From the NCBI GenBank assembly GCA_041665025.1, contig JBAYJP010000005.1:11056-75055 (forward strand): a stretch of 64,000 nucleotides of DNA. Direction: 5' to 3'. Under the pieces are notes generated by a model. That model had not been told where the DNA came from and did not search any database. It worked only from the letters and a program-made list of their open reading frames with translations. This stretch comes from Candidatus Magasanikiibacteriota bacterium (GTDB lineage: Bacteria; Patescibacteriota; Patescibacteriia; Magasanikbacterales; UBA922). Positions 1 through 64,000 of this stretch are shown one piece after another. A program made the position numbers and the translations under genes. Within the stretch, counting starts at the first letter, position 1, and the number at the start of each line of letters is the position of its first letter.

Positions 1-1305
1 ACGGTTGAAATGTTTACGCCTCTCACCAAAATGAGCAAGCAAATTACGCATGCAGATCATATACCGTCATATGTACGTGAAGCATTTCGAGTTGCGCGTG
101 AAGAACGGCCAGGCGCAGTGCATTTGGAATTGCCCGAAGATGTCGCATCAGAAGAAACAAATTCTGAATTATATGAGCCACTGCATGCGCTTCGTCCTTC
201 TCCATATGTGGAGGCACTGCGTGTTGCTCAAGAACTCGTTCAATCATCAAAGCATCCTCTCATTCTCATTGGGGCAAGTGCAAATCGCAAACGAATTTCC
301 CAATATTTGACTGAGTTTATAAATAAAACAGGCATTCCTTTTGTAAATACACAAATGGGCAAAGGCGTGGTGGACGAACGCCATCCATTGTATTTGGGAA
401 CCGCTGCGTTATCCGAAGGTGATTATGTGCACTGTGCGATTGAGCATGCGGATCTTATTATCAATGTGGGCCATGATACGATAGAAAAGCCGCCGTTCAT
501 TATGCGGCGAGATGGGGCGCGCGTGATTCATTTTAATTTTTTTGCAGCCAAATGGGATAGCGTCTATTTCCCCCAGCATGAAGTGGTTGGCGATATTGGA
601 AATGGACTTGAATATATTACTCGGCATATTGTTCCTCAGACGCATTGGGACTTTTCATATTATCATACGATTAAGCAAGAGTTAGAAACGCATCTTTCGC
701 AGCGCATCGATAGTATGTCATTTCCGCTTATTCCACAGCGCATTATTGCAGATGTGCGTTCCACTGTGCCTGAAGATGGTATTGTAACGCTCGATAACGG
801 TATGTACAAAATTTGGTTTGCGCGAAATTATAAAACATACAAACCAAACACATTGCTTTTGGATAATGCCCTTGCGACTATGGGCGCAGGTCTTCCTTCG
901 GCTATGGTGGCAAAATTGTTACATCCTAATAAAAAAGTTATTTCAGTTGTAGGAGACGGAGGATTTATGATGAACTCGCAAGAACTGGAAACTGCCATTC
1001 GCCTGAAACTTGATTTAGTTATTTTGATTTTGGTAGACAATGCGTATGGCATGATACAGTGGAAACAACAGGCAGGAGGGTTTGCTGATTTTGGACTTGA
1101 ATTTGGCAATCCAGATTTTGTGAAATATGCGCAGAGTTATGGAGCACAGGGATATCGCGTTTCGCCAGAACAGAGTTTACATTATTTACTTGAAAAAACA
1201 TTGAATATACCAGGTGTGCATGTTATTGAAGTGCCAATCGATTATAGCGAAAATGTGAAGGTGTTTGGCGAAGAATTGAAGAATAAATTGTGTAAGTCCC
1301 AGTAA
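1..1305 (+). CDS. Thiamine-diphosphate enzyme, acetolactate-synthase-like. 5' partial; the frame is open to the window edge.
   Basis: C-terminal TPP-binding signature VVGDGGFMMNSQELETA...LVILILVDNAYGMIQW. Codons at 1-9 are in frame, so the gene starts upstream of the window. Confidence 0.7.
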   Translation, partial: TVEMFTPLTKMSKQITHADHIPSYVREAFRVAREERPGAVHLELPEDVASEETNSELYEPLHALRPSPYVEALRVAQELVQSSKHPLILIGASANRKRISQYLTEFINKTGIPFVNTQMGKGVVDERHPLYLGTAALSEGDYVHCAIEHADLIINVGHDTIEKPPFIMRRDGARVIHFNFFAAKWDSVYFPQHEVVGDIGNGLEYITRHIVPQTHWDFSYYHTIKQELETHLSQRIDSMSFPLIPQRIIADVRSTVPEDGIVTLDNGMYKIWFARNYKTYKPNTLLLDNALATMGAGLPSAMVAKLLHPNKKVISVVGDGGFMMNSQELETAIRLKLDLVILILVDNAYGMIQWKQQAGGFADFGLEFGNPDFVKYAQSYGAQGYRVSPEQSLHYLLEKTLNIPGVHVIEVPIDYSENVKVFGEELKNKLCKSQ

Positions 1306-1329
1306 GAGATTTATCATTTTAACAAGTGT

Positions 1330-2697
1330 ATGCCTATTGTATCCCACAATCCAACGACAGGAAAAGATATACAGTCATTTGAAGAACTTTCAATTGATGA
1401 AATTAACGCACGCATAGAATTATCACAGAGCGCATTTCAACATTGGCGTATTGTTTCGTTTGCAGAGCGTTCAGAAAAAATGCATACGCTTGCGACATTA
1501 TTACGTGAAAAAAAATATGAACTGGGTAAACTCGCAACTCTTGAAATGGGTAAGCCTATTACTCAAGCCGTGGGAGAAATAGAAAAATGCGCATGGGCAT
1601 GTGACTATTATGCAGACGATGCAGAGCATATGCTTGCACCCGAACATGTTTCTGCGGATTACGCAGAAAGTTATATACGTTTTGATCCTTTGGGAGTTAT
1701 ACTTGCGATAATGCCGTGGAATTTTCCGTATTGGCAGGTATTTCGGTTTGTAGCACCCGCGCTCATGGCAGGGAATGTTGGTCTGCTCAAACATGCATCA
1801 AATGTTCCCCAATGCGCGCGTGCTATTGAACATATAATTGAGGAAACGGGTTTTCCAAAAGGCGTATTTCAAACACTTCTGGTTGGTTCTGCGAAAGTTG
1901 AACATATTATCGCGCATGACTATGTGCAAGCAATTACGCTTACGGGAAGTGAACACGCAGGGTCTGTGTCTGCGTCGCAAGCCGCAAAGCTTATTAAAAA
2001 GTCGGTATTGGAATTGGGCGGTAGTGATCCATTTATTGTGTTATCTGATGCAGACATTGTGCGTACGTGTGAATTTGCGACAGCTGCGCGCTTGCAAAAC
2101 GCGGGACAAAGCTGTATTGCAGCCAAACGTTTTATCGTCGTTGAGGATCGTTACGACGAATTTATTCAAAATTATCGTGAACAATTTAGCCGATATATTG
2201 TTGGCGATCCTATGGACGAAAAAACTCAGCTTGGCCCTGTTGTTTCTCAGGCAAGTATAGAAGAATTGAAACGCCAGATTAACGAGAGTGTTTTGAAAGG
2301 CGCTGAAATCGTATACGGCGGAAAACAATTAGATAGAGCTGGTTATTTTTTTGAACCAACAATTGTTTCGCATGTAACCAAAGGAATGCCTTTGTATGAC
2401 GAGGAAGCATTTGGGCCAGTAAGTGCAGTGATCATTGTGCACGATGAAGAAAAAGCAATACAAGTAGCCAATGATACGCGTTTTGGTTTGGGAGCGTCTA
2501 TTTGGACAAAAGATATTGAAAAAGCACAAAAACTTGCATCTCATATTGAGGCAGGTAGTGTGTTTATTAATGGCATGGTAAAATCTGATCCCCGGCTTCC
2601 ATTTGGCGGAATAAAAAAATCTGGTTTTGGACGAGAATTATCACATTATGGAATAAAAGAATTTGTAAATGTAAAAACAGTGGTAGTAAATAAATGA
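1330..2697 (+). CDS. NAD(P)-dependent aldehyde dehydrogenase, succinate-semialdehyde dehydrogenase-like
   Basis: 455 aa. ALDH family motifs LELGGSDPFIV, catalytic Cys region QNAGQSCIAAKRF, and C-terminal PFGGIKKSGFGRE. TGA stop. Confidence 0.8.
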   Translation: MPIVSHNPTTGKDIQSFEELSIDEINARIELSQSAFQHWRIVSFAERSEKMHTLATLLREKKYELGKLATLEMGKPITQAVGEIEKCAWACDYYADDAEHMLAPEHVSADYAESYIRFDPLGVILAIMPWNFPYWQVFRFVAPALMAGNVGLLKHASNVPQCARAIEHIIEETGFPKGVFQTLLVGSAKVEHIIAHDYVQAITLTGSEHAGSVSASQAAKLIKKSVLELGGSDPFIVLSDADIVRTCEFATAARLQNAGQSCIAAKRFIVVEDRYDEFIQNYREQFSRYIVGDPMDEKTQLGPVVSQASIEELKRQINESVLKGAEIVYGGKQLDRAGYFFEPTIVSHVTKGMPLYDEEAFGPVSAVIIVHDEEKAIQVANDTRFGLGASIWTKDIEKAQKLASHIEAGSVFINGMVKSDPRLPFGGIKKSGFGRELSHYGIKEFVNVKTVVVNK

Positions 2698-2745
2698 TGT
2701 TTTGACAAATTAGATTATAATTTATACATTTGTTAATGATAAAAA

Positions 2746-2785
2746 AACAACCTCGATTGATTCGAGATTGTTTTTATTTTTCTTC
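2746..2785. terminator. Hairpin aacaacctcga-ttgat-tcgagattgtt flanked by an A-run on the left and a T-run on the right. Bidirectional terminator candidate.
   Basis: 11 bp stem with 1 mismatch and a 5 nt loop. TTTTTATTTTT follows on the plus strand and AAAAAAA precedes it, which is the T-run for the minus strand. Confidence 0.4.
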
Positions 2786-2846
2786 CGCCCTCACATTTCT
2801 CTACAAATATATTTATAAAGAAAGGGGATTGGTAGGGCGGGAGAGA

Positions 2847-3140
2847 CTACTTTCTCTGGCAGACGCGGGAGATGGACTCCCACGTGTTGACGAGGAAGCC
2901 CTTGAGGCTTCTCAGGACGTGGAACGTGTAGTTCCACGTGTCTACGAATAGGGTGGCGAGAGGGCCGCCGAGGAGCTCGGCGGCGCAGCCGAAGAAGATT
3001 CCCTCGATCAGGAGGGCGGCGGGGAATTCAAGGAGTCCGAAGACTCCTCGTCGTTCGCAGGCGACCGCCGTGTAATAGGCGGCGATCCCGAACAGCGTTG
3101 TGAGCGCTAAGAGCGCTCGGATTTTCGCTTTGCGTTCCAC
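2847..3140 (-). CDS. Small GC-rich hydrophobic protein, possibly GlsB/YeaQ/YmgE-like. GTG start.
   Basis: About 96 aa with two hydrophobic segments separated by ERRGVFG. Codons are strongly G/C-ending (GCC, CTC, ATC, GGC), unlike the flanking genes. An AGGAGT Shine-Dalgarno sits 4 nt before GTG at 3138-3140. The six-frame ORF is longer (2847..3191). Confidence 0.5.
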   Translation of the reverse strand: MERKAKIRALLALTTLFGIAAYYTAVACERRGVFGLLEFPAALLIEGIFFGCAAELLGGPLATLFVDTWNYTFHVLRSLKGFLVNTWESISRVCQRK

Positions 3141-3173
3141 GCAGACTCCTTTTTTGCCAGGGTTTGAGAAAAA

Positions 3174-3202
3174 ACAATACCAGAAAAACATGATATTGTC
3201 AA
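3174..3202 (-). promoter_or_regulatory. Sigma70-like promoter for the small GC-rich gene (TTGACA-17-TATTGT on the minus strand)
   Basis: Reverse complement of 3197-3202 is TTGACA and of 3174-3179 is TATTGT, with a 17 nt spacer. Lies 35 to 60 nt upstream of the GTG. Confidence 0.4.
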
Positions 3203-3257
3203 TGAGTGTATTACGGTCTGGACTTTTTATCAGTTTTTTTGCGTTTTGTTATAAACA

Positions 3258-3287
3258 AAAACCCGATCGCTTATTGCGACCGGGTTT
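3258..3287 (-). terminator. Hairpin aaacccgatcgc-ttatt-gcgaccgggttt. Terminator candidate for the minus gene 3323..3700.
   Basis: 11 bp stem with 1 mismatch, followed by a T-rich tract on the minus strand (the A-run at 3253-3260 on the plus strand). Confidence 0.45.
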
Positions 3288-3322
3288 AGTCTAGTATGGG
3301 TGATATGGCCATAGCATCATAA

Positions 3323-3700
3323 TTACATGTCTTCTGTTTCTTTTGGCGTGTATAGCGCGCCCCACGAAGCAAGGATTAACACAATAATACCGAGCACAAG
3401 CGTATTAATATAGGCTACACGATTATCTGTAAAGCCGAGTATAAAAGGCGATAGTACGAGCCATAATCCTATTACTGCATTTGTCCAGCTTGGCCACCGC
3501 ACCTTGGTTCCTTCTTCTGTTTCTCGTAGCGCTGAAAGAGCTATTACTGCTATACCGAAAATAATGCTATTCCACAAAGCTGAAGTTACTTCGGTAAAAC
3601 TGAGGATGAAAGGTGACAAAATTAACCATACGCCAGCGACAATATCTACGCCGCTTGTGGTTTTTACATACATCCTTTGTTGTTGCATGGTTGTTGGCAT
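3323..3700 (-). CDS. Small membrane protein with two LSPFIL(S/G)F repeats, SPW-repeat-like
   Basis: Start is proposed at MPTTMQQQ, preceded by GGGGGGTGA. Two repeated TM segments WLILSPFILSF and WLVLSPFILGF. The ORF upstream of this Met is AT-rich and low-complexity. Confidence 0.45.
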   Translation of the reverse strand: MPTTMQQQRMYVKTTSGVDIVAGVWLILSPFILSFTEVTSALWNSIIFGIAVIALSALRETEEGTKVRWPSWTNAVIGLWLVLSPFILGFTDNRVAYINTLVLGIIVLILASWGALYTPKETEDM

Positions 3701-4065
3701 ATTTTTCACCCCCCTTCTAGTTAGAATTGGGTTATAGAGGTAGTATGGCGTCTTTTTCAAAGGTGTCAAGCATACATTACTGTAGGTCATCATGATTATG
3801 GTATTATTAACATAATTAATAATGTGGATAACCATATTTGACCGTTATGAACAGATGCATTACACTACATAAGTTATGAAACAAGTAATGTTTAGACAAA
3901 ATAATAACAATAATAACAGTCCGATCGGCGGAATGTGTTTTCTTGTTGGATAACTCCAACACCAGTCAACCTCAACACACAACCCGCCGTCACCGGCGGG
4001 TTTAACTATTTTTATACGGAGATATGGAATGAATGAGAAACACTGAAAAAGAAAACAAAATTTAT

Positions 4066-4137
4066 TCCCGGGTAGTTGAGTGGTACAACACCTCGCTGTT
4101 AACGAGGATACCGTTGGTTCGAATCCAACCCCGGGAG
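4066..4137 (+). tRNA. tRNA-Asn (GTT)
   Basis: Manual cloverleaf fold. Acceptor TCCCGGG/CCCGGGA; anticodon stem CCTCG/CGAGG with loop CTGTTAA; T-arm GTTGG-TTCGAAT-CCAAC. Confidence 0.8.
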
Positions 4138-4235
4138 CGAGGAAAATTTTGAATTTACAAATTTACAATTTTTAAAATAATCTTTTAATCTTTCAATCTT
4201 TTAATCTTAAATTTTAATTTAATTCACTAAGAGCG

Positions 4236-4262
4236 TCAGACGTAGGAAAGATTCCTCGCTAC
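4236..4262. repeat. Copy of the short repeat TCATTCCGAGCG-TAGCGAGGAATC in reverse orientation, just upstream of glnA
   Basis: gattcctcgctacgctcggaatga is the reverse complement of tcattccgagcgtagcgaggaatc. Related copies lie at 12521-12556 and 12616-12638. Confidence 0.5.
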
Positions 4263-4282
4263 GCTCGGAATGAGAAAACTAT

Positions 4283-5623
4283 ATGCCCCATGCATACACC
4301 AAGGAGGAAGTTCTCTCGCTATGCGAGAAAGAACGAGTCAAGTTTGTAGATTTGCAGTTCACCGATTTACTCGGTCAACTCAAAGCGGTAACTATTCCTA
4401 TTGAAAAACTGGGAGAGGGAATAGATAGCAATGTGTGGTTTGATGGTTCTTCAATTGAAGGATTTGCGCGTATATCTGAGAGTGATATGTATTTGAAATT
4501 GGATCTTTATACGTTTGCCGTGTTGCCTTGGAGTAAAGAAAGTGTGAATGTAACCGCCCGTTTATTTTGTGATGTGTACAAGCCAAATGGCGAGCCGTAT
4601 GAAAGCGATCCGCGTTATATTTTGAAACAGCAGATTGCTCGGGCAGAACGTATGGGATATGTCTATTATTGCGGGCCAGAGTTGGAATTTTTTCTTTTGA
4701 AACGTGAAAATGGAAATATTGTGCCTATGCCGCATGACCACGCCGGGTATTTTGACCAGGCGACTGATGCGGCAACAGAAGTTCGCAAAGAAATGACCAA
4801 TGCATTGCAAGAACTTGGTATAGAGGTAGAAGCTTTGCATCATGAAGTGGCCGATGGCCAGCATGAAATAGATTTCAAATATGGCGATCCCCTTACAACC
4901 GCAGACAATGCAACCACATTCAAATATGCGCTCAAAATGATTGCAGCAAAACATGGGTTGCATGCGACGTTTATGCCGAAGCCATTTTTTGGAATTAATG
5001 GCTCGGGCATGCATGTGCATCAAAGTATCTTTACCGGAGGCAATAATGCATTTTATGATGCAAACGACGCGTATGGCTTGTCTGAATTAGCGCGATATTT
5101 TATTGCAGGCCAGCTCAAACATATCAAAGCCATGAATGCAGTTCTAAATCCGCTCGTAAACTCATACAAGAGATTAGTGGTAGGGTACGAAGCACCGGTG
5201 TATTTGTCATGGGGACAGACCAACCGCTCAGCACTTATCCGAGTTCCACGCATAAATCCAGCTCGGCCAAAGGCAACGCGAGCAGAACTTCGTTGTCCAG
5301 ACCCTTCGGCTAATCCTTATTTAGCATTTGCCGTCATGCTCGCCGCAGGGTTGGATGGCATAGAAAATAAACTCATGCCACCTACGGCAGTCGAAGAGAG
5401 CGTGTATGAATTTTCGGAGGAAGATATGAAGAACCGCGGTATTGAAACATTGCCCGCAGATTTGTATGGTTCACTTCGCGCTTTGGCAAAAGATGAATTA
5501 ATAAAGAATGTGTTGGGTGATGTCACTTACGCGAAATATTATGCCATCAAAATGAAAGAATGGGATGAATTTAGAATTTATGTAACGGATTGGGAGCGGG
5601 ATAGGTATTTGGGCGTGTATTAA
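4283..5623 (+). CDS. glnA: Glutamine synthetase type I
   Basis: 446 aa. Motifs GPELEFF, KPFFGINGSGMHVHQS and SWGQTNRSALIRVP. Confidence 0.9.
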   Translation: MPHAYTKEEVLSLCEKERVKFVDLQFTDLLGQLKAVTIPIEKLGEGIDSNVWFDGSSIEGFARISESDMYLKLDLYTFAVLPWSKESVNVTARLFCDVYKPNGEPYESDPRYILKQQIARAERMGYVYYCGPELEFFLLKRENGNIVPMPHDHAGYFDQATDAATEVRKEMTNALQELGIEVEALHHEVADGQHEIDFKYGDPLTTADNATTFKYALKMIAAKHGLHATFMPKPFFGINGSGMHVHQSIFTGGNNAFYDANDAYGLSELARYFIAGQLKHIKAMNAVLNPLVNSYKRLVVGYEAPVYLSWGQTNRSALIRVPRINPARPKATRAELRCPDPSANPYLAFAVMLAAGLDGIENKLMPPTAVEESVYEFSEEDMKNRGIETLPADLYGSLRALAKDELIKNVLGDVTYAKYYAIKMKEWDEFRIYVTDWERDRYLGVY

Positions 5624-5678
5624 GTTGAAATATATTGTCCGTTGGGGTACAATTCCATTATTATTTTTGTTTTAATGT

Positions 5679-5984
5679 ATGGGCGTAGAGGACAGTAGAG
5701 GGGATCAAATCGAAGTCTCAAAGGTAGGCGCAGGCATGATTACCATTCAGGACCCTTTGGGGAAAGAGCAGGTAGTTTTATCAGTAGCCAAAGTCACCTA
5801 TCGAGATGGGTCACAAAGATTTTGTCTTGATTCTCATTTTATGGGTTTGCAAATTAGTGCGGATACACACCGGGACCTGGAATATACGCTTATGGAAGCT
5901 CAAGGTATGTTGGCACAAGGAATTTCGGCGCGTGCGGTGGCGGAAGATCTCCAGGGGAGCGGAGTGACGTATTTAGCACAGTAA
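5679..5984 (+). CDS. Hypothetical protein of 101 aa, moderately GC-elevated
   Basis: Intact ORF with an ATG start and no recognisable motifs. Visually about 48-50% GC against about 40% in the neighbours. Confidence 0.35.
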   Translation: MGVEDSRGDQIEVSKVGAGMITIQDPLGKEQVVLSVAKVTYRDGSQRFCLDSHFMGLQISADTHRDLEYTLMEAQGMLAQGISARAVAEDLQGSGVTYLAQ

Positions 5985-6005
5985 TAACGAGAAAAAATCT
6001 ATTAT

Positions 6006-6040
6006 AAAAAATCCACTCCGAGGACCGAAGTGGATTTTTG
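6006..6040. terminator. Bidirectional terminator hairpin aatccact...agtggatt between convergent genes
   Basis: 8 bp stem aatccact/agtggatt with a GC-rich loop, an A-run before and a T-run after. Lies between the convergent genes 5679..5984 (+) and 6094..7176 (-). Confidence 0.4.
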
Positions 6041-6093
6041 TTCACATGTGGTGGACTTATTTTAATGTAGCAGTGAATGGAATTCTAACTGTA

Positions 6094-7176
6094 TTAACGT
6101 CTGTCTATCATAGGTCTCTCTTTTTCTGTACGCATTGCATGTAATATCTCGGTTTCTCTTATAACATCACCTTGTATTTCTCCACGTAAATTACCTTCGG
6201 CGAGCGCCCTCATTTCATCTCTATCATCAGTTCTACTCAAAATATAATTTGTTTTCATCATCAATTGCTGGAAATCAGGTACACCCCTCAAACGAATCCA
6301 ATCATTACTAGGTGGTTGATTCTCGTTATCAGCAAAAAATACCGTTTGGTCATGAGTTAAATCCCGCAGCATATGAAAGAACTTGCTTTCAGTAGTTAAT
6401 GGCGGGTCTTTGGGCAAATCATATAAAAGAATGGCATCTGCATCCCCACAGGCTTTCAATTTTGCTTCTATAGAACTCGCCAATTCTCCAGTAACTCGAA
6501 TGGGTACTATATTTTTTTGTTGCAAAGCATTAAAATGAAATTCTCCATCATCATGACGCAGTAATCTGTCCTCATCTACTTCAATACTACCAGCATTAAT
6601 TCTTGCTATAGGCTGTTCAGTAACCCCATCAAACGCATCTACATTACTTGCCGAATACTTACGTGCATGTGTACCCCGAAAGAGTTTTCCATGAAAACAG
6701 ACCGAGACTTCGTCAACAGGAGGAATTTCATTGCCTGAACGTGCTGCAACTTCAATTGCATCGAGCAAATTCCGCGGACCGTCAGAATCTTTCTCAGCAG
6801 CAGGGGTCATAGAGCCGGTAAATACAACAGGTCGCTTAAGCCCTTCCAATTGGTAACTCATCGCAGCAGCAGACGGACCCATGGTATCGGTACCAAAAAT
6901 TACCACAATTCCATCGTAATTTTGATGTGTTTCAGCAATGTTTTTAGCAAGTAGGTTATAGAATTCAAGATTAGCATCGGACGAGTCAATAAAACGACCA
7001 CCTGGCTTGAATTCCTCCCACTCCAAATTGTATGGGACATCCTGTAATTCAGGAATATTTTTTTGTAATTCTTCAAGTGTCCCTGGCTTTAAGCCTCCAT
7101 TTACAGAGGACGGTTTCATTCCTATCGTTCCTCCAGTATAGATTACGAGAATGTTCCTTTCATTTGGCTGTTTCAT
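6094..7176 (-). CDS. L-asparaginase family protein
   Basis: N-terminal ILVIYTGGTIGM (the asparaginase TGGTIAG motif) and a second conserved block GIVVIFGTDTM. 360 aa. Confidence 0.75.
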   Translation of the reverse strand: MKQPNERNILVIYTGGTIGMKPSSVNGGLKPGTLEELQKNIPELQDVPYNLEWEEFKPGGRFIDSSDANLEFYNLLAKNIAETHQNYDGIVVIFGTDTMGPSAAAMSYQLEGLKRPVVFTGSMTPAAEKDSDGPRNLLDAIEVAARSGNEIPPVDEVSVCFHGKLFRGTHARKYSASNVDAFDGVTEQPIARINAGSIEVDEDRLLRHDDGEFHFNALQQKNIVPIRVTGELASSIEAKLKACGDADAILLYDLPKDPPLTTESKFFHMLRDLTHDQTVFFADNENQPPSNDWIRLRGVPDFQQLMMKTNYILSRTDDRDEMRALAEGNLRGEIQGDVIRETEILHAMRTEKERPMIDRR

Positions 7177-7319
7177 AATAGGTCAGTTAATTAGACGTAT
7201 TTTACTAAATCTACAGTCTTTATGCAATCTATTTGTCATATCAAACTGGTATTTTTGGTTATAAATATTAAAGAGAGGTTATAATTTTTAAGTGATTTAA
7301 TATTATGGTTTTATTCATC

Positions 7320-7349
7320 TTGACACGCTGTGAAGTGGTGGAGTATAGT
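7320..7349 (+). promoter_or_regulatory. Sigma70-like promoter TTGACA-18-TATAGT upstream of the KGG stress protein gene
   Basis: TTGACA at 7320-7325, TATAGT at 7344-7349. Confidence 0.4.
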
Positions 7350-7377
7350 ATAAATGTATACCAAATAAGTATATTAT

Positions 7378-7647
7378 ATGAAAAAAGAAAAAAAACAGGG
7401 CTTTCTCAGCATGACGGTAAAACAACGTCAAGCCATTGCGCGCAAAGGAGGACAATCTGCCCATGCGACAGGCAAAGCTCATAAACTTACATTTGAAGAA
7501 CGAAGTAAAGGCGGACAAAAAAGTCAGGGTAATTTTAAGTATCGCCCCGAAGCGGCAAAAGAAGCAGGGAGAAAAGGGGGAAAAGCCCGAAAACGTAGAA
7601 AGATATTAAGTGAAAATTCACCATCGCCGGTCGGTTTAGTTGGTTAA
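7378..7647 (+). CDS. KGG-repeat general stress protein (YciG/Con-10-like)
   Basis: Repeated KGG motifs (ARKGGQSAHATGKAH, SKGGQKSQG, GRKGGKARK) in a small basic protein. The second Met at 7411 is an alternative start. Confidence 0.55.
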   Translation: MKKEKKQGFLSMTVKQRQAIARKGGQSAHATGKAHKLTFEERSKGGQKSQGNFKYRPEAAKEAGRKGGKARKRRKILSENSPSPVGLVG

Positions 7648-7816
7648 ATTATTTTTTACGTATGCTTTCTGTGGATAACTATTTTGCTTAACTCATTCAC
7701 AAAATGGTACTTTTGCACTCTTCAGAATGCTTGACCGTTTAGACAAGGCGTTTGTATACTCACAACGCCTGTTTTTATTATTTAATTTTTAAAACTAATT
7801 CTTTAACACATCCCCC

Positions 7817-9568
7817 ATGTTGTTACCCAAACGTCTCCTCTCGTTCTTTTTGGCTCTTTCACTTTTATTCACATTTTTCGGTAGTACGCTTGTATCTCCT
7901 GCAGTCGCATATGCAGCATCAAGCGTCTCTATGTCCCTCACTAGTAGTAATGCTCTTTTCGTCAATGAAACTAATTCACTCACTGTTTCAATGAAAGCAA
8001 ACAGTGCACTGCAAGACGCGCTTGTTGATTTCGAATTATACAATAGTTCAAATCAGCGAGTCGTTCAAAAAGTTTTTGAGCATGAAACTCTCGGGTTAAA
8101 TCAATCTCGTATATACACCCTTTCGTGGAAACCAACACAAACAGGCACGTATACATTGCGAACTGGTGTATTTACATCAAACTGGTCATCACTTATTCAA
8201 TGGGAAAATACAGCAGCAACATTTTCAGTGCAGGTTCGTCCTGTAGTAGCAACAACCGTGGCGCCTGCTTCTGCTGCAACAACCCAAGTGTGGTGGCCAT
8301 CTCAAAATGCGACCATATCAGGAGTACAACCATTTAAGGCTGTTCTTTCGGCTACGTCGCTTTCAGATTACCAGATGTATTGGCAGGTCGACGGCGGGCA
8401 GTTGAATTTTATGAACAATAGTTTAGTTGATGTTCCGCACAAAGAATCTCTGGTAAATGTATCGGGGTGGAATTGGAGAGGAAACGGCCCTTATACATTG
8501 AACTTTGTGGCAAAGAATGCAAGCGGTCAGACGATTGCACAAAAACAGGTAGCAATCTACATAGGCACATCTTCACAACAGACAGCGCCTGCGACACCTA
8601 CAACTCCTGTGGTAAATACAACCCAAACACAGACGACCCAAACAACAACTTCCCCTCCAACTCAAACATCTGCACCCGCACAAACTGCTACAGCGCCAAC
8701 CGCGACATCTGTTTCTGGTTTGTATGTAAATCCAAATTCTCCCGCATTGGTTCAAGCGCAACAATGGCAGAGTTCTCGTCCTGCTGATGCCGCACTTATG
8801 AAAAAAATTGGTGACCAGCCAAGCGCGCGATGGTTTGGAAACTGGAATGCCAATATATATACAGATGTAAAAAGTTATGTAGACGCTGCGGCAAGTGCTA
8901 ATGCGACTCCAGTACTTATTGCGTATAATATTCCTCAACGCGACTGCGGTGGATATTCTGCAGGTGGTAGTAATGATCCAGCCGTGTATCGCCAGTGGAT
9001 CACAGATATGGCGCGTGGTATTGGCAATAGAAGCGCAATGATTATTCTCGAACCAGATTCTGTTGCTTTGAATGATTGTCTTTCTTCCACTGACAAACAA
9101 ACTCGTTTTGGTTTGCTCTCGTACGCCGTGGATACACTCAAAGCAAATTCAAACGCACGCGTATATATTGATGCAGGACACTCAAGCTGGGTAGGCGCGC
9201 AAGATATGGCAAATCGTTTGACACAAGCAGGTATTGCACGCGCAAATGGTTTTGCGCTCAATGTGTCAAATTTTTATTCGACACAAGACAACGTGAATTA
9301 TGGAACGCAAGTCTCTCAATATCTTAATGGTAAACACTTTGTCGTGGATACGTCACGGAATGGACGCGGATCAAATGGCCAATGGTGCAATCCGTCTGAT
9401 AGAGCGCTTGGTGAAAAGCCAACACTTAGTACAGGCAATTCACTTGTTGATGGGTTCTTGTGGCTTAAGACTCCAGGTGAATCAGATGGCTCATGTAATG
9501 GTGGACCTTCGGCAGGGCAGTGGTGGCCTGAATATGCGCTTGGGTTAGCACAGAGATCATCATGGTAA
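7817..9568 (+). CDS. Secreted glycoside hydrolase family 6 (cellulase/cellobiohydrolase-like) with a signal peptide and N-terminal Ig-like and X domains
   Basis: Signal peptide, then an Ig-like domain, then domain X (GVQPFKAVLSATSLSDYQMYWQVDGGQLNFM...). A Thr/Gln/Pro linker follows. The GH6 catalytic domain carries YNIPQRDCGGYSAGG, ILEPDSVAL, YIDAGHSSW and FLWLKTPGESDG. Confidence 0.8.
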   Translation: MLLPKRLLSFFLALSLLFTFFGSTLVSPAVAYAASSVSMSLTSSNALFVNETNSLTVSMKANSALQDALVDFELYNSSNQRVVQKVFEHETLGLNQSRIYTLSWKPTQTGTYTLRTGVFTSNWSSLIQWENTAATFSVQVRPVVATTVAPASAATTQVWWPSQNATISGVQPFKAVLSATSLSDYQMYWQVDGGQLNFMNNSLVDVPHKESLVNVSGWNWRGNGPYTLNFVAKNASGQTIAQKQVAIYIGTSSQQTAPATPTTPVVNTTQTQTTQTTTSPPTQTSAPAQTATAPTATSVSGLYVNPNSPALVQAQQWQSSRPADAALMKKIGDQPSARWFGNWNANIYTDVKSYVDAAASANATPVLIAYNIPQRDCGGYSAGGSNDPAVYRQWITDMARGIGNRSAMIILEPDSVALNDCLSSTDKQTRFGLLSYAVDTLKANSNARVYIDAGHSSWVGAQDMANRLTQAGIARANGFALNVSNFYSTQDNVNYGTQVSQYLNGKHFVVDTSRNGRGSNGQWCNPSDRALGEKPTLSTGNSLVDGFLWLKTPGESDGSCNGGPSAGQWWPEYALGLAQRSSW

Positions 9569-9570
9569 AG

Positions 9571-9632
9571 AACACGTAACACGTAGCACATAGCATATGA
9601 GACACATAACTATAACATGTAACTCATAACTA
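9571..9632. repeat. Short tandem-like repeats of the CACGTAACACATAAC type in a 3' UTR
   Basis: aacacgtaacacgtagcacatagcat...cacataactataacatgtaactcataac. Similar to 13510-13562. Confidence 0.4.
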
Positions 9633-9660
9633 AACAGTCCCGAGATAGTCGGGACTGTTT
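9633..9660 (+). terminator. Rho-independent terminator (acagtcccga-gata-tcgggactgt)
   Basis: Perfect 10 bp stem with a tetraloop, followed by a T-rich tract (TTTAGTT). Confidence 0.5.
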
Positions 9661-9729
9661 AGTTAACAATTTGTTCACTTGACAATGGTTCACATGGTAA
9701 ACTATACTAAAATAGTATAAATATACTAT

Positions 9730-10920
9730 ATGCGCACATTATTATACAACATCAAGACAAGCGAACTAACACCAGGCGGTATACTGCGTCTGACGGCTGT
9801 TCCGATGCGTCCACGAGATAGGATGTATTATAAACCAGGACAGTACGCCATGATTGCGTATGAACTTTCAAAAGAATACCAAAAGTTTCATTCCTTTAGT
9901 ATCGTAAGCAGTCCGCTTGATGAACATATTTCGTTTGCTATCAAAGTGTCTGGTCCATTCACGCAGTCACTCGCGAGTTTACCTATAGGTTCTCTTATCG
10001 CAGTGCGTGGTCCATATGGCTCTTTTGTTTTGCGTGAACACGATACCAAAGATAGTGTACTTTTTGCTGCGGGTATTGGCATCACACCATTTGTGAGCAT
10101 GTTGAGGTACGCACATGAGACACAACAGCCTCAGAATATTCATTTATTATATAGTGTTCGATCGTCATGTGATGTTCCATTTATTGATATTATCAATCAT
10201 ATTGGAGAGGATAATTCGCGGATACGTCCAACCATTACTGTCACCGGAGGCGAAGATATTGTGCCCCATGGTTTTATAAAAGGAAGAGTTTCAAAAGAAC
10301 TTATTGAGTCCATAATTCCACGTTCCATTCATGCAACCCGATTTTATATATGTGGTCCATCAGTATTTATTCACGCTGTAGAAGATATGCTGACTGAGTT
10401 AGCTGTACGTCAAAAATATGTATATACCGAAGATTTTGTTCCTTCGGCACGCGTATTATGGAAACAGCCAGTACCGCTTGTAGCAAGTACGGCAGCTATT
10501 GCCGCGTCGGTTTTTGTTTTTTCCCTTGCCACAAATGCGCACGATGTCTCTGCGTTTGCAGATAAATCTTTCAATCGGCTTAATACAATATTTAATGCGA
10601 CAGATGTAAATGCCGCGGTTACTAAACAAAGAGAACAAGTGTTGTCACAAGAACAATATGAAACATACAGCGTGCCGCAAATTACCACAGTGCTCGTGCC
10701 AAGGCAGACGGCTGAGCAGATCAGTGTTATGGAACAAACAGTAGTGACAAAACAAGTGACTGCACAGCCGATACCGCAAGCAGCTCCGGCAGTTGTCCAA
10801 AATCCACCGCGCTCTACAAGTCTAGCACCTCAACAAGTTGCAACTCCTGCTCCCGCTGCTGTACAGCCAAAACCAGTCATCATGCCCACTCCGCCGCCTC
10901 CACGAACACAGGTGTCATAA
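9730..10920 (+). CDS. FNR-type FAD/NAD(P)-binding oxidoreductase module with a C-terminal TM anchor and a Pro/Gln-rich tail
   Basis: FAD-binding RxYS-like motif HSFSIVSSP and an NAD-binding motif. A TM segment AAIAASVFVFSLA near the C terminus is followed by a PQ-rich tail PAAVQPKPVIMPTPPPP. Confidence 0.6.
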   Translation: MRTLLYNIKTSELTPGGILRLTAVPMRPRDRMYYKPGQYAMIAYELSKEYQKFHSFSIVSSPLDEHISFAIKVSGPFTQSLASLPIGSLIAVRGPYGSFVLREHDTKDSVLFAAGIGITPFVSMLRYAHETQQPQNIHLLYSVRSSCDVPFIDIINHIGEDNSRIRPTITVTGGEDIVPHGFIKGRVSKELIESIIPRSIHATRFYICGPSVFIHAVEDMLTELAVRQKYVYTEDFVPSARVLWKQPVPLVASTAAIAASVFVFSLATNAHDVSAFADKSFNRLNTIFNATDVNAAVTKQREQVLSQEQYETYSVPQITTVLVPRQTAEQISVMEQTVVTKQVTAQPIPQAAPAVVQNPPRSTSLAPQQVATPAPAAVQPKPVIMPTPPPPRTQVS

Positions 10921-10995
10921 AAATTATTCTAACTTATACCAATTGTTCCAATTGGTCGAGACAAATATTAATTTCAAATAGATTAAGCCTTTATT

Positions 10996-11499
10996 ATGAG
11001 AAAAAAATATCTCCACATATACAGTTTTTTAGCAGTTTTTCTTATTGCTTTTTTTGCGTGTGCGCCGTCGTTATACGTGCATGCAGAAGATGAGGACGAG
11101 GCTTTCAAACAAGAAATAGAGCGTGTTCGTGAAGAACAAAAACAAGAGCTTGAAAGAGAGCGTGAAGAAGAAAAAAAAGAGGATGAGTACGAAGCAGAAA
11201 GAGAGGATGAATATGAAGATGAAGATTACTTTGAAGGGCCTCAACAAGTCCAGCCACAACCCGAACCTATTGTCGAGGAACAGCCGCTCGAACAACCAGT
11301 GGCACAACAACCAATTATGACTCAAGTAACTGAAACAGTCCCCACAACTCGCGTAGTTGAAAAGCCCGTAATACAAATGGTAGAACAATATCAAACAACG
11401 TATGTAACGCAATATAGAAAGACAAATAACTATATTGTGAGTGATGTAAATATGAATGGCGTAGTTGATCAATTTGAATTGATCGTGGCAGGTAGTTAG
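10996..11499 (+). CDS. Secreted highly acidic protein (Glu/Asp-rich) with a Pro/Gln linker
   Basis: Signal peptide MRKKYLHIYSFLAVFLIAFFACA; an EDEDE/EREREEEKKEDEYE low-complexity stretch; C-terminal DVNMNGVVDQFEL. Confidence 0.4.
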   Translation: MRKKYLHIYSFLAVFLIAFFACAPSLYVHAEDEDEAFKQEIERVREEQKQELEREREEEKKEDEYEAEREDEYEDEDYFEGPQQVQPQPEPIVEEQPLEQPVAQQPIMTQVTETVPTTRVVEKPVIQMVEQYQTTYVTQYRKTNNYIVSDVNMNGVVDQFELIVAGS

Positions 11500-11570
11500 T
11501 GTGGTATTGAGTAGTTTAGTTATCTAAAATTCTTTTAAAATTTTGAATTCCAAATTAAAAATTTACGAGT

Positions 11571-12539
11571 ATGTATTGGACATTCGGCTTTGATGCCTGG
11601 GATACAACGATTTCCGGCACGGTAGATGTCGGAGAAAAGTATGACGAATCGACGTTGGCTGATTTGGAACAGCAATTAAAAGCTGACGCAGAAATGTACG
11701 CGAAGATATGTTCACGTTTTGATAACGCAAGTGAGATATCGCAGTTGAATGAACAAACTGATAACGAAGTGGTTGTGAGTGAACGACTGTCTGATATGTT
11801 GGAAAAGGCGCAAAAGACCTATAGGGAGACACACGGCATATTTGACCCTACAATTTTGAAAGCTCTTGAACATAGTGGGTATGATAAAACATTTTTGAAT
11901 ATCTCTGATGATGATCCATCAACCCATATATACGAAAAACGTGATTTGATTGTGAGACAACACGCGGGACGTCCCCAGTTTAGTGAAATAAGACTACACA
12001 AAGATAAACACAGCGTATATATGCCGCTTGGCATGCGGATTGACCTTATGGGAATTGCAAAAGGGTATTGGGTAGATTATGCGGTTGAACAATTTTTTTC
12101 TGAATATCAATCATTGTGGCTTTCCGCAGGTGGAGATATATATGTGAAAGGCATGGATGAAAAACAAGAGCCGTGGAAAATTATAGTGCAAGATCCGTTT
12201 GACCTTTCAAATAATATCGGCTATTTTACGCATACAGCCAAAAAAGATTTTGGTGTTGCGACATCGGGTATTACGAAGCGCATGGGTATGAGTGGGGCAG
12301 GTAAATGGCATCATATTATTGATCCACGTACTGGCTTGCCATCAGAAAGTGATGTCGTATCAGCTACAGTTTGCGCGCCGAGTGTGGCAGATGCGGATGT
12401 GTATGCCAAGACTGCGGTTATACTCGGGTCTCACCAAGCGCATTTATTTTTTTTATCACGTCCGGAATGTGAGTATGTGCTTGTGGATGTGAATGGGCGA
12501 GTGTATTATTCTCAAAACTTGTCATTCCGAGCGACCTAA
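11571..12539 (+). CDS. apbE: FAD:protein FMN transferase (ApbE family)
   Basis: ApbE motifs IDLMGIAKGYWVDYA, LSAGGDIYVKG and GAGKWHHIIDPRTGLP. Confidence 0.8.
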   Translation: MYWTFGFDAWDTTISGTVDVGEKYDESTLADLEQQLKADAEMYAKICSRFDNASEISQLNEQTDNEVVVSERLSDMLEKAQKTYRETHGIFDPTILKALEHSGYDKTFLNISDDDPSTHIYEKRDLIVRQHAGRPQFSEIRLHKDKHSVYMPLGMRIDLMGIAKGYWVDYAVEQFFSEYQSLWLSAGGDIYVKGMDEKQEPWKIIVQDPFDLSNNIGYFTHTAKKDFGVATSGITKRMGMSGAGKWHHIIDPRTGLPSESDVVSATVCAPSVADADVYAKTAVILGSHQAHLFFLSRPECEYVLVDVNGRVYYSQNLSFRAT

Positions 12540-12640
12540 TGGAGTCGAGGAATCTCTTTTTAAATCACCGAGTGACGCATAGAAAAGGGATCCCTCGATT
12601 GCGCTCATTCGTCCCTCATTCGCTTCACTCGGCATGACAA
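12521..12640. repeat. Imperfect long inverted repeat built from two copies of the TCATTCCGAGCG...GAGGAATC motif family
   Basis: gtcattccgagcgacc...tcgaggaatc at the left; gatccctcga...cactcggcatgac at the right is its near reverse complement. Overlaps the apbE stop and fills the spacer to the next gene. Confidence 0.45.
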
Positions 12641-12650
12641 TTGTAAACAT

Positions 12651-13529
12651 ATGTTCAAGAAAAAAGAAACAATCTACGGAGTCGTCACATTATGTTTAGT
12701 CATTATATTTTCTTTGGTATTTTTTAATACAACAAAGGCACAAACTACATCTTCTATTTATGCTCAAGATCCAGATCCAAAAGATACAGATATAGATGGT
12801 CTCACTGATCAAGGAGAAAAGTATTTGTTTGGGACTGACCCAACTCTACCCGATACAGACGCAGATGGATACCTCGATGGCGCAGAAGTATTGTCACAGA
12901 CTGACCCACTTGATCCTATGAGTCCCGGCACGGTAGCACAAGTGAAGACAATACGTGAAGTTCCATGGCCATGGTACAGCGCCCGAGCCGCGGGGATTAT
13001 TAGTTATATTTTATTATTTTTTATTACGATATCTGGTATTGCATTGTCTACCGGGGCGCTTTATCGCGTGTTTGGACAAGTGTGGGGATGGCGCATGCAT
13101 CAGTGGATTGGGATTATGATGATGGTGAGTGTTGTCGGACATGTAGTCGCGCTTGGGCTTGATACATTTATGAGTTTTTCTCTTGCAGAACTTCTCATAC
13201 CATTTGCGACTGATTACAAGCCAGTGCTCATGGCCTCCGGCATTGTGAGTTTCTATTTTTTTCTCATACTTATTTCCACATCATTATTTGTGATTCAAAA
13301 AAAATACCGTTTGTGGAGATATTTTCATTATTTGTCATTTCCCATGTTTGCTGGAGCATTTGTACATAGTGTGCTCTTGGGTACCGATTCAAAAACGCTT
13401 ACGATGACGATAATGTATTGGGCTACGGCGATTATTGTAGGATTGTTTGTGATTTATCGGATTTTGTATCGGAAGATTCAAGGGAGAGTGTTTCATCAGC
13501 ATCTGGGGCACGTAACACATAACACATAA
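12651..13529 (+). CDS. Ferric-reductase-like bis-heme transmembrane domain protein with N-terminal TSP3-like calcium-binding repeats
   Basis: Signal/TM, then DPDPKDTDIDGLTDQGE...DTDADGYLDGAE (thrombospondin type 3-like Asp repeats). Six TM helices carry His pairs spaced 13 apart (RMHQW...VGHVV and YFHYL...FVHSV), as in NOX/MsrQ heme ligands. Confidence 0.6.
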   Translation: MFKKKETIYGVVTLCLVIIFSLVFFNTTKAQTTSSIYAQDPDPKDTDIDGLTDQGEKYLFGTDPTLPDTDADGYLDGAEVLSQTDPLDPMSPGTVAQVKTIREVPWPWYSARAAGIISYILLFFITISGIALSTGALYRVFGQVWGWRMHQWIGIMMMVSVVGHVVALGLDTFMSFSLAELLIPFATDYKPVLMASGIVSFYFFLILISTSLFVIQKKYRLWRYFHYLSFPMFAGAFVHSVLLGTDSKTLTMTIMYWATAIIVGLFVIYRILYRKIQGRVFHQHLGHVTHNT

Positions 13530-13562
13530 CAAAGTTCACGTAACACATAACAAAAATAGCTC
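13510..13562. repeat. CACGTAACACATAAC-type repeats overlapping the gene end and 3' UTR
   Basis: cacgtaacacataacacataac...cacgtaacacataac. Encodes the C-terminal HVTHNT residues and continues past the stop codon. Confidence 0.4.
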
Positions 13563-13655
13563 CGAAGAGGGGCTTTTATTGTGGTAAGATTTTTTATTAT
13601 AAACATTCTATTGTATAATGATATAGATTAATTTAGTACAGTTGTTTACCTCTAT

Positions 13656-14144
13656 ATGAATAATATTTTTGTATCACATAAAGGAGAGTTTCGCACACAT
13701 ATTGGCATTATGTTTGCGATTTTCATTTTGTTTTTGATCGGTGCGATAACGCTGTTTGCAAATTTTATGCACCGCAATAATATAAGAGAGTTTGAAGAAA
13801 AAGGAAAAGTATATACCGGCATAGTTACGGATAATTATTTTTTTCATACGCCTGAGGTTGGAACTCGAAGCAGTATAAGAACTCGATACATGATTTGTCT
13901 TAAGCCGACCGAACCTATAGAAAATTATGAGTTATTATGTTCGAGTGAATATATTTCGCGCTCATTGGCTCAGAAATACCCGGTAGGGTCCACTATATCG
14001 GGATATTTTCGAAATGATATTTATGAAATTTTGCTTATTCCGGGCATTGAAAGTTGGAGGGGAAACAAGATTTTTCAGTATCTTCCGTATGGATTTTTTG
14101 GTGTAGGCGTGGTACTTTTGTTGTATGCTAAGTTGAAGAAGTGA
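13656..14144 (+). CDS. Hypothetical membrane protein (N- and C-terminal TM helices, DUF3592-like architecture)
   Basis: 162 aa. TM at residues 15-35 and 140-158. A terminator hairpin acagctccggagaggggctgt plus T-run follows at 14183-14208. Confidence 0.4.
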   Translation: MNNIFVSHKGEFRTHIGIMFAIFILFLIGAITLFANFMHRNNIREFEEKGKVYTGIVTDNYFFHTPEVGTRSSIRTRYMICLKPTEPIENYELLCSSEYISRSLAQKYPVGSTISGYFRNDIYEILLIPGIESWRGNKIFQYLPYGFFGVGVVLLLYAKLKK

Positions 14145-14379
14145 ATGATATTGAAGATATTGGGATATTGGATATTAAAACAGCTCCGGAGAGGGGCTGT
14201 TTTTTGGTATTTTATTTCACTTAACTAGTAGTTATACTAAATATTTTTAAATATAATATAACTTTTTGTATATTATAGTAACAAAAACTCTCTCTACTAT
14301 ATACACATCCTCAGAACTTTTCAAATCGCAAATGTATGTGGATAATCAAAACAACCCGCCGCCTGGTGGGTTGTTGCTT

Positions 14380-14706
14380 TTATTTTTTAAGCTCGCATTT
14401 ACTCTCTACGCATGAGACATCATATGTGGGTGGCAGGCAAAAATAATCTGGACAAGCAATTGCGGCTGGATTATTTTTTCTGAAATTTTCTTCGCTTTCT
14501 CTTCCTTCTTTACTTATGGGAAATGTATTACACGTTAGACAAAATCCATGTAATTCATAAGATGTCGTGGTACAATCTTTGTCAGAATTACAGGATAGAT
14601 AATCAAATTGCTCTGCTGTATTTGTAGGATTATTGAGAGTTTTTTTCAGAGAACATCCGAGAGTAATGAATATCACAAGTGATGTAATGAGGAGTATTTT
14701 TTGCAT
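14380..14706 (-). CDS. Small Cys-rich lipoprotein
   Basis: Lipobox-like ITLGC after a hydrophobic signal; eight Cys in 108 aa. Confidence 0.4.
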   Translation of the reverse strand: MQKILLITSLVIFITLGCSLKKTLNNPTNTAEQFDYLSCNSDKDCTTTSYELHGFCLTCNTFPISKEGRESEENFRKNNPAAIACPDYFCLPPTYDVSCVESKCELKK

Positions 14707-14911
14707 ATATTTAAAATAAAAAATATGATATGAGTATACCTCAAGTTAAGTTTTTTTTCCACTTTTTAATTTATACGAAAACAATCCCGCTGGTTCGGGA
14801 TTGTCTGGGTTAAGAAACACCCTGGCTTTCATGCCATTGGTGTAGTGGTAAATAGTTGTTCGCAGTAAGCGGACCCCTCCCAACCTCTGGTTATAGGGGA
14901 GGAGTTGTTGG

Positions 14912-15742
14912 CTACTTCGCATTTACATCTGGCTGATGTATACCAAACGTATTTCCTTCAGTATCAATGAAATATCCTTGCCACGCCATGCCGGGAATTG
15001 CGTGCTTTGGCAGAGCAACAATACCTCCAGCTTTTTCTATTTTTTTAGCTGTTTCATCAAAGTCTCTGACAACTACGGTACAGACAAATGCGTTTGTTCC
15101 TTGTTGTGGGCCTGGGGCTGGAACAGGGCGTTGTAAAAGTCCTCCATCAATACCGTGAGATCCTGAACCCATCGGAGCAGTTACAATTCCCCAATATATA
15201 GGGTCGTCCATCAATTTCGGGAATTGCCATACAAATACATCGCCATAGAATTTCTTCGCGCGTTCTATGTCATCAGCTTGGATTTCAAAGTGTACGACGC
15301 GTTCAATTTTTTGATTTTTGTCGTAGCTTATCATCCAGTTGATGCCAAATTTATCTGTGCACATGCCAAAATATGATCCCCAAAATGCGTCTGCCATGGG
15401 CATGGTGTTTGTACCGCCTTCTGATAATTCTTGAAAGAATTTGTCTGCTTGTTCTCTGTTATCAGCTGTAACTGAAATAGAAATTGCATTACCGGTTCGT
15501 GATTTTTCTATTGATTCGGGCGTGTCACTTCCCATAAGAACACTATTGTTTCCAATAGGGAGCGCTACATGCATAATTTTCTCCCCTTCGTTTTCATTGA
15601 GTGACATGGCTTTTTGAGCTTCGGTCGGTGTATCTTTGAATCGTTGTATAAAGCCAAATTCATTGCCAAAGATTGATTTATAAAAGTTGAAGGCTTCTTC
15701 ACAGTTGTTGTCGAAGCTGAGATACGGGTTTAGTGCGGGCAT
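14912..15742 (-). CDS. VOC superfamily protein, tandem PhnB-like (3-demethylubiquinone-9 3-methyltransferase-domain) repeats
   Basis: N-terminal LNPYLSFDNNCEEAFNFYKSIFG and an internal repeat of the same fold. Confidence 0.55.
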   Translation of the reverse strand: MPALNPYLSFDNNCEEAFNFYKSIFGNEFGFIQRFKDTPTEAQKAMSLNENEGEKIMHVALPIGNNSVLMGSDTPESIEKSRTGNAISISVTADNREQADKFFQELSEGGTNTMPMADAFWGSYFGMCTDKFGINWMISYDKNQKIERVVHFEIQADDIERAKKFYGDVFVWQFPKLMDDPIYWGIVTAPMGSGSHGIDGGLLQRPVPAPGPQQGTNAFVCTVVVRDFDETAKKIEKAGGIVALPKHAIPGMAWQGYFIDTEGNTFGIHQPDVNAK

Positions 15743-15775
15743 ATTTTTAGAATTTAAAATTTTTAATTTTTAATA

Positions 15776-17170
15776 TTATGTATGTACAGGCACTTGCTTG
15801 ACATCAAGTTTGTTCAATTTATAAGTGATCCAAAAATATCCTACTATCGCGGACACAATGTTTCCCGCAACAAGAGATAACCAGACAGAGATAATGGGAA
15901 AATTAAATACATATGTCAATATATACGCAAGCGGAATCGCAATAATGACAAACCGTAAGAATACGATCCAAAATCCAGGCCATGATCTGCCAATTGCTTG
16001 AAACGCGCTTGCCTCAACAAGCGATGCGGCCAAAAATCCATAGGTCAATGCGACAGTCCACATATAATATGTGGCATATTGTGTTACGATCGGGTCAGTG
16101 GTAAATATGCCAATGACAAAGCGGGCAAACAGTGCCACGATAATACCGAGTGCTGTTGCACTAACAGATGCATACAAAAGTCCTTGGCGAAAAGATTGTT
16201 GTGAGCGTTCTAGGTTGCCTGCGCCGATATTTTGTCCCATCATAGCCATAGCGCCAAATCCAAATCCAACTGCGGGCAAAAACGCAAAAAATTCTACTCT
16301 AAACCCCAGACTAAACGCGACCGCTCCGGCTTCAAAAAATTTGGATGAAGTGATGACTGTCAGAGCAGCTACTCCTATAGGATATATGACTTGTGTTATT
16401 GATGCGGGTATTCCGATATCAAGAACTTTTTTTACTGACTGCCATTTGAATGACAAATTCGAAAAATGAAATCGTATTTTTCGTTTTACATTAGACAGCG
16501 AACGTAATGCTATTACAATAAAAACTGCTTGAGAAATAAGTGTCGCTATGGCGGCTCCGGAAATGCCGAGAGCTGGAATTCCTAGCCAACCAAATATCAG
16601 AATGGGATCGAGAATTGAGTTCACCAGTGTTGAAACTGCAAATAGTTTTGTTAACGTGAATGTGTCTCCTTGCGCGTTGAATGCAAACATGATGGTTGTT
16701 AATATGAAAAATAATATGGAGCCCGCTGCAGTAATAGTGAGATATTGACGGGCTGGTTCAAAAATGAGTCCATACGCGCCTGAAGCAACCAGGAGTTGGT
16801 TTCTAAATACGAGTGCGATAATGGTAAAAATAATTCCTGCAATAGCTGCGAGTACAAATGACTGTCCCAGTACGCGCTCTGCTTCAGGTATATTTTTTGC
16901 TCCAATATGCATGGACATGATAACGCCCGACCCAACCGTAATGCCAAAACCAAAAGATATCATGAGAAACAATGCAATTTGAGAAATACTCACCGCGGCT
17001 ATTGCCTCTGCTGATAATTTACTTACCCAATATGCATCTACGAGATTGTAAAGCGTATAGAAAAATATTGAGAGCATCATGGGCCATGCAAGAGACCAAA
17101 GTTGTTTGCGAATAGGGCCAGTTGTGAGATCCTGTTCGTGCATTTCAATTGTGGTAGTTTGTTCGGCCAT
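15776..17170 (-). CDS. MATE family efflux transporter
   Basis: 464 aa, 12 predicted TM helices. N-terminal GPIRKQLWSLAWPMMLSIFFYTLYNLVDAYWVSKL is typical of NorM/MATE. Confidence 0.8.
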   Translation of the reverse strand: MAEQTTTIEMHEQDLTTGPIRKQLWSLAWPMMLSIFFYTLYNLVDAYWVSKLSAEAIAAVSISQIALFLMISFGFGITVGSGVIMSMHIGAKNIPEAERVLGQSFVLAAIAGIIFTIIALVFRNQLLVASGAYGLIFEPARQYLTITAAGSILFFILTTIMFAFNAQGDTFTLTKLFAVSTLVNSILDPILIFGWLGIPALGISGAAIATLISQAVFIVIALRSLSNVKRKIRFHFSNLSFKWQSVKKVLDIGIPASITQVIYPIGVAALTVITSSKFFEAGAVAFSLGFRVEFFAFLPAVGFGFGAMAMMGQNIGAGNLERSQQSFRQGLLYASVSATALGIIVALFARFVIGIFTTDPIVTQYATYYMWTVALTYGFLAASLVEASAFQAIGRSWPGFWIVFLRFVIIAIPLAYILTYVFNFPIISVWLSLVAGNIVSAIVGYFWITYKLNKLDVKQVPVHT

Positions 17171-17190
17171 AGGGTACTGGTTTTATGACG

Positions 17191-17688
17191 TCATGTTTGT
17201 TTATATGCTTCTTGTAATTTTTTGATATCAATTTTTTTCATTTGGAGCATGGCTTGCATAACTCTGCCTGCTTTTTCTTTATCCTTATCTTGCAACATGT
17301 CGCCAAGAATAGTCGGGGTAACCTGCCATGATAGGCCGTACTTATCTTTGAGCCATCCACACTGCTCTGATTCTTTTACTGCGGAAAGTTTTTCCCAATA
17401 ATAATCTACCTCCTCTTGGTCTTTGCAAGCAATCATAAACGATACTGCCTCACTAAGTTTGAAAATGGGTCCGCCGTTTAGGGCAACGAATGTTTGTCCA
17501 TTTAGTTCAAATTCAACGGTTAAGACAGATCCTGCTGGTTGGCCAGAAACTTCAGCTGAGGATTCGTCATAATAGGAAATTTGTTTGATTTTTGATTGGT
17601 TATCTCGCGCAGAAAATATAGATACATAGAATGTGGCCGCTTCTTCTGCTTGGTTATGAAACCAGAGATGAGGAATTATGTTTTGCAT
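17191..17688 (-). CDS. VOC/PhnB-like protein
   Basis: IPHLWFHNQAEEAATFY...GQTFVALNGGP...CGWLKDKYGLSWQV. Confidence 0.6.
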   Translation of the reverse strand: MQNIIPHLWFHNQAEEAATFYVSIFSARDNQSKIKQISYYDESSAEVSGQPAGSVLTVEFELNGQTFVALNGGPIFKLSEAVSFMIACKDQEEVDYYWEKLSAVKESEQCGWLKDKYGLSWQVTPTILGDMLQDKDKEKAGRVMQAMLQMKKIDIKKLQEAYKQT

Positions 17689-17828
17689 ATAGTTTTAATT
17701 GTTAAACTCGAATATCGAAATTCTAAATAAATTCAAATTTTACAAATACTAATGTTCGAAATTATTTTGAACATTAAAATTTTTTGTTTGGATATTATTT
17801 TGAATTTCGTGTTTCGTATTTCGGATTT

Positions 17829-19550
17829 TTAATATACATTTATGCTTCTTGTCCCTTGAGCGATCACACTACCCTGTGCATTCTTTGCAATAAAGGTGAT
17901 ATTGTATGGTCCGGCACCTTTCCAGCCCCACAAACTCACGTCAACCAATGCTTCTTTGTGCGGATAATCTACGTTGCTATCTGCCATACTGTTTAATTGT
18001 CCGCCATCTACTTGCCAATACATAGTGTATTGGGATACGTCGAGACCTTCTACCATTGCCTTGAATGGTTGGACACCTGATGCCGTTATATCACTGCTCG
18101 GCCACCATATATTCACTGCTCCTGAAGAAGGTGGCGGAGTTGGAGGTGGCGTATTTTGGGTTACTGATATAGATGCCGTGTTTGCATTCCATAAATAATT
18201 TTGTGTCCAGTTACTATTGAATATGCCAATCACGACCGTGTATGATCCAGCTACTGTCGGCGTCCAGTTCATGTTGTATTGTTTTGTCTCACTTGCGATA
18301 AAAATTTGTTTGTCAAAAAATTGTTGGTGTATTTTAGTATTTGAACTGTCATATATCTCAACATCGATTATTGTATTGTTTATTGCGTCTCCAGTATTAG
18401 TGATACTCGCGCCAATTTGTATGGGTGTGTTTATTGTGGTCATGTTTGGTGTTGCGGAGACTGCCTGTGTAAAAGAAATTTTTGTTGGCGGGGGAGTAGG
18501 TGCCGTGCCTCCGGCGAACCATGTGCGCATGGTCGTTTCTGCTAATTTGTTTTGTGGCGTGAAGTCCATATCGCCTTGTCCGCCTGCATTTGGATTGCTA
18601 TTCCAGTCCCACAATTGTACACCAACCATGTAGTCATAATTATTCCAATATGAAAATAATGCTTCATACAGTCGTGATTGATTTCCTTCGTCAAATCCGC
18701 CTCCAGCCCAATAATTAAATGGTTCCCACTGAGCCCAGTTCATACTGCGATATCCAACTTCGGTAAACAAAATAGGTTTATTGTATGCATTACGTAAGTT
18801 TGCAATATCATTTTTATTTATGACGTCCCATTTTTGCGTATATGATTGTACTGACGTGTCGTTTGTCGTGAGGGGGAAATAGGCAGATATACCGACATAA
18901 TCCAACGCATCCCAAAATTTGATTCTATTTTTTTCATCGACCCATTGTCCTTGTGCGCCCCAGTTTGCGCTATATGTTAGTTTTCCGGAAAATACCGTCC
19001 GTGTATAGGCAATGAGGTCGCGCCAATTTTGCGTATTGCTCCCATTTGCATTGTCGGCTGACATATTGATAAGTTCTGCGCCAATGGTCATTTCTTCTAC
19101 ATTGTTTGACTGAGCCAGACTGGCATAATGGCCTAGTACTGTTTTGTAGTTGGCAAACCATCGCGCCCGATCTCCTGGATTTATATTGGCGCGCCACTGT
19201 CCGTCATCTGATTCCAAATGAATTTTTATATTTACTGCCATGCTTTTGCTATGAATATATTGAACACCGGCAGCTAGGGAACCGTCTGTGGGCGTATTCC
19301 AATCCCGGTATAAATCTGTCGTCCATACGTTTGCTTGTTTGTAGGGAATAATGAGTGTAATGTAGTTTGCATTTGCGTTTTTTGCATTGTCAATGGATTT
19401 TTTGAATGAATCGCTGCTAAAGTCTGTATTCCAGTTCGGGCGAATGGAAACACCTTTTTGCCAATTTGAAATAGCAGCCTTACTCATGAGAGGCACTGTA
19501 AGAAATATGGCAGTGATGAGTATATAAATTGTGTATTTTAGTTTGGTCAT
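17829..19550 (-). CDS. Secreted clan GH-A (TIM-barrel) glycoside hydrolase (mannanase/cellulase-like) with C-terminal Ig-like and X domains
   Basis: Start proposed at MTKLKYTIYILITAIFLTVPLMSKA (signal peptide). Candidate acid/base block IGAELIN and nucleophile block ILFTEVGY. The C-terminal X domain GVQPFKAMVEGLDVSQYTMYWQVDGGQLNSM is homologous to the N-terminal region of the GH6 protein at 7817. Confidence 0.55.
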   Translation of the reverse strand: MTKLKYTIYILITAIFLTVPLMSKAAISNWQKGVSIRPNWNTDFSSDSFKKSIDNAKNANANYITLIIPYKQANVWTTDLYRDWNTPTDGSLAAGVQYIHSKSMAVNIKIHLESDDGQWRANINPGDRARWFANYKTVLGHYASLAQSNNVEEMTIGAELINMSADNANGSNTQNWRDLIAYTRTVFSGKLTYSANWGAQGQWVDEKNRIKFWDALDYVGISAYFPLTTNDTSVQSYTQKWDVINKNDIANLRNAYNKPILFTEVGYRSMNWAQWEPFNYWAGGGFDEGNQSRLYEALFSYWNNYDYMVGVQLWDWNSNPNAGGQGDMDFTPQNKLAETTMRTWFAGGTAPTPPPTKISFTQAVSATPNMTTINTPIQIGASITNTGDAINNTIIDVEIYDSSNTKIHQQFFDKQIFIASETKQYNMNWTPTVAGSYTVVIGIFNSNWTQNYLWNANTASISVTQNTPPPTPPPSSGAVNIWWPSSDITASGVQPFKAMVEGLDVSQYTMYWQVDGGQLNSMADSNVDYPHKEALVDVSLWGWKGAGPYNITFIAKNAQGSVIAQGTRSINVY

Positions 19551-19564
19551 AAAATTTAAGTTAT

Positions 19565-19641
19565 CTAGGTTGGCTAAGTTGACTAAGTGTAAATTGTACA
19601 CATTTTTGAACTTAGGTACTTAGTTAACTTAGCCAACCTAG
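19565..19641. repeat. Perfect 16 bp inverted repeat CTAGGTTGGCTAAGTT ... AACTTAGCCAACCTAG between two genes of the polysaccharide cluster
   Basis: Arms at 19565-19580 and 19626-19641 with a 45 nt loop. Lies between the stop of the GT-C/GH8 gene and the start of the GH-A gene. Confidence 0.5.
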
Positions 19642-19650
19642 TAAACTCAG

Positions 19651-22245
19651 TTAGTTTTTCGTCAACTGTGTCTGCCACAAATTTGGCGTATTATTTGCAT
19701 ACAGCGCTGTGGCAAACCATGCCCAGTTTTGTGTGTAATAGTTTTTGTCATCGCCCCACTTGCCATTGTGGAACATAGACCAAAAATGATCGCTATATAT
19801 ATCTATTGATTTTTCCGATTGAGAAATATCGAGCGCCGAAAGTGCTCCTGCGTATGTGCTAATGTCATCAAAATTTGCCACAGGGGTTCCGTCTATTTTG
19901 TATCGAGCCTCAATAACATGATCTCTGTCCCATTGTTTGATATAAAATTTTGACACTTGCTCAAGATATGCTTTAGCTTCTGTACTTTCAAACCATTTGG
20001 CATCAAGGGCGAGCCGCCACATGAGACGGAATGCATCGTAGCCATAAATATCGGCGTCTTTTTTTACATGCTCGGCGCTTTCGTAATCTCCCAAGCTCGT
20101 AAGCAAAAACCAATTGGGCACCAGTCCAGTATTATTTTTAAATGTAGGCGATTGCTTTAGTTGAGCTAGTATCACGTACACATCTTCGGCAAGCGCATCC
20201 CAGTTATGGTTTTTATCTATCTGAGCAAATATTTTGTATGATGCCGGAGAAAAATATGATGGATTGATAAGATAACCCGTCTTTGTGTCAGCGCCAGACG
20301 TGAGATAGAGTGTACCATCTACTTCGATAACTCGATTTTCCCAAATACTGTCGAGTATTTCACGGGCGCGTTCCATATATATAGGATCTCCCCACTGCTT
20401 GTAGGCAAACAAAAGTGCAAGTGCGATATCCTCGTCCGCGTCAGTTGCAGTAGAGTAATCCAAAATTGCCTCCGTGCCAGTCGTATTTTTTCCATAGAGC
20501 CACGCGTAGAGTTTGTTACCAGGTAATTTCATGTTATCTTCGGACCAGGAAAATACGCGATCAAATGTTTTTTTGTCTCCCTGCCATACGGCACGTAATA
20601 GTGAATATGATTGTCCCTCAGAGGTTGTAATATTATCTGCTTTAGGATCAATTGTCTTTCCATCTCGCGTAATAAATTCCTTTTTGTATACTTCCCAGCT
20701 TTTCTGGATCACACCATCTTTATTATTTACTTCGCGTATTTCGACCGGGTATCCTTCATCTAAAATATCATAATTATTAAATCGTTTGATAACATGTGAA
20801 TTTTCATATGCTGTCTGCACGAGCGGCAGGGTATCATTGTAGATATTTATGGTAAGTGCTGGAGTAAATAGGAGGTAATCTATACGTTTCCAATCATTAT
20901 TTAAAACAGCGTATTGAACTTGCGGATCAGTGTCTGCTTTCCAATAATAATGTATATTTGTCTTCTCAATATCTTTGAGATTGGGATTTAAATCGACAAA
21001 TGGGTAGTTGTCAATGAGTGTTACTGAACGGGGATTCAAATTATCTTTTACCCATCCAACTGCCTGCACTTGGTTGTACGTTTGGTCAAGAGAAAAAATA
21101 TACCATTTTTGAGAAAGTTCAAAGACGAGTATCAGTGAAATGATTGAAAGTATTCCGAAACGTATAGGCATAAGTGCCACCGGATCTTTTTTCTTCACCC
21201 TTTCTATCACCTGATCTGATAGTAATGCGATACTTATAGAGAAAAGGGCCATGAGCGGTATGATATACCAGTCGAGAACTTGTCCTCTCAGTATAAAGAG
21301 TGTATAGGATAGGCTCATGAGTGCGATCAAAAAAGACCATTTTTTTCTAAATAATAGTACATGTATTATGCTTGCACCGGCTCCTAAAAATAAAAAGAAC
21401 GGCGCGTATGGTAGCCATGTGGTTTGCAATGAGTAGAGAAACGTACTGGTTGATTGCCGATTGATATGAAATCCAAGTGCCTCCATAAGGCTGACGTGGG
21501 GCTGTGTTCCTCCAAGCACTGTACCGCTTGGAAAAAATTCTCCTTTGAGGAGTGCAAATACGGGGTACATTGATATGGCAAGTGAAGCAATGCTTATCCA
21601 TACGACAATGGCAAAATGTTTATTATTTTTGTGTGCTTGCAGTGCGATAATGGCACTCATGCCGACGATAAAAGGGGCTGCGGATTCTTTGGTAAGCACG
21701 GCCATGGCAAACATTATCGCGCTTGCAATGATATATTTAAGACGCATAGGCTTGGTCAGAAGATAGAGCGACCACAAGAACCAAAACATCATAATATTAT
21801 CCAAAAGCACTCTACGATGGAGCATAACAGATAGTGGCGTTATGCTAAATAAGATTGCGGCTATGGCAGAAGGAAATTTTCGTCTTGTTATATTCCATGT
21901 TATGTTATATACAAAATACGTTGAGAAAATCTGTAATATTGCCACAAACAGTCGACCGGTATTTGCCGTCAGACCGCCCATAAAAAAGTCATTCCCCGTA
22001 AAGAAATTCCACAAGGCAATAAAGATCCACCCAAGCGGTGCGTGATCATACCAATAGGTGTATGAGGCCAGTTCGTGTTGGTTTATTACCGCCCAGGCCT
22101 GAGACATATACGTGCCCTCGTCTTCTCGATATGAAGGAAATCCAAACATGTTGGTCATATGCACAAAAGCTGACGCAAGAAGTATTGCTAGGAGTATCCA
22201 ATGTTCTTTGAGCCAGTTTGATTGTGCAATTTGTTCTTTGACCAT
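19651..22245 (-). CDS. Fusion protein: N-terminal GT-C-fold membrane glycosyltransferase (PMT/ArnT-like) plus C-terminal glycoside hydrolase family 8
   Basis: 864 aa. About 11 TM helices with a DE motif in the first loop (FPSYREDEGTYMSQAW), as in GT39/GT83. The C-terminal part has the GH8 proton-donor block TTSEGQSYSLL and the GH8 signature ATDADEDIALALLFAYKQW. Confidence 0.7.
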   Translation of the reverse strand: MVKEQIAQSNWLKEHWILLAILLASAFVHMTNMFGFPSYREDEGTYMSQAWAVINQHELASYTYWYDHAPLGWIFIALWNFFTGNDFFMGGLTANTGRLFVAILQIFSTYFVYNITWNITRRKFPSAIAAILFSITPLSVMLHRRVLLDNIMMFWFLWSLYLLTKPMRLKYIIASAIMFAMAVLTKESAAPFIVGMSAIIALQAHKNNKHFAIVVWISIASLAISMYPVFALLKGEFFPSGTVLGGTQPHVSLMEALGFHINRQSTSTFLYSLQTTWLPYAPFFLFLGAGASIIHVLLFRKKWSFLIALMSLSYTLFILRGQVLDWYIIPLMALFSISIALLSDQVIERVKKKDPVALMPIRFGILSIISLILVFELSQKWYIFSLDQTYNQVQAVGWVKDNLNPRSVTLIDNYPFVDLNPNLKDIEKTNIHYYWKADTDPQVQYAVLNNDWKRIDYLLFTPALTINIYNDTLPLVQTAYENSHVIKRFNNYDILDEGYPVEIREVNNKDGVIQKSWEVYKKEFITRDGKTIDPKADNITTSEGQSYSLLRAVWQGDKKTFDRVFSWSEDNMKLPGNKLYAWLYGKNTTGTEAILDYSTATDADEDIALALLFAYKQWGDPIYMERAREILDSIWENRVIEVDGTLYLTSGADTKTGYLINPSYFSPASYKIFAQIDKNHNWDALAEDVYVILAQLKQSPTFKNNTGLVPNWFLLTSLGDYESAEHVKKDADIYGYDAFRLMWRLALDAKWFESTEAKAYLEQVSKFYIKQWDRDHVIEARYKIDGTPVANFDDISTYAGALSALDISQSEKSIDIYSDHFWSMFHNGKWGDDKNYYTQNWAWFATALYANNTPNLWQTQLTKN

Positions 22246-22266
22246 ATGATTGAGGATTTTATTTTT

Positions 22267-24390
22267 TTATATTGACGTCGGGCTGGTTCGTTGGACTGCA
22301 CGATGTGCATTCACATGCGCTGTCTTTTCCCATGTATTTTTATGTCGCATTTCTCTCACTACTGCGCGCAGAGAAGAATAGCCGAGAATTATCTGGTAAG
22401 GTAAAAATGTGATAAGTAATTTAAACATGATCCAGCGTGGGTATTTCAAATTATATTTTTTGGTGAACTCGTATAATCCAATATTGAGAACAATAAAATT
22501 TATCACGAGCATATACAGAGGCAGTATAGACAGCAAAGTAACAAGTATGGGAAGCTTTACGGTAAATATCATGACTATCGACGCAATAATATATATGAAT
22601 AGAAATGCCTGAATTTCGGGCCAGATAAGCATGTATGCCACAAAAAATCTTTGTGAGATAAGCGGCAGGTTTTTCCATTCCTTTTTTTTAAATACTTGCA
22701 AGAATCCTTGATTCCATCTGGTACGTTGTTTGATAAAACTGCCTAATGTTTCGGGCGTTTCTTCCTGGGTCGCGTGAATTTCATCATAAATAATTCTAAT
22801 TTTTGCTCCCGCTGCGCTCAATTTGATCCCGATATCCGCATCTTCAGTGAGGCAATTCGCATCCCATCCTTCAATTTTATGCAGCCATTCACGTTTGAAA
22901 AATACGGTGTTGCCTCCGAGAGGTATGACATGACGTAGAGCAAAGAAATGGAGCACTGATTTAAACCAGAAAAAATATTCAAGAACATTTAAGGTCGAAA
23001 ACCAATTGGATCGGAAATTGATGAGCTGTACTCCAGATTGCACGACATCCGCGTCATCTCGTATCATGACGGTGTTTATCACTTGATAAATATCTGCATG
23101 CGGAGAATCCTCGGCATCAAACACACACACAATGTCGTGATGTGCGTATTCAAGGGCAAAATTAAGTTTGTCTGGTTTGTTTTTTGGTACGTAGGTAGGT
23201 ACAAGTAGCTGGATATTAGTTTTACCAAGCTCTTTAATTTTATGTTGTACAGCCTCTATCGTTTCGTGGTCATCAGATCTACATACGATAATAATCTCTG
23301 TAAGGTGTTCAGGATATTCTATCTGTGCGATTGCCTGCATAGTTTCTGCAATAACATTTTTTTCATGTAAAGCAGGTACAATGGCAGTAAATGAATAGAG
23401 CGGCGCATAAAAACTTTTTGGCGACTGATTTTGTTCAACGCGTGCAGGGTCGTCCCATGCAAACATCATGCCGGTTAGGGTAAATATACTTTGGATTACA
23501 ATAGCGACTGAGAGAAGTAGAAACAGCAAAATAAGAATATTAGATATTGTTGCAATATTGGCTGTTACGAGGTATATAGAGATTGCGGACAAAAGTATTA
23601 TGATGCCGGAGACTATATACCAGGCAAAGGGACTAAATCCAAGATATATTCGTTTAAGCCGTATGCGCAGGGCGTTATATATGAATTCAGATATATCATG
23701 GAATGACATTTTTGATTTGCCACTTGTACGTTCTTCAAAATGAATAGGCACCTCGACAATACGCGCATGGTTGCGTACTAATTCATCAAGCAATCTTATT
23801 TGAAAAGAAAAACCGCGCGCAGGAATAAAATTGAGAAACACTTTTTCAAGTGCTTCTGATTTAATTGCCTTAAATCCGCTTGTGCAGTCGTGTATGGGGT
23901 AAAGCCCCGCAAACCACCTTGCAATCAAGTTCGCAATTTTGCTATTGAGCCAGCGCATTGTAGACCACTGTGGGGGCAGACTTCCACCTTTGATATATCG
24001 AGACCCGAGTGCCACATCTGCGCCGAGTTCGAGTACCTGTAGCATAGGGGGAATATATTGTGGATTGTGAGAGAAGTCCGAATCCATTTGAATAATGGTA
24101 TCTGCCTTAAGAGCATTGAGTGCATAATTAAATCCTCGCTTATACGCAATACCCAATCCTTGTTTGTCTCCTTCAATAAGATGAATATTTTTTCGGGTCT
24201 TTCCGTATTGTTTCACAAGGTATGCCGTACCATCGGGGGAGTGGTCGTCTACTACGACAATATGTGTATCATATTTTTCATGTGGTATTAGTATTGATTT
24301 TATTTTTTTCATTAGGTCCACAATATTCCCACGTTCATTGTACGTAGGGATAATTATCGCAATAGTTTGTTTTTGTCTTGAACCGGGCAT
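22267..24390 (-). CDS. Tandem family-2 glycosyltransferase: N-terminal DPM-synthase-like GT2, TM region, then a processive beta-glycan synthase-like GT2 (D, DxD, TED, QRTRW)
   Basis: Domain 1: IIIPTYNERGNI...VVVDDHSPDGT...DSDFSH. Domain 2: IVPALHEKN...VFDAEDSP...CLTEDADIG...KQRTRWNQG. TM helices lie between the domains and after the second one. Confidence 0.7.
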   Translation of the reverse strand: MPGSRQKQTIAIIIPTYNERGNIVDLMKKIKSILIPHEKYDTHIVVVDDHSPDGTAYLVKQYGKTRKNIHLIEGDKQGLGIAYKRGFNYALNALKADTIIQMDSDFSHNPQYIPPMLQVLELGADVALGSRYIKGGSLPPQWSTMRWLNSKIANLIARWFAGLYPIHDCTSGFKAIKSEALEKVFLNFIPARGFSFQIRLLDELVRNHARIVEVPIHFEERTSGKSKMSFHDISEFIYNALRIRLKRIYLGFSPFAWYIVSGIIILLSAISIYLVTANIATISNILILLFLLLSVAIVIQSIFTLTGMMFAWDDPARVEQNQSPKSFYAPLYSFTAIVPALHEKNVIAETMQAIAQIEYPEHLTEIIIVCRSDDHETIEAVQHKIKELGKTNIQLLVPTYVPKNKPDKLNFALEYAHHDIVCVFDAEDSPHADIYQVINTVMIRDDADVVQSGVQLINFRSNWFSTLNVLEYFFWFKSVLHFFALRHVIPLGGNTVFFKREWLHKIEGWDANCLTEDADIGIKLSAAGAKIRIIYDEIHATQEETPETLGSFIKQRTRWNQGFLQVFKKKEWKNLPLISQRFFVAYMLIWPEIQAFLFIYIIASIVMIFTVKLPILVTLLSILPLYMLVINFIVLNIGLYEFTKKYNLKYPRWIMFKLLITFLPYQIILGYSSLRAVVREMRHKNTWEKTAHVNAHRAVQRTSPTSI

Positions 24391-24602
24391 ATAAGATACT
24401 GGATGATATATATCATACTAAATAAGTATGCTTTATATTCAGCATACTGCCTGCTCCTGCTCGTGTCAAATATTTTTTGCTTAATTTTATACAAACTTGT
24501 CCACAGAATTCACAATTTATACACAGTTAGTATGAATTTAAACTTGACATCAAATTTTTAGTTTATATTATACTAATATTAATAGGCCAGTTCACACGGC
24601 CG

Positions 24603-25661
24603 ATGCGAGGTAGAGACATGGTGTGGAGGGTGATACTTTCCACTATCATAGGAAAAGAAGAGGCCTCACAGTACGAAGTACTGAAAGTCTCTAATTCAGG
24701 GGTTAGTGGAACATGCGTAGTAATCGTCGCGGATCGTAGAACCGGCAAGCGGTATGCGGTCAAGTACGGTGAAAGTAAGGTTCCACTGACAGAACAGGCA
24801 CAAAACACCCGTCGGATGGCTGAGCTATTCGAGGATGTCAGAATACCTCGAATAGTTCTCTGCAGTCCTCAGCTCCTCATGATGGATGCTGTGGAAGGAG
24901 AGACATTGCAGGAAACAGTCGTGAAGGGGATTTACCCAGCTACGAGCCTCATAAAAATTTTTGAGGCAATACTTCGTGCATTTACGGCCGTGTGGAAAAA
25001 GACAGCACAGCCGTATGATGCGGGTGTGGAGCTCCGTCGTGACCCCAAAGGAAGAATTGAGCGTATATGCAGTAGCTTGTGTGAACACGTTTGTGTAGAC
25101 TTGTCTCTTTGTTCATTCAGGGAGACACCACTGTATGTCAATGGTGTACGCTGTGGTGAACTTGGAACAATGTTTCAGGAACTGACCACTGGCTACAAGC
25201 CTCCTCGCAACATAGTCGAATGTCATGGAGATCCAAATGCCGACAACATCATGATCGACAGCCACAAAGATTGGTGGCTTATCGACATGGAGTGGGCTGG
25301 CTTGCATGATTGGAGAATCATGATGAGCCAGCTCATAGGTTGGTGGATCTCGAATGCTACGTACCTCACGAATGGCACGCCTACATGTAGAGTCCGCAAT
25401 AATCGAATTGAGCTTGACTACCGCATCTCTATGCATCCCGTGGCACAGATGCTCATGGAGATAGCGTGGAGATATGCGGCAGAAGTGGCTCAATCTTTGG
25501 GTGAAGTTGACTGGGAAAGACAAATCCAGTATCAGCTCGGAACCCTCTTGCTGAGCCATGTACGGTTTGCGGAGCAAAGAAACCGCTCCGAATACCGTCT
25601 TGTTTTGCTCGGCGAGGCATTCAAGTTCCTCAACAGGGACGCCTGCCTTAGCCGGCCATAG
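24603..25661 (+). CDS. Aminoglycoside-phosphotransferase (APH)/protein-kinase-like fold phosphotransferase, moderately GC-elevated
   Basis: Catalytic loop ECHGDPNADNIMID (Brenner HGDxxxxN) and the DFG-equivalent WWLIDMEWAG. Judged by eye, about 50% GC against about 40% for the neighbours. Confidence 0.55.
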   Translation: MRGRDMVWRVILSTIIGKEEASQYEVLKVSNSGVSGTCVVIVADRRTGKRYAVKYGESKVPLTEQAQNTRRMAELFEDVRIPRIVLCSPQLLMMDAVEGETLQETVVKGIYPATSLIKIFEAILRAFTAVWKKTAQPYDAGVELRRDPKGRIERICSSLCEHVCVDLSLCSFRETPLYVNGVRCGELGTMFQELTTGYKPPRNIVECHGDPNADNIMIDSHKDWWLIDMEWAGLHDWRIMMSQLIGWWISNATYLTNGTPTCRVRNNRIELDYRISMHPVAQMLMEIAWRYAAEVAQSLGEVDWERQIQYQLGTLLLSHVRFAEQRNRSEYRLVLLGEAFKFLNRDACLSRP

Positions 25662-25703
25662 TTCTTGTGGCCGGTTTCATCATATGATATATAAAATATT
25701 TTT

Positions 25704-26690
25704 ATGACTAAAACTCTTTTGAAAAAAAATAAAAAAGACAAACAGCCTACAACAAGGGATATTAATAAACTTGTTAATTTTGTAAAAGATATATCAGGAC
25801 ATGTGAGAACTGAATTCGTTTCACATTACCAGACTGCCCAGTTGGGGATGTACAGTGGCACAATCGGCAAAGGCGGCGATTATACCAAGCAAGGCGATGC
25901 GCTGGTAGAGCAAATACTTGAGACAGCGTTTCACGAACATCTGGCATTGTACGGTATTACTAATGCGTTTATTATTTCCGAAGAACGCGGACAGTGGTTT
26001 GCAAATTCAATTTCACAGTATTCTGATGATGATATTTTTTGTATCATAGATCCACTCGATGGGTCTCATAATTTACGGCGTCATGAGACGCCCAAACCCC
26101 ATATTTCTTTTTGCATTGGATGTGGGTATGTACAGGATTTATTTTTACAGGGAAATTTTGATGCTGTCGCTGTTGGACTTGTCGAAGATATGTTCTATGC
26201 GGATCAGTATGTGGGTATTCGAGGCCACGGAAGTTTTTTAAATGGCGTGACTATACACGGTTCACCGTTAGACAAACTTGAGGACTCTGTCATAGGAATG
26301 AGTTTAGATCATAAAGGAGAAAAGCTTGGAAAGATGTTTGACTCAGGAATGATGGACATATTGAAACACACAAGTTCTCAGCGTCGTCTAGGATCAACCG
26401 CACTTGATCTATGCCAGGTCGCAACTGGTGATTATGATGCTCACGTAAGCCTAAGTGGTGGTGTGAAGATTCATGATATCGCTGCAGCCCAACTTATCCT
26501 GCGCGAAGCAGGCTGTGTTATTTCGCTGAGAGAGGACAATTCGTCGTGGAGGAAAATAGATGATGTGGTTTCCCTGCTAAAAGACTATGTGCATGGTGGA
26601 GATGCAAGTGTTAGTTCTATGAAATTTCAACTTGTGGCATCAGGAAATAAGGATATTCATCAAAAAGTCATCAGTTTAATAGAAGCCTAA
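25704..26690 (+). CDS. Inositol monophosphatase / fructose-1,6-bisphosphatase family protein
   Basis: FIISEERG, IIDPLDGSHN and KIHDIAAAQLILREAG motifs. Confidence 0.7.
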   Translation: MTKTLLKKNKKDKQPTTRDINKLVNFVKDISGHVRTEFVSHYQTAQLGMYSGTIGKGGDYTKQGDALVEQILETAFHEHLALYGITNAFIISEERGQWFANSISQYSDDDIFCIIDPLDGSHNLRRHETPKPHISFCIGCGYVQDLFLQGNFDAVAVGLVEDMFYADQYVGIRGHGSFLNGVTIHGSPLDKLEDSVIGMSLDHKGEKLGKMFDSGMMDILKHTSSQRRLGSTALDLCQVATGDYDAHVSLSGGVKIHDIAAAQLILREAGCVISLREDNSSWRKIDDVVSLLKDYVHGGDASVSSMKFQLVASGNKDIHQKVISLIEA

Positions 26691-26736
26691 AAAACGAGTT
26701 TTCCACAGGAACTGTAGAAAAATATTTGACCCCAGA

Positions 26737-26800
26737 CACAAATAGGCAGGCTTACTTTTGTTTCACCTGTCCTATTTGTAGTGGGGCAGGCATTTTTTTA
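26737..26800 (+). terminator. Imperfect 21 bp palindrome (ccccagacacaaataggcagg ... cctgtcctatttgtagtgggg) followed by a T-run
   Basis: Follows the stop of the IMPase gene; ATTTTTTAG lies after the right arm. Confidence 0.4.
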
Positions 26801-26830
26801 GTCACGTGTGGATAACTGTCGAAAAATAAT

Positions 26831-26874
26831 TGACAAAAATATATGCATATTATATGCTTATTTATGCATAAAAT
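26831..26874 (+). promoter_or_regulatory. Promoter TTGACA-17-TATGCT overlapped by the palindromes ATATGCATAT and TTTATGCATAAA (candidate TrmB autoregulatory operators)
   Basis: Located immediately upstream of the TrmB-like regulator start at 26875. Confidence 0.35.
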
Positions 26875-27651
26875 ATGCAATTAGATACTTTTAAAAAATT
26901 AGGATTTTCTGACAAGGGTGCCAGTATATACGTGGCACTTTTGAGTTTAGGACCTAGTTCTGTGCGTAAATTAGCTGAATTTTGTGGCTTGAATAGGGGG
27001 ACGACGTATGATACCCTGAAATGGTTGCAATCAGAAGGGGTAGTAGAGTTCTATCAAAAGGATGCGAAACAGTATTTTGTAGCAGAAAATCCAGAAAAAC
27101 TGCTTGATATTGTGAAAAAACGTGATGAGGAGTTGCACGAAGCACAAAAAGAGGTGAGCCGGATGATACCTGAATTGCTCGCACTTCATAACAAAGGAGG
27201 CGAGCGCCCAGTTGCCAGATATTATCAAAAGGAAGAATTAAAAGAAATTTTGGAGGATGTACTCCACGTGTGCGAAGAAACGGATGAGAAAAAATACCAA
27301 ATTTATTCAACTGAGGAAATTAGAGAATGTTTGTATAAAGATTTTCCTACATTTAGTGATGTACGTGTTTCAAAAGGCATCCGTGTTCAGGTTATTGCGA
27401 TTGGTGAAGGCGGAGAACTGAGAGGGCTTGACGAACGCAAATGGCTTGACCCCCTCCACCCTTTGGGTACCTCCCCCCATAAGGGGGAGGGACACACTGC
27501 GCCGTCTGCAACGTACATTATTATTTATCCAGGCAAGACCGCGTATATTTCTCTTGACGCAAAAGCCGAGCCAGTAGGCGTGGTGATTGAAAATCAAGGA
27601 GTGTATGAAACACAGAAGTTAATTTTTGATAATTTGTGGAATAGCTTATAA
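26875..27651 (+). CDS. TrmB family sugar-responsive transcriptional regulator
   Basis: N-terminal wHTH DTFKKLGFSDKGASIYVALLSLGPSSVRKLAEFCGLNRGTTYDTLKWL. Confidence 0.65.
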   Translation: MQLDTFKKLGFSDKGASIYVALLSLGPSSVRKLAEFCGLNRGTTYDTLKWLQSEGVVEFYQKDAKQYFVAENPEKLLDIVKKRDEELHEAQKEVSRMIPELLALHNKGGERPVARYYQKEELKEILEDVLHVCEETDEKKYQIYSTEEIRECLYKDFPTFSDVRVSKGIRVQVIAIGEGGELRGLDERKWLDPLHPLGTSPHKGEGHTAPSATYIIIYPGKTAYISLDAKAEPVGVVIENQGVYETQKLIFDNLWNSL

Positions 27652-27655
27652 ATTT

Positions 27656-28303
27656 ATGTTTAATTACGTATTTATAGATTTTGACAAAACCATTTTTGAC
27701 TGTTTTCAGTTTGAACAAGACATGTGGAAGGTAGCAGAAGAGCGAAAAATTTCGAAGAAAGATTATATAGAAACATATAGACAAGCGATTCATTCGCGAA
27801 CAAAAGATGTATATGATTATACGTTTGAAGGACACATACAGCTTTTGGAATTGAGAGGGTATCATAATCTCGACGGCATGCTGGATGCGTGGGATACATT
27901 GTTGAAAAATAACTATTTGTTTGAGGGTGTTGAAGCATTACTTGGATTTTTGCAGAAAAATTCAAAACATCTGATATTGTTGACTGCGGGGAATAAAAGT
28001 TTTCAGATGAAAAAGATTTCTAGTGCGCCTATACAAATATTTTTTGAAGAAATTGTTGTTTTGGACGGGCATAAGGAAATATATTTGTCTGGTTTGAATA
28101 CACATTTTGGCGGCAGTCTATTCATCAATGATAGCATGAGAGAAAATAATATATTAAAACAAACATTTCCTGATTTAACTATCGTCGTAAGATTTGAGAG
28201 TCGTGATGAACATAACTATACAGAAGAACAGATGAAAGAGTTTGGCGCGCTGTATTTTGTGTCATTGAAAGATATGCTTGAGCATTTTAAACAAATTACA
28301 TAA
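27656..28303 (+). CDS. HAD superfamily hydrolase
   Basis: Motif I FIDFDKT immediately after the proposed ATG at 27656. The six-frame ORF starts earlier and overlaps the upstream gene. Confidence 0.55.
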   Translation: MFNYVFIDFDKTIFDCFQFEQDMWKVAEERKISKKDYIETYRQAIHSRTKDVYDYTFEGHIQLLELRGYHNLDGMLDAWDTLLKNNYLFEGVEALLGFLQKNSKHLILLTAGNKSFQMKKISSAPIQIFFEEIVVLDGHKEIYLSGLNTHFGGSLFINDSMRENNILKQTFPDLTIVVRFESRDEHNYTEEQMKEFGALYFVSLKDMLEHFKQIT

Positions 28304-28334
28304 TATATCAATATTTTTTTTAATCTTGTCGCGT

Positions 28335-29492
28335 ATGAAAGCGCTTATATACGATGCAACAAAAGGGCCTTGGTCGCAAACACGCGGATTTTGGATGTCT
28401 GAAATAGAAAATCCTGTACTTGGGGCGCAAGAAAAAGAGCATGTGATAGTAAAAATGAAATATGCGGGTTTTTGTGGAAGCGACCGTGGGATCTGGTCGC
28501 GCGTTTCGTTTGGAGAAATGATAGAATCATCTTTGCGTACAGAGGGCAAGAGCCAGAGAACTATTGGGCATGAGCTTTTGGGAGAAATAGTAGAAATCGG
28601 CGCAGATGTACAAGAAAAATATAGTTTGCGTATAGGTGATATTGTTTCAGCAGAATCCCACATAACATGTGGCACCTGTTATCAATGCGCGCACGGAGAT
28701 AAACATGTATGTGCAGATGATATTATTATTGGTATTGCCAAAGATGGATGTTTTGCAGAGTATGTGAAATTACCGGCAAAAATTATGTGGAAAACAGATG
28801 TTTCAAAAATTGATCCGCGCATTGGAGCGATTCAAGAGCCGTTTGGCAATGCCGTGCACGCGTGTACGCAAGTTGATTTGAAAGATAAAACAGTCGCTGT
28901 CTTTGGAAGCGGTGCAATTGGCTCGCTCGTTATCATGGTTGCCAAAGGGATGGGGGCAAAAAAAATCATTGCAATAGATACAAGCGACGACAAACTTGAT
29001 ATGGCGCGCGCGGTGGGCGCAGATGAGACCGTTACACTAAACATATCGCCCTTGTCTGACGCAAAACCATGGCAACATAATATATCGGTAACTAAACGTA
29101 TCAAAGAATTGACCAATGGCGTAGGCGTTGATGTGGCTATGGATATGGCAGGTCCGAACGCAAGCGTAAATAACGCAATTCAGTCAGTGCGTCGCGGAGG
29201 GCATGTTGTGTTATTTGGCCTCAAGTCTGGAGATTTTGTCATAGAAAATTTTGAGACTATGATCCGCAATGGCGTACAGATTCACAGTGTTATTGGTCGG
29301 CAAATTTGGGAAACATGGGAGACGACAAAGAAATTGCTTGAAGATCCAGCAACTGGGATTCAAGAAAAAATAAAAAAATATGTGATGAAAGATTTTGAAG
29401 GATCAGTTGTAAAGTTTCATGAATTTGAAAGGGAGAGTTTTGAGGAAAAGATGAAGGAGTATCCGAAGTTGATATTTGATTTTTTGAATTAA
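28335..29492 (+). CDS. tdh: L-threonine 3-dehydrogenase (zinc ADH family)
   Basis: MKALIYD...YAGFCGSDRGIW...GHELLGEIVEIG; zinc ligands CGTCYQCAHGDKHVC; directly followed by kbl. Confidence 0.7.
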   Translation: MKALIYDATKGPWSQTRGFWMSEIENPVLGAQEKEHVIVKMKYAGFCGSDRGIWSRVSFGEMIESSLRTEGKSQRTIGHELLGEIVEIGADVQEKYSLRIGDIVSAESHITCGTCYQCAHGDKHVCADDIIIGIAKDGCFAEYVKLPAKIMWKTDVSKIDPRIGAIQEPFGNAVHACTQVDLKDKTVAVFGSGAIGSLVIMVAKGMGAKKIIAIDTSDDKLDMARAVGADETVTLNISPLSDAKPWQHNISVTKRIKELTNGVGVDVAMDMAGPNASVNNAIQSVRRGGHVVLFGLKSGDFVIENFETMIRNGVQIHSVIGRQIWETWETTKKLLEDPATGIQEKIKKYVMKDFEGSVVKFHEFERESFEEKMKEYPKLIFDFLN

Positions 29493-29589
29493 TAGAACGC
29501 GAATAGAACGAATTAAACTAATCAAAACTAATTCGTTCGGATTCGTCGGATTTGTTTAATCAGTGTTCCATTATTATATGTATCTAAAA

Positions 29590-30765
29590 ATGAAAGAGCT
29601 CTTACAAGGAGAACTAAGCAAAATCAAAGAAGCAGGTTTTTCCAAAGATGAACGTATTTTGGAAACTCCACAAGGTGTTGAAATAGTAACAAACGGGAAA
29701 AAAGTTTTGAATTTTTGCGCAAATAATTATTTAGGATTGGCAAATCATCCAGAAGTAGTACAGGCTGCGCATGACGCACTTGATACCTGGGGATATGGCA
29801 TGAGTTCAGTTCGTTTTATTTGTGGAACCCAGCAACAGCATAAAGATTTAGAAAAGAAAATCAGTACATTTTTGGGAACCGAAGACACTATATTATATTC
29901 ATCATGTTTTGACGCAAATGGTGGATTGTTTGAAACGCTTCTTACTGATCAAGACGCGATTATTTCTGATCAATTGAATCATGCATCCATTATTGATGGG
30001 GTGCGACTATGTAAGGCAGAGCGTTTTAGATACGCGCATAGTAACATGGAAGAACTGGAAACTATTTTGAAACAAACGCAAGTAAAAAGATTTCGTATGA
30101 TTGTGACTGATGGCGTGTTTAGTATGGATGGTGACACGGCTAATTTAAAAGGCATTTGTGATTTAGCAGAAAAATATGACGCTATTGTTGTAGTGGATGA
30201 CTCACACGCAACGGGATTTGTAGGCGAACATGGCAAGGGATCTGCGGAATATTGTGGTGTCGAAGGCCGGGTAGATATTATTACGTCAACTCTTGGTAAA
30301 GCACTTGGGGGAGCCAGTGGAGGGTTCACTTCTGGACGAAAGGAAATTATTGATTATCTCCGTCAGCGATCTCGCACCTATTTGTTTTCAAATACACTGG
30401 CGCCTGTTATTGTGGGTACGTCACTTAAAGTATTTGATTTGCTTTCAACAACGGCCAGTTCGCTTGCAAAACTCCGTGAAAATACTACATACTTCAGACA
30501 AAAAATGTCAGAAGCAGGGTTTGAACTCCATGGAGTAGATCATCCAATTGTTCCTGTCATGCTCTATGACGCAAAAGTTGCAAAAGAGTTAGCTACCAAA
30601 TTACTTGATGAAGGAATATATGTAATTGCGTTTAGTTATCCGGTTGTGCCTGAAGGACAAGCACGTATTCGGGTGCAGATTTCGGCGGCACATGAGCGTG
30701 AACATTTAGATACGTGTATTGAGGCGTTTAAGAAGATTGGGAAAGAAATGGGGATATTGAAATAA
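29590..30765 (+). CDS. kbl: 2-amino-3-ketobutyrate CoA ligase (glycine C-acetyltransferase)
   Basis: [33 protein letters not shown] and PLP-lysine [13 protein letters not shown]. Confidence 0.8.
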
Positions 30766-30799
30766 TATTAGAAAAATATTAAACAAATATTAAATATTT

Positions 30800-31819
30800 A
30801 TGTCACGTCAATTTTTGACCGGTCACGAAGTCGTGGTACAGGCATGTATAGACGCAGGTGCTACACATATGTTTGGTTACCCGATAACTCCTGGCACAGA
30901 AATACTTACCGGGTGGATCAAGCGCGCGCAAGAAAATAAAAATATGCACTATTTGCAAACTGAAGATGAAATAGCTGCAGGATTTATGGTTGCAGGAGCT
31001 ATTATGGCAGGTGAAAAGGCATTTACGGCAACAGCGGGACCTGGTACGACACTCATGCAAGATGCCATGAGCATGGCAGATGGTATGCGACTGCCATTTG
31101 TCGTCATTGTGGGACAGCGTGGTGGACCAAGTTCGGGCACAGTTATTTATTCTCAACAAGAAGTGAATCTTGCTATTCATGGGGGAAATGGTGAGGGTTT
31201 ACGGCTCGTATATTCACCATCTGATGTGAAAGAGCTGTATTGTGTTACACGACTTGCATTTAACAATGCGTGGAAATACAGATTTCCAAATGTTGTGTTG
31301 ACTGATGGATATTTGTTGAAAACAAAACAAGGTGTTGAGCTTGATACTGATATTGAAAATATTGAGGCAACTCCTTTGGTTTCGGATAAGACACAAAAAA
31401 ATATTAGAAATATTTATACGTTTGAAGAAGAATTGTATGAAGAGTTGGGCAAGCAGAAAGAAGATTTTGATGCGATGGCAAAAGAAGTCATAAAGTTTGA
31501 AAGTTATAAAGTTGAAAGCTGCGAAGAACTGATTGTAGCCCACGGTATTGTTGGAGCGGCGGCGAAGGATGCTGTTGATGAATTGCAAAAACAAGGTAAG
31601 AAAGTCGGATTGTTTCGGCCGATCACGTTAAGTCCGTTCCCAAAAGAGGAATTAAATAAATTAGCACAGAATGTTAAACGAATTGTTATTGTAGAATCTA
31701 GTTTGGGTCAGTTGCGAGATTTGGTAAAACAGAATTTGGAGGTTGATGTGAAGATCGAGGGATTGTATAAGCCCGCCGTCGGAATAGAAACCGAAGAAAT
31801 TGTGAAAATGTTCAGGTAA
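30800..31819 (+). CDS. 2-oxoacid:ferredoxin oxidoreductase alpha subunit
   Basis: LTGHEVVVQACIDAGATHMFGYPITPGTEIL...ATAGPGTTLMQDAMSMA. Confidence 0.65.
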   Translation: MSRQFLTGHEVVVQACIDAGATHMFGYPITPGTEILTGWIKRAQENKNMHYLQTEDEIAAGFMVAGAIMAGEKAFTATAGPGTTLMQDAMSMADGMRLPFVVIVGQRGGPSSGTVIYSQQEVNLAIHGGNGEGLRLVYSPSDVKELYCVTRLAFNNAWKYRFPNVVLTDGYLLKTKQGVELDTDIENIEATPLVSDKTQKNIRNIYTFEEELYEELGKQKEDFDAMAKEVIKFESYKVESCEELIVAHGIVGAAAKDAVDELQKQGKKVGLFRPITLSPFPKEELNKLAQNVKRIVIVESSLGQLRDLVKQNLEVDVKIEGLYKPAVGIETEEIVKMFR

Positions 31820-31835
31820 TACGTATCAAATTATT

Positions 31836-33062
31836 ATGTCTGAAAACAAAAATATTTTAGGAGATTTACAACACATTAGAGAAATTGCAAATTTTAGACG
31901 TGAACAAGGTCATTTGCCAACTCATATAAGAAGATCAAAAGAGGAAATGCACCAAGTCAATAGAATTGGAAAAATAAGAAGGCGGTTTAAAGATGGAACC
32001 TTGCCCGATATAGTTCAGAAGAGAGTTGAAGGAGTTGGCGTACGATTAGAACCTGGAAGAGAACGGGAAGAAAATATTAGAGATAGAGTCAAAGCATACA
32101 AATTGTTTGTAAAGAAAACCGGCCGTAAACCTTCTGAATTATCTGATGATCCAAACGAAAGGAAGCTGTCTGATTTTATTAGAAGACTTCGATTGGGATA
32201 CCGAAATGAACAAAGACAAGATGCAGGAGAAGATATTGTAGGCTGTGCTAAACTTCCTGAAGATAGAAAGGATGTTGTTTTAAAAGCAGGTATCATATTA
32301 GAACCTTCAAAAGAACGAGAACGATTATTTGAGGAGGATTTACAAGCAGTTGTGGATTGGAGAGTTGAACACAAAAAATTACCAAGCCAGTATTCATCCC
32401 ATAAGAGAGAAAAATATTTAGCAAGCCGTTTACGTGTTTGGAGATGTTCTTATGCAAACATGAAAGTTCTTGATTCTGGAGAAGTGCCAAGTTCTCATAA
32501 TCGTTTGTCACCGGATAAAATGAAGTTGTTAGAAGATAACGGACTTATTGTCAAAAAGGAAAAGGATTTTTATAACAAAGCAGATGAAGTCCTAGGCTTT
32601 CTAAAGATTCATGGTCGGCTTCCAAGTAGCAATTGGAAAAACGTTTATGGAAGAGAGAGACAGTTAGGTCAACAAATATCGCGTTGGAGACTTGGCTATC
32701 TTGAGGAGGTAAGAAGGTTGTCGGGGAATCCTATGAAAACAAGACGTAGGTTGATGACCAATCATTTGAAATTTCTTGTTGAGAAGGGTGTATTATCTGA
32801 TGATTTTCATCTGATTGAACTTCTAAGTAACAGACGGATGGTTAGACCTATTTCAGAAAGAGACAGTATGATTTGTTTCCCGAAAAAGACAGAGATGAGT
32901 ACCCACCAATGTGGGAAAGATTATATGAATGCTAATGCACTTATGTCTAAAGATGACGTATGTTTTGGGTGTAGGCAAGGTGGCGCCATCCGTGATGGTA
33001 TCGCTAGTAGTCAAGAATTTACACGAGGTAAGAGAACCAAACTAGGAATTATTGATAAATAA
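31836..33062 (+). CDS. Basic Arg/Lys-rich protein with about four helicase-associated (HA)-domain-like repeats and a C-terminal Cys/His cluster, inserted between the alpha and beta genes
   Basis: Repeats such as FRREQGHLPTHIRRSK...; FVKKTGRKPSELSDDPNERKLSDFIRRLRLGY; FLKIHGRLPSSNWKNVYGRERQLGQQISRWRLGY. C terminus CFPKKTEMSTHQCGKD...DDVCFGC. Arg is encoded mainly by AGA/AGG, unlike the flanking genes, which use CGN. Confidence 0.5.
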   Translation: MSENKNILGDLQHIREIANFRREQGHLPTHIRRSKEEMHQVNRIGKIRRRFKDGTLPDIVQKRVEGVGVRLEPGREREENIRDRVKAYKLFVKKTGRKPSELSDDPNERKLSDFIRRLRLGYRNEQRQDAGEDIVGCAKLPEDRKDVVLKAGIILEPSKERERLFEEDLQAVVDWRVEHKKLPSQYSSHKREKYLASRLRVWRCSYANMKVLDSGEVPSSHNRLSPDKMKLLEDNGLIVKKEKDFYNKADEVLGFLKIHGRLPSSNWKNVYGRERQLGQQISRWRLGYLEEVRRLSGNPMKTRRRLMTNHLKFLVEKGVLSDDFHLIELLSNRRMVRPISERDSMICFPKKTEMSTHQCGKDYMNANALMSKDDVCFGCRQGGAIRDGIASSQEFTRGKRTKLGIIDK

Positions 33063-33067
33063 AATAT

Positions 33068-33739
33068 ATGAGTCATTTTTCAAAATTCTGTCCAGGCTGT
33101 GGTCAACCCGTTATATTGCAGACGCTCTATCGCATTTTGCAAGAATTAAAATTGGAAGAAAAAGCAGTACTTGGTTTGGATATTGGATGTGCTCTTTTGG
33201 CATGGGATTTTTTGGCAATTAATACCTTCCAAACCCATCATGGACGCGTAACTCCAACTATGGTTGGATTCAAACGCGCCAATCCAAACGCACTTACATT
33301 TGCATATACCGGAGATGGTGGAGCATACGCGATCGGGTTACAAAGTATTTTACACGCGGCTTTACGCAATGATCCCGTTACGGTGATTGTTTCAAACAAT
33401 ATCGTGTATGGTATGACCGGGGGCCAAACCAGTCCGACTACAGTGAAAGGGCAAAAAACTGACACGTCTCCATTGGGCAATGAGCAGGAACCATTTTTTG
33501 GTCCTGAATTATTACGAACTATAAATAAAAAAGTATATATTGCGCGTACTGCTATGAATGATATAAAACAGCTGAAAGAATATTTAACAAAAGCGATTGA
33601 AGCACAACAGCAAGGTAATTTTTCATTAGTTGAAGTATTAAGTTTTTGTCCAACGAACTGGAAGACAAAAGGAATTGAAACAAATAAATTTTTGGAAGAG
33701 AGGTTGAAGCCAGTATTTGTGACCGGAGAAATATTATAA
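33068..33739 (+). CDS. 2-oxoacid:ferredoxin oxidoreductase beta subunit (TPP-binding)
   Basis: FCPGCGQP N terminus; TGDGGAYAIG...VIVSNNIVYGMTGGQTS. Confidence 0.7.
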   Translation: MSHFSKFCPGCGQPVILQTLYRILQELKLEEKAVLGLDIGCALLAWDFLAINTFQTHHGRVTPTMVGFKRANPNALTFAYTGDGGAYAIGLQSILHAALRNDPVTVIVSNNIVYGMTGGQTSPTTVKGQKTDTSPLGNEQEPFFGPELLRTINKKVYIARTAMNDIKQLKEYLTKAIEAQQQGNFSLVEVLSFCPTNWKTKGIETNKFLEERLKPVFVTGEIL

Positions 33740-33749
33740 ATACTAGATA

Positions 33750-34253
33750 TTGAATATTATGATATTAAAAATTTTATTATCTGGCGACGGAGGTCAGGGA
33801 ATACAATTTATGTCAGATGTGATTTGCAAAGCGGCCTTTGAAAAAGAATGGTTTGTTTCTCATATTCCGAATTATGGTTTGGAACAGCGCGGCGGAATTT
33901 CACTCGCATTTATTCAAATTGCGGACAAAGAAATTGCTTACCCACGCTTTACGAAACCCGATATTATGGCTGTGTTGTCTCATCAGGCGCATGAACGGGT
34001 TAAACAATTTGTAAATGATGAATGCAAAATGCTAAATATCGATAATTACGAAGAAATATTGAAAGAACAAAAAGTCCCCGTGCAAAGTTACAATATTTTC
34101 TTTCTGGGATTATTAGCAAATTTCTTGGAAGAGGAAAATATTTGTAAAAAGGAAGATATTTTTAAGTTGATTGAAAAGAAGTTGAGTGTAAAACCGGGGT
34201 GGGAGGAGAATAAACGAGTATGGGAATTTTCAATTTCAAATTTCAAATTTTGA
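33750..34253 (+). CDS. 2-oxoacid:ferredoxin oxidoreductase gamma subunit
   Basis: ILLSGDGGQGIQFMSDVICKAA...EQRGGISLAFIQIADKEI. Confidence 0.7.
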   Translation: MNIMILKILLSGDGGQGIQFMSDVICKAAFEKEWFVSHIPNYGLEQRGGISLAFIQIADKEIAYPRFTKPDIMAVLSHQAHERVKQFVNDECKMLNIDNYEEILKEQKVPVQSYNIFFLGLLANFLEEENICKKEDIFKLIEKKLSVKPGWEENKRVWEFSISNFKF

Positions 34254-34344
34254 AACAATTTTAAATTATAAAATTTATAAATCGTCCTAGACCCGGACCT
34301 GGAGGGTTTTGAAATTCAAAATTAAAAATTATAAATTTAAATCT
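34225..34344. repeat. AT-rich intergenic repeat family, copy A (ATTTCAAATTTTGAAACAATTTTAAATTATAAAATTTATAAAT ... ATTAAAAATTATAAATTT)
   Basis: Shares long near-identical stretches with 37523-37607 and 41095-41215. Ends at the glmS start. Confidence 0.5.
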
Positions 34345-36186
34345 ATGTGCGGAATAGTCGGTTATATTGGCAACAAACAAGCATTACCCATTCTTATTCA
34401 AGGATTGCGTCGTTTAGAATATCGCGGATATGACAGCGCGGGCGTTGCAGTGATCAATGATCAACAAACAACGAACGACGAACAAATTCAACGCGTTCGG
34501 GCGGTGGGGAAAATAGATATGTTAGCAGAGAAGGTAAAAGATGCCGGTATTTCCGGTAGCATAGGAATTGCCCATACGCGCTGGGCAACTCATGGTGGGG
34601 TAACCGAAGAAAATGCCCACCCGCATTTTGGATGTGACGGAAAATTGGTTATTGCCCATAACGGCATAGTTGAAAATTATCGTGAACTAAAAGAGGCAAT
34701 GGAAGGCAAACATTCATTTACGTCAGAGACTGATACAGAAATCTTGGCGCACCTCATTGAGTCACACTATCATGGTGATCTACGGCAGGCAGTTGAAACA
34801 GCGTTATCCCATGTGCGCGGTACGTATGGGCTTGTGGTTATGCATGCTGATCATCCAGGCACTATTATTGCTGCTCGTCTAGGCAGCCCGTTAGTTATCG
34901 GAATCGGAGACGATGAACATTTTATTGCAAGCGACGCAACACCTATGCTTGCATACACAAAAAAGGTTGTATTTTTGGATGATGGCGATATTGCAGAAAT
35001 TCACAAAGATAGTTTTGTCACCTATGATTTAAAAGATAAAATAATTACTAAACATATAGAAGAAATTGAATGGGATGACGAACAAGCCCAGAAACAAGGA
35101 TATGATCATTTTATGCTCAAAGAAATCTTTGATCAGCCGACCGTTTTTGAAGATGCGATTCGCGGGCGCTACAATATTGATGAGGGGACCGCACATTTGG
35201 GCGGCCTCAATATGAATGATGAGGAAATGAGAAGAGTACATCGTATTGTGCTTATTGCATGTGGTACGGCGTCATATGCAGCAATGGTAGGAAAATATGC
35301 ATTTGAACGTCTGGCAGGAATTCCTACAGAAGTAGATGTGGCAAGCGAATTTCGTTACCGTGATCCTATTATTGACAGTAATACCTTGGTATTTGCTATT
35401 TCACAATCGGGCGAGACACAAGATACCTTGGCTGCGGTGCGTGAAGCAAAACGAAAAGGCGCCTTTGTTCGTGGTATTGTAAACGTCATTGGTTCAACTA
35501 TTGCTCGTGAGACAGATGGCGGTACCTATATTCATGCTGGCCCAGAATTGGCTGTAGCTTCTACCAAAGCATATACCAATATGGTTGCTATCATGATTTT
35601 GTATGCCATTCAATTTGGACGTCTAAAACGTATTACGCTTGCAACCGGACAGCGTTTGATCCACGCCCTGCTCGAAATTCCAGAAAAAATGAATATGATT
35701 TTTGAACAAAATGAACATATAAAAAATCTTGCAGAAAAATATAAAGATTATAAAGATTTCTTGTTTCTTGGACGCGGTATCAATTATCCTGTCGCGCTTG
35801 AGGGTTCGCATAAGCTAAAAGAGATCTCATACATTCATAGTGAGGCTTATCCAGCAGGAGAAATGAAGCACGGAGTTAACGCTCTTCTGGCTCCAGATTT
35901 TCCTATATTTGCCATTATGGCCAAAGATCAATTGTATGACAAAATGAGAAGCAATATTGAAGAGGTTCGCGCGCGCAAATCGCCCATCATATTGCTTGCA
36001 ACACAAGGAGATGAAAAGGCAACAGAACTTGCCAAAGATATCATCTATGTACCCGATACTATGGAACTCCTCGAACCATTACTTAATACTATTCCTTTGC
36101 AGTTATTTGCGTATCACGTTGCAGTCTTATTGGGCAGGGACGTAGATAGACCGAGGAATCTTGCTAAGAGTGTGACGGTAGAATAG
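34345..36186 (+). CDS. glmS: Glutamine--fructose-6-phosphate aminotransferase
   Basis: Start MCGIVGYIG (Cys2 nucleophile); two SIS domains; C-terminal PLQLFAYHVAVLLGRDVDRPRNLAKSVTVE. Confidence 0.9.
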   Translation: MCGIVGYIGNKQALPILIQGLRRLEYRGYDSAGVAVINDQQTTNDEQIQRVRAVGKIDMLAEKVKDAGISGSIGIAHTRWATHGGVTEENAHPHFGCDGKLVIAHNGIVENYRELKEAMEGKHSFTSETDTEILAHLIESHYHGDLRQAVETALSHVRGTYGLVVMHADHPGTIIAARLGSPLVIGIGDDEHFIASDATPMLAYTKKVVFLDDGDIAEIHKDSFVTYDLKDKIITKHIEEIEWDDEQAQKQGYDHFMLKEIFDQPTVFEDAIRGRYNIDEGTAHLGGLNMNDEEMRRVHRIVLIACGTASYAAMVGKYAFERLAGIPTEVDVASEFRYRDPIIDSNTLVFAISQSGETQDTLAAVREAKRKGAFVRGIVNVIGSTIARETDGGTYIHAGPELAVASTKAYTNMVAIMILYAIQFGRLKRITLATGQRLIHALLEIPEKMNMIFEQNEHIKNLAEKYKDYKDFLFLGRGINYPVALEGSHKLKEISYIHSEAYPAGEMKHGVNALLAPDFPIFAIMAKDQLYDKMRSNIEEVRARKSPIILLATQGDEKATELAKDIIYVPDTMELLEPLLNTIPLQLFAYHVAVLLGRDVDRPRNLAKSVTVE

Positions 36187-36207
36187 TTATTAATTCAAAA
36201 TTATTGT

Positions 36208-36876
36208 ATGAAGTACAAAGCCGTTATCTACGATATGGATGGATTACTTATTGATAGTATGATTCATTGGATGCATTCTGATGATCGATTTTATAAACCG
36301 CGTGGAGTTACTTTGACACCGGACTTAATAAAATTTTTGACCGGAAAAAGTTTGCGTGAAAATATGACCTGGCTCAAAGAAGAATATAAACTGGAAGAAA
36401 GTGTAGAAGAACTCATAGTGGAACGTGCGAGAACTACTGACAACATCTATACTGATCTTACTACTGATATGCCCGGGGCGACACGGCTTATCAAACGGCT
36501 TAAACGAGAAGGTTTTAAACAGGCCATTGCCTCTGGCTCAATGTATGAGCGTATTAAGCTGGTGGTTCAGCGTTTTGGTTGGGATATATATTTGGACAAA
36601 CTAATTTCAGCTGACCATGTACAGGATAAAGGAAAGCCAGATCCAGGAATATTTTTACATGCTGCAAAACAATTAGATATTCACCCTGCAGACTGTATAG
36701 TATTCGAAGATGCAGAAAATGGCGTGGTGGCCGCAAAACGTGCAGGCATGACGTGCATTGCAGCGCTAGATAAGCGCTGGAGTTTTGGAGATTTTAGCCA
36801 GGCAGATTTGATTGTTGAGTCTTTGGAAGATAAGAGAATTTTTGATTTTCTAGAATTATCATATGGACAAAATTAA
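36208..36876 (+). CDS. HAD superfamily hydrolase (phosphatase), tandem paralog 1
   Basis: Motif I VIYDMDGLLIDS; C terminus ALDKRWSFGDFSQADLIVESL. Confidence 0.65.
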   Translation: MKYKAVIYDMDGLLIDSMIHWMHSDDRFYKPRGVTLTPDLIKFLTGKSLRENMTWLKEEYKLEESVEELIVERARTTDNIYTDLTTDMPGATRLIKRLKREGFKQAIASGSMYERIKLVVQRFGWDIYLDKLISADHVQDKGKPDPGIFLHAAKQLDIHPADCIVFEDAENGVVAAKRAGMTCIAALDKRWSFGDFSQADLIVESLEDKRIFDFLELSYGQN

Positions 36877-37522
36877 AGCAGTTATATTTGACATGGATGG
36901 AGTGATGGTAGACAGTGAAATCCATTGGCCGGAAGTTGAAAAAGATATATGGCCACAATTTGGAATTAAATTCACACCTGAATTCAAACAAGCAATTGTT
37001 GGAATTAACAGAAAAGATGCGCTGGCTTATGTCAAACAAACATACGGAGTTGAAATTCCCATGGAGGATATAAATGTCATGTACAATGCTGTAGGAGAAA
37101 CGGTCTATAAAGTAAAGTCAAATTTGATGCCTGGAGTTAGAACCTTGATATTGGCATGTAAAAATTTTGGATTTGATTTGGCTATTGCAAGTTCGTCTCC
37201 CTTGGAATGGATAGAAATGGTTTTAGAGAAATTCGACTTAAAATCGTATTTTAAAACTGTCTGTTCCACCACTAGTATGAATGTGCCAGGCAAACCTGAT
37301 CCCGCTATCTATAGTATTACTATGAGACAGCTTGGATTAGAACCTAGCAGTGTAATTATAGTAGAGGATTCTGTTGTTGGAGTTAAATCAGGGAAGGCGA
37401 GTGGTGCCCGTGTAATAGCAGTCCCGGATAAACGCTGGAGTTTTGGAGATTTTAGTCAGGCGGATTTAGTTGTAGAGTCCTTGCAAGATAAAAAGATGTA
37501 TACTTTTTTGGGAATATCATAG
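36863..37522 (+). CDS. HAD superfamily hydrolase (phosphatase), tandem paralog 2
   Basis: VIFDMDGVMVDSE; C terminus VPDKRWSFGDFSQADLVVESL. 14 nt overlap with paralog 1. Confidence 0.65.
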   Translation: MDKIKAVIFDMDGVMVDSEIHWPEVEKDIWPQFGIKFTPEFKQAIVGINRKDALAYVKQTYGVEIPMEDINVMYNAVGETVYKVKSNLMPGVRTLILACKNFGFDLAIASSSPLEWIEMVLEKFDLKSYFKTVCSTTSMNVPGKPDPAIYSITMRQLGLEPSSVIIVEDSVVGVKSGKASGARVIAVPDKRWSFGDFSQADLVVESLQDKKMYTFLGIS

Positions 37523-37607
37523 TCAATTTCGAATTTTGAATTTCAAATTTTGAAATAATTCTAAATTGTTTATAAATTTAAAATTTGAAATTAAAAATTT
37601 ACATACT
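37523..37607. repeat. AT-rich intergenic repeat family, copy B
   Basis: CAATTTCGAATTTTGAATTTCAAATTTTGAAATAATT...ATAAATTTAAAATTTGAAATTAAAAATTTACA. Ends at the start of the next gene. Confidence 0.5.
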
Positions 37608-38588
37608 ATGTCACAAACAAAAAAACGTGTTGTTGTTATTGGTGGAGGAAATGGTAGTGCCGTCAGTCTCGTGGCGCTCAAACAATTTAGCCAGGAATAT
37701 GAACTCTCGGCAGTTATTTCTATGCTTGATTCAGGATATTCCTCCGGTTCTTTACGAAGAGAATTTGGCGTATTGCCATCAGGTGATATTTTGCGTGCCG
37801 TATTGGCTCTTTCAAAATATGATTATCCTTTGCTCAAACAAATCTTTAATCGTAATAGATTGCACAGTCTAACATCACTTAATGAAAAACTAAAAGTTGG
37901 AAGAGGGGCAAGTTTAGGGAATTTATTTTTGACATTTACCGCGTTGCAAGAAAAAGATTTTGTGCGTGCTGTCCGCGCGCTTGAAGAGGCTGTTGAATCT
38001 ATCGGACATGCATATCCTTCGACCCTGGAGCAAGGAGATTTGGTTGTAACACTCGACAACGGAGATGTTATTCGAGGAGAAGGCAATATAGATGAACCTA
38101 CGTATAATCGTACATTGAAAATTGTAGAGGCACATGTTGAACCAGAGGTTTCTGTGTATCAGGAGGCCGCGGCTGTAATGAGAGAGGCCGATGCTATTGT
38201 GATGGGGCCGGGTGATGTATATACGAGCATTATCTCTTCCTTATTATCCAAAGGTACACAAGAGGCAATTGTAGAGTCTAAGGCCAAACTTATTTATATT
38301 GCGGGGAATGCATACCACATTGAGGGAGAAACTGGTCCGACAACTTTGAGTGGGTCGGTGGAAGCTGTTAGTTCCCATGTTCCGCGTAAGTTGGATTATG
38401 TTATTTATAACAACCATGAGTTAAGCGATACACAAAAAACATATTACCAAGAGCGAAAATGGGGATTGCTTACATTTGATCAAGATAATGTGCATGGTCC
38501 AAAGGTTATAACAGGGGATTTTGAACGGTTTGGTGGGGGATTGTGTCCAGACAAATTGGGTGGTATCTTGCATACGTTAATTTCTTAA
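37608..38588 (+). CDS. YvcK/CofD-family (gluconeogenesis factor / 2-phospho-L-lactate transferase-like) protein
   Basis: MSQTKKRVVVIGGGNGSAVSL N terminus. The true start is an internal Met of the six-frame ORF. Confidence 0.65.
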   Translation: MSQTKKRVVVIGGGNGSAVSLVALKQFSQEYELSAVISMLDSGYSSGSLRREFGVLPSGDILRAVLALSKYDYPLLKQIFNRNRLHSLTSLNEKLKVGRGASLGNLFLTFTALQEKDFVRAVRALEEAVESIGHAYPSTLEQGDLVVTLDNGDVIRGEGNIDEPTYNRTLKIVEAHVEPEVSVYQEAAAVMREADAIVMGPGDVYTSIISSLLSKGTQEAIVESKAKLIYIAGNAYHIEGETGPTTLSGSVEAVSSHVPRKLDYVIYNNHELSDTQKTYYQERKWGLLTFDQDNVHGPKVITGDFERFGGGLCPDKLGGILHTLIS

Positions 38589-38600
38589 TATCTTTATTAT

Positions 38601-38933
38601 ATGGAAATCAAAAAACATGAAAAAATGGATGCGTATGCAATAAAGTTTACTGTCGAAGAAAATGGTAAATTGCTTGGGAGATCCTATTTGTATATTATAT
38701 TTAATGAATTGCATCACGAGCCATATGGTCTTTTGGAGGATGTATTTGTAGAACAAGAGGCACGAGGCAGAGGTATTGGTACTATATTGCTTGATGCAGT
38801 TATCAAAGAGGCAAAAGAGAAAAAATGTTATAAACTTATTGCAACGAGTCGTCATTCACGCGAACATGTGCATGAGTGGTATAAAAAAACCGGGTTCAAA
38901 GAACATGGAATAGAATTTCGTATGGATTTATAA
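38601..38933 (+). CDS. GNAT family N-acetyltransferase (small)
   Basis: Acetyl-CoA binding region VFVEQEARGRGIGTILLDAVIKEAKEKKCYKLIA. Confidence 0.6.
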   Translation: MEIKKHEKMDAYAIKFTVEENGKLLGRSYLYIIFNELHHEPYGLLEDVFVEQEARGRGIGTILLDAVIKEAKEKKCYKLIATSRHSREHVHEWYKKTGFKEHGIEFRMDL

Positions 38934-38948
38934 TCTAATTTAAGGCGT

Positions 38949-39371
38949 ATGTGGTATTCTTTTTCTCTCTATGTTGTTGGTTTGGTTGTCTTTTGGTATG
39001 CAATCATATTTCTTATTAGTAAATTGAGCGGATGGAACGCTATAGCTGAGTATTTTCCGTCATCAAGCATTGGACAGACGCCTATATCTTCAAAAAAATT
39101 TCAAAGTATAAAAATAGGCATGTCGAATTATAGCGGAGTTGTATATTTTCATATTTTTCCTGAAGGGCTTAATATGAAAGTCATCACGTTATTCAAGCCA
39201 GGCCATAACCCCATTCTTATACCTTGGCGCGAATTGGTTGTAGAAGAAAATCAGGGCTATTTAAAAAATATGTATCGTTTCAGTTTTCAGTCTTTGGCCA
39301 AGAAGTCTTTTTTCACACCGCGAACGCTCGGTGAGTGGATTGTAGAGCACAAAAAGAAACACAGCTCATAA
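38949..39371 (+). CDS. Hypothetical membrane protein
   Basis: N-terminal TM helix; no motif recognised. Confidence 0.3.
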   Translation: MWYSFSLYVVGLVVFWYAIIFLISKLSGWNAIAEYFPSSSIGQTPISSKKFQSIKIGMSNYSGVVYFHIFPEGLNMKVITLFKPGHNPILIPWRELVVEENQGYLKNMYRFSFQSLAKKSFFTPRTLGEWIVEHKKKHSS

Positions 39372-39372
39372 T

Positions 39373-40701
39373 ATGCTTCAGCAAATTCTCGATCTTCACA
39401 TACACTCCAAATATTCCCGAGCATGCTCGAAGGATTTGGAATTGCCTCATATTGCACAAGCGTGCATGGTGCGGGGTATTGATATTGTCGCGACAGGAGA
39501 TTTTACGCATCCAAAGTGGTTTGATCATATAAAAGAAAGTTTGGCAGAAGATAATGAAGGAATTTACAAACTAAGGGGAACACGGAACAGGGAACAGAGA
39601 ACAGGGAATGTTAGATTTATTATTGGGACAGAATTGTCTTGTATCAAAAAACACAAAGAAAAGACGAGAAGAATTCATCATTGTATATTCGCGCCCAGTA
39701 TTGAAGTCGCGGAAAAATTTAATAGCAGGCTTGGAAATATGGGTTTTAACCTCAGATCCGACGGTCGTCCCATATTAGGTCTTACTTCAAAACAGTTGTT
39801 GGAGATAATGCTCGAGACAGATGAGCGCATGGTCATGATCCCTGCACACGCCTGGACCCCCTGGTTTGGCATATTTGGCTCAAAAGGGGGCTATAGCTCA
39901 CTTGAGGAGGCGTTTGAGGAATTAACGCCGTATATCACTGCTATAGAAACAGGTCTGTCTTCGGATCCAGTGATGAATTGGAGGTGGTCTGCGCTTGATA
40001 CTATTACTCTTGTTTCAAATTCAGACGCACATAGTTGTGCCAAATTAGGCCGTGAGGCAAATGTGATGCAGTTCGATAGTGAAAAAGAAATAACGTATGC
40101 GAACATTTTTAAGATAATCAAAGAAAGTAGCCATATGAAGTTACGTGATAGAGATCATGCGGTTAATAAATTTTTATATACGATTGAATTTTATCCAGAA
40201 GAAGGAAAATATCATTATGATGGGCATCGTGATTGTAAGTTTAGTTGTTCACCGGAGGAAACAAAAAAGTATAACGGTGTATGTCCTAAGTGTAAAAAAC
40301 CGTTGACTATAGGAGTTGAAAATCGTGTGCATGAGTTATCTGATAGAACGACAGAAGAAGCACATGCGTTGAGTAATAAAAAGATTCCGTACAAGAGTCT
40401 AGTTCCACTTCCCGAAATTATTGCTGATGTTTTGGAGTGCGGAGTGAATACGAAACAAGTAAAAGAGATATATGATGGTTTAATCAAAAAAATTGGAAAT
40501 GAATTTCATATTTTGATTTCATCATCTATTGACGAGATAGAAAAAGCAAGCTCAAAAGATGTGGTACGTGCTATTGAAAGAGTGCGTAGCGGACATATAT
40601 ATGTACAGCCCGGGTATGATGGAGAATTCGGAGTGGTAAAAGTTTTTCAAGAGCATGAAGATAGGGGAAAGCCACGACAAATAGGGCTAGAATTAGATTA
40701 A
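39373..40701 (+). CDS. PHP-domain metal-dependent phosphoesterase with an internal C4 zinc ribbon
   Basis: PHP motif LDLHIHSKYSRACS; later HAWTPWFG and SDAHS; CSPEETKKYNGVCPKCKK zinc ribbon. Confidence 0.55.
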   Translation: MLQQILDLHIHSKYSRACSKDLELPHIAQACMVRGIDIVATGDFTHPKWFDHIKESLAEDNEGIYKLRGTRNREQRTGNVRFIIGTELSCIKKHKEKTRRIHHCIFAPSIEVAEKFNSRLGNMGFNLRSDGRPILGLTSKQLLEIMLETDERMVMIPAHAWTPWFGIFGSKGGYSSLEEAFEELTPYITAIETGLSSDPVMNWRWSALDTITLVSNSDAHSCAKLGREANVMQFDSEKEITYANIFKIIKESSHMKLRDRDHAVNKFLYTIEFYPEEGKYHYDGHRDCKFSCSPEETKKYNGVCPKCKKPLTIGVENRVHELSDRTTEEAHALSNKKIPYKSLVPLPEIIADVLECGVNTKQVKEIYDGLIKKIGNEFHILISSSIDEIEKASSKDVVRAIERVRSGHIYVQPGYDGEFGVVKVFQEHEDRGKPRQIGLELD

Positions 40702-40707
40702 AAAACA

Positions 40708-40738
40708 TCCCGACTGAGTCGGGATGTTTTTATAGGAT
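40708..40738 (+). terminator. Rho-independent terminator (catcccgac-tga-gtcgggatg plus T-run)
   Basis: 9 bp stem followed by TTTTTAT. Confidence 0.55.
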
Positions 40739-40746
40739 GTCAGCAA

Positions 40747-40866
40747 TTATTTGCGGCGAGCTGCTTTTCTCTTTTTCTTTGGAGCTGCCTTGCGTTTTGC
40801 TGGTTTTTTTGCAACTTTGCGTTTTGCTACACGCTTCTTTGTTGCTTTCTTTCTTTTGACTGGCAT
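40747..40866 (-). CDS. Very small Lys/Ala/Arg-rich basic protein (histone H1-like / nucleic-acid-binding)
   Basis: MPVKRKKATKKRVAKRKVAKKPAKRKAAPKKKRKAARRK, 39 aa. AAGGAGG lies upstream of the proposed ATG. The longer six-frame ORF upstream has no SD. Confidence 0.4.
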   Translation of the reverse strand: MPVKRKKATKKRVAKRKVAKKPAKRKAAPKKKRKAARRK

Positions 40867-41094
40867 AATAATATATTTACCTCCTTGATGAATAAAAATT
40901 TGTATCCAATTAGGTCTGATGTGACCATGGTACACACCAACGATCACGTGGATACACTATATTTTTACACGACAAGCATCGATGTAAAAATTTTTTTGTA
41001 AAAATATTTCTGATATTTTTACTTCGACCTTTATATATGTAGTTAGTATAGTTTGTTTTTGACTTTTTTTAAATATCAATGCAAGTGAAACTGT

Positions 41095-41215
41095 GTATAA
41101 CTTTTTTAATTTAAAATTTATAATTTTAAATTTTGAAACAATTTTTAATTATAAAATTTTTAAATTGTTTTAAAATTATAAATTTGAAATTAAAAATTAA
41201 TAATACACAACAAAA
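41095..41215. repeat. AT-rich intergenic repeat family, copy C
   Basis: AAATTTTGAAACAATTTTTAATTATAAAATTTTTAAAT...ATTATAAATTTGAAATTAAAAATTAATAA. Near-identical to copy A and copy B segments. Confidence 0.5.
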
Positions 41216-41279
41216 TATTTTTATAAATCATCATGACACATATTAAATAAAAAAGACCATATTGTGCATGATCTGTTTG

Positions 41280-41351
41280 TGCCCTCGCCAGGAATTGAAC
41301 CTGGATTTCCAGCTTCGGAGGCTAGCGTCATATCCGTTAAACTACGAGGGC
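41280..41351 (-). tRNA. tRNA-Arg (CCG)
   Basis: Manual fold of the reverse complement. Acceptor GCCCTCG/CGAGGGC; anticodon stem CTAGC/GCTGG with loop CTCCGAA; T-arm CCAGG-TTCAATT-CCTGG. Confidence 0.75.
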
Positions 41352-41353
41352 AA

Positions 41354-41420
41354 ATGAAAATCCCAAATCTCAATTTTCAAATCCAAATGGAATTTGTCTC
41401 TTGAAATTTGGGATTTTCAT
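41354..41420. repeat. Perfect 15 bp inverted repeat ATGAAAATCCCAAAT ... ATTTGGGATTTTCAT between the two tRNA genes
   Basis: Arms at 41354-41368 and 41406-41420 with a 37 nt loop. Confidence 0.5.
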
Positions 41421-41427
41421 AATAAAG

Positions 41428-41501
41428 TGGGCATGGATGGACTTGAACCGTCGACATCCACCTTATAAGGGTGGCGCTCTAACCAACTGAGCTACATGCC
41501 C
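41428..41501 (-). tRNA. tRNA-Ile with a TAT (UAU) anticodon
   Basis: Reverse complement GGGCATGTAGCTCAGTTGGTTAGAGCGCCACCCTTATAAGGTGG...GGTTCAAGTCC...CATGCCCA. Ile-type D-arm; anticodon loop CTTATAA. One C-A mismatch in the T-stem. Confidence 0.7.
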
Positions 41502-41529
41502 AAAACACACAAATTATAGCAGGTTCACC

Positions 41530-41557
41530 TTGATTTTTCAAGTATCTTTGGTATACT
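41530..41557 (+). promoter_or_regulatory. Candidate promoter TTGATT-16-TATACT for the pseudouridine synthase/gmk operon
   Basis: -10 element lies 10 nt before the ATG at 41568. Confidence 0.3.
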
Positions 41558-41567
41558 CCTCATACTT

Positions 41568-42554
41568 ATGAATAAAAAAGCGAAAACATACAAAGTAAAA
41601 GAAAAAGACGCAGGGAAACGGCTTGATGTCTTTTTGGTTGAACAGCTTTCTTTAAGTCGTTCAAAAGTAAAAAAAATGAGTGATGCTCATTTGTTTTTGA
41701 TAAATAACAGAGAACCTCGAAAGGCAGGAGATACACTCCGTACTGGAGATATGGTTTCTGTGAAAAATGCGACAAGCAGTGCGGACGTTTTGTCGTTGAA
41801 GGGTAATAAAGGACCAAAGTCAAAAGACCCAAAAATTAAAGTGATAGCAGAAGCCAAAGATTATGTTGTTATTGATAAGCCGCACGGCCTCCTCGTGCAT
41901 CCAACAGAGGCAGGAGAATCTTCGACACTTACCTCGTGGTTGGTAAAGAAATATCCTGAAATTAAAAAAGTGGGGGATAACCCCGATCAACGTCCAGGCA
42001 TCGTACATCGCCTAGATAAAGAGGCATCCGGCCTACTCGTGGTCGCGCGCAATCAAAAAATGTTTGACTGCCTAAAAAGACAATTTCAAGAAAGAACAAT
42101 TGAAAAAATGTATTGTGTACTCGTATATGGAAATGTAAAGACAGATCATGGTTTTATTGATTTTGATATCGATCGAGGTAAAGATGGAAAAATGGTGTCC
42201 CGTCCGAAAATTGACAAACTTAAGGTAAAAAATGTTTTAAAAATTCAGGAAGGCAAAGAAGCGCTTACTGAATTTTTCGTCGTAAAACGTTTTAAACGTT
42301 TTACCCTGCTCGAAATTAAGATACACACCGGACGCACGCATCAAATTCGTGTTCATATGTTTGCCTTCAATCATCCAGTAGTAGGTGATATGCTGTATTA
42401 TAATAAAAAGCTCACGAAAAAGGGAGACCGAGCGTTAGATAGATTGTTCTTACATGCCGAGAAACTAGGTTTTGATGATGTGCAGGGCGTTCGTGTGCAT
42501 TTTGAAAGTCCAATTTCCTACGATCTGAACTCATTTTTGAATGAATTAGTCTAA
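41568..42554 (+). CDS. RluA-family 23S rRNA pseudouridine synthase (RluD/RluC-like) with an S4 domain
   Basis: Catalytic motif HRLDKEASGLLVVARN; N-terminal S4-like GKRLDVFLVEQL. Confidence 0.8.
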   Translation: MNKKAKTYKVKEKDAGKRLDVFLVEQLSLSRSKVKKMSDAHLFLINNREPRKAGDTLRTGDMVSVKNATSSADVLSLKGNKGPKSKDPKIKVIAEAKDYVVIDKPHGLLVHPTEAGESSTLTSWLVKKYPEIKKVGDNPDQRPGIVHRLDKEASGLLVVARNQKMFDCLKRQFQERTIEKMYCVLVYGNVKTDHGFIDFDIDRGKDGKMVSRPKIDKLKVKNVLKIQEGKEALTEFFVVKRFKRFTLLEIKIHTGRTHQIRVHMFAFNHPVVGDMLYYNKKLTKKGDRALDRLFLHAEKLGFDDVQGVRVHFESPISYDLNSFLNELV

Positions 42555-42558
42555 TGGT

Positions 42559-43149
42559 ATGAAATACAAAAAAGTAGTTGTCATATCAGGTCCAACAGGA
42601 AGCGGTGAAAGCACTATTACGAATGCCGTTATTAAACGTTTCCCTCATTTTAAGCGTCTAGTCACCGCGACAACACGCAAGCCGAGGCTAAAAGAAAAAG
42701 ATCGCGTTGATTACTATTTTTTTTCCAAAGAGACATTTCTTGAAGAGGTTGATAAGGGAACTATTATTGAATATACATACATTAAAAATAGAGATAGTTA
42801 TTATGGGACCTATAAGCCAGACCTCGATGACAAAATAGACAAAGGATATGTGGTCATTGTAAACGTGGATGGCGTGGGTGTTGATTTTTATAAACGCAAA
42901 TATCATGCCACAGCTATTTTTATCAAACCCGGGTCGCTTGATGACTTGCGCAATCGTATCCAAAAGAGGGATCCGAGTATTGATCCAGGGGAGGTCGAAC
43001 ATAGAATAGAAAACGCGCAGTCGGAAATAAAAAACGAGGAAAAATTTTATGATTATATTGTGTACAATGAAGAAGGGAAGCTCCACGAAGCGGTGGAAGA
43101 GATTGTAGGCGTTTTGAAGAAGGAAAATTATGAACTCGACCCTGCCTAG
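42559..43149 (+). CDS. gmk: Guanylate kinase
   Basis: P-loop ISGPTGSGES; TTRKPRLKEKDRVDYYFFSKETF...YGT. Confidence 0.8.
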   Translation: MKYKKVVVISGPTGSGESTITNAVIKRFPHFKRLVTATTRKPRLKEKDRVDYYFFSKETFLEEVDKGTIIEYTYIKNRDSYYGTYKPDLDDKIDKGYVVIVNVDGVGVDFYKRKYHATAIFIKPGSLDDLRNRIQKRDPSIDPGEVEHRIENAQSEIKNEEKFYDYIVYNEEGKLHEAVEEIVGVLKKENYELDPA

Positions 43150-43301
43150 GCAGGGATTGACAAAATATGTTGTCTGAGGTAGGATATGGGCACTTTCCTT
43201 AGATAAATTTTGAATTTTAACACAGATGATGTTGGGATAGATTTCCAGTCTACCACTAGACCCATAGGAACACCCAACCTCTCATAATATATATACTATA
43301 T

Positions 43302-43634
43302 ATGTCAGAAGATATTCGCCTTGGCTTGAAACCAGGCATGGTGGTGAAAGTCCATCAAAAAATTAAAGAATTGAATACAAAAGGAGAAGAAAAAGAGCGC
43401 ATACAGTTGTACGAAGGCATGATTATCGCTATCAAACACGGTGGTGAACCGGGAGCTACCGTCACCGTACGTAAAGTTTCTGAAGGTATTGGTGTTGAAA
43501 AAATTTTTCCTATCCATTCACCAGTCGTCGCAAAAATTGAGCTCGTCCGACAGATGAAAGTAAAACAATCACGTCCATATTATATCAGGACATACAAGAA
43601 AAAGTTGAAAGAGGTTAAAAAAGAAGTTAAGTAA
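43302..43634 (+). CDS. rplS: 50S ribosomal protein L19
   Basis: VRKVSEGIGVEKIFPIHSP and the overall L19 pattern. 110 aa. Confidence 0.85.
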   Translation: MSEDIRLGLKPGMVVKVHQKIKELNTKGEEKERIQLYEGMIIAIKHGGEPGATVTVRKVSEGIGVEKIFPIHSPVVAKIELVRQMKVKQSRPYYIRTYKKKLKEVKKEVK

Positions 43635-43658
43635 GATACCAACTACAAAATAGTACGA

Positions 43659-43711
43659 CCTGCCTGCCGGCAGGCAGGAATTACGAAATAAAAACCGCCG
43701 AAAGGCGGTTT
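43659..43711. terminator. Two hairpins between convergent genes: the 20 bp palindrome cctgcctgccggcaggcagg, and aaaaccgcc-gaaa-ggcggtttt. Bidirectional terminator.
   Basis: The second hairpin is flanked by an A-run and a T-run. Lies between rplS (+) and uvrA (-). Confidence 0.5.
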
Positions 43712-43735
43712 TATGTATAGGATTTGTGATTTGTG

Positions 43736-46567
43736 TTATGTGTGCATTTGCTTTAGATATTGCCCTGTATAACTATTCTTCACTTTTACTACATCAGCAG
43801 GTACTCCTTGTGCAACAACTTCTCCTCCGTGTTTTCCTCCTTCTGGCCCGAGGTCAATAATCCAGTCAGAAGATTTTATGATGTCTAAATTGTGTTCAAT
43901 AATCAATACGGTATTTCCTTTGTCGACGAGTTGATTTAGCACGAGTAAAAGTTTTTTAATATCTTCAAAATGAAGGCCGGTGCTTGGTTCATCTAGAATA
44001 TACAATGTTTTGCCTGTTGATCTCCGAGAAAGTTCTGTAGCAAGTTTGATGCGCTGTGCTTCTCCTCCAGATAATGTGGTTGCAGATTGGCCTAGTTTTA
44101 CGTAACCCAAGCCTACGTTGCGCAGGATTTGAAGTTTTTCAATGATATTTTGTTTGCCTTGGAAGAATTTATGTGCTTCTTCGACAGTCATGTTGAGTAC
44201 GTCTGCAATATTTTTTTCTTTGTAATGAATCTCAAGGACATCTTTGGTATAGCGCGTGCCATGGCATTCACTACACTCTACAAATACGTCATTGAGGAAA
44301 TGCATGGGGATCGTGACAAACCCATCGCCGCCGCATGCTTCACAACGTCCATCGCCTTTTACATTAAAACTAAATGTGCCTGCAGCATATCCGCGTAATT
44401 TTGCTTCAGGGAGTTCTGCAAATAGATCACGAATAAGCGTAAAAAGTCCTGTGTAGGTTGCGGGATTACTCCGTGGAGTTCGTCCTATTGGCGTTTGGTC
44501 AATGGTAATGACTTTATCAATATTACTTAATCCTTTTATCGTCTTATGCTGACCAGGCTCTGCTTTTGCGTGATAGAATTTTTTTGCTAGGGCTTTACTT
44601 AATATATCTAATATAAGAGTGGACTTGCCTGAGCCAGATACACCCGTAATACTCACGAGCTTTCCGAGCGGAATAGAAACGTCAATATTTTTGAGGTTAT
44701 GTGCTTTGGCCCCAACAATGAGGATATCTTTTCCGTTTCCTTTGCGCGGTTTTGTTGTGGGTTTAATTTGTTCTTTTCCAGTCAAATATTTTCCCGTCAA
44801 TGATTCAGATGATTTTTTTATTTGGGCTGGGGATCCTGCGGCCATGATTTTTCCACCATATTCTCCGGCGCCTGGGCCAATATCAATAATATAATCAGCT
44901 TCCTCCATGATATGTTTGTCATGTTCAACAACAATAATCGTGTTGCCACTATCGCGAAGTTTTTTTAGTGTGGTAATGAGTTGCTGGTTATCTTTGGTAT
45001 GCAGACCAATCGACGGTTCGTCAAGAATATAAATAAGGCCAGACAAACCGGCAGATAGCTGTGTTGAAAGACGAACACGCTGTGCTTCTCCTCCAGATAG
45101 CGTATTGAGCGAACGATCAAGTGTAATATATGAAAGTCCCACATTAATAAGATACGAAAGTCTGCGTGTCAGTTCTTGAGCAATGGGTTGTATTATGTCG
45201 CGTTGAGTTTGTGTGAGCGTTTTTGAAGATGTTGAGTCTGTATGTGTTATTTCTGTGAATAGCTTGCGTGATTCTTCCACGCTCATCTCTACCACGTCTG
45301 CGATAGAATAATCTACAATTTTAATAAACAAGTTATCTTCTTTGAGTCTTTTTTTCTTGCAGACCGAACACACTTTTTCTTGCATGTATTGTTCTATTTC
45401 TTTTTTAATATAATCTGACTTTGTTTCTAGATATCGATTTGTTAAATTTGGTATGACTCCCTCATAATTTATTTTTTTTCCTTGAATCACATATTCTTGT
45501 CCATCGGTGCCATATAATATGATGTTCATGACCGATTGAGGAAGAGTCTCGACAGCGACATCAGTGCTAAAATTGTGTGCACGCGCCACCTCAGATACAA
45601 TGTCTTGATACATTTGTTGATTTCCTGTTAGACGCGTCCATGGTTGTATAGCTCCTTCTGCCAAGGTTAGTTTTGAATTAGGAATAACTAGCTCAGGATC
45701 AACTTCAAGCGTTTTGCCTAAGCCGGTGCATCGCGGGCATGCGCCATAGGGACTGTTGAAACTAAATGACCGTGGCTCTATGGGAGAAAATATTTTATGG
45801 CAAGAGCTGCAGACTGGAGTTTGGGAGTACGAATATTCTTCACCTGTCTCTTCATCCTTAAGTTTGATAAATCCGTTTCCTAAATCAAGCGCCTTTTCTA
45901 TCAAAGATGTTAATTCGTTTGCCTTTATCGTATTTAATTTTCCTATGACAATATCAATATCATAGGTATGTTCTGAGTTGAATGCATATGAAATAAGCTG
46001 TTTTATATCAAATAAAACACCATTGATATGGACGCTGCGATAACCAGATCGTTCAATTTGCATTTTTATTTCTTTTGGACGGACATGCACGTGGTGGACA
46101 AGAGGTGATAACAAAAGCAGATTTTTTTGGTTTTTCGTACGTTTTCTTATTTCCTCAACAATTTCTCCCGGTGAATGAGAAAATACTTTTATATTACACA
46201 CCGGGCACCATTGAATGCCTACTCGTGCAAAAAGTAAACGCAAATAATCATAAATTTCTGTTGCCGTGCCAACAGTTGATCGTGGATTTTGATTTATGGT
46301 CCGCTGGTTGATGGCAATAGTTGGTGAGAGCCCTTGGATATCATCGACTTCTGGTTTGTCTTGAATATCCATAAATTGCCGTGCGTATGCGTTTAAGCTT
46401 TCTGCATACCTTCGCTGTCCTTCGGCATAAATAGTATCAAACGCTAAAGAGGACTTTCCTGATCCGGAAAGTCCTGTAATAACTACGAGTTTGTTTTTGG
46501 GTATTTCGAGCGTGACATTTTTGAGATTATGCACGCGCGCATTAATGATTTTTATGGTGTCGTTCAT
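43736..46567 (-). CDS. uvrA: Excinuclease ABC subunit A
   Basis: Start at [17 protein letters not shown]. Two ABC ATPase modules with [10 protein letters not shown] / [10 protein letters not shown]; zinc fingers CPRC...C. Confidence 0.9.
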
Positions 46568-46584
46568 AGAAAATATTAGTTTTT

Positions 46585-48048
46585 TCAATTTCCTTTTTCA
46601 ATTGGTACTCTTTTTATGGTAAGTGACCCGGAATTATCTGATGGCCATGTGTTTTCTATTTCCAATGTTTTATTAATGACGTTTTCATTGAATAAAACTC
46701 GTAAATATACACCTCTTCTCAATTTTTCAAGAGGAATATAATTTTGCCAGCCAACCATATCCCATGTGCCGACGAGTGCTTGTTTACTATCTTTGCTCAT
46801 ACCAATCCAATAGCGCGCGTCATCAACTCCATTATTTTTTTCCCCAATTTCTCCATACCCCCAAAAACCAACCAGTTTTTTATCTTTAGGACACCATTCG
46901 CTCGATAGTGCCGCGTCACTTTGTGTTGCATCTATGAGTCTTGGAAATTTGAACATCTGAGGTTTAAATGTTTCTCGTTTACTACTTTGCAGAGGTACTG
47001 CCTCATTGGCATTCCCATATCCGTTTCTGAATGTGCCCGGATAAAATTTTCCTTGGCTATCCACACATGCACCTACTAATCCAAATACATCTTTATCGAG
47101 CCAATTCGTCTTGTCTTCAAGTACATTAGCAATATAGGCGACCAGCGGAACATCTATAAGCGTATCTTGCCACATAGAGCCTACGCCGAGGTGTAAAATG
47201 AGTTGTGCATCTTGGCACACCATTTCTGCTTGTTCTGCGGGGCTAGGGGCACATACTTTTCCGCTCTCGCATGCGCTTCCACGACATGTTTGGTTGCCCG
47301 TGTCATACACAAAATAATAATCACCGCATGGGGCGCTGAGACCTGTCTCGCCCTCAAATTTGGCGGTTTTCAACAGTTCTGCACGCTGTTGATCGGACAT
47401 GGTCAGCAAGTCCTTTTGTTTGTATGCAAACGCAACAGTTGTACTGGTGTCAATCATTTCATCGCAGTATGGTGGTACAAGCCCCAATTGATTAATGGCC
47501 CAGATTTGAGGAAGTCGTAGATTGACTAGATAGGGGTTGAGAAGTTTTAAAAGAATATACGAAAATGAAAGAAGTACAAGCCCCACTATCGCGTTTGAAA
47601 TTCTACCTTTTGCTTTTGTTATTGTTTCAGAATTTCCTGCAGATAGCGACCATTGTGCGCCGGCGGTAACAACCATGAAAACAGCAATAATTGTCGCAGC
47701 CATAAAGCCGTATCTTTGGACATATACAATAAATTCACCAATATGAGCGAATTTTGTTTTTCCACCAAAAGAAATGCTTGTTTCAGTTTGTCCAGCCGGC
47801 AAACAAAAACCTAGTTTTTTGCCCGCAGTATCTTCCGTGCCTCCGCATGCTTTTTTTGCATCGTCATGTTCCGATGCGTAATAAACACCGTCTATTGCTA
47901 TTTTTTCATCATTATTTACAAATGGCAATCTATAATTTATACATTCTTGTTCTGTCCAACAACGCTGGTCTACTTGAGCGCTGACTGAAAAAAATGGTGT
48001 AAACAACACACCTGCGATGATAACGGAGAAGATGGCTTTTTTAAACAT
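46585..48048 (-). CDS. Cys-rich secreted/membrane protein of unknown function
   Basis: Signal peptide, two central TM helices, about 20 Cys in the extracytoplasmic parts. No motif recognised. Confidence 0.35.
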
Positions 48049-48131
48049 AGTAAAATGATGAATGCAAAATGACGAATTAAATTGATTTGCTGTAAAGACT
48101 TTTTACCTATCTTTTTATCATTCGACATTTA

Positions 48132-48869
48132 TCATTTAGCATTGTTAAGATGTTTTACGATAATTTCATCCCACTGTTCTTTTGTTTTTACGCCTTCAAT
48201 TACTTCACCATTTACAATATTTGTGGGAGTGCCGCGCAGTTTGAGTGTCTGGCTATCCAAGAGATCCTGATCAATTACCTTTTTGAATGTCTTATTAGTA
48301 AAACAGGTATTGAATTTTTGTATATCCACACCAATTTGTCCTGCACTATTGAACAGAGACGTGTCATCAAGTTGTTTTGTCTTGAAGAGTATATCGGCAT
48401 ATTCCCAAAATTTTCCTTGTTCATTGGCACACATGCTTGTGAGGGCAGCACTTTGTGCATGCTCGTGGATGCTCTCTAGGGGCATGTGTTTGAACACAAT
48501 TCGTATGACCGGTTGGTACGTGGTCATAAGATATGATATAACCTCTTGCTGTTCTTGGCTATAGGGGCATTCAAAATCAGAGAAAGAAATAATAGTGATA
48601 GGTGCGTCTGCAGTACCGTATGTCGGATTGTTTTCATGTATAAAAAGTTCGGGCTGTACTACCGGATCTGGTGCACCGGTGTCGTCTGAGATGGACGAAA
48701 ATTTTTCTTCAAATTTTTGAGTAATTTCTGTTATTTTTTGCCGGGTTCCAAACTTAAATTGCCATGAGTAAAATATGAAAAAAGCAATAAATAGGCATAT
48801 AATTCCGACTGTTACGACACCTAAAATTATGAAAAATATTTTCCAAAATGCGGGGTGTCTTGTAGACAT
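48132..48869 (-). CDS. Membrane-anchored DsbA-like thioredoxin-fold protein with a CPYS active site
   Basis: N-terminal TM; FSDFECPYSQE (CxxS variant of the DsbA CPHC); cis-Pro region GTPTNIVNGE. Confidence 0.55.
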   Translation of the reverse strand: MSTRHPAFWKIFFIILGVVTVGIICLFIAFFIFYSWQFKFGTRQKITEITQKFEEKFSSISDDTGAPDPVVQPELFIHENNPTYGTADAPITIISFSDFECPYSQEQQEVISYLMTTYQPVIRIVFKHMPLESIHEHAQSAALTSMCANEQGKFWEYADILFKTKQLDDTSLFNSAGQIGVDIQKFNTCFTNKTFKKVIDQDLLDSQTLKLRGTPTNIVNGEVIEGVKTKEQWDEIIVKHLNNAK

Positions 48870-48955
48870 AGTATTTTTGAAGAATAACGGTGATAGTATA
48901 GCATATTTTCTTCATTGTCAACAGTGTTAGCTGATGTGCGAAGACCTATATATTG

Positions 48956-48984
48956 TTGACAAGCAGACCTTGTCGTGTTATAGT
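48956..48984 (+). promoter_or_regulatory. Sigma70-like promoter TTGACA-17-TATAGT upstream of secG, with flanking 8 bp inverted repeats TTGTCAACA/TGTTGACAA
   Basis: TTGACA at 48956-48961, TATAGT at 48979-48984. Confidence 0.4.
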
Positions 48985-49040
48985 TGATGCGTTCTATTTG
49001 TATAGTAGAGGTGGGGAGGTAAACTTAATTTTATTATTTT

Positions 49041-49259
49041 ATGCTGTTAAAAGTTATTTCTATTGCGCAAATTATCATCGCAATTTTGCTTAGTATAAGC
49101 ATTTTGCTTCAACAAAAGGGCTCAGGGATAGGTTCAGCCTTTGGAGGCTCAAGCACCATATTTACCACTCGCCGGGGAGTTGATAAGGTGTTGTTTAATG
49201 CGACAATCGTTCTCACCTCTCTTTTTCTAGGATCAGCTCTTCTCAATGTTATTCTCTAG
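49041..49259 (+). CDS. secG: Preprotein translocase subunit SecG
   Basis: 72 aa, two TM helices, LLQQKGSGIGSAFGGSS signature. Confidence 0.7.
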   Translation: MLLKVISIAQIIIAILLSISILLQQKGSGIGSAFGGSSTIFTTRRGVDKVLFNATIVLTSLFLGSALLNVIL

Positions 49260-49308
49260 TTTTTTAGTTATACCATTTTTTGTCAGCTAATTAATTGTAT
49301 TAGTTTTT

Positions 49309-51303
49309 GTGTTTTCTTCTATCTGGAACGTAGTCACTTCTTTAGCAAAAAAATTGCGCATGCGTCGTGTAGAAACATCTCACGATGATACCGTACTTGT
49401 ACGGCATGCCCGCAAGAAAAAAATACCTTCTTTAGGTCAGTTTTTTCATATATCTTTGATATTATCTCGAACCGAGAGAATACTCTTTGTGTGTGCAGGT
49501 ATTCTTTTTTTGGCTGGTTTTTTGTGGGGTGTATATAATCTCACTGGTAGGTATCGTACAGAGGTCCCTGCAGTAGGCGGTTCATACACTGAAGGAGTTA
49601 TTGGCGCACCCCAGCTTATCAATCCATTATTCTCCATGCTGAATGATGTGGATCGAGATTTGGTTTCTCTCATATATTCTGGTCTACTCAGATACGATAG
49701 CAAACATAGACTTGTTCCCGATCTAGCTTCCTCATATGAAATAAGTGAGGATAAAAAAATTTACACATTCAAATTAAAAAAAGATGTTGTGTGGCACGAC
49801 GAGAAACCATTTACCGCACGTGATGTTGTTTTTACGTTTGAGTTGTTGCAAGACACACAAGTAAATAGTCCACTGGCATTGGGGTTTCAGGGAGTCACTG
49901 TTGCCGCGCCTGATGCAGAGACAGTCATCTTTACGTTACCAGAACCATTTTCACCGTTTCTTTCAAATCTGACCCTTGGCGTTTTGCCTGAACATATTTG
50001 GTCGTCTATCCCTGCAGATCAGGTGCGCCTCGCAAAACGCAATTTGCAGCCGGTCGGCACTGGACCGTACCTGTTTACTCGTTTGGTAAAAGATGGTGCG
50101 GGGCTAATTCATCGCGTTGAACTGGGAAGATTTGAAAAATTTTATCGTACGCCCGCTTTTGTTAAAGATTTTGCTTTCGAATATTTTAGCGACTATGAAA
50201 GTCCTTTGGGAGTTATTTCTGCGTTACGTGAACAGACCGTTCAGGGTATTAGTTTTGTACCGTTTGCTTTAAAAAATAAAGTCGAACGCAAACATGTAGT
50301 TTCCTACACACTCCATATACCTCAATATTCAGCGTTGTTTTTTAATTTAAAAAGCAGTCGCGTTTCTTCTGTTGACACACGATTGGCTCTTTATCATGCA
50401 TTAGATAGAGAACGTATTATACGCGATGTTCTTGATCGCGAAGCTACGGTGCTCAATGGTCCGGTCTTGGAAGGACAGCCGGGTTATGACGCTGCTTTGG
50501 GCATGCAAGAATTTTCTTCTGATAAAGCAAATGAACTTTTTGATAAAACATTTGATCGTGTGACAGCGGATGAATATCGCACATTGCTTAGGGACGAACG
50601 TCTTAAAGAGCGTTTGCCTGCAGAAACAGTATCGACAGCTTCTGTTACATCGACAGAACAAATTACTACCACAACTACAACAGTTGATAATTCTGCTCTC
50701 GAGTTGCAGATAGATTCTGAATTGGACAAAGAACTTAATCCAGCCCAATTGTTTTATCGTTTTCCTAAAAAAGGTGACAAAACAGACATCATCGAATTAA
50801 AATTAGTTACGGCGGCTACGCCTGAGTATGCCAAGGCTGCAGAAATAATAGCAGGGTACTGGCAAGATATTGGTATTAAAGTAAGTGTTAAATTGGTGGA
50901 TTCAAAAGATTTGTCTCGAGAGGTACTCAAGGGGCGTGACTATGATGTACTTTTGTATGGTGTTATCTTGGGTGATGATTTTGACCAGTATCCCTTTTGG
51001 CATTCAACACAAATTTCGTATCCGGGATTAAATTTATCTGGTTATGTAAATCGCAAGGTTGATGATTTGCTTAAAAAGATGCGTGAAACTCAAGTAGAAG
51101 ATGAAATTGTTGCATCGAGTAAAGAATTTCAACAAACACTTCTCAATGATGTACCGGCTATTTTTCTTTATACGCCAACATACACGTATGTTTTGTCCGA
51201 TATGATAAAAGGGATTGATGTTGATCGTATTGGCAGGCCGTCAGATCGCTTTGCTAATGTAGCTGAGTGGTATATCAAGACAAAAAATGAGTGGAAGTTT
51301 TAG
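49309..51303 (+). CDS. ABC transporter substrate-binding protein, family 5 (oligopeptide/dipeptide-binding-like), with an N-terminal TM anchor
   Basis: TM ILFVCAGILFLAGFLWGV, then SYTEGVIGAPQLINPLF and the overall SBP_bac_5 pattern. The start codon is uncertain. Confidence 0.65.
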   Translation: MFSSIWNVVTSLAKKLRMRRVETSHDDTVLVRHARKKKIPSLGQFFHISLILSRTERILFVCAGILFLAGFLWGVYNLTGRYRTEVPAVGGSYTEGVIGAPQLINPLFSMLNDVDRDLVSLIYSGLLRYDSKHRLVPDLASSYEISEDKKIYTFKLKKDVVWHDEKPFTARDVVFTFELLQDTQVNSPLALGFQGVTVAAPDAETVIFTLPEPFSPFLSNLTLGVLPEHIWSSIPADQVRLAKRNLQPVGTGPYLFTRLVKDGAGLIHRVELGRFEKFYRTPAFVKDFAFEYFSDYESPLGVISALREQTVQGISFVPFALKNKVERKHVVSYTLHIPQYSALFFNLKSSRVSSVDTRLALYHALDRERIIRDVLDREATVLNGPVLEGQPGYDAALGMQEFSSDKANELFDKTFDRVTADEYRTLLRDERLKERLPAETVSTASVTSTEQITTTTTTVDNSALELQIDSELDKELNPAQLFYRFPKKGDKTDIIELKLVTAATPEYAKAAEIIAGYWQDIGIKVSVKLVDSKDLSREVLKGRDYDVLLYGVILGDDFDQYPFWHSTQISYPGLNLSGYVNRKVDDLLKKMRETQVEDEIVASSKEFQQTLLNDVPAIFLYTPTYTYVLSDMIKGIDVDRIGRPSDRFANVAEWYIKTKNEWKF

Positions 51304-51375
51304 CCTTGATTTAGACAGAGTCGTATTCAGTCTAAATCAATTTTTAATTCTGTTTTAATCAATGCTAAACTTTTA

Positions 51376-51457
51376 GCCGATGTGGTGAAATTGGTATACA
51401 CGTACGCTTCAGGTGCGTATGTCGAAAGACGTGTGGGTTCGAGTCCCACCATCGGCA
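51376..51457 (+). tRNA. tRNA-Leu (CAG), class II with a long variable arm
   Basis: Acceptor GCCGATG/CATCGGC; anticodon stem TACGC/GCGTA with loop TTCAGGT; variable arm TGTCGAAAGACGT; T-arm GTGGG-TTCGAGT-CCCAC; followed by a T-run. Confidence 0.8.
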
Positions 51458-51549
51458 CTTTTTTTTCTTCAATTAATTATTAACGTTACTTCATATCGGA
51501 AGGGGAGGCCTCTAGTGTCTTCTTGCTGTATATGTGGTTTAAACATACA

Positions 51550-53401
51550 TATGGATACTATTACTTCATTTGCACCAAAGCCAGTTGTTGTTTCTAAAAC
51601 ACCTGGATCTTTTGTGCAGCGCAGAAATCCTTCTCGGGGAGGGACATTTGTAAAACAAAATAAGAGACAACAACAGGGTGGCGGATATTATAACCGCAAT
51701 AAACGAGCGCCTCAGACCGCATCATTTGGCGATGCATCACCTCGTCTTCGCATTATTCCATTGGGCGGTTGTGAGGAAGTCGGTCGAAACATGACGCTGT
51801 TTGAATATGGAGATGACATTGTCATTCTCGATATGGGCATTCAGTTTCCCGAAGAGGATATGCCCGGTATTGACTATATTATCCCTAATACCAAATATTT
51901 AGTGGGTAAAGAAAGCCATATACGCGGTGTTGTGTTTAGTCATGGACACCTCGACCATATTGGAGCAGCTCCCATATTGCTTGAAAAGTTGGGCAATCCT
52001 CCCATCGCAGGCCGCGATCTTACCCTTGCGCTTATAAAGCACAAACAGGAAGATTACAAAAAGAACTCATCCAAAAAACTCAAAATGATGCGCATAAAGA
52101 CGGTGCAAGATGTTATTAGACTGGGAAGATTTACCATTAAGTTTTTTCAAGTCGAACATTCAATTATGGATGCCGTGGGAGTAATTTTGGAAACGCCTGC
52201 AGCCACCGTGATTCATCCCGGTGATTGGACGCTTGATCGAGACGCTTCTGGCAAGCCGACTCTTGATTACAATTCTCTTTCGAAGTTGCGCAGGCCTACG
52301 GTGCTTATGCTCGAAAGTTTGGGTGCAACAAATGAAAAACGGTCAGGGACCTATGAAGATATGTATCATAATTTGCAGGAAGCCATGATGACTGCTCCGG
52401 GACGTGTTATTATTGGAACTTTTTCTTCTCAGCTTGAACGCATCAAATGGGTGCTCGACGCGGCTCAAAAGCTTGGCAAAAAAGTTGCGCTTGATGGGTA
52501 TAGTATGCGGATTAATGTTGAAATCGCAAAAGAGCTTGGCTATATTACGGTGAAGAAGGATATGCTTATTGACGTGCGTGAAGTTGAGAAATATCCTGAA
52601 AATAAAATTGTTGTTGTTTGTACCGGTGCTCAGGGAGAAGAAAACGCTGTGCTTATGAGAATTGTGAACGGACAGCATAAATACATTGATTTGAAAAAGA
52701 GCGACACCGTCATATTTTCTTCCTCAGTTATCCCGGGCAATGAGCGTTCTATTCAGAGACTTAAAGACAATATGTATCGCCGATGTGATAATGTGATACA
52801 TGGTGAGCTTATGGATGTGCATGTAAGCGGGCATGCGACACGCGAAGATATTACCGATATGCTCAATCAGATAAAGCCGACATATTTTATTCCGGTATAT
52901 GCGAATCATTATTTTTTGAAAGAAGCTCAAAAACTTGCAATAAAAAATGGTTTTCCTGTTGATAGAATTTTTGTGCCAGATAATGGGACGGTGATCGAAG
53001 TAGACAATAAAGGAGCACAAGTCCTGCCAAAGAAGATCGTGAGCGACTATGTATTTGTCGATGGGCTTGGGGTGAGTGATACACAAAACATTGTGCTTCG
53101 CGATCGCCAGGTACTTGCCGGAGATGGCATGGTCGTTGTCATTGCAACCGTTGACTCGAAGAAGGGCACGCTCATTCAAAATCCAGACATCATATCTCGC
53201 GGATTTGTATTTTTGAAAGATAACAAAGAGCTTATTGAAGATATAAGGCACAAAGTAAAACATTTGGTCATTCAATCAGACCCATTGTCTTGGGCAGACA
53301 CAAATCAAATAAAAAATGATATTCGTGAAAAGATAGGCCAGTTTATTTTTAGTAAGACTGAGAAGAGACCAATGATATTGCCCGTGGTGATTGAAGTATA
53401 A
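51550..53401 (+). CDS. rnj: Ribonuclease J with a basic N-terminal extension
   Basis: RIIPLGGCEEVGRNMTLFEYGDDIVILDMG and HGHLDHIGA (metallo-beta-lactamase fold), beta-CASP and C-terminal domains. The six-frame ORF start at 51413 overlaps the tRNA and is rejected. Confidence 0.8.
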
Positions 53402-53416
53402 TAATCTTAATTTTTG

Positions 53417-53447
53417 ATTATCCACAGTCTGGATTGACTGTGGATTT
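53417..53447 (+). terminator. Rho-independent terminator (atccacagt-ctggattg-actgtggat plus T8)
   Basis: 9 bp stem followed by TTTTTTTT. Contains a TTATCCACA 9-mer. Confidence 0.5.
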
Positions 53448-53536
53448 TTTTTGTGATAGAGTATTCATGTACTGGTACATCGGTACACAATAGTTGAAAG
53501 TTATAATGTTTATACATTCAAAAGTCAAAAAACTGT

Positions 53537-53833
53537 ATGGGTTTTGTCCAGAATAAAAAAGAACTTCTACAGATTTTATCGGGGATAAAAGATATTTCTT
53601 TAATGGAAAATTTTTTGAATGATTTGTTAACCCCTGCTGAAATAAAGGATATTGTAATGCGTTTGCAAATTGTTAAACTGTTGCATCAAGGCGTAACCCA
53701 GCGCGAAGTAGCAAAGAAACTCGGAGTGAGCATTTCAAAAGTAGAGCGGGGTGCGCGTGAATTGTTGGATAAAAAAGGAGGATTTGCGAAAATATTCCGT
53801 CTTCGTCCCACTAGGCGGGACTACGCCGGATAA
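53537..53833 (+). CDS. TrpR-related YerC/YecD-family DNA-binding protein
   Basis: LTPAEIKDIVMRLQIVKLLHQGVTQREVAKKLGVSISKVERG HTH typical of YerC/YecD. Confidence 0.55.
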   Translation: MGFVQNKKELLQILSGIKDISLMENFLNDLLTPAEIKDIVMRLQIVKLLHQGVTQREVAKKLGVSISKVERGARELLDKKGGFAKIFRLRPTRRDYAG

Positions 53834-53952
53834 ATTGGATATTTTTATGTATCGTAATATGTGTATACTATCTCGTGTCTGGCGATGGGCTTCTAGAGAT
53901 TAGCAAGCCCGATTTTGAGTTAGTATTATTTTAACTGCATCGGGTTTGCCCG

Positions 53953-55302
53953 ATGTTTTTGTATTTAGTCTTAATCGTAATCCTTATGAACAACTACCAC
54001 ATCAAACTTACAGAAAAAGATATCCCAGAGTCATATTTGAATCTTTCATATTATCTAGACAAATACTACGGCAAACTTCCTGATCCCCCGTTGCATCCGG
54101 GTACAAAACAACCTGCTGGCCCGCAAGATTTGTCCCCCATATTTCCGATGGGCGTGATTATGCAAGAAGTAAGCTTGGACGAGTTTATTCCTATCCCCGA
54201 CGAAGTGCGTGAATTATACAAAATGTTTCGTCCGTCTCCGCTTATTCGCGCGTATAGATTGGAAAAAGAATTGGACACGCCGGCGCATATCTATTACAAA
54301 TACGAAGGCGGCAATGCAACTGGTAGCCATAAATTAAATAGTGCTTTAGCCCAAGCATATTACAATAAGCAGGAAGGTGTTGAGACAATCGTGACTGAAA
54401 CGGGGGCAGGGCAGTGGGGTTCTGCGTTAAGCATCGCGTGCCATTATTTTGGGCTCAAGTGCAAAGTATTTATGGTGCGTATTTCATACGAGCAGAAGCC
54501 ATATCGTAAAGTGATTATGAAGATGTATGGATCAGACGTCTATTCAAGCCCTTCAATTCAAACAGAATATGGTCGTAAAGTTTTGGAACATGATCCAGAG
54601 ACGCCCGGTAGTCTTGGTATAGCTATTAGTGAAGCGCTCGAGCTTGCAGTACAAGATGAAAAAACAAAATACGCGCTTGGCAGTGTACTTAATCATGTCT
54701 TGCTTCATCAAACAGTAATTGGACAAGAAGCAAAAAAACAAATGGAACTTGCAGGAGAATATCCAGATATGGTAATCGGATGCTGTGGAGGAGGAAGCAA
54801 TTTCGCAGGCATTGCATTTCCATTTATTGCAGATACATTGTCTGGTGTGGAGACAAGCACTCGCTTTATTGGCGTAGAGCCGGTATCGTGTCCGTCGCTT
54901 ACCAAGGGAGAATACAAATACGATTTTGGTGATACTGCACAAATGACCCCACTTCTCAAAATGAAAACGTTAGGTTCGGATTTTATTCCAAGTAAGATTC
55001 ATGCAGGCGGACTTCGCTATCATGGTATGGCACCGCTTGTTTCGTTTTTGCATGAAGAAAAATTTATCGAAGCGCGCGCGTATGATCAATTGGAAGTATT
55101 TGAAGCAGGTACGCAGTTTGCGCGCACTGAAGGAATTATCCCGGCTCCGGAATCATCGCATGCAATAAAAGCAGCAATAGATGAGGCGATGAAGTGCAAA
55201 GAGAGCGGGGAAGAAAAAGTTATATTGTTTAATTTATCAGGGAATGGATTACTTGATTTGCAGGGATATGATGATTACTTAGCGGGGAAGTTGAGGAATT
55301 AA
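53953..55302 (+). CDS. TrpB-like PLP-dependent enzyme (tryptophan synthase beta-2 type)
   Basis: Long TrpB2-type N terminus. [11 protein letters not shown] is the PLP-lysine region and [16 protein letters not shown] the glycine-rich loop. Confidence 0.75.
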
Positions 55303-55304
55303 AA

Positions 55305-55330
55305 AACAACCTCGCTTTTGCAAGGTTGTC
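55305..55330. terminator. Hairpin caacct-cgcttttgca-aggttg preceded by an A-run. Shares the AAAAACAACCTCG left flank with the hairpin at 2746.
   Basis: T-run on the minus strand; lies 70 nt past the stop of the small GC-rich gene. Confidence 0.4.
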
Positions 55331-55399
55331 GTTCTTTCCTCTGTTTCCTGTAATCAAGAAACAAAGGAATGGAAGCTGGGAGGTAGGTCATTCCCCAGC

Positions 55400-55576
55400 T
55401 TAGCTCCGCTCGGGGGTGCGGAACAGGCGCCACTCGAGGATGGCGCCGACGATGCCAAAGGCAATGGCGCCGAGGATGGCACCAGGCTTGCCTTCGCCCG
55501 GTCCCACGAGTGTGGACAGCGCGGCGCCAGCAAAGGCACCGGCTACCGCCAAGTGGGAAGTAATCAGACCTTCCAC
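55400..55576 (-). CDS. GlsB/YeaQ/YmgE-like small membrane protein (Transgly_assoc-like), GC-rich with a GTG start
   Basis: VEGLITSHLAVAGAFAGAALSTLVGPGEGKPGAILGAIAFGIVGAILEW matches the YeaQ pattern PGKDGGG...ILGIVGA..GGW. AAGGAGG lies 6 nt before the GTG. Codons are strongly G/C-ending. Confidence 0.5.
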   Translation of the reverse strand: MEGLITSHLAVAGAFAGAALSTLVGPGEGKPGAILGAIAFGIVGAILEWRLFRTPERS

Positions 55577-55684
55577 GGTTTTCCTCCTTTCCGTGGAAGA
55601 ACACACTCGTTACTAAGCGGGATGTCCGTTTTTCACATGTGTGTTGTTGATAGTCTATACGTTTATAGATCTCTAGTCAAAGAT

Positions 55685-56077
55685 ATGAAAATAATATTAT
55701 TGGATATTTCACAACTCAAAACTCACGAAAAAACTTCTCCCAAACGTGTTAGAAAGGTTGTTGAATTGATCAAAAAGAAAGGCCAATTTATAAAGCCAAT
55801 TATTGTTGAAAAAAATACACATGTTATTCTCGATGGCCATCACCGTATCGAAGCATTAAAAAAATTAGGATACACAAGAGCGCCGTGTTTTTTGGTTGAT
55901 TATATGGATGATGAAGTGAGGGTTTATTTGAGAAGAAAAGATTTGCCCATGAATTTGATCAAGCAATTTATTTTGAGCGTTGCGTTGACTGATAATTCTT
56001 TTGAAAGGAAGACGACAAGACATTATATTCCGGATAGGAGAGGAAAGATACATGTGGCATTAGAGAAGTTGTTATGA
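55685..56077 (+). CDS. ParB/Srx-like nuclease-domain protein (small)
   Basis: MKIILLDISQLKTHEKTSPKRV...IILDGHHRIEALKKLGY. Start at the ATG at 55685. The six-frame ORF extends upstream through the antisense strand of the GC island. Confidence 0.5.
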   Translation: MKIILLDISQLKTHEKTSPKRVRKVVELIKKKGQFIKPIIVEKNTHVILDGHHRIEALKKLGYTRAPCFLVDYMDDEVRVYLRRKDLPMNLIKQFILSVALTDNSFERKTTRHYIPDRRGKIHVALEKLL

Positions 56078-56168
56078 ATTACAAAGATAAAATAATATGA
56101 ACCCATTTGTTTCTCTCTTGTATTTTTTTGCTTAGTTAACTACAATTAAAGCGCGAAGGACAAAATGT

Positions 56169-57407
56169 ATGAAATTATCAAAATTATTAATGGCTATCTG
56201 TATAAGCGCAATTTTCACCCTGGGCATTTTTGGTTTGCATCTGTCTGCTCCAAGCGTGATAAATAATTTTTCAGCAGATAGCAACCGGATTTCGGATGCC
56301 TTCGCAAAAGACATGTATGCATACCACCAAACAAACCCGGAGTTTGCCAGGCGCATAGTTACTTCTTCATTGATTGAAACAGTTCATGTGGTATGTGGCT
56401 TAGATTATGCCTACAGCTTTGTATGGGTAAATTTTAGTTTGTTATTTTTGTGCGGAATTATTTTGTATTATCTTGCGCGAAGTTTTTCACTGTCACATCG
56501 CACCTCACTTTTGACCGTTGCCTTATTTTATACAAGTTTTACTATTTTGTTTGCTTTTTTTGCAGATATTTTCAGCTACGACGACCCGCTGCAATATGTA
56601 TGTATATTCTTGACTATGCTTGCGCTATCGCATAGACAATGGTTTTTTGCTTCATGCGCGTGGTTTGTTGCAGTGTTTGCTCGCGAGACCTCAGTTTTAC
56701 TCATTCCCGGTTTGTTATTGTTATTTTGGTCCTCGCATATTACTCAAGAGTTGCCTCTAAGAAAAAAAATAATATATTTTGCTTTGACTTTTGGAGTTCC
56801 TATTGCGATGTATGTAGGACTTATATATATGTATTTGAGCCATATCAATTTTCTTGAAATGAGTTCGCAGTATTTCCAAAATGAACGCTGGTCGCATGTT
56901 GCTTTTAATTTTGGAAGTCTTCAACAAAGCAGTGAAACCATTATCTCGTTATTTCTGGCAAGTGGAATTATTGTCTACGCACTGTATCACTATATTGTCT
57001 CAGGTTTATCTACAGCTTTTGACAAAAAAGTCTTGCTTGCTTTTCTCATTACCAGCGCAATAAATATACCTCTTGTGTTGCTTGGAGCTCGGGCACGGGA
57101 AGTGCGGTTATTCGCATTTCCTCTTGTATTTATGTGGCCTTTTGCAGGTTGGTATGTGAGTAGGGTTCTCAAGGTTTTTCCGTTTAAAGAATATGTGGAA
57201 AGCTGGCGCAAGAGAGAACACCTCATTTCAAATACTATATTTTTAGTCTTTGGCCTCGTATTAATAGGTGTAGCGTACTTATTTTCTTGGTATGTATATC
57301 AACCGATTAGCAGTGCCGGCATATATTTTCAGATGTATATTTTTGTCCTCTTAGTGTTCGTGATTATTTATGAGCTCATTACTTTTCAGGTTAGAAGTGA
57401 TGTGTAG
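56169..57407 (+). CDS. Polytopic integral membrane protein of unknown function (possible GT-C/polymerase-like)
   Basis: At least 10 TM helices; no diagnostic motif. Confidence 0.35.
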   Translation: MKLSKLLMAICISAIFTLGIFGLHLSAPSVINNFSADSNRISDAFAKDMYAYHQTNPEFARRIVTSSLIETVHVVCGLDYAYSFVWVNFSLLFLCGIILYYLARSFSLSHRTSLLTVALFYTSFTILFAFFADIFSYDDPLQYVCIFLTMLALSHRQWFFASCAWFVAVFARETSVLLIPGLLLLFWSSHITQELPLRKKIIYFALTFGVPIAMYVGLIYMYLSHINFLEMSSQYFQNERWSHVAFNFGSLQQSSETIISLFLASGIIVYALYHYIVSGLSTAFDKKVLLAFLITSAINIPLVLLGARAREVRLFAFPLVFMWPFAGWYVSRVLKVFPFKEYVESWRKREHLISNTIFLVFGLVLIGVAYLFSWYVYQPISSAGIYFQMYIFVLLVFVIIYELITFQVRSDV

Positions 57408-57471
57408 TTTGCCTCTTGTTTTTATAGTCGAGTTTAGATACAATTTAAGTATAATTATTAAAAATTGAGTT

Positions 57472-57972
57472 ATGGCGAGACATTCTGAACTTAGGTTGGT
57501 ACCTCCACTGTCTGAAGATGAACGTAGTCCTGCTTTGCGTGTTATAAAAAAAGAGAGTAGGTTAAACTCTAAAGAGTTGGATGAATATAAGGAACCAAGT
57601 GAAAGAGAAAAAGAAGTTAGCAAGACAAAAAATAGAATCCTTGGTTGCCTTCAGCGCAAGGATGTTGATGGCTTGGTTTCGAATTTGGTTAAGCTGGACA
57701 AATTATTTGTAGGTCGAGATGAAACCATGCTTAGTAATAGTTCTGATGTTCTCAGATCTCAAGTAATAGGTTTTTTCGATAGTATTAAATTCCAGCAAAC
57801 ATTAAAAAATTATCATCTAGAATTGAAAATACAAATGTGTGAGGGGCAAATGGAATTGTTGCTTGGTGAAAATAAAAATGCAGGAAGTAAATTACCTGCT
57901 CAAATTATGTTAATGCAAGAAGGAAATACAGAAATATATATGGGGTCTAAAACATTAGAAACAGAAGATTAA
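57472..57972 (+). CDS. Hypothetical protein
   Basis: ORF only. Confidence 0.3.
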   Translation: MARHSELRLVPPLSEDERSPALRVIKKESRLNSKELDEYKEPSEREKEVSKTKNRILGCLQRKDVDGLVSNLVKLDKLFVGRDETMLSNSSDVLRSQVIGFFDSIKFQQTLKNYHLELKIQMCEGQMELLLGENKNAGSKLPAQIMLMQEGNTEIYMGSKTLETED

Positions 57973-57986
57973 CATAAGTTATGTAT

Positions 57987-59135
57987 ATGTCCAAAAAACA
58001 AATAATTGTCTCAGGTATTCAACCAACGGGCAATCTTCATATTGGAAATTATCTAGGCGCAGTGAAAAATTGGGTAGAACTGCAAAATTCTGGGAAATAT
58101 CAGATGTATATTTTTATTGCAGATTATCATTCACTCACGGGCAATATGAAGCCCAAAGAGCGCCGCGCACAGATTATGCGTACAGCCGCAGAACTTTTGG
58201 CAGCCGGAATTGATCCAGAGAAGACAGTTTTTTGGGTACAGTCTCATGTGCCAGAGCACACTGAATTGGCGTGGGTGTTTAACAGTATAACTCCAATAGG
58301 TGAATTAAAAAGGATGACACAGTTTAAGGATAAGGCAGGTATTAGCGATTATGAGGAAGTAATTGATGAAATTTATAAATATGAAAAAAATAGATTGATT
58401 TTAACTATACTTGCTGAGAGGATGGAAAAAAATAGTGTAAAATATAAGCAACAGAGAGACAAGGCGAAGGAACTTTTGAAAACTATTGAGAAATTAATAA
58501 TTCGGGAAGAGAACAAAGCAAATACCGGTCTTTTAACTTATCCTATTCTGCAAGCCGCAGATATTTTACTGTATCATGGCGAGATGGTACCTGTTGGCCA
58601 AGATCAAATTCAACATGTTGAACTAACTCGTGATGTCGCTCGATGGTTTAATAATCGATATAGCGATTATTTTCCTGAGACAAAACACCTTCTTACTCAC
58701 ATACCAAAAGTCATGAGTTTGGTTGAACCGCATAAAAAGATGAGCAAGAGTTTGGGTGCTGATCATGTGATAGAGCTTGCTGACGAGCCGAGTGTAATTG
58801 AGAAAAAACTCAAAAAAGCAGTGACTGCAACTGAAGGCGGAGGAGAAGCACCAGGCGTTGTTAATTTATTATCGTTATTAAAAGAATTCGGAAACAAAAA
58901 AGTTCATGATGAATTTGTAAAAGCAGAAAAAGATGGAACTATTCGTTATGGCGATTTGAAAAAAGTGCTTGGAGAATCAATTTCAACATATTTTGCAGAC
59001 TTTAGAAGTCGTCGAGCTGAATTGCTTGATAATCATGGTGAACTTGCAGAGATTCTTGGCAAAGGTGCGCAAAAAGCGCAACTAGTTGCGTCGAAGACAA
59101 TGGAAGATGTGAGAGGATTGATAGGAGTAAGATAA
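57987..59135 (+). CDS. trpS: Tryptophan--tRNA ligase with an insertion of about 50 aa
   Basis: HIGH-type QPTGNLHIGNY, YPILQAADIL and KMSKS. An extra segment lies between KDKAG and GLLTYP. Confidence 0.85.
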   Translation: MSKKQIIVSGIQPTGNLHIGNYLGAVKNWVELQNSGKYQMYIFIADYHSLTGNMKPKERRAQIMRTAAELLAAGIDPEKTVFWVQSHVPEHTELAWVFNSITPIGELKRMTQFKDKAGISDYEEVIDEIYKYEKNRLILTILAERMEKNSVKYKQQRDKAKELLKTIEKLIIREENKANTGLLTYPILQAADILLYHGEMVPVGQDQIQHVELTRDVARWFNNRYSDYFPETKHLLTHIPKVMSLVEPHKKMSKSLGADHVIELADEPSVIEKKLKKAVTATEGGGEAPGVVNLLSLLKEFGNKKVHDEFVKAEKDGTIRYGDLKKVLGESISTYFADFRSRRAELLDNHGELAEILGKGAQKAQLVASKTMEDVRGLIGVR

Positions 59136-59165
59136 GCGGATCACATAGCCTAATCAGATAATTTT

Positions 59166-60206
59166 ATGGGACCACAAGAATTTCCCCGTCCTTCTTTTGT
59201 AAAAGAGGGTGTAAAGGTTTCTCCCCTTTTGGAAAATAAAAGATTTGGGGAAGGCAGTTTTGCAGTGGTTGCTAGGCTAGAAAATTTGCCAGAAGAAGTG
59301 CGTGAACACGTCCCAGATGGCTATGTAGTAAAATACTATAAAAATACTGAATTTGATCGTAATTGGGGACAAAGTATTTTTTCTTATGATCGAGAAATAG
59401 GTTATGGTTCAAATGTTTTATTAGATACAGATCTTCAGACATTTTGTACCGATGCATTGATGTTAGCAAGAATTAAAGGTAGTGTTCCGACTGTTGATCA
59501 ACTGCGGGAATATGCCATGGATCGTGGGTTTAAGCTTCAGGAATATCAAATTAGGCAGGCGTGGAAGGTTGTGAGGAGTTATTCGCTATCTGGTATTGCC
59601 AAGAGACTGCAAGATCGTCATGAGTGTGTCAAAGAATTTTTTTCTGATGTTTCTCCAGAATTAGTTGTTCCAACAAAATTTTTAGTAGGTGAAACTTCAG
59701 GAAATCAGAAAAGATTATTTGAAATACAGCCCAATATTCCTGGACGATGTAAATTTTCTATGCCTGATAAATTAAATTTTATAATTTTATGCGTGGGTAA
59801 ACATTATGATCGCCAACGATTAGCAGACACAGAAGGACTAGATGAAAAACATTTTTCAGAAGAAAATCTAAGTCGCATTTTAGAAGAGTCTAGTGTCTCG
59901 GTAGCCAACGAAATCCGGAGGTCTTTCCCCCACGAATCACATGTGATCAAAGAAGAGCTAGAAAGAGTTATGAATAAAGCACCCGACTTTGTATTGGCAC
60001 ATGGCCAGATACCTTATGATATATTTTTTTTAAGTAACATGCTGATTACGAGAAAAGGACCGCGCATTATTGATACAAATTTAGCTGTCCCAAATTTTCC
60101 AGAGGACGAGGGTGTTCATCTGTCTCCGTCTCCCAAACTTGCTGAATATACTTACAACCAAAGCATCCTTTTTTGGAAAAAAGTAGCAGAAAAATTACCC
60201 GGGTAG
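59166..60206 (+). CDS. Hypothetical protein with protein-kinase-like motifs (atypical kinase fold?)
   Basis: Gly-rich loop-like KRFGEGSFAVV and YVVKYYK; later HGQIPYDIFFLSN and IIDTNLA. Weak. Confidence 0.3.
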   Translation: MGPQEFPRPSFVKEGVKVSPLLENKRFGEGSFAVVARLENLPEEVREHVPDGYVVKYYKNTEFDRNWGQSIFSYDREIGYGSNVLLDTDLQTFCTDALMLARIKGSVPTVDQLREYAMDRGFKLQEYQIRQAWKVVRSYSLSGIAKRLQDRHECVKEFFSDVSPELVVPTKFLVGETSGNQKRLFEIQPNIPGRCKFSMPDKLNFIILCVGKHYDRQRLADTEGLDEKHFSEENLSRILEESSVSVANEIRRSFPHESHVIKEELERVMNKAPDFVLAHGQIPYDIFFLSNMLITRKGPRIIDTNLAVPNFPEDEGVHLSPSPKLAEYTYNQSILFWKKVAEKLPG

Positions 60207-60210
60207 GTCT

Positions 60211-61533
60211 ATGAAAAAATCATTATTACCTCTTTTCATTATCTTCAATCTTCTTATTATTTTTTACTTCTGGTTTGTCGGATCAGGAGATCTCATTCTT
60301 TCAGGAAATACAGAACAAATATTATTATCGCTCGGCAGACTATCCGGCTTGTTGGCCGTATTTTTTGTATTACTACAGCTTATCCTTATTGGTCGGCTCA
60401 GTTGGGTTGAATGCGTATTTGGTATGGATAAATTATCGCGTCTGCATCATTGGAATGGCATTATTGCATTTGGATTTATTATTACTCACCCTATTTTACT
60501 CGGACTTTCATACGCACGATTCAATGAGGTCTCTTTTTTTCAGCAGTTAGTCGACTTTACATTCAGATGGGAAGAAGTGGGGGGTGCAGTTTTAGGAACG
60601 TTATTATTTGCCGTCATTGTCATTTCATCTATGGTAGCGGGACTGCGCAAAGTGAAATATGAATTTTGGTTTTGGGTTCATTTTACTGTGTATCTTGCAA
60701 TTTTGCTTGTGTTTGAACATGAGATAGAAGTTGGGGGAGATTTTGTAGGACAACCACTATTTGTGGCGTATTGGTATGCACTATACGCGTTTGCAATTGG
60801 AAATTTGGTGTTATTTAGATTTGTGCGTCCTGCATATTATTTTTATACACATCGTTTTTACGTTGATAAAGTGGTGCGTGAAACAGCAAGTACGGTTTCT
60901 ATTTATATAAAGGGAAGGAAAATGGATCAATTTAAAATTGAAGCCGGGCAATTCATGATTTTTCGTTTTCTAGATGCAAAACGATGGTGGCAAGCGCATC
61001 CTTTTTCGCTGTCATGCGCGCCAAATGATGAATACCTGCGCATTACCGTAAAAAATGTAGGTGACTTTACGTCAGAAATTTCTGGAGTCAAGGTGGGAAC
61101 TCCTGTTTTAGTTGATGGGCCTCATGGCATATTTACTAAAAAAGTTGCACGTAGCAATAAACTATTGTTTGTTGCTGGAGGTGTAGGGATAACGCCCATT
61201 CGGTCGCTTGTTGAACAGATGGCGCAAGAAAAAAGAGAGCTCACCCTAGTTTATTCAAATAAATATAGTAGTGACATTGTCTTTTTTAGCGAACTTGAAT
61301 TGCTTGCCGAGCAGTATCATTTTGAGTTGTATCATGTGCTAAGTGATGATCACGCATGGCAAGGACTCAAAGGAAGGATACATATTGATATGCTTAAACA
61401 GTTGGTGAATGATGTGGATGAACGAGATGTGTATGTATGTGGCCCTCCTGCCATGATGGAAAGTGTCATTAACATATTACAAAAGATGTTTGTTTCAAAG
61501 CAGAGAATTCATTTTGAAAAATTTTCTTTGTAA
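60211..61533 (+). CDS. NOX/ferric-reductase family protein (bis-heme TM domain plus FAD plus NAD(P)H domains), bacterial NADPH-oxidase-like
   Basis: TM His pairs LHHW...ITHP and VHF...EHE spaced 13-14 apart; FAD motif HPFSLS; NAD motifs GGVGITP and CGPPAM. Confidence 0.7.
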   Translation: MKKSLLPLFIIFNLLIIFYFWFVGSGDLILSGNTEQILLSLGRLSGLLAVFFVLLQLILIGRLSWVECVFGMDKLSRLHHWNGIIAFGFIITHPILLGLSYARFNEVSFFQQLVDFTFRWEEVGGAVLGTLLFAVIVISSMVAGLRKVKYEFWFWVHFTVYLAILLVFEHEIEVGGDFVGQPLFVAYWYALYAFAIGNLVLFRFVRPAYYFYTHRFYVDKVVRETASTVSIYIKGRKMDQFKIEAGQFMIFRFLDAKRWWQAHPFSLSCAPNDEYLRITVKNVGDFTSEISGVKVGTPVLVDGPHGIFTKKVARSNKLLFVAGGVGITPIRSLVEQMAQEKRELTLVYSNKYSSDIVFFSELELLAEQYHFELYHVLSDDHAWQGLKGRIHIDMLKQLVNDVDERDVYVCGPPAMMESVINILQKMFVSKQRIHFEKFSL

Positions 61534-61726
61534 CCCTTTCCGTTTTGGTACGGAGTAAAACTTATTAGACATCACATCGCTTGACTTTGCTCACGAGTAT
61601 TTCTATACTCGTCACATGAAATCCCCCATTTCATACTTCTATCTCACTTTTCTAAAAAATAAATAGCAAAAACCCTATCCGGGTTTTTTGTTTTTTTAAT
61701 TTATTTATACATTATCTTATCCCCAT

Positions 61727-64000
61727 ATGGCCATACGGAAAAAAGTTTTACCCCTATTTCTTTTTTCTATTTTATTTTTTTCATTAATTCCTTTTGTATC
61801 AGCCGACGCTCTCACATACGGATTTAAAGTGCAATCATGTACGCAAGATGTTGACGGAGCCTATTTTGTGGTGAATGGAAAAAGTTTGGTCATGAAAAAT
61901 GGATGTACAACAGGGACGAGCCAGATATATGGAATTGAATATACATGTCTCAGCAACACGCGTCTGAAAGTCGAATGGACAGACGAGTGTCCGGTCCAGA
62001 CTCCGGAACCTGAGCCATCTCCCGAACCTACACCCGAACCAACTCCAGCTCCTGCACCCACTCCGACGACAACACCAACACCAGAACCTACGCCAACACC
62101 CACTCAATCACAAGAAGAATATTTGTCTTTGCCGCAATATAGCAGTTTTTATGTGAGCGGTTCATCACAAGTAGTAAATGACACAGGATTTAATATTAGA
62201 AATGGGTGGGGCAATATTGAGCTCCGGTTAGATTATTCTCCCGCATTAAATTTTCAAACATACGAGTATCTTCAATTTACTATTGATTACAATCTTCAAT
62301 CAGGCACATCTGTTTCAGCGCAGACTATTAAACAGCCAACTGAATTGTATACCATGAGCGGATGGGGAAGTGCTCTAGAATCTACGCGGTATCTTTTGCC
62401 TGCAGAGACTACAAGTGGCAATGAGGTCACTGTCCGAGTTCCACTTCAGAGCCTCGTTTCAAGCGGATATAATTCAGCGTACATTAACCATTTATTTTTG
62501 AGATTTTATCCCAACGGAGGTCCAGCCAATATTGACGTAGTACTAAAAGATGTGAAATTAGTCCGTACCATTACGGTGCCGACCCCGGTTCCTGAACCAA
62601 CACCAGAACCTACACCAGTACCTACTCCAATTCCAGAACCTGAACCAACACCAACACCAACACCGGAGCCTGTCCCAGAACCAGAACCACTTCCTGCAAA
62701 TGCCATGGTTATTGACGCAACACAGACAAAAGTCCCGTATGTTGACCGTGGAGTCCTCGGTGGTAATTCAATGAACGATCGAGCATGGGATTATAATTTC
62801 GATATATTTACAGAACTTGGAGGTAATGCACAACCTGTAGGGAATAATCTTAATCGTCCTTTGTGGCGCATGCACATGTGGGACACGGGCGTTCATAAAA
62901 ATTATTGGATGTATGGACAAGGTTTCGGCCGTATGACTGATGGACTGTATAACCCCATGATTCCTCAGACAGATAATGGTCAGACAGTAAGTACGTATAG
63001 CTGGCAATTACAAAAACCAATGAAGGACATGCAAGTTCAATATCCGAGTGGCGAAACAACACAAAATTATTATGAAGTAGAATGGTTTGATCGTTCAGCG
63101 ACATTATCCGAAAAATTTAATCGACATGCTGTTAGTTACACCAAAAAGTCTGGCTCCACGACGCAAATTCATATCATTTCGAATCGAGAACAAACCGGTG
63201 TTACTACATTCCCTGAGCATGGCAGGTATACTCGTTTTGATTTCAAGTTATCTTCTGATGTTCAATACGCCGTGAATAGCGCCGCGCTTATTGGTAAGTC
63301 AAATCAATTTCAGATGGTACTTCGACCTGACAGAAAGTTTGAAATCCGTTTTGGAAATCAAACTGTTGTTTCTTCAGAGGTAGTTGAATTTGACCGATGG
63401 TATGGAATTGAAATATTAACTGATAATACTTCAAAAGTATGGGTTGATGGACAGATGATTGGACAAATAACATTATCATCGCTTGATATCACGCCAAGTG
63501 GTAGGTCAACAGATGTTCGATTTGGCACATTACTTAAGGATTGGGCACAAGATCCTACATTGAATGCGGAAACACAGCGTCAGGATTCATACAAATTCAA
63601 GATTGATGAACTTATGCTTGGTACATCATATTTTGGGACTAATCCTGATATGCCTCTTGATCAGACATTTGCAAATAAATACAAAAACGGAGTGATTGTG
63701 TGGCATAGTTTTGATAACAACATCATGACACTTGATGATTATGGTCAAATGGCAGAAAAAATGAACGCAGAATTGCTGTTACAACTTCCGTCTCCAAAAG
63801 AAACAACCTACGGGTCGCAATCAAATACGTGGACAGGGTTTTTCAAAGATTTATACAGCGTTGAAGGGCTGACCGCAATGATTAAATATATGGTCGGAAC
63901 GCCAGACGCAGACTATGTACAAAAAGTTGAAGAATTGAAACAAGCTGGATGGCCAGTTAATGTTGCCCAGTACAATTATGCAAACTTGCGTGCCAGTCGT
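61727..64000 (+). CDS. Large secreted multidomain protein with two Pro/Thr/Glu linkers (3' partial; runs off the window)
   Basis: Manual translation from the ATG at 61727 stays open to 64000 and is absent from the ORF track because no stop is reached. It has a signal peptide and the linkers PEPEPSPEPTPEPTPAPAPTPTTTPTPEPTPTPT and PTPVPEPTPEPTPVPTPIPEPEPTPTPTPEPVPEPEP. Confidence 0.55.
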   Translation, partial: MAIRKKVLPLFLFSILFFSLIPFVSADALTYGFKVQSCTQDVDGAYFVVNGKSLVMKNGCTTGTSQIYGIEYTCLSNTRLKVEWTDECPVQTPEPEPSPEPTPEPTPAPAPTPTTTPTPEPTPTPTQSQEEYLSLPQYSSFYVSGSSQVVNDTGFNIRNGWGNIELRLDYSPALNFQTYEYLQFTIDYNLQSGTSVSAQTIKQPTELYTMSGWGSALESTRYLLPAETTSGNEVTVRVPLQSLVSSGYNSAYINHLFLRFYPNGGPANIDVVLKDVKLVRTITVPTPVPEPTPEPTPVPTPIPEPEPTPTPTPEPVPEPEPLPANAMVIDATQTKVPYVDRGVLGGNSMNDRAWDYNFDIFTELGGNAQPVGNNLNRPLWRMHMWDTGVHKNYWMYGQGFGRMTDGLYNPMIPQTDNGQTVSTYSWQLQKPMKDMQVQYPSGETTQNYYEVEWFDRSATLSEKFNRHAVSYTKKSGSTTQIHIISNREQTGVTTFPEHGRYTRFDFKLSSDVQYAVNSAALIGKSNQFQMVLRPDRKFEIRFGNQTVVSSEVVEFDRWYGIEILTDNTSKVWVDGQMIGQITLSSLDITPSGRSTDVRFGTLLKDWAQDPTLNAETQRQDSYKFKIDELMLGTSYFGTNPDMPLDQTFANKYKNGVIVWHSFDNNIMTLDDYGQMAEKMNAELLLQLPSPKETTYGSQSNTWTGFFKDLYSVEGLTAMIKYMVGTPDADYVQKVEELKQAGWPVNVAQYNYANLRASR

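What the first reader, a model, noticed from the sequence alone, without database searches (positions are those of the whole stretch)
2746..3202. GC-rich foreign cassette encoding a tiny membrane protein with its own promoter, SD, GTG start and terminator (copy 1)
A roughly 330 bp segment with strongly G/C-ending codons (GCC, CTC, ATC, GGC, CGC) is embedded in an AT-rich genome. It carries a near-consensus promoter (TTGACA-17-TATTGT), an AGGAGT Shine-Dalgarno, a GTG start, an approximately 96 aa two-TM protein and a terminator hairpin. The left-flank sequence AAAAACAACCTCG...TTGT...TTCTTCC and the following GGGA-TGG-AGG stretch are shared with the second GC island at 55305-55606. The two are therefore paralogous copies of one acquired or mobile small-gene cassette.
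Basis: seen in the sequence. Interest (0 to 1): 0.7.

Follow-up and report, generated by a model that had tools for sequence, protein, structure and literature searches.

The report
GC-rich, hairpin-packed orphan small-protein gene
A real, self-contained little gene for an orphan two-helix membrane protein sits in an AT-rich candidate-phylum bacterial genome. Its coding part is abnormally GC-rich and folds into an extraordinary chain of hairpins, but it is not a copy of the second GC island and shows no sign of being a mobile cassette.

Summary
Window 2743-3202 (minus strand) is a complete transcription unit: a TTGACA-17-TATTGT promoter with an extended -10, an AAGGAGT Shine-Dalgarno, a GTG start, a 97-codon ORF, a structured 3'UTR and an intrinsic terminator. 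The CDS is 61% GC with GC3 0.79. The genome is 39.7% GC and host genes have GC3 of 0.24-0.54.

- The second island (55305-55680) has the same architecture but is unrelated: BLASTP E=27, and CDS, 5' region and 3'UTR are not alignable.
- The only shared sequence is a ~40-nt terminator hairpin, and a pattern written from it matches more than 118 metagenome contigs.
- Neither protein matches Transgly_assoc.
- I found no inverted ends, no duplicated target site and no further copies.
- ORF1 matches only itself among 1.84 billion representative proteins, so no donor is known.

The new finding is that both predicted transcripts are extremely structured, with z = -10.0 and -9.2. Forty-five real high-GC coding windows gave means of +0.3 and -0.5. 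The excess survives synonymous-codon permutation. An internal hairpin duplicate in ORF1 keeps its stem through compensatory changes while the peptide diverges.

My best reading is a small membrane-peptide gene under RNA-structure constraint, resembling a type I toxin or a dual-function RNA. Its function is untested, and only one strain is known.

The parts
3174..3202 (-). Sigma-70-type promoter of island 1: TTGACA, 17-nt spacer, TATTGT, with TG (extended -10) before the second hexamer
   Evidence: Promoter scan gives 10 of 12 matches and the TG flag. Sequence read. This 36-nt region is 25% GC.
3145..3151 (-). Shine-Dalgarno AAGGAGT, 4 nt upstream of the GTG start at 3140-3138
   Evidence: Read directly from the sequence.
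2847..3140 (-). ORF1: 97 codons plus TAG, for an orphan helical protein with two hydrophobic segments. NCBI calls a 114-aa version from the ATG at 3191, which lies inside the predicted promoter. GC is 0.61 and GC3 is 0.79. The CDS folds into about nine short, near-perfect hairpins.
   Evidence: ORF list. Codon table and period-3 test, p=3e-6. Third-position composition C 0.56, T 0.03. Matches only itself in the protein searches. Hydropathy. AlphaFold2. Helix list. z-scores.
2862..2947 (-). Two in-phase copies of a 32-nt hairpin module, 2916-2947 and 2862-2893, 54 nt apart. They encode FVDTWNYTFHV and LVNTWESISRV. The 9-bp stems are kept through two double compensatory changes and one wobble.
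   Evidence: Direct repeat D1 at 72% identity. Helices ACGUGGAAC/GUUCCACGU and ACGUGGGAG/CUCCCGCGU. Codon view shows 7 non-synonymous and 1 synonymous difference.
2785..2840 (-). 3'UTR structure: a 7-bp GC clamp (CCGCCCU/AGGGCGG) enclosing a 12-bp AU-rich hairpin
   Evidence: MFE and centroid of the full transcript. Helix list. Inverted repeat I1.
2737..2775 (-). Intrinsic terminator of ORF1, with a 14-bp stem, a 5-nt loop and a U7 tail. It also serves as a terminator for the convergent aldehyde dehydrogenase gene on the + strand. Its 3' arm and tail, CGAGGUUGUUUUUU, are the only sequence shared with island 2.
   Evidence: Terminator scan. Exact 13-mer search. Alignment statistics. The pattern is common in metagenomes.
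2702..2730 (+). Promoter-like site TTGACA-17-TACATT just upstream of the bidirectional terminator. It is a possible source of a short RNA antisense to the 3' end of the ORF1 mRNA. Its status is uncertain.
   Evidence: Promoter scan gives 10 of 12 matches, but 11 sites were found in the region against 5.8 expected.
55652..55680 (-). Island 2 promoter-like site TTGACT-17-TAGACT
   Evidence: Promoter scan gives 9 of 12 matches. Sequence read.
55570..55599 (-). Island 2 translation-start hairpin: a 9-bp stem CUUCCACGG/CCGUGGAAG. The SD (AAAGGAGGAAAA) lies in the 12-nt loop and the GUG start codon (55576-55574) lies inside the 3' arm.
   Evidence: Inverted repeat I3, 100% complementary. Folds. Helix list.
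55400..55576 (-). ORF2: 58 codons plus TAA, for an orphan protein with two glycine/alanine-rich hydrophobic segments and a C-terminus EWRLFRTPERS. GC is 0.66. It is unrelated to ORF1.
   Evidence: ORF list. Identical proteins P0002 and P0123, annotated hypothetical. BLASTP against ORF1 E=27. Only sub-threshold Pfam and NCBIfam hits. Hydropathy.
55305..55401 (-). Island 2 3'UTR: a 9-bp hairpin (55373-55401), a 15-bp AU-rich hairpin (55336-55369) and an 11-bp terminator (55305-55330) followed by U6. The terminator abuts the stop codon of the TrpB-like gene.
   Evidence: Folds. Helix list. Terminator scan.

Best explanation
The region 2743-3202 is an autonomous minus-strand gene for an orphan small membrane protein of 97 aa with two hydrophobic helices and a long amphipathic C-terminal helix. 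Its mRNA is under strong constraint to fold into a chain of short, stable hairpins. I infer that the GC-rich, C-ending codon usage is kept because it builds those stems, and is not only a leftover of foreign origin.

The most likely mode of action is that of a type I toxin or a dual-function RNA. A host-type promoter makes a very stable, heavily folded transcript. The structure limits or times translation of a membrane-inserting peptide. In island 2 the start codon is buried in a 9-bp stem. Triple-hairpin 3' ends would protect the RNA from exonucleases.

Island 2 is a second, independent example of the same design, not a paralogue.

Shown here: the anatomy, the composition, the orphan status, the predicted structure excess and the intra-gene compensatory changes.
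Inferred: transcription, translation, membrane insertion and any toxic or regulatory role.
For: - Complete expression signals are present in both islands.
- ORF1 shows a coding signature: period-3 GC at p=3e-6 and NNY codons 96% C-ending.
- The GC excess begins and ends at the CDS borders in both islands. This argues for real coding and against a randomly inserted foreign fragment.
- The predicted transcripts are extremely structured: z = -10.0 (432 nt) and -9.2 (351 nt), with no shuffle as stable.
- Controls are far weaker. Forty-five 294-nt windows of real high-GC3 coding sequence gave z = +0.27 (sd 1.06) and -0.46 (sd 1.36), with a minimum of -4.2. A Gly/Ala-rich lipoprotein island in L109 gave z of about 0.
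- The excess survives codon-order shuffling (z -5.2 and -3.7) and synonymous-codon permutation that keeps the protein (z -3.3 and -3.1).
- Eight perfect hairpin seeds of 7 bp or more occur in island 1, against 0.28 expected.
- The duplicated module in ORF1 keeps its stem through two double compensatory changes, while 7 of its 8 changed codons alter the amino acid.
- Host genes that are normally highly expressed (cold-shock protein, GAPDH, PGK) have third-position C of 0.11-0.21, so translational selection does not explain the codon usage.
- ORF2 fits the published search criteria for type I toxins (PMC2887945): under 70 aa, a membrane segment, and an aromatic and charged C-terminus.
- The locus is 100% identical in two other public assemblies.
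Against: - All structure evidence is prediction on a single strain. No orthologues exist, so there is no between-species covariation or dN/dS.
- ORF1 at 97 aa exceeds the usual size of a type I toxin (70 aa or less).
- No convincing antitoxin RNA gene was found. The only candidates are a weak + strand promoter-like site at 2702-2730 and possible read-through from the trpB-like gene across island 2.
- The hairpins are largely strand-symmetric. G-U pair counts are 9 against 8 for island 1 and 12 against 6 for island 2. Action at the DNA level or on the opposite strand is therefore not excluded.
- Part of the island 2 structure follows automatically from GGY-GCC (Gly-Ala) dipeptides.
- The period-3 signal of ORF2 is not significant, p=0.19.
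- Selection for structure does not by itself explain why third-position C (0.56) far exceeds G (0.23). A pairing-register test did not support a simple explanation.
Confidence: 0.4

Rival explanations
1. Recent horizontal acquisition. Each island is a small gene, or gene fragment, taken from an organism or element of about 60-65% GC. It has not yet drifted to host composition, and the hairpins came with it.
For: - Codon usage is completely unlike the host: GC3 0.79 against 0.24-0.54, and NNY C-fraction 0.96 against 0.11-0.44.
- tRNA-Asn lies about 900 bp away.
- Other GC-rich orphan genes with their own promoters occur in related genomes, L009 and L209.
- ORF2 gives a weak hit to DUF6223, E=2.4e-3, below the cut-off.
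Against: - There is no homologue of ORF1 among 5.8 billion clusters or 1.84 billion representatives read exhaustively. ORF2 matches only itself in the word-indexed search. A recent transfer should leave recognisable relatives.
- The GC excess stops at the start and stop codons, while the promoter, UTRs and terminator have host-like composition.
- Real high-GC coding sequence does not fold like this.
- ORF1 uses TTA, CTA, AGA and CGA, which from general knowledge are rare codons in high-GC genomes. The A of TTA (CUC UUA GCG CUC) is base-paired in stem 3102-3118.
Confidence: 0.25
2. The islands are structured non-coding RNA genes, as GC-rich intergenic regions in AT-rich genomes often are. Under this reading the ORFs are by-products of low stop-codon density in GC-rich sequence.
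For: - z-scores of -9 to -10.
- The intra-gene duplicate conserves the stem but not the peptide.
- The second hydrophobic segment of ORF1 carries three glutamates.
- Island 2 is open in four frames and shows no significant period-3 signal.
- GC-rich intergenic regions are a known signature of structured RNAs (PMC6429828). One control island, in L115, is RNase P RNA.
Against: - There is no Rfam family at gathering score, and no credible match at E up to 5.
- ORF1 has a strong period-3 GC pattern and exclusive TTC, ATC and AAC usage.
- In both islands a canonical SD sits at the right spacing before a start codon, exactly where the GC-rich part begins. The GC-rich part ends at the stop codon.
- Both products are hydrophobic helices rather than the Arg/Pro-rich text seen in the other frames.
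Confidence: 0.15
3. One reading: two paralogous copies of one mobile or acquired small-gene cassette of the Transgly_assoc type.
For: - Both islands share an exact 14-mer and a ~40-nt similar terminator.
- They have the same overall architecture and the same position, convergent with an upstream metabolic gene.
Against: - The proteins are unrelated.
- CDS, 5' region and 3'UTR are not alignable above chance.
- A pattern written from the terminator matches more than 118 metagenome contigs.
- There are no inverted ends, no target duplication and no other copies.
- PF04226 does not hit.
Confidence: 0.03
4. Assembly or binning artefact: a chimeric insertion of reads from a GC-rich organism.
For: The abrupt composition change. 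The source is a metagenome-assembled genome.
Against: - The same sequence is 100% identical over 12.7 kb and 5.0 kb in two other assemblies, an ENA contig of 440 kb and a Logan single-run contig. Island 2 is likewise present in both.
- The islands are framed by host-type promoters and terminators that fit them.
Confidence: 0.02

Closest known systems
Type I toxin-antitoxin toxin genes (hok, fst, tisB, zorO, txpA and similar)
   Same: - A small hydrophobic membrane peptide encoded in a stand-alone intergenic unit.
- A heavily folded, presumably long-lived mRNA.
- The initiation region buried in structure (GUG of ORF2 inside a 9-bp stem).
- A terminator shared with a convergent transcript.
- An aromatic and charged C-terminus in ORF2.
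   Different: - ORF1 is 97 aa with 2-3 helices; type I toxins are usually 70 aa or less with one helix.
- No antitoxin sRNA gene was identified.
- There is no tandem duplication.
- There is no sequence relation to any known toxin family.
- Extreme GC enrichment of the CDS is, to my knowledge, not a described feature of these systems.
Dual-function (coding) sRNAs such as S. aureus RNAIII/hld or B. subtilis SR1/SR1P
   Same: A multi-hairpin RNA of a few hundred nucleotides that also carries a small ORF, which for RNAIII encodes a membrane-active peptide. It has its own promoter and terminator.
   Different: No target-pairing motif or conserved loop motif was found. The hairpins here lie mostly inside the ORF. 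There is no homology.
GC-rich intergenic regions of AT-rich genomes (the GC-IGR class of structured ncRNA candidates; PMC6429828)
   Same: These islands are exactly the signal that approach detects: a long, GC-rich, structured stretch between genes of an AT-rich genome. That survey also recovered short peptide ORFs.
   Different: Here the GC excess coincides with an ORF that has an SD, a start codon and a period-3 signal. There is no Rfam family and no comparative support.
REP/BIME clusters and other palindromic extragenic repeats (ERIC, Correia, RPE)
   Same: GC-rich chains of hairpins placed after stop codons between convergent genes.
   Different: Those elements are repeated many times per genome with a shared consensus. 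Here every hairpin is different apart from one internal duplicate. No other copies were found, and the chain lies within an ORF.
Small glycine-zipper stress membrane proteins (GlsB/YeaQ/YmgE = Transgly_assoc, YMGG-like)
   Same: ORF2 has GxxxG/A-rich paired helices of similar size.
   Different: PF04226 does not hit. The best related scores are far below cut-offs: PRK10457 scores 15 bits against 129, and Gly-zipper_YMGG 14 bits against 28.9. ORF1 shows no resemblance.

Membership tests
Transgly_assoc / GlsB-YeaQ-YmgE (PF04226) | Match to the Pfam or NCBIfam model at or above the curated cut-off | tested here: not met
   PF04226 is absent from the hit lists at E<=1 for both ORFs. ORF2 against PRK10457 (hypothetical protein in NCBIfam; YeaQ by my recollection) gives E=0.023 and 15.2 bits against a cut-off of 129.
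Paralogous mobile cassette (MITE, integron cassette or similar) | Sequence similarity between copies along the element | tested here: not met
   BLASTP E=27. Local DNA alignments of CDS, 5' region and 3'UTR are no better than shuffles.
Paralogous mobile cassette (MITE, integron cassette or similar) | Defined ends (terminal inverted repeats, attC-like site) and a target-site duplication | tested here: not met
   No long-range inverted or flanking direct repeats at either island. The shared end is a terminator hairpin whose derived pattern matches more than 118 metagenome contigs.
Paralogous mobile cassette (MITE, integron cassette or similar) | Multiple copies in the genome or in other genomes | tested here: not met
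   Only two GC islands of this strength occur in the window plus about 16 kb of extra flank. ORF1 and ORF2 occur only in this organism's contigs. The rest of the 440-kb contig could not be read.
Type I toxin-antitoxin | Toxin of 70 aa or less with a membrane segment and a polar or aromatic C-terminus (criteria of PMC2887945) | tested here: inconclusive
   ORF2 fits: 58 aa, two hydrophobic segments, C-terminus EWRLFRTPERS. ORF1 does not, at 97 aa.
Type I toxin-antitoxin | A cis- or trans-encoded antitoxin sRNA with its own promoter, complementary to the toxin mRNA | tested here: inconclusive
   The only candidates are a + strand promoter-like site at 2702-2730, facing the shared terminator, and possible read-through from the trpB-like gene across island 2. 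No expression data were available.
Type I toxin-antitoxin | Toxin mRNA structure that occludes the ribosome-binding region | tested here: inconclusive
   In ORF2 the GUG lies in a perfect 9-bp stem with the SD in the loop. In ORF1 the MFE pairs GUCUGCG (spanning the SD end and the first base of the start codon) with a site 193 nt away, a long-range prediction of low certainty. These are predictions only.
Type I toxin-antitoxin | Toxicity on overexpression, relieved by the antitoxin | not testable with these tools
   This needs an experiment.
Horizontally acquired genomic islet | Atypical composition relative to the host | tested here: met
   GC 0.61 against 0.40 and GC3 0.79 against 0.24-0.54.
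Horizontally acquired genomic islet | Homologues in a plausible donor lineage | tested here: not met
   ORF1 matches only itself in 5.8 billion clusters and 1.84 billion representatives. There are no viral, phage or plasmid matches.
Horizontally acquired genomic islet | Absence from the orthologous site of close relatives | not testable with these tools
   The nearest relatives found (aldehyde dehydrogenase 75%, 66% and 64% identical) have different genes downstream, so no orthologous site exists to compare.
Known structured RNA family (Rfam 15) | Covariance-model match at the gathering score | tested here: not met
   Only four tRNAs are found in the window. The best permissive hit within either island, MIR815 at E=0.0045 and 27 bits against a cut-off of 63, is implausible in a bacterium.
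REP/BIME-type palindromic repeats | Many genomic copies sharing one consensus palindrome | tested here: not met
   The hairpin arms all differ in sequence. There is only one internal duplicate.

The most novel reading that the evidence does not exclude
These islands represent an undescribed class of genes in candidate-phylum (Magasanikbacteria-like) bacteria. In this class the selected object is a hyper-structured, GC-rich RNA made of a chain of hairpins. The RNA doubles as the message for a loosely constrained membrane peptide. Such genes would arise and diversify locally, by duplication of hairpin modules, rather than by horizontal transfer. That would explain why they are orphans, why the GC excess ends at the CDS borders, and why stems are conserved better than the peptide.
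Probability: 0.2. Interest if true: 0.7.

Novelty: new variant of a known kind. Interest (0 to 1): 0.45.

Why it matters
If the structure constraint is real, these are unusually clear natural cases of RNA folding and protein coding competing for the same nucleotides. The footprint is visible: C/G-ending codons in an AT-rich genome, rare A/T-ending codons placed where they pair, and compensatory changes that override the peptide.

Such genes would show how small membrane peptides are kept silent or stable in bacteria with tiny genomes. They might also show how orphan genes are born.

In practice, 'foreign-looking' GC islands in AT-rich genomes should not be read automatically as horizontal transfer or as non-coding RNA. 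If the islands are only unameliorated foreign genes, the finding is ordinary.

Tried and rejected
- **Rfam.** No family at gathering score or at E up to 5.
- **Paralogy of the islands.** Rejected by protein comparison, DNA alignment and segment-wise statistics.
- **Fishing for more islands with the shared terminator motif in metagenomes.** It returned more than 118 contigs, most with generic bidirectional terminators and none with a comparable adjacent island.
- **Transgly_assoc and other protein libraries.** Pfam, NCBIfam, PADLOC, PHROGs and PDB sequences gave nothing above threshold.
- **Structure comparison.** Foldseek of the AlphaFold2 model against the PDB found only generic helical bundles, all with E>2.
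- **Viral, phage and plasmid origin.** No matches. Two chance-level hits appeared: 37 nt in Gordonia phages at E=0.04, and a VirB4 gene at E=0.6.
- **Translational selection for C-ending codons.** Rejected, because cold-shock protein, GAPDH and PGK genes of the same genome have third-position C of 0.11-0.21.
- **Third-position C pairing with first-position G in codon-palindromic stems as the cause of the C bias.** Not supported for island 1, where all three pairing registers are used equally. It holds partly for island 2.
- **Enrichment of 6-bp restriction-type palindromes.** Not enriched: 6 observed against 5.6 and 4.5 expected.
- **Strand assignment from G-U pairs.** Weak: 9 against 8 for island 1, and 12 against 6 for island 2.
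- **Empty-site comparison.** This genome did not turn up in the genome-collection scan; the best hit was 57% identical. The closest aldehyde dehydrogenase relatives (75%, 66%, 64%, 60%) are not syntenic downstream.
- **Exact-protein look-ups.** ORF1, ORF2 and the TrpB-like protein returned nothing.
Full report
**Source**

The window has 39.7% GC. The only database proteins identical to the two small ORFs are annotated as hypothetical proteins of a metagenome-assembled 'Candidatus Magasanikbacteria bacterium' (MFA6427681.1 and MFA6427728.1, on a 108-kb contig). The same DNA is 100% identical over 12.7 kb and 5.0 kb in two other public assemblies: an ENA contig of 440 kb and a Logan single-run contig. 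Island 2 is present in both as well. An assembly artefact is therefore unlikely.

**1. Checking the observation**

Composition:
- In 150-nt windows, only two stretches of the 64 kb exceed 0.59 GC: 2815-3172 (peak 0.67) and 55319-55648 (peak 0.70). The mean is 0.397 with sd 0.061.
- ORF1 (2847-3140, minus strand, GTG start) has GC of 0.58/0.45/0.79 by codon position, with chi-square p = 3e-6. All 8 Phe codons are TTC, all 5 Ile codons are ATC and 9 of 15 Leu codons are CTC.
- The 57 longer ORFs of the window, other than the two island ORFs, have GC3 of 0.24-0.54.
- The GC excess is confined to the CDS. For island 1 the values are CDS 0.61, 5'UTR 0.50, 3'UTR 0.39, promoter 0.25 and terminator 0.30. 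Island 2 behaves the same way, with CDS 0.66, UTRs 0.46 and promoter 0.31.

Expression signals:
- The promoter TTGACA-17-TATTGT has TG before the -10.
- AAGGAGT sits 4 nt before the GTG.
- The product has two hydrophobic segments. AlphaFold2 without an alignment predicts three helices at pLDDT 72.7.
- The ATG at 3191 used in the NCBI call (114 aa) lies between the -35 and -10 hexamers. I therefore prefer the GTG start.

**2. The link to the second island**

The 13-mer AAAAACAACCTCG occurs exactly twice in the window, once at the left edge of each island. It is the 3' arm plus U-tail of the minus-strand terminators.

Segment-wise local alignment against shuffles gives these results:
- Only the ~40-nt terminator is significantly similar, scoring 31 against 14.3 ± 2.2.
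- The rest of the 3'UTR scores 13 against 12.6.
- The promoter and 5'UTR score 14 against 15.9.
- The CDS scores 18 against 18.5.

The proteins are unrelated (E=27). Most are ordinary bidirectional terminators, and none had a comparable island upstream.

The flank similarity is thus a common terminator form, not the end of a shared element. No terminal inverted repeats or flanking direct repeats frame either island. No further island of this strength exists in the roughly 16 kb of the same contig read beyond the window. The 'paralogous mobile cassette' reading is not supported.

**3. Protein identity**

- ORF1 matches only itself in the word-indexed search of 5.8 billion clusters.
- It also matches only itself in an exhaustive HMMER pass over 1.84 billion representatives.
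- ORF2 matches only itself in the word-indexed search.
- Pfam, NCBIfam, PADLOC, PHROGs and PDB sequences give nothing above threshold.
- ORF2 has only compositional, sub-threshold glycine-zipper-type hits.
- Viral, phage and plasmid collections hold nothing.
- Foldseek finds only generic helical bundles.

**4. The unexpected feature: RNA structure**

Both islands fold into chains of short, near-perfect hairpins.

| Test | Island 1 | Island 2 |
|---|---|---|
| GC-rich core, minus strand (z) | -6.6 | -6.1 |
| GC-rich core, plus strand (z) | -4.1 | -3.5 |
| Whole predicted transcript (z) | -10.0 (3167 to 2736) | -9.2 (55646 to 55296) |
| CDS, codon-order shuffle (z) | -5.2 | -3.7 |
| CDS, synonymous-codon permutation (z) | -3.3 | -3.1 |
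| Perfect hairpin seeds of 7 bp or more, observed / expected | 8 / 0.28 | 2 / 0.18 |

No shuffle of the whole transcripts folded as well as the native sequence.

Controls:
- Forty-five 294-nt windows of real coding sequence from genomes of 57-68% GC (GC3 at least 0.7) gave z = +0.27 ± 1.06 for the hydrophobic ones and -0.46 ± 1.36 for the rest. The minimum was -4.2.
- A Gly/Ala-rich lipoprotein island (L109) gave z of about 0.
- Other unexplained GC islands in low-GC contigs gave values between -0.4 and -4.3.

High GC content and membrane-protein composition therefore do not explain the folding.

The two transcripts share a design without sharing sequence. After the stop codon comes a GC-clamped hairpin, then a 12-15-bp AU-rich hairpin, then the terminator. 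In island 2 the SD sits in the 12-nt loop of a perfect 9-bp hairpin, and the GUG start lies in its 3' arm.

**5. A within-gene comparison**

ORF1 contains two in-phase copies of a 32-nt module, 54 nt apart and 72% identical.
- Their stems are ACGUGGAAC/GUUCCACGU and ACGUGGGAG/CUCCCGCGU.
- The stems differ by two double compensatory changes and one A-to-G change that yields a wobble pair. No change breaks a pair.
- Of the 8 codons that differ, 7 change the amino acid: FVDTWNYTFHV against LVNTWESISRV.
- The rare A/T-ending codons also tend to sit where they pair. TTA in GAGCGCU-CUU-AGCGCUC is one example, and CGA, GGA and CTT in CGAGGAGUC/GACUCCUUG are others.

This is the only covariation-type evidence available. 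It says the stem is conserved better than the peptide.

**6. Weighing the explanations**

*Coding.* This is well supported for ORF1 by three observations: the period-3 signal, an SD and start codon exactly where the GC-rich part begins, and the end of the GC-rich part at the stop codon. Support is moderate for ORF2: it has an SD, a start and a hydrophobic product, but no significant period-3 signal and three other open frames. A purely non-coding RNA would not be expected to have composition borders at the start and stop codons.

*Recent horizontal transfer.* This explains the alien codon usage. It does not explain the orphan status, the host-like promoter, UTRs and terminator fitted tightly around the CDS, or the folding excess.

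*Translational selection.* This is excluded, because cold-shock protein, GAPDH and PGK genes of the same genome have third-position C of 0.11-0.21, against 0.56 in ORF1.

*Preferred reading (confidence about 0.4).* The islands are real small membrane-peptide genes whose synonymous sites, and part of whose peptide sequence, are shaped by selection for a very stable hairpin-chain mRNA. Functionally this most resembles type I toxin messages or dual-function RNAs. ORF2 meets the published size, membrane and C-terminus criteria for type I toxins (PMC2887945), and its start codon is predicted to be occluded. ORF1 is too long for a typical toxin, and no antitoxin gene is evident.

Caveats:
- Everything rests on one strain and on predicted folds.
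- The hairpins are nearly strand-symmetric.
- Part of the island 2 structure follows automatically from GGY-GCC Gly-Ala dipeptides.

**7. Context**

Island 1 lies between a TPP-enzyme / succinate-semialdehyde dehydrogenase operon on the + strand and an SPW-repeat membrane protein on the minus strand. It is about 900 bp from tRNA-Asn.

Island 2 lies inside a Trp-related + strand cluster: a Trp-repressor-like gene, a TrpB-like gene, the island, a SerK-like/ParB_N gene, two unknown genes, and a class I W/Y tRNA synthetase. Read-through of that cluster would produce an RNA fully antisense to ORF2.

The nearest relatives found through the dehydrogenase (75%, 66%, 64% and 60% identity) keep the TPP-enzyme/dehydrogenase pair but have other genes downstream. 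No empty-site test was possible. Two related genomes carry other GC-rich orphan genes with their own AT-rich promoters: L009 2250-3080 and L209 2575-3045. Their folding is only moderately unusual, with z between -2.3 and -3.3.

**8. Verdict**

- It is wrong about paralogy, mobility and family.
- The notable feature is the extreme predicted RNA structure coinciding with a GC excess limited to the CDS.
- This lies outside all families searched here, but within the known kind of structured small-peptide genes.
- I rate interest as moderate (0.45), because function and generality are untested.

Noticed in passing
window 41427-41501 (-): ARAGORN calls a tRNA-Ile with anticodon UAU next to a tRNA-Arg(CCG). 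From general knowledge, most bacteria read AUA with a lysidine-modified CAU tRNA, so a UAU anticodon is unusual.
   Followed up: no
window 53537-59135 (+): A Trp-related gene cluster: a Trp-repressor-like gene, a TrpB-like PALP enzyme, island 2 on the opposite strand, a ParB_N protein resembling ADP-dependent serine kinase SerK (E=7e-21, below cut-off), two unknown genes, and a class I W/Y tRNA synthetase. A TrpB-like enzyme next to a serine-kinase-like gene hints at phosphoserine-dependent tryptophan synthesis.
   Followed up: partly
L009 2250-3080: Another Magasanikbacteria MAG has a GC-rich stretch just upstream of its TPP-enzyme/dehydrogenase operon. It holds a 105-aa ORF and a 31-aa very basic ORF (MPKPPKPSKRQLKYKQRRAHKQAQATKTKKG), with what look like their own promoter and terminators. 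Folding z is about -3.
   Followed up: partly
L209 2575-3045: A relative whose dehydrogenase is 64% identical carries a 156-aa orphan ORF in a region peaking at 65% GC within a 41% GC contig. The ORF has CPGC...CREC motifs, what looks like its own AT-rich promoter, an SD and a terminator. Folding z is -2.3.
   Followed up: partly
metagenome loci L087-L204: The terminator stem AAAAACAACCTYG...CRAGGTTGTTTTT recurs in more than 118 low-GC metagenome contigs, often as a perfect bidirectional terminator. I have no explanation for why this particular stem sequence is so common.
   Followed up: partly
L147 10941-11241; L168 1235-1427; L108 10279-10497: Three unexplained GC islands in low-GC metagenome contigs have no Rfam match. 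L147 reaches 61% GC in a 29% GC contig, with + strand z of -4.3. L168 is a GC-rich small ORF behind a strong promoter-like sequence. L108 shows no structure signal.
   Followed up: partly
window 2702-2730 (+): The promoter-like site TTGACA-17-TACATT lies directly after the dehydrogenase stop codon and just before the bidirectional terminator. If it is active, it would make a ~45-nt RNA complementary to the 3' end of the ORF1 mRNA.
   Followed up: no
window 3101-3155 (+): On the + strand there are two terminator-like hairpins, 3101-3119 and 3129-3145, the second followed by T6. They lie antisense to the start region of ORF1. An antisense transcript crossing the island would end exactly opposite the SD.
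   Followed up: no
window 61728-64000 (+): A large secreted protein runs off the window end. It has Pro/Thr/Glu-rich linkers (PEPTPEPTPAPAPTP...) that cause mild GC bumps at about 61980-62100 and 62580-62700. These are unrelated to the islands.
   Followed up: no

Follow-up and report, generated by a model that had tools for sequence, protein, structure and literature searches.

A conserved, hitherto unannotated module shared by a GH6 and a GH113 enzyme of a Candidatus Magasanikiibacteriota bacterium is a candidate glycan-targeting domain

The window, by which we denote the whole 64,000-nucleotide stretch of DNA analysed, carries a gene for a 583-residue GH6 protein (7817..9568, + strand), in which a signal peptide, a CARDB-like domain, a second domain termed X, a Thr/Pro/Gln-rich linker and the GH6 catalytic domain follow one another. 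The Sec-type signal peptide was recognised from the sequence and comprises residues 1–33 (7817..7915, +), with a single hydrophobic segment at the amino terminus (residues 2–20) and an inferred cleavage site (...SPAVAYA/AS). The CARDB-like domain, the first of two domains that recur in a second enzyme, spans residues 35–142 (7919..8242, +) as delimited by the envelope of our own HMM, followed by X at residues 156–250 (8282..8566, +), the linker at residues 251–300 of the translation (8567..8716, +) and the short, endoglucanase-type catalytic domain at residues 301–583 (8717..9565, +), assigned from Pfam and PDB matches. A promoter-like site upstream of the gene (7731..7760) and a terminator-like hairpin with a 17-bp stem 3' of it (9627..9665, +) are consensus matches only, and the gene is probably monocistronic.

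The second enzyme is encoded by an ORF at 17829..19601 (−), yielding 590 residues from a GTG at 19601 or 573 residues from an ATG at 19550. The ATG is the start used in NCBI record MFA6427697.1, where the protein is labelled 'hypothetical protein', and it is also the start on which the original prediction had based its coordinates, 17829..19550. Both ORFs are as first given. Here the order is signal peptide, GH113, CARDB-like domain and X, with the catalytic domain at residues 59–347 (590-residue numbering; 18561..19427, −; Pfam and PDB matches), the first shared domain at residues 377–484 (18150..18473, −; own HMM envelope) and X at the carboxy-terminal residues 496–590 (17832..18116, −; delimited by BLASTP alignment). 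Both enzymes have a cleavable-looking signal peptide without any other anchor, and in both of them Pro/Thr linkers separate X from its neighbours.

Glyco_hydro_6 (PF01341) matched residues 316–562 of the GH6 protein with an E value of 4e-66 (224.3 bits; cut-off 27), and M. tuberculosis Cel6 (1up0; E 3e-76) is its nearest relative of known structure. The 90% cluster to which it belongs also contains an NCBI protein from a metagenome-assembled genome, recorded there as 'glycoside hydrolase family 6 protein [Candidatus Magasanikbacteria bacterium]'. The stretches YNIPQRDCGG and ILEPDS, which we take to be the GH6 signature motifs, align with the corresponding motifs of M. tuberculosis Cel6, and the Asp residues of the ..P.RDC.. 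and ..EPD.. motifs are presumably catalytic in GH6. Such a role of the Asp motifs is also given in PMC9040799. For the second enzyme, described at first as a GH-A hydrolase, the clan was right and the more exact family is GH113 (PF22612, clan GH-A; E 1e-45; 156.8 bits, cut-off 27). Its nearest solved relative is the A. acidocaldarius endo-β-1,4-mannanase AaManA (4cd6; E 9e-22), with which both GH-A-type Glu residues align (GAEL with GCEM, FTEVG with FMEVG), presumably as acid/base and nucleophile.

The claim that the two proteins contain the same two domains in the same order, the first domain followed by X, was confirmed by the suggested pairwise alignment. BLASTP yielded one strong local alignment between residues 64–247 of the GH6 protein and 406–587 of the GH113 protein, with 82 of 184 residues identical (45%; E 2e-50), in which the X motif originally quoted, GVQPFKA..YxMYWQVDGGQLN..PHKE..W.W.G.GPY..F.AKNA.G, is visible. 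Taken separately, the two copies of X are 60% identical over 90 residues (E about 1e-35) and those of the first domain 33% identical over 76 residues (E about 1e-15). The cassette lies at the amino terminus of the GH6 protein and at the carboxy terminus of the GH113 protein, and tblastn searches with both cassettes and with each domain (E ≤ 10) found no copies in the window beyond these two. At the DNA level even the best-matching 147 nt of the cassettes are only ~67% identical, which rules out a recent duplication, gene conversion or an assembly artefact and indicates an old duplication or shuffling event. The pair is thus shared by two catalytic types here, as had been proposed, but it is typical only of GH113: at the GTDB loci it occurs in 37 of 40 GH113 proteins, whereas the GH6 proteins mostly carry X or X-X and only a minority (5 of 41) the complete pair in front of the GH6 domain.

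The first shared domain is a CARDB/Wzt_C-like β-sandwich and hence a member of a known superfamily. The AF2 model of copy 1 comprises seven strands (pLDDT 93.9), for which Foldseek retrieved the Wzt carbohydrate-binding domain (E 9e-6) and the CARDB protein PF1109 (E 3e-5), these two at TM scores of 0.65–0.75, with E values of 9e-6 to 5e-5 and TM scores of 0.64–0.75 across the Wzt structures 7k2t, 6o14 and 8dku and the CARDB structure 3idu. The sequence match to 2kl6/3idu has an E value of 0.0025. Below-threshold Pfam matches were obtained for copy 1 (Wzt_C, E 4.6e-4; BatD; BsuPI) and copy 2 (CARDB, E 0.019). Unlike members of the CARDB and Wzt_C families, the window copies stay under all Pfam gathering thresholds, with 20.6 bits for Wzt_C (threshold 30.4), 20.3 for BatD (24.1) and 15.6 for CARDB (22.7), but homologues in other genomes exceed them for CARDB (29.4 bits), BsuPI (34.1 bits) and BatD (25.3 bits). 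It is these relatives, together with the Foldseek match to Wzt, that establish the assignment. CARDB (PF07705) and the Wzt C-terminal carbohydrate-binding domain (PF14524; A. aeolicus Wzt, P. furiosus PF1109) resemble in fold the first shared domain only. The idea of a novel module consequently fails for the first domain and holds for X, which matched no family.

X comprises about 95 residues. A Pfam scan of the window copy gave no match at E ≤ 10; among nine family members scanned, two matched PKD at E 0.04 and no other Pfam family was matched at E ≤ 10. PKD matches occurred in 3 of 84 family members and in none of ten long members scanned individually. NCBIfam contained no match, for proteins made of X only no precomputed Pfam domain is listed, a profile search of PDB sequences found only Ig C-kappa (E about 0.04), and Foldseek of the X model against the PDB returned nothing at E ≤ 1e-3. 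By these Pfam, NCBIfam, PDB-profile and Foldseek searches X is distinct from the known CBM, FN3, PKD and Big families, and the HMM search that had been recommended left it without a match to CBM or FN3 profiles. Its identification with a Pfam or NCBIfam domain (FN3, PKD, Big, CBM_X2 and others) was rejected for want of a match. We also rejected the ideas that X might be the first domain in diverged form (hhalign probability 0.7%) and that it might be a lytic polysaccharide monooxygenase-like domain, since those enzymes require His at the very start of the mature chain, a position that X, being internal or carboxy-terminal, does not occupy.

Structure prediction, likewise recommended, places X in the Ig-like β-sandwich fold class: the AF2 model of copy 1 is an eight-strand Ig-like sandwich with a pLDDT of 96.6. 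Its top Foldseek neighbours are all of generic Ig, Fn3 or filamin type, and the best of them are accessory sandwiches of glycoside hydrolases, namely 3pe9 (CbhA X1/Fn3-like), 2x2y/3tp4 (C. fimi Man26A Ig-like) and 9g4n (GH157 carboxy-terminal), with TM scores of 0.55–0.67. CbhA X1 and the Man26A Ig-like module thus share with X the fold class and the kind of host protein, as does the X2/CBM_X2 domain of scaffoldins, an Ig-like/Fn3-like 'X module' of the same kind; identities of 8–14% and E values of at least 1e-3, however, provide no evidence of homology between X and the CbhA X1 or Man26A modules. To our knowledge, neither the CbhA X1/Fn3-like modules nor the Man26A Ig-like domain is an established carbohydrate binder. 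These neighbours and the generic Ig-like fold would suit a purely structural 'X module', a spacer or stabiliser that has no ligand of its own and would extend the reach of the catalytic domain, shield it from proteases or raise its thermostability. Such roles have been proposed for Fn3-like X1 modules and for many of the Ig-like domains in glycoside hydrolases.

Such a structural role is quite improbable. Spacers are usually poorly conserved, whereas X is conserved to the same degree as the catalytic domains, with mean pairwise identities of 0.54 for X and 0.48 for the catalytic domain in GH113 proteins and of 0.52 and 0.55, respectively, in GH6 proteins, which argues against a passive spacer; the corresponding value for the CARDB-like domain is 0.36. 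Among 118 copies of X, 17 positions, polar and charged ones included, are at least 95% conserved (W159, W160, P161, K174, Y185, W189, V191, D192, M199, H208, K209, E210, W218, W220, Y226 and F230, with G169 borderline). Five of these near-invariant residues are Trp and three form an HKE triad; the model places W218 and W220 in a loop without regular secondary structure. Modules such as CbhA X1 and the Man26A Ig-like domain typically show far less conservation than X. Furthermore, the flexible Pro/Thr linkers that set X off from its neighbours in the window proteins imply that it is not packed against the catalytic domain, and the X-X and five-copy arrays as well as the fusion to six different glycoside hydrolase folds argue for an autonomous function.

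To delineate the family, we searched 1.84 billion proteins, which yielded 461 cluster representatives (50% clusters; E ≤ 1e-3), and the GTDB species genomes, which yielded 121 stretches. Of the X loci listed, roughly three in four are labelled Patescibacteria; others bear the labels Chloroflexia, Acidobacteriota or Gammaproteobacteria, which may be genuine or may reflect mistakes in binning or labelling. X is found at either terminus, single or in tandem, with up to five copies per protein in an array on a GH5 protein. The partners in 84 complete X proteins are GH113 (38), GH6 (35), GH5 (4) and GH44 (2), so that about 95% of these proteins are β-1,4-glycanases. Further relatives carry GH5, GH8, GH12 or GH44, and a few have peptidase M23 or FG-GAP repeats in place of a glycanase. 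The census therefore bears out the proposed modular use of X, at both ends of proteins and with catalytic domains of different kinds, and extends it to GH5, GH8, GH12, GH44 and M23. X is a well-conserved, hitherto unannotated family nearly confined to cellulase-type enzymes of this bacterial group; at present neither Pfam nor NCBIfam offers a model for the region, and a full-text literature search found no paper describing the module or a Patescibacteria GH6/GH113 cluster.

These properties recall carbohydrate-binding modules. CBM2 and CBM3 are likewise joined by linkers to one end or the other of their enzymes, as single or tandem copies, and X has in common with that class that it is a small, autonomous β-sandwich next to Pro/Thr linkers, that it is common to several cellulase families (GH5, 6, 8, 12, 44 and 113) and that it has conserved aromatic residues. 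It differs from CBM2 and CBM3 in lacking sequence or close structural similarity to them, in a range centred on Patescibacteria and in that its binding is deduced. We therefore favour, at a probability of about one half, the reading that X is a new non-catalytic, CBM-like glycan-targeting module that holds secreted β-1,4-glycan hydrolases on a polysaccharide. The recurrence of X as a separate module, its β-1,4-glycanase partners, its conservation, its predicted Ig-like fold and its gene context speak for this reading; against it, X is similar to no characterised CBM in the Pfam, Foldseek and PDB-profile searches. In this genome the GH6 enzyme, of the endoglucanase type, and the GH113 enzyme, of the mannanase type, are exported by their Sec signal peptides, each tied by flexible Pro/Thr linkers to a CARDB/Wzt_C-like sandwich and X, with a β-1,4-linked glycan as the likely ligand. 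Because X tags nearly all GH6 and GH113 enzymes of Patescibacteria, it offers a testable handle of 95 residues, and binding to cellulose or mannan would establish a new CBM family and improve CAZyme annotation.

For the few X proteins with M23 or FG-GAP, anchoring in the cell envelope is as good a fit as CBM function. The ligand of X could be not the enzyme substrate but a component of the producer's envelope, such as peptidoglycan, a secondary wall polymer or the S-layer. X would then retain hydrolases on a single-membrane cell in the manner of SLH or LysM domains or of the lipid anchor on the Streptomyces enzyme CslZ. The window proteins, with only a cleavable-looking signal peptide, would gain an anchor in this way, M23 peptidases are cell-wall endopeptidases, the placement of X at either terminus and in tandem is compatible with such a role, and the Streptomyces counterpart CslZ is membrane-tethered (PMC9040799). 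A general anchor would, however, be expected on many kinds of exported protein rather than almost exclusively on β-1,4-glycanases, and X resembles neither SLH, LysM and CWB nor any other wall-binding family, rendering surface retention of this kind unlikely. If the envelope polymer were itself the glycan of the neighbouring GT2, retention and glycan targeting would merge into one explanation.

That GT2 is encoded by the first gene of a putative operon on the − strand, behind a promoter-like match at 24469..24441 (−). The two-module protein (22267..24390, −; Pfam Glyco_tranf_2_3, E 2e-40, Glycos_transf_2, E 4e-36, and also Glyco_trans_2_3) has TED and QRTRW (QxxRW) motifs and six hydrophobic segments, and its second module is by these features of the processive β-glycan-synthase type. 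It is followed on the same strand by a gene for a PMT/GT-C-like membrane domain fused to a BcsZ-like GH8 (19651..22245, −; Pfam PMT, E 6e-8, and Glyco_hydro_8, E 4e-45; seven hydrophobic segments; NCBIfam BcsZ, E 3e-38, under its cut-off), which lies 49 nt upstream of the GH113 ORF with its CARDB-like domain and X. The GH6 gene of the window stands outside this cluster. At 36 of 79 X loci, a gene for GH8, GT2 or PMT_2 is found no more than 6 kb from the X gene, with all three present in a fixed order at 18; the other 43 of the 79 have no GT2, PMT or GH8 neighbour within the flank examined.

Ig-like domains are common mediators of protein contacts, and X, alone or with the first domain, might dock GH6, GH113 and GH8 enzymes on a common partner such as the extracellular face of the GT2/PMT-like synthase, forming a synthesis-and-trimming complex. 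The synteny of X genes with GH8, GT2 and PMT-like genes at 36 loci and the physical interaction of CslZ with LpmP in Streptomyces (PMC9040799) agree with this idea. It nevertheless appears very unlikely, as our data contain no candidate receptor domain co-varying with X, the 43 remaining loci have no such cluster nearby, and up to five X in tandem on a GH5 protein fit polymer avidity better.

What the analysis establishes is the family itself, with its predicted fold class, conservation, range of partners and genomic surroundings; with respect to glycan targeting, we infer both the binding and the glycan concerned from architecture, conservation and gene context. Since X genes so often adjoin the GH8/processive GT2/PMT-like set, the ligand may be a self-made cellulose-like polymer laid down on the cell's own envelope, in parallel to the pairing of CslA with the GH6 enzyme CslZ in Streptomyces, or of BcsA with BcsZ. 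In Streptomyces, CslZ is encoded together with the cellulose-synthase-like CslA, CslZ and LpmP are needed to deposit the glycan outside the peptidoglycan, and a GH6 enzyme thus takes part in the deposition of a self-made β-glucan (PMC9040799). As in cslA-glxA-cslZ (GT2 and GH6) and bcsA-bcsZ (GT2 and GH8), the putatively processive GT2 of the window, with its QxxRW motif, adjoins a GH8, and the GH6 and GH113 hydrolase genes are close by. In contrast to these systems, the window encodes a PMT/GT-C-like membrane protein, and GlxA, BcsB and PilZ are absent from the Pfam matches of the neighbouring genes; CslZ, moreover, is a lipoprotein without an accessory module, whereas the window enzymes carry X.

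Patescibacteria account for much of bacterial diversity, and nearly all are uncultured with few annotated surface functions. Should X bind a self-made polymer, it would point to a cellulose-like envelope glycan system in this group, and the Patescibacteria 'cellulases' of metagenomic carbon-cycling work would then represent envelope remodelling and not the degradation of plant biomass. A bolder and improbable extension is that X founds a CBM family essentially specific to Patescibacteria (CPR) and marks an undescribed, conserved envelope-glycan system, with a possible use in host attachment. Its components would be the processive GT2, the PMT/GT-C-like protein, GH8 and the X-tagged GH6, GH113 and M23 hydrolases, with which these ultra-small, host-dependent bacteria would build and trim a cellulose-like surface polymer.

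The gene at 7817..9568 (+) encodes a 583-aa protein with a GH6 domain at residues 316–562 (Pfam, E 4e-66), and that at 17829..19601 (−) a 590-aa protein (573 aa from the ATG at 19550) with a domain of the clan GH-A family GH113 at residues 59–347 (E 1e-45). BLASTP between the two proteins gave a single strong alignment of residues 64–247 (GH6 protein) with 406–587 (GH113 protein) at 45% identity and an E-value of 2e-50, lying outside both catalytic domains. The original prediction had placed an Ig-like domain followed by a domain X in both enzymes, and the ORFs together with this significant alignment bear out its coordinates, domain order and motif. The X copies are 60% identical over 90 residues and the first-domain copies 33% over 76; no third copy of the cassette was found within the window. 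The cassette DNA reaches only ~67% identity along its best-matching 147 nt, indicating that the sharing is old.

Each protein opens with one hydrophobic segment and, after it, an Ala-X-Ala-like site (AYA/AS in the GH6, SKA/A in the GH113 protein), and these termini read as Sec signal peptides. The GH6 protein continues with the first domain (residues 35–142), a short Ala/Thr linker, X (156–250), a 50-residue Thr/Pro/Gln linker and the catalytic domain; the GH113 protein with its catalytic domain, a Pro/Thr linker, the first domain (377–484), a Pro-rich linker and X (496–590). The GH6 domain is of the short endoglucanase type, with M. tuberculosis Cel6 as nearest solved relative (1up0, E 3e-76) and intact RDC and EPD motifs, and the A. 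acidocaldarius endo-β-1,4-mannanase 4cd6 can be aligned with the GH113 domain (E 9e-22), which keeps both Glu-containing motifs. Judging from these motifs, both enzymes look active.

The first domain is of a known kind. Its copies in the window matched Pfam only below threshold (Wzt_C, E 4.6e-4; BatD, BsuPI and CARDB) and showed a weak PDB sequence match to a P. furiosus CARDB domain (2kl6/3idu, E 0.0025), whereas homologues in other genomes exceed the thresholds for CARDB, BsuPI and BatD. An AlphaFold model from 35 sequences (pLDDT 93.9) comprises seven strands, for which Foldseek returned the Wzt carbohydrate-binding domain as best match (E 9e-6 to 2e-5, TM ≤0.75), with a CARDB domain also among the best (E 3e-5). 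The passing relatives and these structural matches place the domain in a known sandwich superfamily, of which Wzt, which binds a sugar cap, is one branch.

The suggestion of a novel module thus failed for the first domain but held for X, which has no recognisable solved relative. No Pfam model (2025 copy; hmmscan, E≤10) matched the window X copy, PKD appearing at E 0.04 for two of nine relatives, and neither Pfam nor NCBIfam (release 20) holds a model of X or yielded a carbohydrate-binding module match. A PDB-wide profile search retrieved only Ig kappa constant domains (E ~0.04). Descent of X from a diverged first-domain copy was ruled out by hhalign (probability 0.7%). Using a nine-sequence alignment, AlphaFold predicted with high confidence an Ig-like sandwich of eight strands (pLDDT 96.6, pTM 0.86), for which Foldseek found nothing in the PDB at E≤1e-3; its best neighbours were Ig-like/Fn3-like accessory domains of glycoside hydrolases and filamin (TM 0.55–0.67, 8–14% identity). 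X is best classed as a new family among the familiar β-sandwich modules, accessory or binding, that glycoside hydrolases carry. Such a family helps CAZyme annotation and the understanding of Patescibacteria surfaces, though its kind is no surprise.

The X domains form a family of their own, with strong sequence conservation. Mean pairwise identities, compared within the same protein sets, were 0.54 for X, 0.48 for the catalytic domain and 0.36 for the first domain in GH113-Ig-X proteins (Ig denoting the first domain), and 0.52 for X and 0.55 for the catalytic domain in X-GH6 proteins, where the first domain is absent. X is hence conserved to the same degree as the catalytic domains, the first domain clearly less. 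Among 118 X copies, 17 positions are conserved to at least 95% (GH6 numbering: W159, W160, P161, G169, K174, Y185, W189, V191, D192, M199, H208, K209, E210, W218, W220, Y226 and F230). In the predicted model W189 lies on the hydrophobic face of a central strand, probably as part of the core, while W218 and W220 sit in a loop devoid of regular secondary structure. This conservation weakens the reading of X as a passive spacer, which we consider quite unlikely.

The family is real and moderate in size, with 461 cluster representatives at E≤1e-3 among 1.84 billion (160 at E≤1e-30), up to five tandem copies per protein and 121 confirmed X stretches in GTDB species genomes. About three quarters of the 79 listed loci are labelled as Patescibacteria lineages (Magasanik-, Doudna-, Adler-, Kaiser- and Saccharibacteria, Paceibacterota, Peribacteria), and a minority as Chloroflexia, Acidobacteriota, Gemmatimonadetes or Proteobacteria. 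X-domain hydrolase genes occur in 12 loci from MAGs labelled Gammaproteobacteria, Chloroflexia, Acidobacteriota, Burkholderiales, Pseudomonadales or Gemmatimonadetes (L004, L011, L014, L030, L034, L035, L038, L042, L046, L047, L054, L078); these could reflect true spread beyond Patescibacteria or else binning or labelling errors. Exact or >90% identical proteins (MFA6427697.1, MFA6427687.1) are on record, the source of the window being Candidatus Magasanikbacteria, and both genes recur ~9 kb apart in UBA11699, the closest GTDB genome. Public records name these proteins ‘hypothetical’, ‘glucanase’ or ‘GH6 family protein’.

A census of the 79 loci, in which our own HMMs detected X and the first domain and phmmer the two catalytic domains, covered 96 X-containing ORFs: GH113-Ig-X (35), X-X-GH6 (20), X-GH6 (16), X only (9), Ig-X-GH6 (5), Ig-X (4), GH113-X (3), GH113-Ig-Ig-X (2) and X-X (2). 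X is what the whole family has in common, and GH113 enzymes normally end in the Ig-X pair, the Ig-X-GH6 arrangement of the window being a minority form. After its ortholog, the GH6 X of the window is nearest to X of GH113-Ig-X proteins (0.60–0.67 identity versus a family mean of ~0.5), which is weakly consistent with movement of the cassette from a GH113-type gene into the GH6 gene.

Overall, X is fused almost exclusively to β-1,4-glycanases of six GH families. Pfam assigned GH113 to 38, GH6 to 35, GH5 to four, GH44 to two, NPCBM to two and PA14 to one of 84 complete X proteins. In metagenomic representatives X was likewise found after GH5, with five copies, after GH12, with three, and after GH8. 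The sole non-glycanase partners identified, again in metagenomic representatives, were peptidase M23, a cell-wall endopeptidase family, joined in P0051 and P0058 to CARDB-like domains and an X at the C-terminus, and FG-GAP repeats in P0075. The M23 fusions bear on the view that X is an envelope anchor without substrate specificity, which we regard as unlikely; a role as a protein-docking module appears improbable. The 4676-aa metagenomic protein P0037, probably an Ig-repeat surface protein, partially matches the C-terminal third of the X profile at 32 places and contains four CARDB-like copies, showing that the last X hairpin is similar to a common motif of Ig repeats.

The GH113-Ig-X gene closes a run of three genes on the same strand. 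It follows a two-module GT2 (22267..24390, −), whose second module shows the hallmarks of processive β-glycan synthases (TED and QRTRW motifs, membrane segments at the C-terminus), and an 864-aa protein (19651..22245, −) in which a PMT/GT-C-like multi-pass membrane domain is fused to a BcsZ-like GH8; the gaps are 21 and 49 nt. The GH6 gene, 8 kb from this set, is flanked by a promoter-like site (7731..7760) and a hairpin with a 17-bp stem (9627..9665) and looks monocistronic. When every ORF at the 79 loci was clustered, X genes often proved to lie beside such a set: a cellulose-synthase-like GT2 in 32 loci, a PMT_2-type membrane protein in 28 and GH8 in 24, with at least one in 36 and all three in 18. 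Most commonly, the X gene comes first on one strand, with PMT, GT2 and GH8 next on the opposite strand, and the cluster keeps mostly the same order in many Patescibacteria genomes (L005, L025, L040, L045, L061, L062, L065–L068, L074, L080 and others). We found no description of the X module or of this cluster in the literature searched. We infer, with a probability of about 0.5, that X binds a β-1,4-linked glycan and would so target or retain the exported enzymes, the glycan possibly being a self-made envelope polymer. A documented parallel of a GH6 enzyme encoded with a GT2-type synthase is Streptomyces CslZ with the cellulose-synthase-like CslA, where CslZ and an LPMO are required to place a cellulose-like glycan outside the peptidoglycan (PMC9040799).

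Following the GH6 gene, an FAD/NAD-binding oxidoreductase (9730..10920, +) with ferric-reductase-like domains and a ~100-residue Pro/Gln/Ala-rich C-terminal tail precedes an unannotated 167-aa ORF (10996..11499, +) and an ApbE flavin transferase (11571..12539, +). These three may form an extracytoplasmic flavoprotein set, which is also conserved in L003, a relative from the Magasanikbacteria. A 662-aa ORF (51413..53401, +), mechanically listed from a GTG at 51413, overlaps tRNA-Leu(CAG) (51376..51458, +), and the actual start of the ORF probably lies downstream of this GTG. Finally, ARAGORN called a tRNA-Ile with anticodon TAT (UAU) at 41427..41501 (−), where Rfam confirmed a tRNA; this anticodon is uncommon in bacteria, AUA usually being read by a modified CAU tRNA.

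Follow-up and report, generated by a model that had tools for sequence, protein, structure and literature searches.

A candidate two-piece NADPH-oxidase-like membrane electron conduit encoded with a predicted cytoplasmic ApbE in a Candidatus Magasanikbacteria genome

What might a flavin-attaching enzyme of the ApbE family do between two genes that resemble the separated halves of an NADPH oxidase (NOX)? The locus raising this question lies in a Candidatus Magasanikbacteria genome, within a 64 kb stretch of DNA (the window). The four consecutive plus-strand genes that a first-pass annotation had placed at 9730–13529 are all present at those coordinates and are designated g1 to g4. Since a strong hairpin terminator (the 5' limit) and a promoter match lie on one side and a terminator-like hairpin on the other, the sequence is consistent with a single operon, which g1–g4 appear to form. 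The promoter-like site is the top promoter match of the region, as a consensus match only. The operon would comprise a candidate two-piece NADPH-oxidase-like membrane electron conduit together with a predicted cytoplasmic flavin-attaching enzyme, in a candidate-phyla bacterium, the likely substrate of this enzyme being a conserved serine motif that closes a long, flexible tail predicted to be extracellular; the arrangement, found in four bacterial phyla, is apparently new to the literature.

9627–9665, + strand: hairpin terminator of the upstream GH6 gene; 17-pair stem (7 G-C pairs), then a T-rich run
9679–9708, + strand: promoter-like site TTGACA-18-TATACT; 11/12 consensus matches, 21 nt 5' of the g1 ATG
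9730–10920, + strand: g1, FNR-type FAD/NAD(P)H dehydrogenase with transmembrane (TM) anchor, disordered tail and C-terminal motif; 396 aa
9730–10449, + strand: g1 dehydrogenase domain, aa 1–240 (Pfam, PDB sequence match, AF2)
10471–10539, + strand: g1 TM anchor, aa 248–270, VPLVASTAAIAASVFVFSLATNA; hydrophobic helix
10540–10899, + strand: g1 tail linker, aa 271–390; V/P/Q/A/T-rich, low-confidence AF2, predicted extracytoplasmic
10900–10917, + strand: g1 C-terminal motif P-R-T-Q-V-S-COOH; candidate non-canonical ApbE flavinylation site
10996–11499, + strand: g2, secreted acidic protein; 167 aa, signal peptide aa 1–30, E/D-rich aa 31–80
11443–11478, + strand: g2 C-terminal D-x-N-x-N-G-V-x-D-x-x-E loop (DVNMNGVVDQFE); EF-hand/dockerin-like, kept in 32 loci
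11571–12539, + strand: g3, ApbE-family FAD:protein FMN transferase (Pfam PF02424) without signal peptide; 322 aa
12651–13529, + strand: g4, signal/anchor helix, two TSP3 Ca-binding repeats and 5-TM bis-heme ferric-reductase domain (FRD); 292 aa
12783–12887, + strand: g4 TSP3 repeats (DTDIDGLTDQGE ... DTDADGYLDGAE), extracytoplasmic (Pfam TSP3_bac)
13098–13142, + strand: g4 TM3-equivalent helix with H150 and H164, H-x13-H (alignments)
13326–13367, + strand: g4 TM5-equivalent helix with H226 and H239, H-x12-H (alignments)
13380–13388, + strand: g4 G244-T245-D246 loop, just outside the outer-heme histidine (conservation)
13558–13574, + strand: terminator-like hairpin 3' of g4

Dehydrogenase and heme halves on separate genes

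The description of g1 as an FNR-type FAD/NAD(P) module with a membrane anchor and a Pro/Gln tail was borne out by Pfam matches across residues 26–240 (NAD_binding_1, 8e-13; FAD_binding_8, 2.9e-8; FAD_binding_6, 8e-7), the helix at 248–270 and a V/P/Q/A/T-rich tail. The dehydrogenase domain was modelled by AF2 with pLDDT >93, and its top PDB sequence match was the dehydrogenase domain of SpNOX (8qq5, 4e-11). Published NOX FAD and NADPH motif filters were satisfied by HSFSI (aa 54–58) and GIGITP (115–120), with CGP at 208–210 and TEDF at 233–236. Fold comparison indicated a resemblance to the FNR superfamily in general, with flavohemoglobin and Fpr outranking NOX, and the NOX-type H-[PSA]-F-[TS] occurred in only 5 of 120 homologs, the majority having R-C-F-S. 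A hydrophobic helix downstream of the FNR domain was present in 113 of the 120.

Pfam also recovered the N-terminal TSP3-like repeats and ferric-reductase-type bis-heme domain proposed for g4 (TSP3_bac, 3.6e-8; Ferric_reduct, 4.3e-7). The claim of six helices stands only if the N-terminal signal/anchor helix, with possible cleavage between TKA and Q, is kept, as the heme domain itself has five; similarly, of two histidine pairs said to be spaced 13, H150/H164 has 13 residues between but H226/H239 has 12, which is the NOX pattern. All four heme histidines were invariant in 27/27 homologs and in 78/79 loci (the exception being one truncated locus), and in a profile alignment both pairs aligned to SpNOX, as the first-pass annotation required of a NOX-type protein. 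The AF2 model (pLDDT 85) had NOX2, SpNOX, csNOX5-TM and DUOX1 as top PDB matches. FRD orientation is fixed by FRD–FNR fusions and the signal-peptide-led TSP3 region, the first repeat of which was invariant (alignment A2); the conserved FRD residues, G244-T245-D246 with W108, R112, D171, P184 and F185, sit on the outer, extracytoplasmic face.

Relatives provided examples of both arrangements. A fused NOX paralog in the window (60211–61533) aligned to g1 (E 7e-21) and to g4 (E 1e-8), including all four heme histidines of g4, and the FNR module was joined to the C-terminus of the TSP3–FRD protein in 7 related loci and formed a separate upstream gene in 13. The g1 and g4 pair together passes the published NOX sequence filters (H-x13-H, H-x12-H, HSFSI and GIGITP). 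Judged by sequence, the proposal that NOX dehydrogenase and heme halves are here encoded by separate genes around an ApbE gene holds.

The operon shares with SpNOX (8qq7, 8qt6) and csNOX5 (Hajjar et al. 2017, PMC5676040) the H-x13-H and H-x12-H pairs on two helices, the FAD and NADPH motifs and the predicted heme-domain fold, but differs from them in having heme and dehydrogenase on two polypeptides, a signal/anchor helix and extracellular TSP3 region besides the five TM helices of g4, and a linked ApbE and tail motif; oxidase activity is a candidate function only. E. coli MsrQ with Fre is likewise a split NOX, in which a heme protein with a ferric-reductase domain works with an FNR-family flavin reductase on its own polypeptide (cited in PMC5676040). 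However, Fre is a soluble protein from another locus that works via free flavin, whereas the reductase here has a TM anchor and shares the operon, and MsrQ passes electrons to periplasmic MsrP, whereas the operon has ApbE and no MsrP.

The remaining gene, g2, was correctly described as encoding a secreted acidic protein, with a signal-peptide-like N-terminus and 38 D+E versus 16 K+R; a Pfam search of it matched no family. Both g2 and the TSP3 extension of the FRD protein were present in 31 loci, neither was present in 43 and 5 were discordant, and g2 may be an accessory confined to CPR, a secreted acidic protein that binds Ca and pairs with the g4 extension.

A predicted cytoplasmic ApbE and a candidate target

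The identification of g3 as ApbE was secure (PF02424, 6.5e-52, 177 bits). The protein could be aligned to FmnB, Ftp and ApbE structures, with FmnB 7esa as top PDB match; D158, G161, K164, G165, G187-G188-D189, A230-T231-S232 and H248 were invariant across its clade, and F50 occupies the position of E. coli Y60, a mark of the FAD-binding class. Because these catalytic residues are invariant, ApbE probably has a real protein substrate. The suggestion that alternative starts might reveal a signal peptide failed, because an in-frame stop 24 nt 5' of the ATG precludes any N-terminal extension; neither g3 nor its 120 closest homologs had a signal peptide, and the ApbE fold started at a median of residue 9 in the clade. 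We therefore predict from sequence that g3 is cytoplasmic. It had been recognized at the outset that ApbE might be cytoplasmic with a target elsewhere; the first part is now predicted, but tight linkage argues for a local target, since the ApbE gene adjoined the FRD gene in 59/79 loci, in most cases immediately 5' of it and with ends that overlap. Contexts sampled from the ApbE or FNR side had the same linkage in 7/7 cases.

A search for a conventional target among the operon neighbours did not find the canonical D-x-x-[ST]-G-A-[ST] motif anticipated in their extracytoplasmic proteins; a non-canonical candidate was found at the end of g1. No FMN_bind domain was detected in the products of the operon, nor in the tail and accessory proteins that were sampled, and [ST]GA[ST] occurred at no conserved position among 40 loci. 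Beyond its helix, g1 has a 126-aa V/P/Q/A/T-rich tail (AF2 pLDDT 35–45) ending in PRTQVS-COOH, which we infer to be the top candidate flavinylation site and which the first-pass annotation missed; a degenerate second copy, PPRSTSL, lies within the linker (aa 359–365). This is the window's version of a module consisting of a TM anchor, a low-complexity or disordered linker and a C-terminal [R/K]-[T/S]-x-[V/A]-S, which occurs either joined to FNR or stand-alone. TM anchor, low-complexity linker and C-terminal [RK]-[TS]-x-x-S were found together in 61/79 loci, against an ORF background of 3.9% (loose pattern) or 0.7% (strict). The motif was kept across about 60 loci from four phyla (CPR, Chloroflexi, Actinobacteria and Firmicutes), with Ser as last residue in 59/59 tails collected. 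In 117 FNR–TM–tail homologs, 62% had [ST]-x-[VA]-[ST] within the last 10 residues, compared with 8.8% of control windows from the same tails, and one homolog had four internal P-[VI]-T-S-V-S copies. An SG[VIT]..TC ending, near canonical SGAT, was present in 37 of the 117 (for example, QSGVTTCV), and Saccharibacteria tails had the similarly near-canonical SGVT. The tail is predicted to be extracytoplasmic because the FNR domain is cytoplasmic and because stand-alone tail proteins have a charge bias across the helix (mean N flank +3.0, C flank −0.9; N > C in 32/34).

Short unstructured tags at the ends of proteins serve as ApbE substrates, and the enzyme still accepts motifs with Ala replaced by Val or Gly by Ala (PMC12052999); FMN_red proteins are naturally flavinylated on a C-terminal extension (PMC11334425). 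As in the FMN_red extensions and the engineered Flavin-tag (PMC9400968, PMC12052999), the proposed acceptor Ser/Thr would lie in a short unstructured terminus and close the motif. However, those sites retain the [ST]-G-A-[ST] core beside a folded flavin-binding domain, whereas the tail motif has neither the Gly-Ala core nor the Asp of the canonical sequence, and [RK]-[TS]-x-[VA]-S ends a linker of roughly 50–160 residues after a membrane anchor.

Proposed electron route and competing explanations

These features could be united by NAD(P)H-driven transmembrane electron export through NOX-type parts, with FMN tethered at the end of the g1 tail, a model we consider evenly poised between right and wrong. 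Hydride from NAD(P)H would pass to FAD in the cytoplasmic FNR domain of g1; g1, held in the membrane by its own helix, would contact the separate g4 and deliver electrons to its inner heme, from which they would move to the outer heme and on to FMN, bonded by g3 through a phosphoester to the Ser/Thr motif ending the roughly 125-residue tail. The tethered flavin might dock on g4, at its conserved outer face, or swing out to reduce an external acceptor, with iron as the leading guess and oxygen or others possible. A predicted cytoplasmic ApbE and a predicted extracytoplasmic acceptor count against this model. Given an ApbE with no signal peptide, the simplest reading would have the unstructured C-terminal tag receive its flavin in the cytoplasm, where there is FAD, and the tail cross the membrane afterwards, post-translationally; we know of no precedent for flavinylation preceding export. 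Heme and flavin biosynthesis are usually missing in CPR bacteria, and the cofactors would come from outside.

Less probable, although a serious competitor, is a split NOX or ferric reductase whose ApbE works in the cytoplasm on something other than the tail: it might flavinylate a site there or a protein from another locus, or it might handle FAD or supply FMN for the dehydrogenase. On this view the tail would span the wall as a spacer or anchor, and its motif would serve FRD docking, PDZ-type protease recognition or another modification such as glycosylation, for which Pro/Thr/Ser-rich extracellular linkers are frequent substrates. The absence of signal peptides and of a G-A core fits this explanation, as do about a dozen Chloroflexi loci that encode tail and FRD but lack ApbE within 8 kb, which make the tail–FRD link tighter than the ApbE link, and cytoplasmic ApbEs with cytoplasmic targets exist, such as that of Klebsiella fumarate reductase (PMC12052999). 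However, the three-gene core (tail, ApbE and FRD) of Firmicutes, Actinobacteria and Chloroflexi includes neither FNR nor any further domain on the cytoplasmic side, no cytoplasmic Ser/Thr is conserved in the FRD and the cytoplasmic stretch of the tail protein is just 5–15 unconserved residues. The invariant catalytic residues and the SGVT endings of Saccharibacteria also count against this explanation.

Clusters of ApbE with ferric-reductase-domain proteins are a described class, 'MsrQ-like' (Méheust et al. 2021, eLife, PMC8238504; Huang et al. 2024, mSystems, PMC11334425), so the general kind is already known. Shared with the operon are a PF01794 bis-heme membrane protein encoded beside apbE, an NAD(P)H-binding PF00175 module as presumed cytoplasmic donor, proposed transmembrane electron transfer to an extracytosolic covalent flavin and hints of iron. 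The class, mainly actinobacterial, is defined via ApbE or FMN_bind proteins with signal peptides, typically has a gene for an FMN_bind-domain protein and usually carries its NAD-binding domain as a C-terminal fusion; the operon differs in its signal-peptide-less ApbE, separate TM-anchored dehydrogenase, lack of FMN_bind and, instead, the TM–linker–C-terminal-motif module, to which CPR loci add the TSP3 extension and secreted acidic Ca-binding partner. That the operon is nevertheless an ordinary member, with an FMN_bind substrate encoded elsewhere and ApbE exported by a route missed in prediction, is improbable. The 64 kb examined come from a contig of at least 440 kb, leaving room for such a gene, but neither FMN_bind nor conserved [ST]GA[ST] was found in the sets searched, the entire ApbE clade is signal-peptide-less, and the published survey discarded signal-peptide-less ApbEs, with CPR 'strikingly underrepresented' there. 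It is very improbable that the Thr of the G-T-D loop is flavinylated, forming a heme–flavin exit site within g4, and we rejected this candidate: although almost invariant and on the outer face beside H239, the loop is G-P-D in Anoxybacteroides tepidamans despite an adjacent ApbE and G-A-D in locus L050, is conserved equally in FRDs without adjacent ApbE, would lie, like the tail, on the wrong side of the membrane for a cytoplasmic ApbE and, being short and inter-helix, would be hard to modify before membrane insertion.

The noted likeness to Listeria flavin-based extracellular electron transfer (FmnB/PplA/Ndh2/EetAB) extends to an ApbE-family transferase linked to the export of cytoplasmic reducing power and to the setting of a wall-bearing, fermentative bacterium. 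The Listeria system has a lipoprotein ApbE, FMN_bind-domain PplA, the quinone pool, Ndh2 and an ECF flavin exporter, and its parts beyond ApbE/FmnB had no match among the four operon genes.

The model proposed here is testable, because two cultured Firmicutes have the three-gene core. Two loci, and only two, provided hints of iron: a ferritin gene adjoins the FRD gene in L002, and a Fur gene lies near L082.

The operon and its split dehydrogenase and heme halves

Four consecutive plus-strand genes (g1–g4) were read in the first-pass annotation as a split NOX/ferric-reductase electron-transfer system with an ApbE flavin transferase. ORF coordinates, together with Pfam matches for g1, g3 and g4, bore out the genes and their described features.

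Features of the operon
9627–9665: strong terminator, 5' boundary of the operon genes
9679–9708: promoter match, best of the region, on the same side as the 9627–9665 terminator
9730–10920 (+): g1, 396 aa; FNR-type FAD/NAD(P)H module at residues 26–240 (Pfam)
10996–11499 (+): g2, 167 aa; signal-peptide-like N-terminus and a 50-residue E/D-rich stretch
11571–12539 (+): g3, 322 aa; ApbE (PF02424, 6.5e-52)
12651–13529 (+): g4, 292 aa; N-terminal hydrophobic helix, two TSP3 repeats (3.6e-8) and Ferric_reduct (4.3e-7)
13558–13574: terminator-like hairpin on the other side of the four genes, after g4

The dehydrogenase module (FNR) of g1 matched NAD_binding_1 (8e-13), FAD_binding_8 (2.9e-8), FAD_binding_6 (8e-7) and NAD_binding_6 (1.4e-4), and is followed by a hydrophobic helix (residues 248–270) and a 126-residue V/P/Q/A/T-rich tail that ends in PRTQVS. 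An AF2 model of g1 built with 35 homologs had pLDDT values above 93 over residues 1–240 and of 35–45 over most of the tail. A Pfam scan of g2 matched no family.

We compared g1 and g4 with the NOX/FRE criteria of Hajjar et al. 2017 (PMC5676040), which comprise two bis-histidyl motifs (His-x12/14-His) on separate transmembrane (TM) helices at least 20 residues apart, and six TM helices with a C-terminal dehydrogenase on a single polypeptide. The bis-heme ferric-reductase domain (FRD, PF01794) of g4 carries the pairs H150-x13-H164 and H226-x12-H239, in agreement with the bis-histidyl pattern. None of the four histidines varies among 27 homologs or in 78 of the 79 related loci returned by a genome scan (one genome per species, with an alignment of 13 closer sequences), the single exception being a truncated locus. 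In the FRD family profile both His pairs align with the heme-binding helices of the bacterial NADPH oxidase SpNOX, an alignment for which the profile was needed, as a single-sequence phmmer search of g4 against the PDB returned only TSP3-like matches. The best PDB matches to the AF2 model of g4 (pLDDT 85) were NOX2, SpNOX, the TM domain of csNOX5 (a second bacterial NADPH oxidase; TM-score 0.58 on the target) and DUOX1.

The dehydrogenase half calls for more caution. HSFSI (aa 54–58) and GIGITP (aa 115–120) of g1 match both sequence filters that Hajjar et al. 2017 set for NOX; among 120 g1 homologs the NADPH motif is kept in 119 and the NOX-type His FAD motif in only 5, most having R-C-F-S in place of the NOX-type H-P-F-T. 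The best PDB sequence match of g1 was the SpNOX DH domain (4e-11), nearly equalled by methane monooxygenase reductase (1.5e-10), and a fold search placed flavohemoglobin, Fpr and cytochrome b5 reductase above SpNOX and DUOX. The modelled fold thus resembles the FNR superfamily in general, and the NOX-type label should be applied to it with care.

The single-polypeptide layout does not describe the operon, where g1 and g4 are separate with two genes between them; it occurs in seven related loci (L013, L014, L016, L018, L021, L032 and L078). Of the 79 loci, 13 have FNR as a gene of its own upstream and 7 have it joined to the C-terminus of TSP3–FRD; gene fusions of this kind are evidence that the products of g1 and g4 cooperate. 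A further gene in the window is itself fused.

60211–61533 (+): fused NOX-like gene, 440 aa; Ferric_reduct, FAD_binding_8 and NAD_binding_1, with the end ...HFEKFSL

Its product can be aligned with the entire dehydrogenase domain of g1 (E 7e-21) and with the region of g4 that holds the two His pairs (E 1e-8), so the genome has both a fused NOX and a split, ApbE-linked system. At the position of g4's G-T-D this product has G-G-D. By sequence comparison the split-NOX reading of g1 and g4 holds, and the separate and fused layouts in close relatives, with the fused paralog in the same genome, form a natural series for NOX assembly.

The orientation of the FRD is fixed by the signal-peptide-led TSP3 region, which lies N-terminal to the first core helix, and by the C-terminal FNR fusions; the predicted topology puts H150 and H226 near the cytoplasm and H164 and H239 near the outside. 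In short-form FRD relatives (about 190–240 aa) the membrane part is limited to the five core helices, and some of these proteins begin with a signal peptide that is clearly cleavable; by the same token, a signal peptide may account for the N-terminal 'sixth helix' of g4. The non-His residues that are invariant family-wide (W108, R112, D171, P184, F185 and G244-T245-D246) lie on the outer face, and a search of the FRD family for a conserved cytoplasmic Ser/Thr found none.

ApbE without a signal peptide and tails ending in serine

The ApbE identity of g3 is secure (PF02424 score 177 bits, cut-off 25.6; alignments to 7esa, 1vrm, 4xgw, 4ifu and 6nxi). The first-pass annotation had left room for a signal peptide under alternative starts, but none is obtainable, because an in-frame TGA at 11544–11546, 24 nt upstream of the ATG, rules out an upstream extension. 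None of the 120 closest g3 homologs has a hydrophobic N-terminal stretch, their ApbE fold starting at a median of residue 9, and ApbE with such a stretch was almost absent from the 58 related loci examined. We predict from these sequences that g3 is cytoplasmic.

The enzyme nevertheless looks active when set against the catalytic and FAD/Mg-binding residues of ApbE/Ftp (the His of HH-I-D-P, the Ser of T-S-G, the Asp of A-D, and G-x-x-K-G). Invariant in the g3 clade are D158, G161, K164, G165, A230-T231-S232, H248 and G187-G188-D189; across 59 clade members H248, S232, D276 (E), G161, K164 and G165 show no change or only conservative ones, and F50 aligns with E. coli Y60, the marker residue of the FAD-binding class. 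K280 (window 12408–12410) aligns with the Thr of canonical A-D-A-L-S-T in three of four alignments (T. maritima, E. coli and T. pallidum), and 48 of 59 members of the signal-peptide-less clade have Lys at this position, a substitution that could have to do with how the enzyme binds metal or recognises a C-terminal carboxylate. ApbE adjoins FRD in 59 of the 79 loci; in most of these it is the gene just upstream, and its stop codon overlaps the FRD start. The order FNR/tail, ApbE, FRD was seen in each of seven contexts that were sampled starting from ApbE or FNR.

What would such an enzyme modify? The annotation had suggested looking for a target motif in neighbouring extracytoplasmic proteins; no canonical D-x-x-[ST]-G-A-[ST] was found in the operon, where g1 ends in a degenerate form, [ST]-x-[VA]-S. 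The shorter pattern [ST]G[AS][ST] matched only unrelated ORFs far from the operon within the window's gene set and was at no conserved position in neighbouring ORFs of 40 loci, and Pfam detected no FMN_bind domain (PF04205) in window genes or in representative tail and accessory proteins.

The g1 terminus belongs to a recurrent module. In nearly all loci a TM anchor is followed by a low-complexity P/T/Q/A/S linker (median about 90 residues) and a motif at the extreme C-terminus.

Tail endings by group
Many CPR: PRTTVS, PRTQVS, PRTRVS
Other CPR: KTTKKS, KTKTS
Chloroflexi: RARTSRGS, KRTRAS
Firmicutes: IRSRAS, RTRAS
Actinobacteria: ARSSAS, VRSRAS

Automated filtering detected the module in 61 of the 79 loci, against an ORF background of 3.9% for a loose pattern and 0.7% for a strict one. 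Anaerolineae and Dehalococcoidia include genomes in which tail and FRD occur with no ApbE next to them. Ser is the last residue of every one of the 59 tails collected; position −3 is Thr/Ser, and position −4 is mostly Arg/Lys. In some loci, as in the window, the module forms part of a separate FNR protein; in others it is a small protein standing alone, a form also seen where FNR is fused to FRD. Stand-alone tails carry mean flank charges of +3.0 on the N side and −0.9 on the C side (N exceeding C in 32 of 34), and by the positive-inside rule they are predicted to be N-in and C-out, in agreement with the FNR-fused form.

The tail ends of 117 full-length g1 homologs include [ST]-x-[VA]-S in 38, ...SG[VIT]..TC(x) (for example, QSGVTTCV) in 37 and ...PSG[RK]Cx in 18; in a few homologs, 3–4 extra residues follow the motif. 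[ST]-x-[VA]-[ST] occurs within the last ten residues of 62% of the 117, compared with 8.8% of control windows from the same tails. A terminal Cys pair in 59 of 117 suggests a disulfide loop, which fits an extracytoplasmic tail end. Two Saccharibacteria tails (L081 5001–6188 and L082 5001–6095) have Cys-x7-9-Cys loop ends, …CTTSQSGVKTCV and …CQTTPSGRCI, suggestive of a disulfide-closed loop that presents the SG motif outside the cell. Unlike other homologs, in which P-[VI]-T-S-V-S is C-terminal, a 521-aa FNR–TM–tail protein from Paceibacterota (L086 1906–3471) has four internal copies in its tail, and may have several modification sites.

The common core [ST]-x-[VA]-[ST] appears to be a relaxed form of the ApbE motif [ST]-G-A-[ST], and the SGVT variants come close to the canonical one, Saccharibacteria homologs having near-canonical SG[VIT]T. 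In characterized cases the modified residue is the end of the motif, which is usable as a 7-residue tag, works best at protein termini, tolerates Ala-to-Val and Gly-to-Ala at about 50% efficiency and is little affected by loss of the Asp (PMC12052999; PMC9400968). FMN_red proteins are naturally flavinylated on an unstructured C-terminal extension (PMC11334425). Flavinylation of the tail is the central mechanistic claim of this work, and one that we infer from purely comparative evidence.

Two other candidate acceptors were rejected. The secreted acidic protein g2 has no conserved Ser/Thr, and its conserved D-x-N-x-N-G-I-x-D loop tracks the TSP3 extension instead. T245 in the G-T-D loop of the FRD can be set aside, as the loop reads G-P-D in Anoxybacteroides, where ApbE is adjacent, and is conserved to the same degree in loci without ApbE.

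Relation to known systems and a proposed electron path

Clusters of FRD with ApbE are, as a general idea, already known. Méheust et al. 2021 described MsrQ-like clusters, mostly actinobacterial, in which PF01794 accompanies apbE, typically with an FMN_bind gene and often with a C-terminal PF00175; their survey dropped ApbE/FMN_bind genes lacking a signal peptide or lipobox, and CPR were strikingly under-represented (PMC8238504). The split-NOX/ApbE interpretation stands in outline, as part of a class already partly described. Adjacent g3 and g4 share with this class a PF01794 gene within an apbE cluster, as do 59 of 79 loci, but the window ApbE lacks the signal peptide or lipobox and the operon lacks the typical FMN_bind (PF04205) substrate. 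A molybdopterin domain, which a partner like MsrP of the methionine sulfoxide reductase system MsrPQ would carry, matched none of the operon genes. Of the Listeria EET locus (Ndh2, EetA/EetB, DmkA/B, FmnA, PplA and FmnB) only an FmnB/ApbE homolog is present here, the other components having no Pfam match among the four operon genes. Searches of the available literature, on CPR in connection with ApbE, NOX or ferric reductase and on flavinylation at a terminal Ser, did not find the arrangement described. Within the MsrQ-like class this is a phylogenetically broad and apparently undescribed variant, marked by a predicted cytoplasmic ApbE clade, the absence of FMN_bind and a terminal-Ser tail module.

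We propose that electrons would pass from NAD(P)H to FAD in g1, to the inner and then the outer heme of g4, to FMN at the end of the g1 tail and on to an external acceptor. The conserved outer face of the FRD may serve as a docking site for the tail FMN; there R112 could, by conjecture, bind a phosphate or carboxylate, and D171 and D246 the basic residues of the motif; alternatively, the tail flavin could act as a tethered shuttle across the wall. A cytoplasmic ApbE would flavinylate the unstructured C-terminus first, and the tail would be exported later, post-translationally. For small N-anchored proteins and late TM segments, export follows translation or comes late in it. Flavinylation before export would be the most economical way to reconcile a cytoplasmic ApbE with a residue that ends up outside, although no precedent is known, and would account for the position of the site at the far end of a disordered tail, for the lack of a signal peptide in ApbE and for the absence of a flavin exporter from the cluster.

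In Firmicutes, Actinobacteria and Chloroflexi the three-gene core (tail, ApbE and FRD) is without FNR, and the NAD(P)H module occurs only in CPR loci. CPR usually lack quinones, which fits this restriction; in the quinone-containing Firmicutes, Actinobacteria and Chloroflexi the core may draw on quinol, as MsrQ does. Hints about the external acceptor concern iron. A ferritin gene (PF00210, 3e-42; L002 8907–9419) directly follows FRD in a 60%-identical Magasanikbacteria locus, and a Fur-family regulator (L082 9992–10396) lies 2 kb downstream of FRD in a Saccharibacteria locus; these neighbours are weak hints of an iron connection. A further iron hint is the VIT1 links published for MsrQ-like clusters (PMC8238504). 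Oxygen, as in SpNOX, may also be the acceptor.

Taken as a whole, our proposal is a tentative one, about which we retain considerable doubt: signal-peptide-less ApbE may place FMN on the C-terminal tag [R/K]-[T/S]-x-[V/A]-S-COOH of a disordered tail before export, giving a 'flavin on a leash' that is fed by a NOX-type bis-heme conduit and carries electrons across the wall. Such tails would constitute an unrecognised class of ApbE substrate and a new route to extracytosolic flavin. If true, the substrate range of ApbE and the routes of flavoprotein biogenesis would be widened to include a natural, very short flavin tag that needs neither an exported ApbE nor an FAD exporter, and earlier surveys would have missed it because of their signal-peptide filter. 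CPR (Patescibacteria) are thought to be fermentative, without respiratory chains and nearly devoid of extracytosolic flavinylation. Together with its relatives, the operon suggests that a compact means of passing NAD(P)H electrons across the membrane is widespread in CPR, with bearing on NAD+ regeneration, iron acquisition and host interaction. More broadly, quinone-less CPR and some Chloroflexi, Actinobacteria and Firmicutes would possess a compact NAD(P)H- or quinol-fed form of extracellular electron transfer. As two cultured Firmicutes, Fodinisporobacter ferrooxydans and Anoxybacteroides tepidamans, have the three-gene core, tail flavinylation is directly testable.

Accessory genes and other features of the window

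What is conserved in g2 is an EF-hand- or dockerin-like loop at the C-terminus, D-x-N-x-N-G-[IV]-x-D-x-x-E, to which relatives often add TSP3-like DxDxDG...HPGEDD repeats. Comparison of g2 with the FRD TSP3 extension across the 79 loci found both in 31, neither in 43 and discordance in 5, marking g2 as a CPR-specific accessory that, from its sequence, is probably a Ca-dependent partner of the TSP3 region.

The operon is flanked by a GH6 hydrolase upstream and a 2-TM protein without assigned identity downstream. The downstream ORF g5 (13656–14144) was rejected as a fifth component, being kept only in an 88%-identical relative, and was not matched by the HMM of the recurrent downstream 'ENECP-EPLEIY' family. 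Members of this family are membrane-anchored proteins directly 3' of the FRD gene, with a conserved N-E-C-P-x-E-P-L-E-I-Y motif and a second Cys; Pfam matched no family in the L082 member.

N-E-C-P-x-E-P-L-E-I-Y proteins, by related locus
L008: 4258–4728
L010: 5394–5867
L011: 8437–8940
L032: 7163–7684
L081: 7836–8753
L082: 7757–8362
L083: 7781–8383

Short CACATAAC / CACGTAAC-like repeat runs (9575–9625 and 13515–13555) directly follow the GH6 and g4 stop codons, each with a hairpin terminator after it. Secreted GH6 (7817–9568, +) and GH113 (17829–19601, −) have in common a non-catalytic module, VWWPS..ISGVQPFKA..Y.MYWQVDGGQLN.M..VD.PHKE..V, located in the N-terminal half of GH6, before the catalytic domain, and at the C-terminus of GH113; it may be a carbohydrate-binding or surface-attachment domain. 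A 487-aa secreted protein (46585–48048, −) has a weak T4SS_pilin-like match (1.9e-5), slightly under the Pfam cut-off, and a tRNA-Ile with anticodon UAU (41427–41501, −) adjoins tRNA-Arg(CCG) at 41279–41351.
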